Source: Promethearchaeota archaeon
GTDB taxonomy: Archaea > Asgardarchaeota > Thorarchaeia > Thorarchaeales > Thorarchaeaceae
Direction of reading: 5' to 3'
Assembly (NCBI GenBank): GCA_027031765.1
Contig: JALVPN010000012.1
Location: 2,741 to 14,776, forward strand
Length of the DNA: 12,036 bases
Shown here: piece by piece, positions 1 to 12,036 of the stretch
Layout of the letters: each line of letters opens with the position of its first letter
Numbering within the stretch: the first letter of the stretch is position 1
The notes under the pieces: model-generated
Databases searched by the model: none
Seen by the model: the letters and a program-made list of their open reading frames with translations, nothing else
Told to the model about the DNA's origin: nothing
Program-made: the position numbers and the translations under genes

Positions 1-420
1 TTCCTCGTCAGCTCCGTGGCTGCAGTGGGCCTCGTACCCTTCGATGCCCCGGTGGCCGACTCGGAGGTGCTGTTCGGCTGGCGGACGGAGTTCTCAGGCA
101 TCTACTTCACCATGACGTACTTTGCGGAGTTCGCAGAGCAGCTCCTGTACAGTGCACTGATGGTCTCCCTGTTCCTTGGCGGCTCCAATGGGCTGCCATA
201 CGTACCACCAGTAGTGAACTTCCTCATCAAGCTCCTCGTGGTGCTCTTCGTGTTCATCGTTGTGACGTCAGCGTTCTACCGGATCCGACAGGACCAGATC
301 GTGCGGTACAGCTGGAAGTACCTGCTGCCACTGTCCGTGCTGAACATCGCACTTGCCCTCGTGGCAGTTGCCTACATCCCCGGACTGGCAGCCGCCCTCG
401 GGACAACAGGAGGTGGGTAA
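1..420 (+). CDS. nuoH: Complex I-like membrane subunit H (NuoH/ND1 family), C-terminal part; 5'-truncated by the window edge
   Basis: Frame 1 is open from base 1 (FLVSSVAAVGLVPFD...) to TAA 418-420. It has ND1-family motifs PFDxPxAxSE, G-W-x-TEFSG, FAE, LFLGG, RxRxDQ and WKxLLPL, and lies directly upstream of nuoI. Confidence 0.92.
   Translation, partial: FLVSSVAAVGLVPFDAPVADSEVLFGWRTEFSGIYFTMTYFAEFAEQLLYSALMVSLFLGGSNGLPYVPPVVNFLIKLLVVLFVFIVVTSAFYRIRQDQIVRYSWKYLLPLSVLNIALALVAVAYIPGLAAALGTTGGG
409..415 (+). promoter_or_regulatory. Shine-Dalgarno-like site for nuoI; analogous sites at 837-841, 2351-2356, 4555-4561 and 6104-6109
   Basis: GGAGGTG-type sequence, complementary to the 16S 3' end, lies 6-8 nt before each of five consecutive internal start codons. 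Gene gaps are -4 to +12 nt. Confidence 0.7.
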
Positions 421-421
421 G

Positions 422-853
422 ATGGGAGCACTCGCGACGCTGGGCGACATGTTCAGGATACTCAGGCACGTGTTCCGCCAGATATTCACGCGGCCGTTCA
501 CGTACTTCTACCCCTTTGAGGACCGTTACTACCCTGAGCGGACCCGGGGCAGGCACATCCACATCCGTGAGAACTGCACCGGCTGCGGACAGTGCGTGAG
601 GGCATGCCCTACTGTGGCGATCAGGATTGACAAGTCCGACCGCAAGTACGAGAAGGACGCTGCCCTCTACTTTGACTATACGAGGTGCATCTTCTGTGGC
701 CTGTGCGTCCAGGCCTGCAGGTTCAATGCACTGTTCCACACAAAGGTCGTGGACATCAGCGAGGGGGAGAGAGAAGACCTCCTCTACGGCCCTGACAAGA
801 TCACCACGCTTGACAGGGAGCCCCTCGAGTGGCGCGGGAGGCGGTTCCGATGA
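422..853 (+). CDS. nuoI: Complex I-like 2x[4Fe-4S] ferredoxin subunit I (NuoI family), 143 aa
   Basis: ATG 422 follows SD-like GGAGGTG (409-415), 1 nt after the nuoH stop. Contains T-x-x-YP-F-E, RGRH, CTGCGQCVRACP and CIFCGLCVQAC, and C-terminal R-x-DLLY. The ORF-track start at 353 is upstream inside nuoH and is not favoured. Confidence 0.92.
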   Translation: MGALATLGDMFRILRHVFRQIFTRPFTYFYPFEDRYYPERTRGRHIHIRENCTGCGQCVRACPTVAIRIDKSDRKYEKDAALYFDYTRCIFCGLCVQACRFNALFHTKVVDISEGEREDLLYGPDKITTLDREPLEWRGRRFR

Positions 854-2352
854 TACCGTTCATGGCACTGTCACTGGCAACGCTCTTCTTCGGTGGACTC
901 TTCATCTACATGGCCAAAGAGGCCTTGGGTCATGGTGCGGGGCGCGTTGCTACCGCCATCGCCGCGGTCTCTGCGGGCCTGATGGCACCACCCTTCTATC
1001 AGGCCTTCGTCGCGCGGACGGCCGTGCGGGAGGAGATGCATTGGTCAGAGGTGATGGGCAGCTTCGGCCTGTACCTCGATGGCATTGCGGCCCCCATCAC
1101 ACTGGCAGTGGTCGTCCTGGGCCTACTCTCAGTCCTGTACGCTGTCGGGTACACCGAGCACACTGAGCACAGGGCCACGTTCTTTGCCAACCACCTGTTC
1201 TTCGTCATGGGCATGCAGTGGGTGACCCTGGCCACCAACCTGCTTGAGTTCTTCATCGCGTGGGAGATCATGCTGGTGCCCAGCTACTTCCTCATCCTCT
1301 TCTGGGGGCTGCCCGAAACACGCCGCAGGACTGCCATGAAGTTCTGGCTCTACACACAGTCCGGCGCCATGTGTATCCTTGTGGGCTTTGGCCTGCTGTA
1401 CTACTTTACCGGCTCGTTCGAGATGGACACGATAGTCCAGCTCCTGCCCACGTTCATCGGACAGCTTGATGCCCTCAAGCTCATCTTCGTACTGCTGGCC
1501 GCCGGGTTTCTGGTCAAGATGGCAGTGTTCCCACTCCACTGGTGGCTGCCACCCGTGCACGCTGAGGCGCCCACTCCCATCTCGGTACTGCTGTCGGGTG
1601 CGATGATAGAGACCGGCGCATACGCACTGGTGCGGTTCGGCACCATCATGCTCGGCCCTGCTGCTGCAGCCCTCTCATTTGGCCTCGGCGTGCTGGGCGT
1701 GCTGACCATGTTCTATGGTGGCCTCATGGCCCTCGTGCAGGCGGACATAAAGAGGCTCCTCGCATACTCCTCGGTCTCACAGATGGGCTACGTCCTGTTC
1801 GCACTGGGGATGTACACGACCTACGGGGTCGCAGGTGGGCTCTTCCACCTGATAGGCCATGCCTTCTCAAAGGGCCTCCTGTTCATGACCGCCGGCGCCG
1901 TGATACACCAGACCGGCCTGCGCGATGTCCACAAGATGGGTGGCCTGTCCAACAAGATGCCCGTGACCGCGTTCTCAGCTGCCATCGGCGCCATGAGCAT
2001 TGCTGGCAGCCCGCCACTGGTGGGTTTCATCGGTGAGTTGATGATGTTCCTCGGCGGCTTCCAGGCCGCCATGGTCAGCGGTACCGGGGTGGCCAGGCCC
2101 GAGTTCCTGTTCCTCGGCATAGTCGCGGTGTCGAGCTCGATACTGAGCGCCGGGTACATGCTCAGGTTCATTGCAAAGGTCTTCCTGGGCCCGAGCCCAG
2201 AGGAGCTCGAAGAGGTCACAGAGGCCCCACGGACGATGACTGCTGCCATGGCCCTGCTGGCAGCCCTCATAGTGGTGTTCGGGATATTCCCCGGCCCCGC
2301 CCTGGACGTGATATTCCCTGCTGTGGAGGCGATCAGCAACATAATACCGTGA
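850..2352 (+). CDS. Additional proton-pumping antiporter-like subunit (NuoM/MrpD-like), 500 aa
   Basis: ATGA overlap with the nuoI stop (850-853) and GGAGG at 837-841. Polytopic hydrophobic protein with LDG, FFIAWE (TM5 Glu), KFWLYT, VKMAVFPLHWWLP-x-x-HAEAPTP (TM7 Lys), LLAYSSVSQMG, HAFSKGLLF and PPLVGFIGE. Family membership is clear, but the subfamily (NuoM vs MrpD/MbhH-like) is ambiguous. Confidence 0.88.
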   Translation: MIPFMALSLATLFFGGLFIYMAKEALGHGAGRVATAIAAVSAGLMAPPFYQAFVARTAVREEMHWSEVMGSFGLYLDGIAAPITLAVVVLGLLSVLYAVGYTEHTEHRATFFANHLFFVMGMQWVTLATNLLEFFIAWEIMLVPSYFLILFWGLPETRRRTAMKFWLYTQSGAMCILVGFGLLYYFTGSFEMDTIVQLLPTFIGQLDALKLIFVLLAAGFLVKMAVFPLHWWLPPVHAEAPTPISVLLSGAMIETGAYALVRFGTIMLGPAAAALSFGLGVLGVLTMFYGGLMALVQADIKRLLAYSSVSQMGYVLFALGMYTTYGVAGGLFHLIGHAFSKGLLFMTAGAVIHQTGLRDVHKMGGLSNKMPVTAFSAAIGAMSIAGSPPLVGFIGELMMFLGGFQAAMVSGTGVARPEFLFLGIVAVSSSILSAGYMLRFIAKVFLGPSPEELEEVTEAPRTMTAAMALLAALIVVFGIFPGPALDVIFPAVEAISNIIP

Positions 2353-2364
2353 GGTGCACAGAGA

Positions 2365-4566
2365 ATGCTCTTCGGACTGCCGTACTATCTCATCCTTGTG
2401 CTCCCCCTTGCAGGTGGGCTGCTGGTGCCCGTGGTGGGACGCATCAGCGCAAAGGCCCGCGACTGGACGCCTGCAGTCATAATGGGTATTGCCATGGTCT
2501 TCTGCTGGTCGCTCCTGCCCGAGGTCAACAGCCCCACAGGCACGACCAGCTGGGTCTGGGTCGCAGCGCTTGACCTGCGCTTCGGAGTCCTCCTCGACCC
2601 GCTCTCTGTGGTCATGGCCGTACTGTCGAGCACGCTGTGTTTCCTGATCTATGTCTACTCCACCGAGTACATGGCCCACGAGGACGACCGTGACAGGTTC
2701 TTCTTCCTCATGCTCACATTCGGTGGGGGTATGCTCACCCTCGTGCTCAGCGACAACCTCCTCATCGCCTTCATCGGCTGGGAGATCATGGGCTTCTGTT
2801 CTTACGGCCTCATCGGTTTCTGGAACGACAAGAAGAACCCCCCTGAGAGGGAGCCCGACGGCATTGAGTACAGGAACCCGCTCCTGCAGTTCGAGACCGA
2901 GGGCGAGTACAACACCCACTGCGGGACAAAGGCGTTCATTGTCACCAGGATAGGTGACGCGTTCATGCTCGGGGGGATACTCCTGCTGTTCCTGTTCACC
3001 GGCACCTTCTCGTTCACGGAGATGGCAGAGGACGCACAGGGCTGGTGGGAGGTGATGTCGGGCATCGGCATGCTCGTACCCACCTTCTTGCTCATCTTTG
3101 CAGGCGCCATTGGCAAGTCCGGACAGGCGCCGCTCCAGGTCTGGCTACCCGAGGCCATGGCCGGCCCGACATCTGTGAGTGCGCTCATCCACGCAGCGAC
3201 CATGGTGAAGGCTGGTGTCTACATCACGGCCCGTTTCCTGGTCACCATGGCAGGTGCTGCCGGCAGTGAGGGCACCACCGGCCACGCGTTCCTGCCACTC
3301 CAGATGGTCGGCATGGGTGCTGCGTCCCAGTTCTTCACGGTGGTGGCAGTGGTCGGGGCAGTGACTGCGCTCATGACCGCCACCATGGGCATGGTGTCCA
3401 ACGAACTGAAACAGGTGCTCGCATTCAGCACCCTGAGCCAGCTCGGGTACATGATGCTGGCCATCGGCACCGGCGGTCTCCTCGCCCACTATGAGGAGGC
3501 ATACCTGAGTGGTGTCCTCCATGTCGTCAGTCACGGTGCCTTCAAGGCACTCCTGTTCCTCGCCTCTGGGGGCATCATCCACGCCCTGCACACCAAGTAC
3601 ATGACGAAGATGGGCGGGCTCAAGGAACACATGCGCAAGACGTTCATAGTGATGTGGGTGGGCGTACTGGCGCTGTCAGGGATCCCGCCGTTCTCAGGCT
3701 TCTGGTCAAAGGACTCCATAATCGAGTACACCTACGAGCTCGCGCTCCACGAGCCGCTCGGACTCGTACTGTTCGCGTTCGCCGTGCTCGCAGCAGCATG
3801 CACGATATTCTACAGCATCCGGCTCATGGGGCTCACATTCTACGGCCCGCCAAGGGGCCAGGGCGGCGACAGTGAGGACGGGCACGCAGGTCACGGTCAC
3901 GGGGAGGGACACATGCCCCACGACCCCGGCCCGGCCATGATGGTCCCACTGTACATCCTCGCAGCATTCACCGTCCTCGCCTTTGCCGTGTTCCCGTTCA
4001 TCGAGGCGCTGGTGCTCCAGACCGGGCCGCTGACGGCAGAGGGGTGGGCCGAAACGCTGGGACACATGGTGGCCGCAAAGGTGACCATGCCCGGCCTCGT
4101 CCCGTTCGTACTGACAGTGGCGGCCCTGCTGGTCGGTGGGATACCGGCCTACGTCATCTACATACGGAACGCGGACACACCGAACAGGCTCGTACCCGAG
4201 TCCGGGGTCAGGCGGAGGGTCTACAACTTCCTCCGTCACAGGTGGTACATCAACGAACTGTACTACTGGCTGCTGTACCAGTTCCTGCGGGTGACGAGCT
4301 GGTGGCGGGAGCACGTGGACAACCGTGTGATTGACGGGATTGACTTCAAGTCCGCTGACACCGCCGTCTCGCTCTCCGGCCGCGTGCGCTGGTTCGACGA
4401 CCACGTTGTCGACGGCCTCGCTGAGGGCATCTCGAGGACAAGTGTTGGGATTTCAGAGAGCGGCCAGGCCGTGCAGACGGGCCGGGTCAATGACTACGTG
4501 TCGATGATGATGTTCGGCATCGGGATGCTCGTACTCATCGTCCTGATAACCCTGGGGGTGATATGA
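2365..4566 (+). CDS. nuoL: Complex I-like subunit L (NuoL/ND5 family), 733 aa, with extended lateral helix
   Basis: SD-like GAGGTG 2351-2356. Motifs LLDPLS, YSxxYM, DNLL, GWEIMGFCSYGLIGFW, KAFIVTRIGD, GKSGQAPLQVWLPEAMAGPTSVSALIHAATMVKAG, LAFSTLSQLGYM, HGAFKALLFL, GIPPFSGFWSKD, WYINELY, QTG and a terminal TM helix. Confidence 0.95.
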   Translation: MLFGLPYYLILVLPLAGGLLVPVVGRISAKARDWTPAVIMGIAMVFCWSLLPEVNSPTGTTSWVWVAALDLRFGVLLDPLSVVMAVLSSTLCFLIYVYSTEYMAHEDDRDRFFFLMLTFGGGMLTLVLSDNLLIAFIGWEIMGFCSYGLIGFWNDKKNPPEREPDGIEYRNPLLQFETEGEYNTHCGTKAFIVTRIGDAFMLGGILLLFLFTGTFSFTEMAEDAQGWWEVMSGIGMLVPTFLLIFAGAIGKSGQAPLQVWLPEAMAGPTSVSALIHAATMVKAGVYITARFLVTMAGAAGSEGTTGHAFLPLQMVGMGAASQFFTVVAVVGAVTALMTATMGMVSNELKQVLAFSTLSQLGYMMLAIGTGGLLAHYEEAYLSGVLHVVSHGAFKALLFLASGGIIHALHTKYMTKMGGLKEHMRKTFIVMWVGVLALSGIPPFSGFWSKDSIIEYTYELALHEPLGLVLFAFAVLAAACTIFYSIRLMGLTFYGPPRGQGGDSEDGHAGHGHGEGHMPHDPGPAMMVPLYILAAFTVLAFAVFPFIEALVLQTGPLTAEGWAETLGHMVAAKVTMPGLVPFVLTVAALLVGGIPAYVIYIRNADTPNRLVPESGVRRRVYNFLRHRWYINELYYWLLYQFLRVTSWWREHVDNRVIDGIDFKSADTAVSLSGRVRWFDDHVVDGLAEGISRTSVGISESGQAVQTGRVNDYVSMMMFGIGMLVLIVLITLGVI

Positions 4567-4567
4567 G

Positions 4568-6112
4568 ATGCAGCTCGCAACCGCCACTGATATCCTCAAC
4601 AGCCTGCCAATGGATGTGCTCCCACTGATGCTCCTCCTGCCCCTGGGAGGCGCCGTGGTCGCATACGCCCTCGGGGACCGTGGGGCCCGGGCCGTGACGC
4701 TCCTTGTCTCTGCCGCCGAGCTGGTGCTCTCAGTCGTCCTGGCACTGGCCTTTGACCCGTCAATCGCACCGTCAGACCCAAGTGCCGGGATGCAGTACGT
4801 CTGGTCGGTGACCGTCGGCAGGATACGGGCGGGCGGCAGCGAGACGGACCTCCAGTTCCTGGTGGGCGTCGACGGCATCTCTGTGGTCATGGTTGTCCTC
4901 TCGAACCTGGTGGTGTTCATTGCGGTGCTCGCATCACACCACATCCATGAGGCCCAGACCATGTACTATGCGCTCCTACAGACACTGATGACAGGCCTGC
5001 TGGGAGTGTTCATGGCCCTCGACCTCATTGCCTTCTTCGTCTTCTGGGAGCTCGTCCTGATACCGATGTTCTTCATCATTGGCCGCTGGGGCGAGGAGGG
5101 CTGCCAGCACGCTGCAGTCAAGTTCTTCATCTACACCCACCTCGGTTCAGTAGTGATGCTGGTCGGTTTCTTCGTGCTGTACTTTGTTGCCGAGCCACAC
5201 ACCTTCAACATGGTGGCGCTCCGGAACATGGGGCTGCCACCTGAGGTGCAGGTCGGCTTTGCGCTGGCCGTGTTCATGGGTGCAGGGGTGAAGCTCCCTG
5301 TGTGGCCGCTGCACAACTGGCTCCCCTGGGCACACGTGAAGGCACCCACGCCCGGTTCCGTGATCCTCGCAGGCATCCTGCTAAAGATGGGTGGCTACGG
5401 CTTCATACGACTCGGCCTCTGGATGGTGCCTGACGCCTTCGCGAGGCTCGGTATCGTCTTCGCCGCCCTCGCAGTGTTCACGTGCGTCTATGCAGCCCTC
5501 ACCGCCATGGCCCAGACCGACCTCAAGAGCATGGTGGCGTACACGTCCATCAACCACATGTCGTGGGTGCTGCTTGGTGTCGCAGTGGCCGCAGTGGGCA
5601 TGCAGCTGGGCCTCCAGTCTGCTGCGTCCCTGGCCGTCCAGGGGGCGGTGTTCATGATGTTCTCCCACGGGACAATCATCTCCGTCATGTTCATCATGGC
5701 AGGTCAGCTCAAGTACTCGGCCGGCACGAGAGAGATCCCAGAGGTCAGGGGACTGATGGAACGTGCACCACGCCTCTCCCGAGTGCTCGTCGTCGCGTCG
5801 CTTGCAGCCTTCGGCCTGCCGGGCTTCAGCGGCTTCGTTGCAGAGGCACTCGTCCTCTTCGGCTCTGTCAACGTCTACATCTGGACGGCGCTGATTGCGT
5901 TCGGGGTCTTCTTCACTGTGGGCTACCTGCTGTGGACACTGAACAGGATAGTGTTCAGCGACCCCGACCCGGAGGCGGAGGTCACAGACGCCACGGCTGC
6001 CGACCTCATAGCACCGGTACTGATGATGGTGCCTGTGTTGCTGCTCGGGGTCTGGCCAGACCTGGTGCTCACGCTGGTCGCGCCCGTGGCACAGTTCATG
6101 CTGGGAGGTTGA
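4568..6112 (+). CDS. nuoM: Complex I-like subunit M (NuoM/ND4 family), 514 aa
   Basis: ATG 1 nt after the nuoL stop, SD-like GGGGTGA 4555-4561. Canonical NuoM motifs GVDGIS, DLxxFFVFWELVLIPMFFIIGxWG, KFFIYT, VKLPVWPLHNWLPWAHVKAPTPGSVILAGILLKMGGYG, AYTSINHM, SHG, GLPGFSGFVAE and GVWP. Confidence 0.95.
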   Translation: MQLATATDILNSLPMDVLPLMLLLPLGGAVVAYALGDRGARAVTLLVSAAELVLSVVLALAFDPSIAPSDPSAGMQYVWSVTVGRIRAGGSETDLQFLVGVDGISVVMVVLSNLVVFIAVLASHHIHEAQTMYYALLQTLMTGLLGVFMALDLIAFFVFWELVLIPMFFIIGRWGEEGCQHAAVKFFIYTHLGSVVMLVGFFVLYFVAEPHTFNMVALRNMGLPPEVQVGFALAVFMGAGVKLPVWPLHNWLPWAHVKAPTPGSVILAGILLKMGGYGFIRLGLWMVPDAFARLGIVFAALAVFTCVYAALTAMAQTDLKSMVAYTSINHMSWVLLGVAVAAVGMQLGLQSAASLAVQGAVFMMFSHGTIISVMFIMAGQLKYSAGTREIPEVRGLMERAPRLSRVLVVASLAAFGLPGFSGFVAEALVLFGSVNVYIWTALIAFGVFFTVGYLLWTLNRIVFSDPDPEAEVTDATAADLIAPVLMMVPVLLLGVWPDLVLTLVAPVAQFMLGG

Positions 6113-6116
6113 ACAC

Positions 6117-7619
6117 ATGGTGTTACCGCTACAGCTCAGTGACTTGTTGCAGGCGCTCACGGCGCCTATACGTGATGTCCTCGTGCGGTTCGTCCCGGAA
6201 CAGTGGATGGGCTCGCTGCCCGCCCTGACCCTCGTCCTCTTCGCTGTGCTGGCCCTCCTCGTGGGCCGACACGTCAACCCGCTCCCTGTGAGCCTGCTCG
6301 GCGTCGTCCTGTCGGCGGTCACAGTCGTGACCCTTGACGCATCGACATACGGTAGCTCCTTCGGGGGACTGTTCGTCAGGGACGCGTTCTCAGACTTCTT
6401 CATCTACATCATCCTCATCGTGGCGGTGCTCGTCCTCGTCTCTTCCACTCTCTATGGTGGTGACAAGGGGCCCTACGACTTCCTCCTCCTGACATCCATG
6501 GCCGGTGCCATCTGGGTGGTCATGGCCACAGACCTCGTGGGCCTGTTCCTCGCCTGGGAGCTCATGTCGACCCCCACCTATGTGCTCACCGCCCTCGGCC
6601 CTCACAGGGGGGCTGTCGACGGCGCCGTGAAGTACTTCGTGATGGGGATGATGGCCTCTGCACTGATGCTGTTCGGGATTGCCCTTGTCTATGGCGTGAC
6701 CGGCAGCACCGAGCTGGCGACGGTAGCTCAGACCCTCAACACGATGTCTGCCGACCCGACGGTGGCCCCCACGATGTCACCGACCGTGCTCCTCGCCGTC
6801 GTGCTGTTCATCCTCTCCTTCGGCTTCAAGACCGGCATATTCCCGGGCTGGATGTGGGTGCCGGACACATACTCGACCGCTGACGGCAGCGTAACGGCCT
6901 ACCTCGCAGGTGCGACCAAGAAGACAGGTGTGAGCGCCCTCGTCAGGATCCTCATGGTCGGCCTGCTCGTGTCACAGCTTGAGTGGACCCTCCTGCTGGT
7001 AGTCGTCTCCATAATGACCATGGTCATAGGCAATGTCCTTGCGCTGGCGCAGAAGAACATCATGAGAATGCTCGCCTACTCGAGCATCGCAATGATGGGA
7101 TACCTCTTCATCGGGCTGGCAGCAGGCACTGAGTTCGGCCTCGCAGCAGCCATCTTCCATGCATTCATCCACGCCCTCCTCAAGACCACAGCCTTCATAC
7201 TCGTCTGGGCCATGGCGGTCAGGCTCAGAAAGGTGATAACATATGACGACCTGGTCGGGCTCAGCGAGCGCTCGCCACTCGCGGCTGCCCTGCTGTGCCT
7301 CGCCGTGTTGGGTCTGCTCGGCGTGCCGGTGACTGGCGGCTTCTGGTCAAAGCTATTCCTGTTTCAGAGCGCCGTGGAGGCCGACATGTGGTGGCTGGCC
7401 CTGATAGGGGCGCTGAACACGGTATTCTCACTGGGCTACTACCTCCGGGTGGTGAGGTCGTGCTACATGGCCGCACCGACAAGGGATGACACCGTTGCGC
7501 TTGCAAGAGGACCACTCATCGTGTCCGTGCTGGCCATGCTGGTGGCGACTGTGCTAGCAGTTGTGCCTGGCCTCGTGTTCGACTATGCCCTTGTTGCAGC
7601 CCGTGCAGTGATGGGCTAA
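6117..7619 (+). CDS. nuoN: Complex I-like subunit N (NuoN/ND2 family), 500 aa
   Basis: SD-like GGAGGT 6104-6109. Motifs DLVGLFLAWELMSTPTYVL, KYFVMG, LFGIALVYGxTGS, FGFKTG, WVPDxY, GNVLALAQKNIxRMLAYSSIA and GxPxTGGFWSKLFLF, in the terminal position after nuoM. Confidence 0.9.
   Translation: MVLPLQLSDLLQALTAPIRDVLVRFVPEQWMGSLPALTLVLFAVLALLVGRHVNPLPVSLLGVVLSAVTVVTLDASTYGSSFGGLFVRDAFSDFFIYIILIVAVLVLVSSTLYGGDKGPYDFLLLTSMAGAIWVVMATDLVGLFLAWELMSTPTYVLTALGPHRGAVDGAVKYFVMGMMASALMLFGIALVYGVTGSTELATVAQTLNTMSADPTVAPTMSPTVLLAVVLFILSFGFKTGIFPGWMWVPDTYSTADGSVTAYLAGATKKTGVSALVRILMVGLLVSQLEWTLLLVVVSIMTMVIGNVLALAQKNIMRMLAYSSIAMMGYLFIGLAAGTEFGLAAAIFHAFIHALLKTTAFILVWAMAVRLRKVITYDDLVGLSERSPLAAALLCLAVLGLLGVPVTGGFWSKLFLFQSAVEADMWWLALIGALNTVFSLGYYLRVVRSCYMAAPTRDDTVALARGPLIVSVLAMLVATVLAVVPGLVFDYALVAARAVMG

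Positions 7620-12036: not shown

What the first reader, a model, noticed from the sequence alone, without database searches (positions are those of the whole stretch)
850..7619. Complex I-like operon with FOUR antiporter subunits plus a matching helix extension: candidate high-stoichiometry proton pump in a probable Asgard archaeon
Seen: four full-length antiporter-like ORFs in one coupled operon (850-2352, nuoL, nuoM, nuoN), each retaining the TM5 Glu and TM7 Lys. The extra gene is fused in by an ATGA overlap with nuoI and has its own SD-like site, and NuoL has a duplicated 26-aa helix segment. Established: canonical complex I has three such subunits; '2M' complexes with a fourth pump and an insertion in the NuoL amphipathic helix were described by Chadwick et al. 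2018 (ISME J) as arising convergently. Inference: this is a four-pump complex. The extra gene lies BEFORE nuoL rather than beside nuoM and is very divergent from the resident NuoM, suggesting an independent origin by recruitment rather than recent nuoM duplication. I cannot tell whether this lineage's version has been reported.
Basis: partly seen in the sequence, partly recalled or inferred. Interest (0 to 1): 0.85.

Follow-up and report, generated by a model that had tools for sequence, protein, structure and literature searches.

The report
Four-pump complex I relative, Thorarchaeota
This Asgard (Thor-type) archaeon encodes a relative of respiratory complex I with four instead of three ion-pumping membrane subunits and a correspondingly longer strap helix. 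It is a lineage-wide variant of the already described "extra-pump" design, but the extra pump was recruited from a different subunit lineage and is not a copy of its neighbour.

Summary
Window 850-7619 holds four full-length antiporter-like genes (X, nuoL, nuoM, nuoN) in one tightly packed operon. The ATGA overlap with nuoI is real. All four keep the TM5 Glu and TM7 Lys. NuoL carries a genuine 26-residue tandem module in its lateral helix.

The organism is a Thorarchaeota-type Asgard archaeon. The order nuoI-X-nuoL-nuoM-nuoN recurs in every Thor and other Asgard locus fetched; a Bathyarchaeota locus has nuoK-X-nuoL-nuoM.
- All 10 four-pump loci have a helix span of 78-80 residues. Eight three-pump loci have 50-54.
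- Among 38 genomes of the same family, the long-helix NuoL was never found without X.
- X belongs to the NuoM superclade but is not a duplicate of the resident NuoM (AU test p = 1e-5). It groups with M-position subunits of other archaeal clusters, including group 4 hydrogenases.

Caveats:
- Physical incorporation of X and the H+/e- ratio are untested.
- Long helices also occur where only three pump genes are found.
- Donor and acceptor are unknown: NuoB is fused to a GlcD-like flavoprotein and NuoD lacks the quinone-binding Tyr.

This scan has already met the same design in other Thorarchaeota genomes. I class it as a new variant of the known "2M" kind, of moderate interest.

The parts
1..420 (+). 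C-terminal part of nuoH (the gene starts upstream on contig C12)
   Evidence: PF00146 E 6e-32. The full gene is read in L001 plus the window.
422..853 (+). nuoI, two-[4Fe-4S] ferredoxin-like subunit (143 aa from the ATG at 422)
   Evidence: TIGR01971 NuoI E 3e-24 and Fer4 domains. AGGAGG lies at 408-413 and the nuoH stop at 418-420. Ortholog lengths are 143-151 aa.
836..841 (+). Shine-Dalgarno-like GGGAGG, 8 nt before the X start codon
   Evidence: Read directly from the sequence.
850..2352 (+). X: fourth antiporter-like subunit. It is M-type (TM12 Glu), with E139, K223, E254, H333, H337, K341 and E396.
   Evidence: PF00361 E 1e-72 and TIGR01972 308.9 bits, above the cut-off. Key residues. More than 120 ortholog clusters in Thorarchaeota at 67-79% identity. 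Its clade has 99/97 support. Best solved relatives are MrpA, MBS chain 6u8y_X, NuoM and MbhH.
2365..4566 (+). nuoL with a lengthened lateral helix HL (733 aa)
   Evidence: NuoL models score 493 and 467 bits. The span from the RWYIN motif to QTG is 79 residues, against 50-54 in three-pump loci.
4312..4389 (+). HL module 1 (NuoL residues 650-675)
   Evidence: Tandem copy of module 2, shuffle p = 8e-5. AF2 predicts it helical but with low confidence.
4390..4467 (+). HL module 2 (NuoL residues 676-701), directly before the conserved QTG
4568..6112 (+). Resident nuoM, canonical complex I type
   Evidence: TIGR01972 436.6 bits. Groups with bacterial NuoM at 100/99 support. Best solved hits are NuoM chains at 254 and 225 bits.
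6117..7619 (+). nuoN
   Evidence: TIGR01770 302 bits. Groups with bacterial NuoN at 99/97 support.

Best explanation
The window holds the distal half of a complex I-like operon of a Thorarchaeota-type Asgard archaeon. Joined across two contigs, the full set is: a GlcD-like FAD oxidase fused to NuoB, one or two unknown ORFs, then nuoA, J, K, C, D, H, I, X, L, M, N. No NADH module (NuoEFG) lies in the cluster.

X is a functional, M-type antiporter-like subunit. I infer that it is assembled into the membrane arm between NuoL and the NuoN/NuoK end, giving four pump modules in a row. One extra 26-residue module in the NuoL lateral helix (about 39 A if fully helical) would let the helix and its TM16 anchor still reach across the longer arm. 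If each module moves one ion per cycle, as in canonical complex I, the enzyme would move about five ions per two electrons instead of four. That suits a low-potential donor such as ferredoxin, or operation in reverse.

X was not made by duplicating the resident nuoM. It comes from a separate lineage of M-type subunits that also supplies the M-position subunit of other archaeal complex I-like and group 4 hydrogenase clusters. The resident M and N are of canonical complex I type.

Shown: gene content, coupling, conservation, residue retention, helix length, co-occurrence and phylogeny. Inferred: physical incorporation of X, its position in the arm, the stoichiometry, the direction of operation and the substrates.
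For: 1. One operon. ATGA overlap between nuoI and X, and gaps of 12, 1 and 4 nt between the pump genes.

2. Conserved synteny. I-X-L-M-N recurs in Thor loci L003 and L005-L007 (L010 is cut inside X, so nuoI is not seen there), in other Asgard lineages L033 and L034, and in L036. A Bathyarchaeota locus, L013, has K-X-L-M.

3. Purifying selection. E139, K223, H333, H337, K341 and E396 are invariant, and E254 is kept in 120 of 121 X orthologs.

4. Helix length. The HL span is 78-80 residues in all 10 four-pump loci. It is 50-54 in 8 three-pump loci, including this genome's own second cluster.

5. Co-occurrence in the same family. Of 38 genomes, 26 have both X and the long-helix NuoL, 11 have neither, one very fragmented genome has X only, and none has the long NuoL without X. 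Of five X-less genomes checked, three (G016, G027, G037) carry only a normal-helix NuoL of the other type, and two (G128, G140) gave no NuoL match at E 1e-40.

6. Phylogeny. The L, N and M superclades are resolved. The Asgard X clade has 99/97 support. The resident M groups with bacterial NuoM at 100/99. Monophyly of X plus resident M is rejected (delta lnL 78, p-AU 1e-5).

7. Solved-structure scores. X scores MrpA 196, MBS chain 6u8y_X 177, NuoM 175 and MbhH 168 bits. The resident M scores NuoM 254 and 225, MbhH 118 and MrpA 107 bits.

8. The 11 core subunits are all present. A, J and the B fusion lie at the end of contig C172, and K, C, D and H at the start of C12. The NuoB domain keeps all four N2 Cys.
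Against: - No structural, biochemical or expression evidence shows that X is in the complex.
- The helix-length rule has exceptions. Thermoprotei locus L011 has a three-module helix (span 107), yet I found only three PF00361 genes in that genome, whose completeness is unknown. Yu et al. 2022 report the 26-aa insertion in three-pump complexes of Manganitrophaceae. Earlier follow-ups in this scan say the same for many single-nuoM bacterial clusters.
- Genomes with and without the feature are relatives, so the co-occurrence counts reflect few independent events.
- The AF2 monomer of NuoL gives the helix region pLDDT of only 36-45.
- A canonical quinone-coupled mechanism is doubtful. The NuoD Tyr that binds the quinone head group is Met here, and Leu or Phe in relatives. 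No MqnA-family hit was found in the genome, which is 95% complete.
- The tree holds only two bacterial complex I references and no published 2M sequences.
Confidence: 0.72

Rival explanations
1. X is co-expressed but is not an extra in-line pump, and the 26-residue helix module is unrelated to it. X could be an alternative or assembly-stage M subunit, giving three-pump complexes that contain either X or the resident M.
For: The 26-aa helix extension occurs where only three pump genes are found: L011, Manganitrophaceae Complex_I_1 and Complex_I_2 (Yu et al. 2022), and earlier scan follow-ups on bacteria. X and the resident M are both M-type, each with a TM12 Glu.
Against: X and M are encoded in the same tightly coupled operon in every locus seen, which fits stoichiometric co-assembly better than alternation. 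In this lineage the long-helix NuoL was never found without X. Three-pump relatives all have the short helix.
Confidence: 0.13
2. X docks outside the L-to-N row, for example distal to NuoL, or works as an Mrp/Mbh-like cation module that exchanges Na+ for H+ and does not add a proton pump.
For: X scores best against MrpA among solved chains, and about equally against the MBS, NuoM and MbhH subunits. Its central TM8 Lys is replaced by Glu.
Against: No small MrpB/C/E/F/G-like or MbhA-G-like genes were seen in the operon. The TM8 Glu is shared with the sole M-position subunits of three-pump archaeal clusters, so it is a family trait of a working M subunit. A distal position would leave the helix extension unexplained.
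Confidence: 0.1
3. The arrangement is an assembly or binning artefact that joins genes from different complexes.
For: The genome is a fragmented MAG of 229 contigs, and the operon is split between contigs C172 and C12.
Against: The same order is found on long contigs of many independent assemblies. X orthologs lie on contigs of up to 609 kb, and orthologs of the NuoB fusion on a 3.16 Mb contig. A public metagenome run holds 97% of the sampled words of window 1-7700, though it may be the sample the window was assembled from.
Confidence: 0.01

Closest known systems
'2M' complex I (Chadwick, Hemp, Fischer & Orphan 2018, ISME J 12:2668). I read it only through citing papers PMC9040806, PMC7117926 and PMC7300363. 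Examples are Nitrospira, Chloroflexi (nuoL-M1-M2-N) and heterotrophic marine Thaumarchaea ('clade 2').
   Same: Four antiporter-like subunits in one nuo cluster. The extra one is NuoM-type. NuoL helix HL carries an insertion of about 26 residues. Repeated independent origins are proposed.
   Different: Here the extra gene sits between nuoI and nuoL, not beside nuoM. It is not a sister of the resident NuoM (AU p = 1e-5), and it scores as close to MrpA, the MBS subunit and MbhH as to NuoM. The operon is rearranged (J and K lie ahead of C-D-H-I), NuoB is fused to a flavoprotein, and NuoD lacks the quinone Tyr. Whether Asgard sequences fall in one of the published 2M clades could not be checked.
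Complex_I_3 of Ca. Manganitrophaceae (Yu et al. 2022, PMC9040806)
   Same: More than three pump subunits, assembled from parts of different ancestry, with a 26-aa HL insertion in the helix-bearing subunit.
   Different: That complex has five pumps, with two MrpD-like subunits replacing NuoL, and it is bacterial. The Thor complex keeps a single NuoL and adds one M-type subunit.
Canonical 11-subunit ('headless') complex I / NDH-1 / Fpo-like enzymes
   Same: Core subunits A, B, C, D, H, I, J, K, L, M and N are all present, and no NuoEFG lies in the cluster. The N2 Cys ligands are kept, and L, M and N keep the canonical charged residues.
   Different: There is a fourth pump. NuoB is fused to a GlcD-like FAD domain. 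NuoD has Met at the position of E. coli NuoCD Tyr273. The gene order differs.
Group 4 [NiFe] hydrogenases and the MBH/MBS complexes (PDB 6cfw, 6u8y), including this genome's own second cluster
   Same: X groups with the M-position subunits of such archaeal clusters and scores well against MBS chain 6u8y_X and MbhH.
   Different: The NuoD of the four-pump complex lacks the NiFe Cys motifs. This genome's second cluster (contig C127) has them.

Membership tests
2M-type (four-pump) complex I | Four antiporter-like subunit genes in one nuo gene cluster | tested here: met
   X, L, M and N each match PF00361 and are tightly packed.
2M-type (four-pump) complex I | The extra subunit is NuoM-type | tested here: met
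   TIGR01972 308.9 bits against a cut-off of 263.8. TM12 is Glu, as in NuoM. X lies inside the M superclade, support 100/100.
2M-type (four-pump) complex I | Insertion of about 26 residues in NuoL helix HL | tested here: met
   Span of 79 residues against 50-54 in three-pump loci. The two 26-aa modules resemble each other at p = 8e-5.
2M-type (four-pump) complex I | The extra nuoM lies beside the resident nuoM as its duplicate (as the citing papers describe for Chloroflexi and Thaumarchaea) | tested here: not met
   X lies between nuoI and nuoL. Monophyly of X plus resident M is rejected at p-AU 1e-5.
2M-type (four-pump) complex I | Placement within one of the published 2M clades | not testable with these tools
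   The paper is not held, and I had no named Nitrospira, Chloroflexi or Thaumarchaea 2M sequences.
2M-type (four-pump) complex I | Four pumps physically in one membrane arm, with an extra ion per cycle | not testable with these tools
   The four subunits total 2247 residues, and complex prediction takes at most 1000. No biochemistry is available.
Respiratory complex I (quinone-reducing, NADH-dependent) | Eleven core subunits A-D and H-N | tested here: met
   The subunits are spread over the end of contig C172 and the start of C12. The same order is seen uninterrupted in L003 and L006.
Respiratory complex I (quinone-reducing, NADH-dependent) | NuoEFG NADH module encoded with the complex | tested here: not met
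   None lies in the cluster. The single NuoF-like gene is on another contig, C47.
Respiratory complex I (quinone-reducing, NADH-dependent) | NuoD quinone-binding His and Tyr (E. coli NuoCD H224 and Y273) | tested here: not met
   The His is kept. The Tyr position is Met here, and Leu, Met or Phe in relatives.
Respiratory complex I (quinone-reducing, NADH-dependent) | Four Cys ligands of cluster N2 in NuoB | tested here: met
   The Cys at E. coli NuoB positions 63, 64, 129 and 158 are all kept in the fusion's C-terminal domain.
Group 4 [NiFe] hydrogenase (Mbh/Hyf type) | Two CxxC NiFe-binding motifs in the large subunit | tested here: not met
   The NuoD on C12 has neither complete motif. The paralog on C127, like E. 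coli HyfG, has both.

The most novel reading that the evidence does not exclude
The Thorarchaeota enzyme is a chimeric energy converter of a kind not yet described. A four-pump arm, built by adding an Mrp/Mbh-lineage M-type subunit to complex-I-type L, M and N subunits, is driven by or drives a flavin (GlcD-like, 2-hydroxyacid-type) head fused to NuoB, at a NuoD site that has lost the quinone Tyr. It might, for example, use the ion gradient to push electrons from a 2-hydroxyacid up to ferredoxin, or pump about five ions per ferredoxin-driven cycle onto an unknown acceptor. That would be a new bioenergetic module in Asgard archaea, the group held to be the closest prokaryotic relatives of eukaryotes.
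Probability: 0.2. Interest if true: 0.8.

Novelty: new variant of a known kind. Interest (0 to 1): 0.5.

Why it matters
Extra-pump complex I enzymes bear on how much energy a cell can conserve per electron pair, and on whether such complexes run forwards or in reverse. If the reading holds, many Thorarchaeota and several other Asgard lineages carry a four-pump version that arose by recruiting a foreign M-type subunit. That would be one more independent route to the same architecture. It would also give Asgard archaea a high-stoichiometry (or reverse-running) membrane complex with an unusual flavoprotein head. Both points matter for models of Asgard energy metabolism and for understanding how modular the complex I family is.

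Tried and rejected
- The Chadwick et al. 2018 paper is not held, by DOI or by PMC id. I used citing papers only.
- No paper in the library holds both 'Thorarchaeota' and that paper's title phrase. Searches for an Asgard NuoB-flavoprotein fusion and for '2M complex I' with archaea found nothing relevant. The 2024 Asgard respiration preprint describes shorter arms, not longer ones.
- AF2 of NuoL alone, with an 18-row alignment: the helix region is predicted as three helical pieces but at pLDDT 36-45, so it is inconclusive.
- Complex prediction was not sent. Any pair of antiporter-like paralogs would probably dock by likeness to solved structures, without telling the possible positions apart.
- Sequencing runs: no RNA holder is listed. 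The only holder is one hydrothermal-vent metagenome, probably the source sample.
- An MqnA-family search of the genome gave no hit, and I draw no conclusion about quinones from that.
- The promoter/terminator scan downstream of nuoN found nothing above chance.
- Rejected: X as a tandem duplicate of nuoM.
- Rejected: X as part of the separate hydrogenase module, which has its own L, M and N on contig C105.
- Rejected: the TM8 Lys-to-Glu change as a sign of decay. It is conserved, and it is shared with the sole M-position subunits of other archaeal clusters.
Full report
**What is in the window.**
The six-frame ORF list and the Pfam and NCBIfam scans give the following genes, all on the + strand unless marked:
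- the end of nuoH (1-420)
- nuoI (422-853; start read)
- an antiporter-like gene, here called X (850-2352)
- nuoL (2365-4566, 733 aa)
- nuoM (4568-6112)
- nuoN (6117-7619)
- an SBF/ACR3-like transporter (8081-9289)
- a NosD-like beta-helix protein on the minus strand (9592-12036)

The nuoI stop and the X start overlap as ATGA, with GGGAGG 8 nt upstream. The gaps X-L, L-M and M-N are 12, 1 and 4 nt. Aligned to E. coli NuoL/M/N, all four large subunits keep the TM5 Glu and TM7 Lys.

**Organism and whole operon.**
The window is G000:C12:2741-14776.
- Upstream on C12 lie a 5'-truncated nuoK, then nuoC, nuoD and nuoH.
- Contig C172 ends with a 662-aa fusion of a GlcD-like FAD oxidase (PF01565 and PF02913) to NuoB, then unknown ORFs, then nuoA and a 3'-open nuoJ.
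- The same uninterrupted order is seen in Thor loci L003 and L006: fusion, unknown, A, J, K, C, D, H, I, X, L, M, N.
- The NuoB domain keeps all four N2 cysteines.
- No NuoEFG gene lies in the cluster. The only NuoF-like gene is on contig C47.

**A second complex in the genome.**
The genome holds a second, separate complex I-like set: NuoB on C217, C-D-H-I on C127, and J1-J2-K-L-M-N on C105. Its large subunit has both NiFe CxxC motifs, so it is a group 4 hydrogenase with its own three pump subunits. X therefore does not belong to that module.

**Is X a working subunit of this operon?**
More than 120 protein clusters at 67-79% identity, nearly all labelled Thorarchaeota where a name is given, include one from the early Thorarchaeota MAG SMTZ1-45. 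Across 121 orthologs:
- E139, K223, H333, H337, K341 and E396 are invariant.
- E254 is kept in 120.

The TM8 Glu, where NuoL/M/N have Lys, is not a defect. The sole M-position subunits of three-pump archaeal clusters L011, L012 and L015 have it too.

The order I-X-L-M-N recurs in Thor loci L003 and L005-L007 (L010 is cut inside X), in two other Asgard families (L033, L034) and in L036. L034 has a free 152-aa NuoB between K and C. A Bathyarchaeota locus (L013) has K-X-L-M.

**The helix.**
I measured the span from the conserved RWYIN-type motif to the QTG that precedes TM16.
- It is 78-80 residues in all ten four-pump loci.
- It is 50-54 in eight three-pump loci: E. coli, Ferruginibacter, this genome's own C105 NuoL, L012, L015 and L030-L032.
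- The extra length is a tandem copy of a 26-residue module (NuoL 650-675 and 676-701). The copies share 7 of 26 identities, with shuffle p = 8e-5. Similar significance holds in the other four-pump NuoLs.
- An AF2 model of NuoL alone predicts the region as helical pieces but at pLDDT 36-45, which decides nothing.

**Co-occurrence.**
I compared, within the same taxonomic family, the genomes sampled for X and for the long-helix NuoL. Of the 38 genomes in both samples:
- 26 have both genes, adjacent wherever the positions of both were listed.
- 11 have neither.
- One assembly of 700 contigs has X only.
- None has the long-helix NuoL without X.

Of five X-less genomes checked directly, G016, G027 and G037 carry only the other, normal-helix NuoL type. 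G128 and G140 gave no NuoL match at E 1e-40. The genomes are relatives, though, so the number of independent events is small.

**Limits of the helix argument.**
- Thermoprotei locus L011 has a three-module helix (span 107), yet I found only three PF00361 genes in its genome, whose completeness is unknown.
- Yu et al. 2022 report the 26-aa insertion in three-pump complexes of Manganitrophaceae.
- Earlier follow-ups of this scan report it in many single-nuoM bacterial clusters.

A longer helix is thus compatible with a fourth pump but does not prove one. Here the case rests on the combination of operon coupling, residue conservation, and strict co-occurrence of X with the long helix.

**Origin of X.**
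A 61-row tree resolves the L, N and M superclades. A more careful 45-row tree (LG+C20 PMSF) shows:
- The five Asgard X sequences, together with one unnamed metagenome protein (P0128, whose own locus L036 also reads I-X-L-M-N), form a clade (99/97) among archaeal M-position subunits.
- The resident M forms a clade (100/97) that is sister to bacterial NuoM (100/99).
- The resident N groups with bacterial NuoN (99/97).

Forcing X and the resident M into one clade costs 78 log-likelihood units (p-AU 1e-5).

Scores against solved structures agree. X hits MrpA (196 bits), MBS chain 6u8y_X (177), NuoM (175) and MbhH (168). The resident M hits NuoM at 254 and 225 bits, and MbhH and MrpA only at 118 and 107.

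The Bathyarchaeota X and L fall in other subclades than the Asgard ones, while its M groups with the Asgard resident M. This hints at more than one assembly event, and the helix module number (1, 2 or 3) varies within one NuoL subclade. The tree has only two bacterial complex I references and no published 2M sequences, so the relation to Chadwick's clades stays open.

**How it probably works.**
By analogy with solved complex I, I infer the following. X sits in the row between NuoL and the NuoN/NuoK end, the two-module helix spans the added width, and the enzyme moves roughly one more ion per cycle.

What drives it is unclear:
- The NuoD His is kept, but the quinone-binding Tyr is Met.
- No MqnA-family gene was found.
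- NuoB carries a GlcD-like flavin domain (best named model glcD, well below its cut-off).
- An HdrD/GlcF-like CCG protein lies nearby.

A 2-hydroxyacid/quinone couple could not pay for five ions. From general redox values, the likelier options are a ferredoxin-driven forward mode or a gradient-driven reverse mode. This is speculation.

**Known or new?**
Four-pump '2M' complexes with a 26-aa helix insertion are established for Nitrospira, Chloroflexi and marine Thaumarchaea. A five-pump hybrid is known in Manganitrophaceae. I found no paper in the library that links Thorarchaeota to this design. The 2024 Asgard respiration preprint does not mention it.

This scan has already met the same design in other Thorarchaeota genomes. 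I class it as a new variant of a known kind, distinguished by:
- a recruited, non-tandem extra subunit
- a rearranged operon
- a flavoprotein-fused NuoB
- a NuoD without the quinone Tyr

Noticed in passing
G000 contig C172 (locus L026) 5685-7673, outside the window: A 662-aa fusion of a GlcD-like FAD oxidase (PF01565 and PF02913) to NuoB, with all four N2 Cys kept. It is conserved as a protein of about 646 aa in some 45 Thorarchaeota protein clusters. In another Asgard lineage (L034) NuoB is free and lies between nuoK and nuoC.
   Followed up: partly
L001 878-2026 (nuoD, upstream on C12): The NuoD of the four-pump complex keeps the His of the quinone site but has Met at the position of the quinone-binding Tyr (E. 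coli NuoCD Y273). Relatives have Leu, Met or Phe there. It lacks the NiFe Cys motifs.
   Followed up: partly
G000 contigs C217, C127 (L027) and C105 (L002 8050-14089): A second complex I-like system is split over three places. Its large subunit has both NiFe CxxC motifs, so it is a group 4 hydrogenase. Its J1-J2-K-L-M-N membrane genes lie apart from its B-C-D-H-I genes.
   Followed up: partly
L011 7851-10004 (Thermoprotei MAG B12_G16): This NuoL has three tandem helix modules (span 107 residues), although I found only three antiporter-like genes in that genome (order K-N-L-M). What lies under the surplus helix is unexplained.
   Followed up: partly
L035 5189-13372 (JGI metagenome contig): A complex I-like cluster reads A-C-D-H-J-K followed by three antiporter-like genes of 493, 485 and 468 aa. 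None is long enough to carry a NuoL-type lateral helix.
   Followed up: no
Proteins P0124, P0126, P0127, P0131 and others: Among the best library hits to X are single polypeptides of 1250-1330 aa with two or three PF00361 domains, that is, fused antiporter-like subunits.
   Followed up: partly
window 2365-4566 (NuoL residues about 155-185, 295-320 and 495-522): Besides the helix module, the four-pump NuoLs carry extra loops. One is an insertion of about 30 residues after TM5. Another is a His/Glu-rich loop before TM15 (GHAGHGHGEGH here), which is variable in length among orthologs.
   Followed up: no
L026 75-1271 (-), contig C172: An HdrD/GlcF-like protein (CCG domain plus two [4Fe-4S] motifs) lies about 4.4 kb upstream of the flavo-NuoB gene on the opposite strand, with unknown membrane-protein ORFs between them.
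   Followed up: partly
window 8081-9289 (+) and 9592-12036 (-): Downstream of nuoN lie an SBF/ACR3-like transporter and a large NosD-like beta-helix protein (814 aa or more) with PKD/Ig-like repeats. Both are apparently unrelated to the operon.
   Followed up: no

What the first reader, a model, noticed from the sequence alone, without database searches (positions are those of the whole stretch)
4318..4473. 26-residue tandem duplication in the NuoL lateral amphipathic helix
Seen: DNRVIDGIDFKSADTAVSLSGRVRWF (4318-4395) is followed at exactly 78 nt by DDHVVDGLAEGISRTSVGISESGQAV (4396-4473), and then directly by the conserved QTG. The copies share 7/26 identities (D, V, D, G, T, V, S) plus conservative swaps. 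WYINELY to QTG spans 77 residues here, versus about 50 in canonical NuoL/Nqo12 as I recall. Inference: an old internal duplication lengthened the helix by roughly 40 A (26 x 1.5 A), about one antiporter width. This is independent structural support that the fourth subunit is incorporated.
Basis: partly seen in the sequence, partly recalled or inferred. Interest (0 to 1): 0.75.

Follow-up and report, generated by a model that had tools for sequence, protein, structure and literature searches.

The report
NuoL strap helix, one module longer
In this Thorarchaeal (Asgard) complex I-like operon with four pump genes, the long surface helix of NuoL holds two copies of a 26-residue module instead of one; this is the already published signature of four-pump complex I, and it fits but does not prove that the fourth pump sits in the enzyme.

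Summary
NuoL residues 652-677 and 678-703 (window 4318-4473) are two in-register copies of the D-x-x-[VI]-[VI]-D-G module of the lateral helix HL. They share 7 of 26 residues and are followed at once by QTG and TM16. W627 to Q704 spans 77 residues, against 51 in solved NdhF1 and about 52 in this genome's own three-pump paralogue, a net +26.

AlphaFold2 places both copies in one continuous helix (626-700). Both are as conserved as the rest of the protein in 112 Thorarchaeal NuoLs. A NuoL clade across several Asgard groups shares the extra module, and wherever context is known the gene order is X-L-M-N. The duplication is therefore old.

- A 26-residue HL insertion in four-pump ("2M") complex I is published (Chadwick 2018, read through citing papers; Yu 2022).
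- Every four-pump cluster I classified has the longer helix.
- At least 17 bacterial L-M-N operons have it too, and five such genomes hold no spare pump gene. The extension looks necessary but is not sufficient.
- The extra subunit X is MrpA/MrpD/NuoM-like, not a second NuoM.

This scan has made the same finding on other DNA, including another Thorarchaeon. It is a new member of a known kind.

The parts
2365..4566 (+). nuoL (733 aa), NuoL/Nqo12/ND5-type antiporter-like subunit with the C-terminal TM15-HL-TM16 extension
   Evidence: Pfam Proton_antipo_N and Proton_antipo_M. phmmer to solved NuoL/NdhF/ND5 chains. AF2 model mean pLDDT 88.5. VIA-align Z 44-46 to NuoL chains of solved complex I.
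4096..4167 (+). TM15 (residues 578-601)
   Evidence: AF2 helix 578-601. Mean hydrophobicity 0.67.
4240..4317 (+). Anchor block of helix HL (residues 626-651), starting with the conserved R-W-Y-I-N-E-x-Y
   Evidence: Conserved in 112 Thorarchaeal NuoLs. Same anchor in other NuoLs, 25-26 residues before the first D-x-x-[VI][VI]-D-G.
4318..4395 (+). HL module copy 1 (residues 652-677), the extra module
   Evidence: In-register hit of the single-module HMM across the Thorarchaeal family. Aligns to the single module of 6hum_F. Column conservation 0.79 against 0.78 for the whole protein.
4396..4473 (+). HL module copy 2 (residues 678-703), the copy that abuts QTG as the single module does in canonical NuoL
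   Evidence: Single-module HMM 16.8 bits over all 31 positions. Aligns to the module of chloroplast NdhF, weak on its own. Conservation 0.75.
4240..4464 (+). Predicted continuous lateral helix HL (residues 626-700, 75 residues)
   Evidence: AF2 with an 84-row alignment gives one DSSP helix 626-700. pLDDT falls from about 90 to about 61 along it. The own-genome three-pump paralogue gives 597-647 (51 residues, broken at 626-628, low confidence).
4474..4482 (+). Conserved QTG hinge (residues 704-706)
   Evidence: G706 is invariant in alignment A1. The AF2 helix breaks at 701-707.
4486..4551 (+). TM16 (residues 708-729), the far anchor of the strap
   Evidence: AF2 helix 708-729. Hydrophobicity 0.67.
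829..2352 (+). Extra antiporter-like gene X (GTG 829, or ATG 850 overlapping the nuoI stop), the fourth pump candidate
   Evidence: Pfam Proton_antipo_M, E = 1.2e-72. Best solved relatives are MrpA, an MBS subunit and NuoM. About 30% identity to each of L, M and N. Conserved upstream of nuoL in every member of the NuoL clade with known context.
4568..6112 (+). nuoM
   Evidence: Pfam. The top solved hits are NuoM/ND4/NdhD, up to 254 bits; the last row listed is an Mrp/MBH subunit D at 118 bits.
6117..7619 (+). nuoN
   Evidence: Pfam Proton_antipo_M. Last gene of the cluster.
1..420 (+). 3' part of nuoH (frame 1), cut by the window start
   Evidence: Pfam NADHdh, E = 6e-32. tblastn with relatives' NuoH.
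353..853 (+). nuoI (2x[4Fe-4S] ferredoxin-type). The true start is probably downstream of 353
   Evidence: Pfam Fer4 families. Relatives are mostly 143 aa.

Best explanation
This is the NuoL subunit of a complex I-like enzyme of a Thorarchaeon (Asgard archaea). On this contig the cluster reads nuoK-C-D-H-I-X-L-M-N, with four antiporter-like (pump) genes. No nuoE, F or G lie on it, and the contig begins inside nuoK.

NuoL ends in TM15, a long surface helix (HL) and TM16. HL is built from 26-residue blocks: an anchor block (R-W-Y-I-N-E...) followed by modules that begin D-x-x-[VI]-[VI]-D-G. The last module abuts the QTG hinge. Canonical three-pump enzymes have one such module, and this protein has two.

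The second module most likely arose by an ancient in-frame tandem duplication of 78 nt. That happened in the ancestor of an Asgard-wide NuoL clade. It added about 39 A of helix (26 x 1.5 A), roughly one pump width.

Inferred mechanism: HL is a strap that braces the neighbouring pumps, as described for complex I and Mrp. The extra module lets TM16 still reach its docking site when three rather than two neighbours (X, M, N) lie between it and the NuoL core. The enzyme could then move one more ion per cycle.

Shown here: the insertion, its module character, its conservation, its predicted helicity, and its constant co-occurrence with X in this clade.
Inferred: the duplication event itself, that X sits under the helix, and the stoichiometry.
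For: - Sequence and coordinates.
- Net +26: 77 residues here against 51 in 6hum_F and 51-58 in three-pump Asgard NuoL-like proteins, including the paralogue on contig C105 of this genome.
- Module homology: the single-module HMM hits both copies in register in the Thorarchaeal NuoLs listed. In a bacterial two-module NuoL, both modules align to the same single module of a solved NdhF1. NuoLs with 1, 2 or 3 modules differ by exact multiples of 26. Mean copy-copy identity is 6.3/26 against about 2/26 for the neighbouring block.
- Structure: one helix 626-700, a break at QTG, then TM16. Both copies are non-hydrophobic and charged. Z is 44-46 to solved NuoL chains, and no listed alignment reaches beyond model residue 694, so TM16 (708-729) is never included.
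- Selection: both copies are as conserved as the whole protein in 112 sequences.
- Age and linkage: on a tree of the NuoL core with HL left out, the query lies in a starred clade of 15 rows, all with two modules. All 12 members with known context have X-L-M-N: 7 Thorarchaeal, plus G025, G108, G026, P0127 and P0128. Source names include Heimdallarchaeota and Asgardarchaeia.
- Across the 42 Asgard-type rows (38 surveyed loci with complete context plus the query, L075, P0127 and P0128), pump genes = blocks + 1 in 36 or 37. These include two-pump clusters with no D-module and a five-pump cluster with three. Counting four bacterial-type rows as well, it holds in 36 of 44.
- All three bacterial L-M-M-N clusters whose NuoL could be classified also have the extra module.
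- Literature: a 26-aa HL insertion is reported for four- and five-pump complexes (PMC9040806; PMC6606698). HL braces the pumps and links their TM7s (PMC7419157).
Against: - The same one-module extension occurs in at least 17 bacterial operons with only L, M and N. Two-module extensions occur in two more. Five such genomes have only complete three-gene sets and no orphan pump gene. A longer HL can therefore exist without a fourth pump.
- Two Asgard lineages break the rule: three D-modules with four pump genes (L055, L071), and two D-modules on an L-X pair outside any nuo cluster (L047, L052, L074).
- Independent evolutionary contrasts are too few to test: 3 pairs, 2 in the same direction and 1 with no difference.
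- Copy 1 of this particular protein matches the canonical module only weakly (-0.3 bits over 9 residues).
- No DNA-level repeat remains. Duplication cannot be told with certainty from an insertion shaped by the same contacts.
- AF2 confidence falls to about 61 at the C-terminal end of the helix.
Confidence: 0.68

Rival explanations
1. The extra HL module has nothing to do with subunit X. As in the many bacterial three-pump operons with a two-module NuoL, the longer helix serves another purpose. It might reach a different docking site for TM16, hold an unrecognised partner, or simply be tolerated. X would then sit elsewhere, for example distal to NuoL, or work separately.
For: - At least 17 bacterial L-M-N operons have the extra module, and two have two extra modules.
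- Five such genomes hold no orphan pump gene.
- Asgard exceptions exist: L055/L071 and L047/L052/L074.
- Yu et al. report HL insertions in NuoL of one-nuoM clusters (PMC9040806).
Against: - In the Asgard sample no three-pump cluster (0 of 21) has the extra module, and all 12 X-L-M-N clusters of this clade have it.
- This genome's own three-pump paralogue has the short helix.
- Two-pump clusters with no D-module and a five-pump cluster with three follow the same rule at independent places on the tree.
Confidence: 0.2
2. The 26 residues are an insertion of another origin, not a duplication. They came to resemble the neighbouring module because each stretch of HL must make the same contacts with a pump subunit (convergence under a structural period).
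For: - Identity is only 7/26 here and 3-9/26 in the family.
- There is no DNA similarity.
- Copy 1 of this protein scores about 0 bits against the canonical module.
- 28-32 other window pairs in the protein score as high.
Against: - The insert length equals the module length exactly, and the motif is in register.
- Bacterial two- and three-module NuoLs have copies up to 12/26 identical.
- Both modules of such a protein align to one module of a solved NdhF1.
- Tandem duplication is the simplest source of an exact one-unit gain.
Confidence: 0.1
3. There is no real feature: the two segments resemble each other by chance, and there is no net insertion.
For: The internal similarity alone is not significant after correcting for all window pairs.
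Against: The net +26 residues was measured against solved and paralogous NuoLs. The feature is conserved in 112 relatives.
Confidence: 0.01

Closest known systems
2M-type complex I (Chadwick, Hemp, Fischer & Orphan 2018, ISME J 12:2668). The paper is not held, so I read it only through citing papers PMC6606698, PMC9040806, PMC7300363 and PMC7419157
   Same: Four antiporter-like genes in one nuo cluster and a lengthened NuoL; the insertion in helix HL is about 26 residues. No nuoE, F or G lie on the contig here, and some 2M clades also lack them. Archaeal (thaumarchaeal) examples are published. In the Nitrospira-type L-M-M-N clusters I fetched (L083, L094), the extra HL block is likewise a diverged copy of the D-x-x-V-I-D-G module.
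   Different: The extra gene here lies upstream of nuoL (X-L-M-N), not beside nuoM (L-M-M-N). X is not a NuoM duplicate. It is about 30% identical to each of L, M and N, carries a weak Proton_antipo_N signal, and matches MrpA best among solved chains. On the NuoL core tree the Asgard clade is separate from the bacterial two-module NuoLs, so it is probably an independent origin. I found no paper in the held library describing this form in Thorarchaeota.
Complex_I_3 of 'Ca. Manganitrophaceae' (Yu et al. 2022, mBio, PMC9040806)
   Same: [quoted passage not shown]
   Different: It has five pumps and two MrpD-like subunits in place of NuoL, and it is bacterial. The same paper notes HL insertions in NuoL of clusters without an extra pump, which is the caveat confirmed here.
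Canonical NuoL/Nqo12/ND5/NdhF1 and MrpA helix HL (solved structures 3rko, 4he8, 6hum, 8qby, 7qru)
   Same: The fold matches (Z 44-46), as do the TM15-HL-TM16 layout, the anchor motif, one D-x-x-[VI][VI]-D-G module and QTG. The bracing role is described in PMC7419157. E. coli HL mutagenesis is described in PMC3274701.
   Different: The solved chains that could be aligned have a single module. This one has two, so the helix is 26 residues longer.
Bacterial one-nuoM operons with a two- or three-module NuoL (Zixibacteria, Udaeobacter, Melioribacter, Ignavibacteria, Terriglobia, Acidimicrobiia, Planctomycetota and others)
   Same: The same exact 26-residue module gain, at the same place in HL.
   Different: They have no fourth pump gene in the operon, nor, in the five genomes searched, anywhere else. 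What the extra length does there is unexplained.

Membership tests
NuoL/Nqo12/ND5 family (complex I subunit L) | Antiporter-like core with Proton_antipo_N and Proton_antipo_M domains | tested here: met
   PF00662 E = 7.7e-14 and PF00361 E = 4.7e-59. phmmer E = 8.5e-84 to NdhF1 and about 1e-61 to E. coli NuoL.
NuoL/Nqo12/ND5 family (complex I subunit L) | C-terminal extension of TM15, a long lateral amphipathic helix and TM16 | tested here: met
   AF2 gives helices 578-601, 626-700 and 708-729. The hydrophobicity profile agrees. VIA-align Z 44-46 to solved NuoL chains.
NuoL/Nqo12/ND5 family (complex I subunit L) | Encoded in a nuo-type cluster next to nuoM and nuoN | tested here: met
   Order K-C-D-H-I-X-L-M-N on contig C12.
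2M-type (four-pump) complex I | Four antiporter-like genes in one complex I gene cluster | tested here: met
   Four PF00361 genes at 829-7619. The same holds in all 12 clade members with known context.
2M-type (four-pump) complex I | NuoL helix HL lengthened by about 26 residues relative to three-pump forms | tested here: met
   77 against 51 residues from anchor W to QTG. The own paralogue and 20 other three-pump Asgard NuoLs give 51-58.
2M-type (four-pump) complex I | The extra subunit is a duplicate of NuoM placed next to nuoM | tested here: not met
   X lies upstream of nuoL. It is 30% identical to M, 29% to N and 30% to L. Its best solved hits are MrpA at 196 bits, then NuoM at 175. The resident M scores 254 bits to NuoM.
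2M-type (four-pump) complex I | The fourth subunit is physically part of the membrane arm, under HL | not testable with these tools
   The whole arm exceeds the 1000-residue limit of complex prediction. The one job that fitted gave no verdict (reported only under Tried and rejected).
Tandem internal duplication | Two adjacent segments of equal length that are homologous to each other and to a single segment in relatives | tested here: inconclusive
   The length is exact, the motif is in register, and the HMM hits both copies across the family. In this protein the copy-copy signal is weak, no DNA signal is left, and convergence cannot be excluded.

The most novel reading that the evidence does not exclude
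In Asgard archaea, helix HL is a modular ruler whose number of 26-residue blocks co-evolves with the number of pump subunits, from two to five (pump genes = blocks + 1). The X-L-M-N enzyme would then be an Asgard-wide origin of a four-pump complex I-like enzyme, independent of the bacterial one, that recruited an MrpA/MrpD-like subunit rather than a NuoM copy. A close relative (locus L049) went on to five pumps.
Probability: 0.35. Interest if true: 0.5.

Novelty: new member of a known kind. Interest (0 to 1): 0.3.

Why it matters
If X is really strapped into the arm, Thorarchaeota and other Asgard archaea run a complex I-like enzyme with a higher ion-to-electron ratio. That bears on how these low-energy, ferredoxin- or quinone-linked anaerobes conserve energy, or drive reverse electron flow.

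A 26-residue HL extension is widely used as the signature of a fourth pump, yet it is common in bacterial enzymes that have only three. It should not be used alone to annotate four-pump complexes.

Tried and rejected
- Chadwick et al. 2018 could not be read. Its content is cited only through papers that quote it.
- Complex prediction with NuoL 575-733 and X gave 'no answer' (score 0.00, controls not run). This is no evidence either way. The full arm is too large for the tool.
- The independent-contrast test of module number against pump number gave only 3 usable pairs (2 in the same direction, 1 with no difference). It cannot reach significance.
- DNA-level repeat: 32/78 identities, nothing above background.
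- Whole-protein self-comparison alone does not single out the pair.
- An apparent frameshift in nuoH just 5' of the window turned out to be a run of 10 N at C12:2731-2740. It is not a broken gene.
- A possible phase relation between the anchor block (Y-[IV]-[DN]-E) and the modules ([VI]-[VI]-D-G) was considered. I dropped it because the spacing I read off the block layouts is 27-28 residues, not 26.
- Literature searches for this architecture in Thorarchaeota or other Asgard archaea found nothing in the held library.
Full report
**What is in the window.** The + strand carries the 3' end of nuoH (1-420; Pfam NADHdh) and nuoI (to 853; Fer4 families). An antiporter-like gene X follows (829 or 850 to 2352), then nuoL (2365-4566, 733 aa), nuoM (4568-6112) and nuoN (6117-7619). 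All four of the last carry Pfam Proton_antipo_M. Upstream on the same contig lie nuoK, C and D. The 120 closest NuoL relatives are Thorarchaeotal proteins of 725-783 aa at 63-75% identity, so the organism is an Asgard archaeon.

**The observation.** They are residues 652-677 and 678-703, and QTG follows at 704-706.
- They share 7 of 26 residues with an ungapped BLOSUM62 score of 25. Shuffling gives p about 1e-4 for that fixed register.
- Among all 232,903 pairs of 26-residue windows of the protein, about 30 score as high. Most of those are hydrophobic TM pairs.
- The DNA copies are only 32/78 identical.

The internal resemblance by itself is therefore modest. The comparative evidence is what makes it real.

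**Net insertion.**
- From the W of the anchor R-W-Y-I-N-E-L-Y to the Q of QTG is 77 residues here.
- In T. elongatus NdhF1 (6hum_F) the same distance is 51, W580 to Q631 (alignments).
- In 21 Asgard NuoL-like proteins from three-pump clusters it is 51-58. This includes the paralogue on contig C105 of this same genome.
- AlphaFold2 with an 84-row alignment (mean pLDDT 88.5) gives TM15 at 578-601, one continuous helix at 626-700, a break at the QTG hinge, and TM16 at 708-729.
- The three-pump paralogue, folded the same way, gives 597-647, about 51 residues, at low confidence.
- Both copies have mean hydrophobicity near 0 with 6-8 charged residues, against 0.67 for TM15 and TM16.
- The model matches solved NuoL chains at Z 44-46. 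No listed alignment reaches beyond model residue 694, so TM16 (708-729) is never included, as expected if it is displaced.

**Module character.** I counted back from QTG in blocks of 26. Representative NuoLs (50% clusters) fall into classes with one, two or three blocks that begin D-x-x-[VI]-[VI]-D-G. An anchor block starting [KR]-[WY]-Y-x-[DN]-E-x-Y precedes them.
- An HMM built from the single block of 27 one-module NuoLs hits the listed Thorarchaeal NuoLs twice, in register.
- In this protein copy 2 scores 16.8 bits. Copy 1 scores only -0.3 bits over its first nine residues, though relatives reach 10.3 bits.
- In a bacterial two-module NuoL, both modules align to the one module of solved NdhF1.
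- Copy-to-copy identity in 69 two-module proteins averages 6.3/26 (maximum 12), against about 2/26 for the neighbouring block. The 110 Thorarchaeal proteins give 3-9/26.
- Both copies are as conserved as the protein as a whole (0.79 and 0.75 against 0.78).

An ancient in-frame tandem duplication is the simplest reading. Convergence of an unrelated insert under the same contacts cannot be excluded.

**Age and linkage to the fourth pump.** I built a tree of the NuoL core with HL left out (FastTree, 126 rows). It places the query in a starred clade of 15 rows, all with two modules. Source names in that clade include Heimdallarchaeota and Asgardarchaeia. All 12 members whose context I could read have the order X-L-M-N.
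- Across the 42 Asgard-type rows (38 surveyed loci with complete context plus the query, L075, P0127 and P0128), the number of pump genes equals the number of HL blocks plus one in 36 or 37. Counting four bacterial-type rows as well, the rule holds in 36 of 44.
- Two-pump clusters have no D-module (L068, L073).
- 21 three-pump clusters have one.
- The X-L-M-N clusters have two.
- A five-pump cluster has three (L049; one of its extra pump genes is in two pieces).
- Exceptions are L055/L071 (three D-modules, four pumps) and L047/L052/L074 (two D-modules on an L-X pair outside any nuo cluster).
- Because relatives are not independent, only three contrasts exist (two concordant, one neutral). No statistical claim can be made.

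**The caveat.** The bacterial-type NuoLs with extra modules that I looked up sit in ordinary operons with only L, M and N.
- In a survey of 80 bacterial loci, three two-module NuoLs sit in L-M-M-N clusters: two Nitrospira-type and one verrucomicrobial.
- Together with the two loci, at least 17 two-module NuoLs sit in L-M-N operons from many phyla.
- In five of those genomes a whole-genome search for PF00361 found only complete three-gene sets (plus one further pair in G302) and no orphan pump gene.
- Yu et al. had noted the same for Manganitrophaceae.

Every four-pump cluster I could classify has the longer helix, but the longer helix does not imply a fourth pump. It satisfies a necessary condition and is not independent proof.

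**Nature of X.** X is about 30% identical to each of L, M and N. Its best solved relatives are MrpA (196 bits), a Pyrococcus MBS subunit and E. coli NuoM. The resident NuoM is a clear NuoM/ND4 orthologue at 254 bits. The enzyme is therefore not literally '2M'. It is a four-pump form with a different extra subunit and gene order, probably of independent origin.

**Relation to what is known.**
- The lengthened NuoL of 2M complexes, and a 26-amino-acid HL insertion read as room for an extra pump, are published.
- Archaeal 2M forms are known in Thaumarchaeota.
- Four-pump enzymes are accepted in the structural literature as an extension of the Mrp-like two-pump unit, in which HL braces the pumps and links their TM7 helices.
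- I found no description of the Thorarchaeal or Asgard X-L-M-N form in the held library.
- This scan has reported the same module duplication on other genomes, including another Thorarchaeon and several bacteria with one nuoM. My results agree with those notes and were obtained independently here.

**Verdict.** This is a new member of a known kind. The extension is real, old, conserved and helical, and it fits a four-pump arm. It does not by itself show that X is incorporated.

Noticed in passing
L003:10001-12124, L001:520-2871, L005:3718-5769: Bacterial-type NuoLs with three D-x-x-V-V-D-G modules at exact 26-residue spacing (HL about 52 residues longer than canonical). L003 sits in a plain nuoA-B-C-D-H-I-J-K-L-M-N operon and L001 in a K-L-M-N stretch, each with only three pump genes. 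In L005 the contig ends inside nuoM. What the surplus helix does is unexplained.
   Followed up: partly
L080, L088, L092, L093, L098-L100, L104, L105, L115, L123, L131, L136, L146, L148, L076, L077: Two-module NuoL in L-M-N operons across many bacterial phyla. Five of these genomes (G302-G306) hold only complete three-gene pump sets (G302 also one further pair) and no orphan. NuoM and NuoN in these operons are somewhat longer by my own count from the table (medians about 539 and 504 aa, against about 498 and 482 aa).
   Followed up: partly
L049:5873-14106: Asgard cluster (genome G031) with five antiporter-like units: K, X in two pieces (149 + 347 aa, overlapping by 4 nt), X of 531 aa, L, M, N. 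Its NuoL has three D-modules. The NuoL core is very close to that of a three-pump, one-module NuoL of the same family (L046; branch lengths 0.07 and 0.12). This suggests a recent expansion or a recombinant C-terminus.
   Followed up: partly
L068:3576-7137 and L073:8678-12600: Asgard clusters with only two pump genes (L + X). Their NuoL-like subunit has the anchor block directly followed by QTG, with no D-module. This is the short end of the series.
   Followed up: no
L055:5855-12950 and L071:2671-9776: Asgard K-X-L-M-N clusters whose 766-aa NuoL has three D-modules and an extra hydrophobic helix after TM16. That is one module more than the pump count predicts.
   Followed up: no
G000:C105:8606-14000 (L063): The same genome has a second cluster, K-L-X-X, with a 671-aa NuoL-like subunit and a short (about 51-residue) lateral helix. 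It served here as an internal control.
   Followed up: partly
G000:C12:2731-2740, immediately 5' of the window: A run of 10 N interrupts nuoH. About 7 residues are missing and the frame changes across it. This is an assembly gap or withheld bases, not evidence of a pseudogene.
   Followed up: yes
window 3847-3939 (NuoL residues 495-525): A His/Gly/Asp-rich loop before TM15 with pLDDT under 50 and poor conservation. T. elongatus NdhF1 has a His-rich stretch at the same place (alignment).
   Followed up: no
window 829-853: X can start at GTG 829 or at ATG 850. The ATG 850 start overlaps the nuoI stop (ATGA), which suggests translational coupling of the extra pump gene to the core operon.
   Followed up: no
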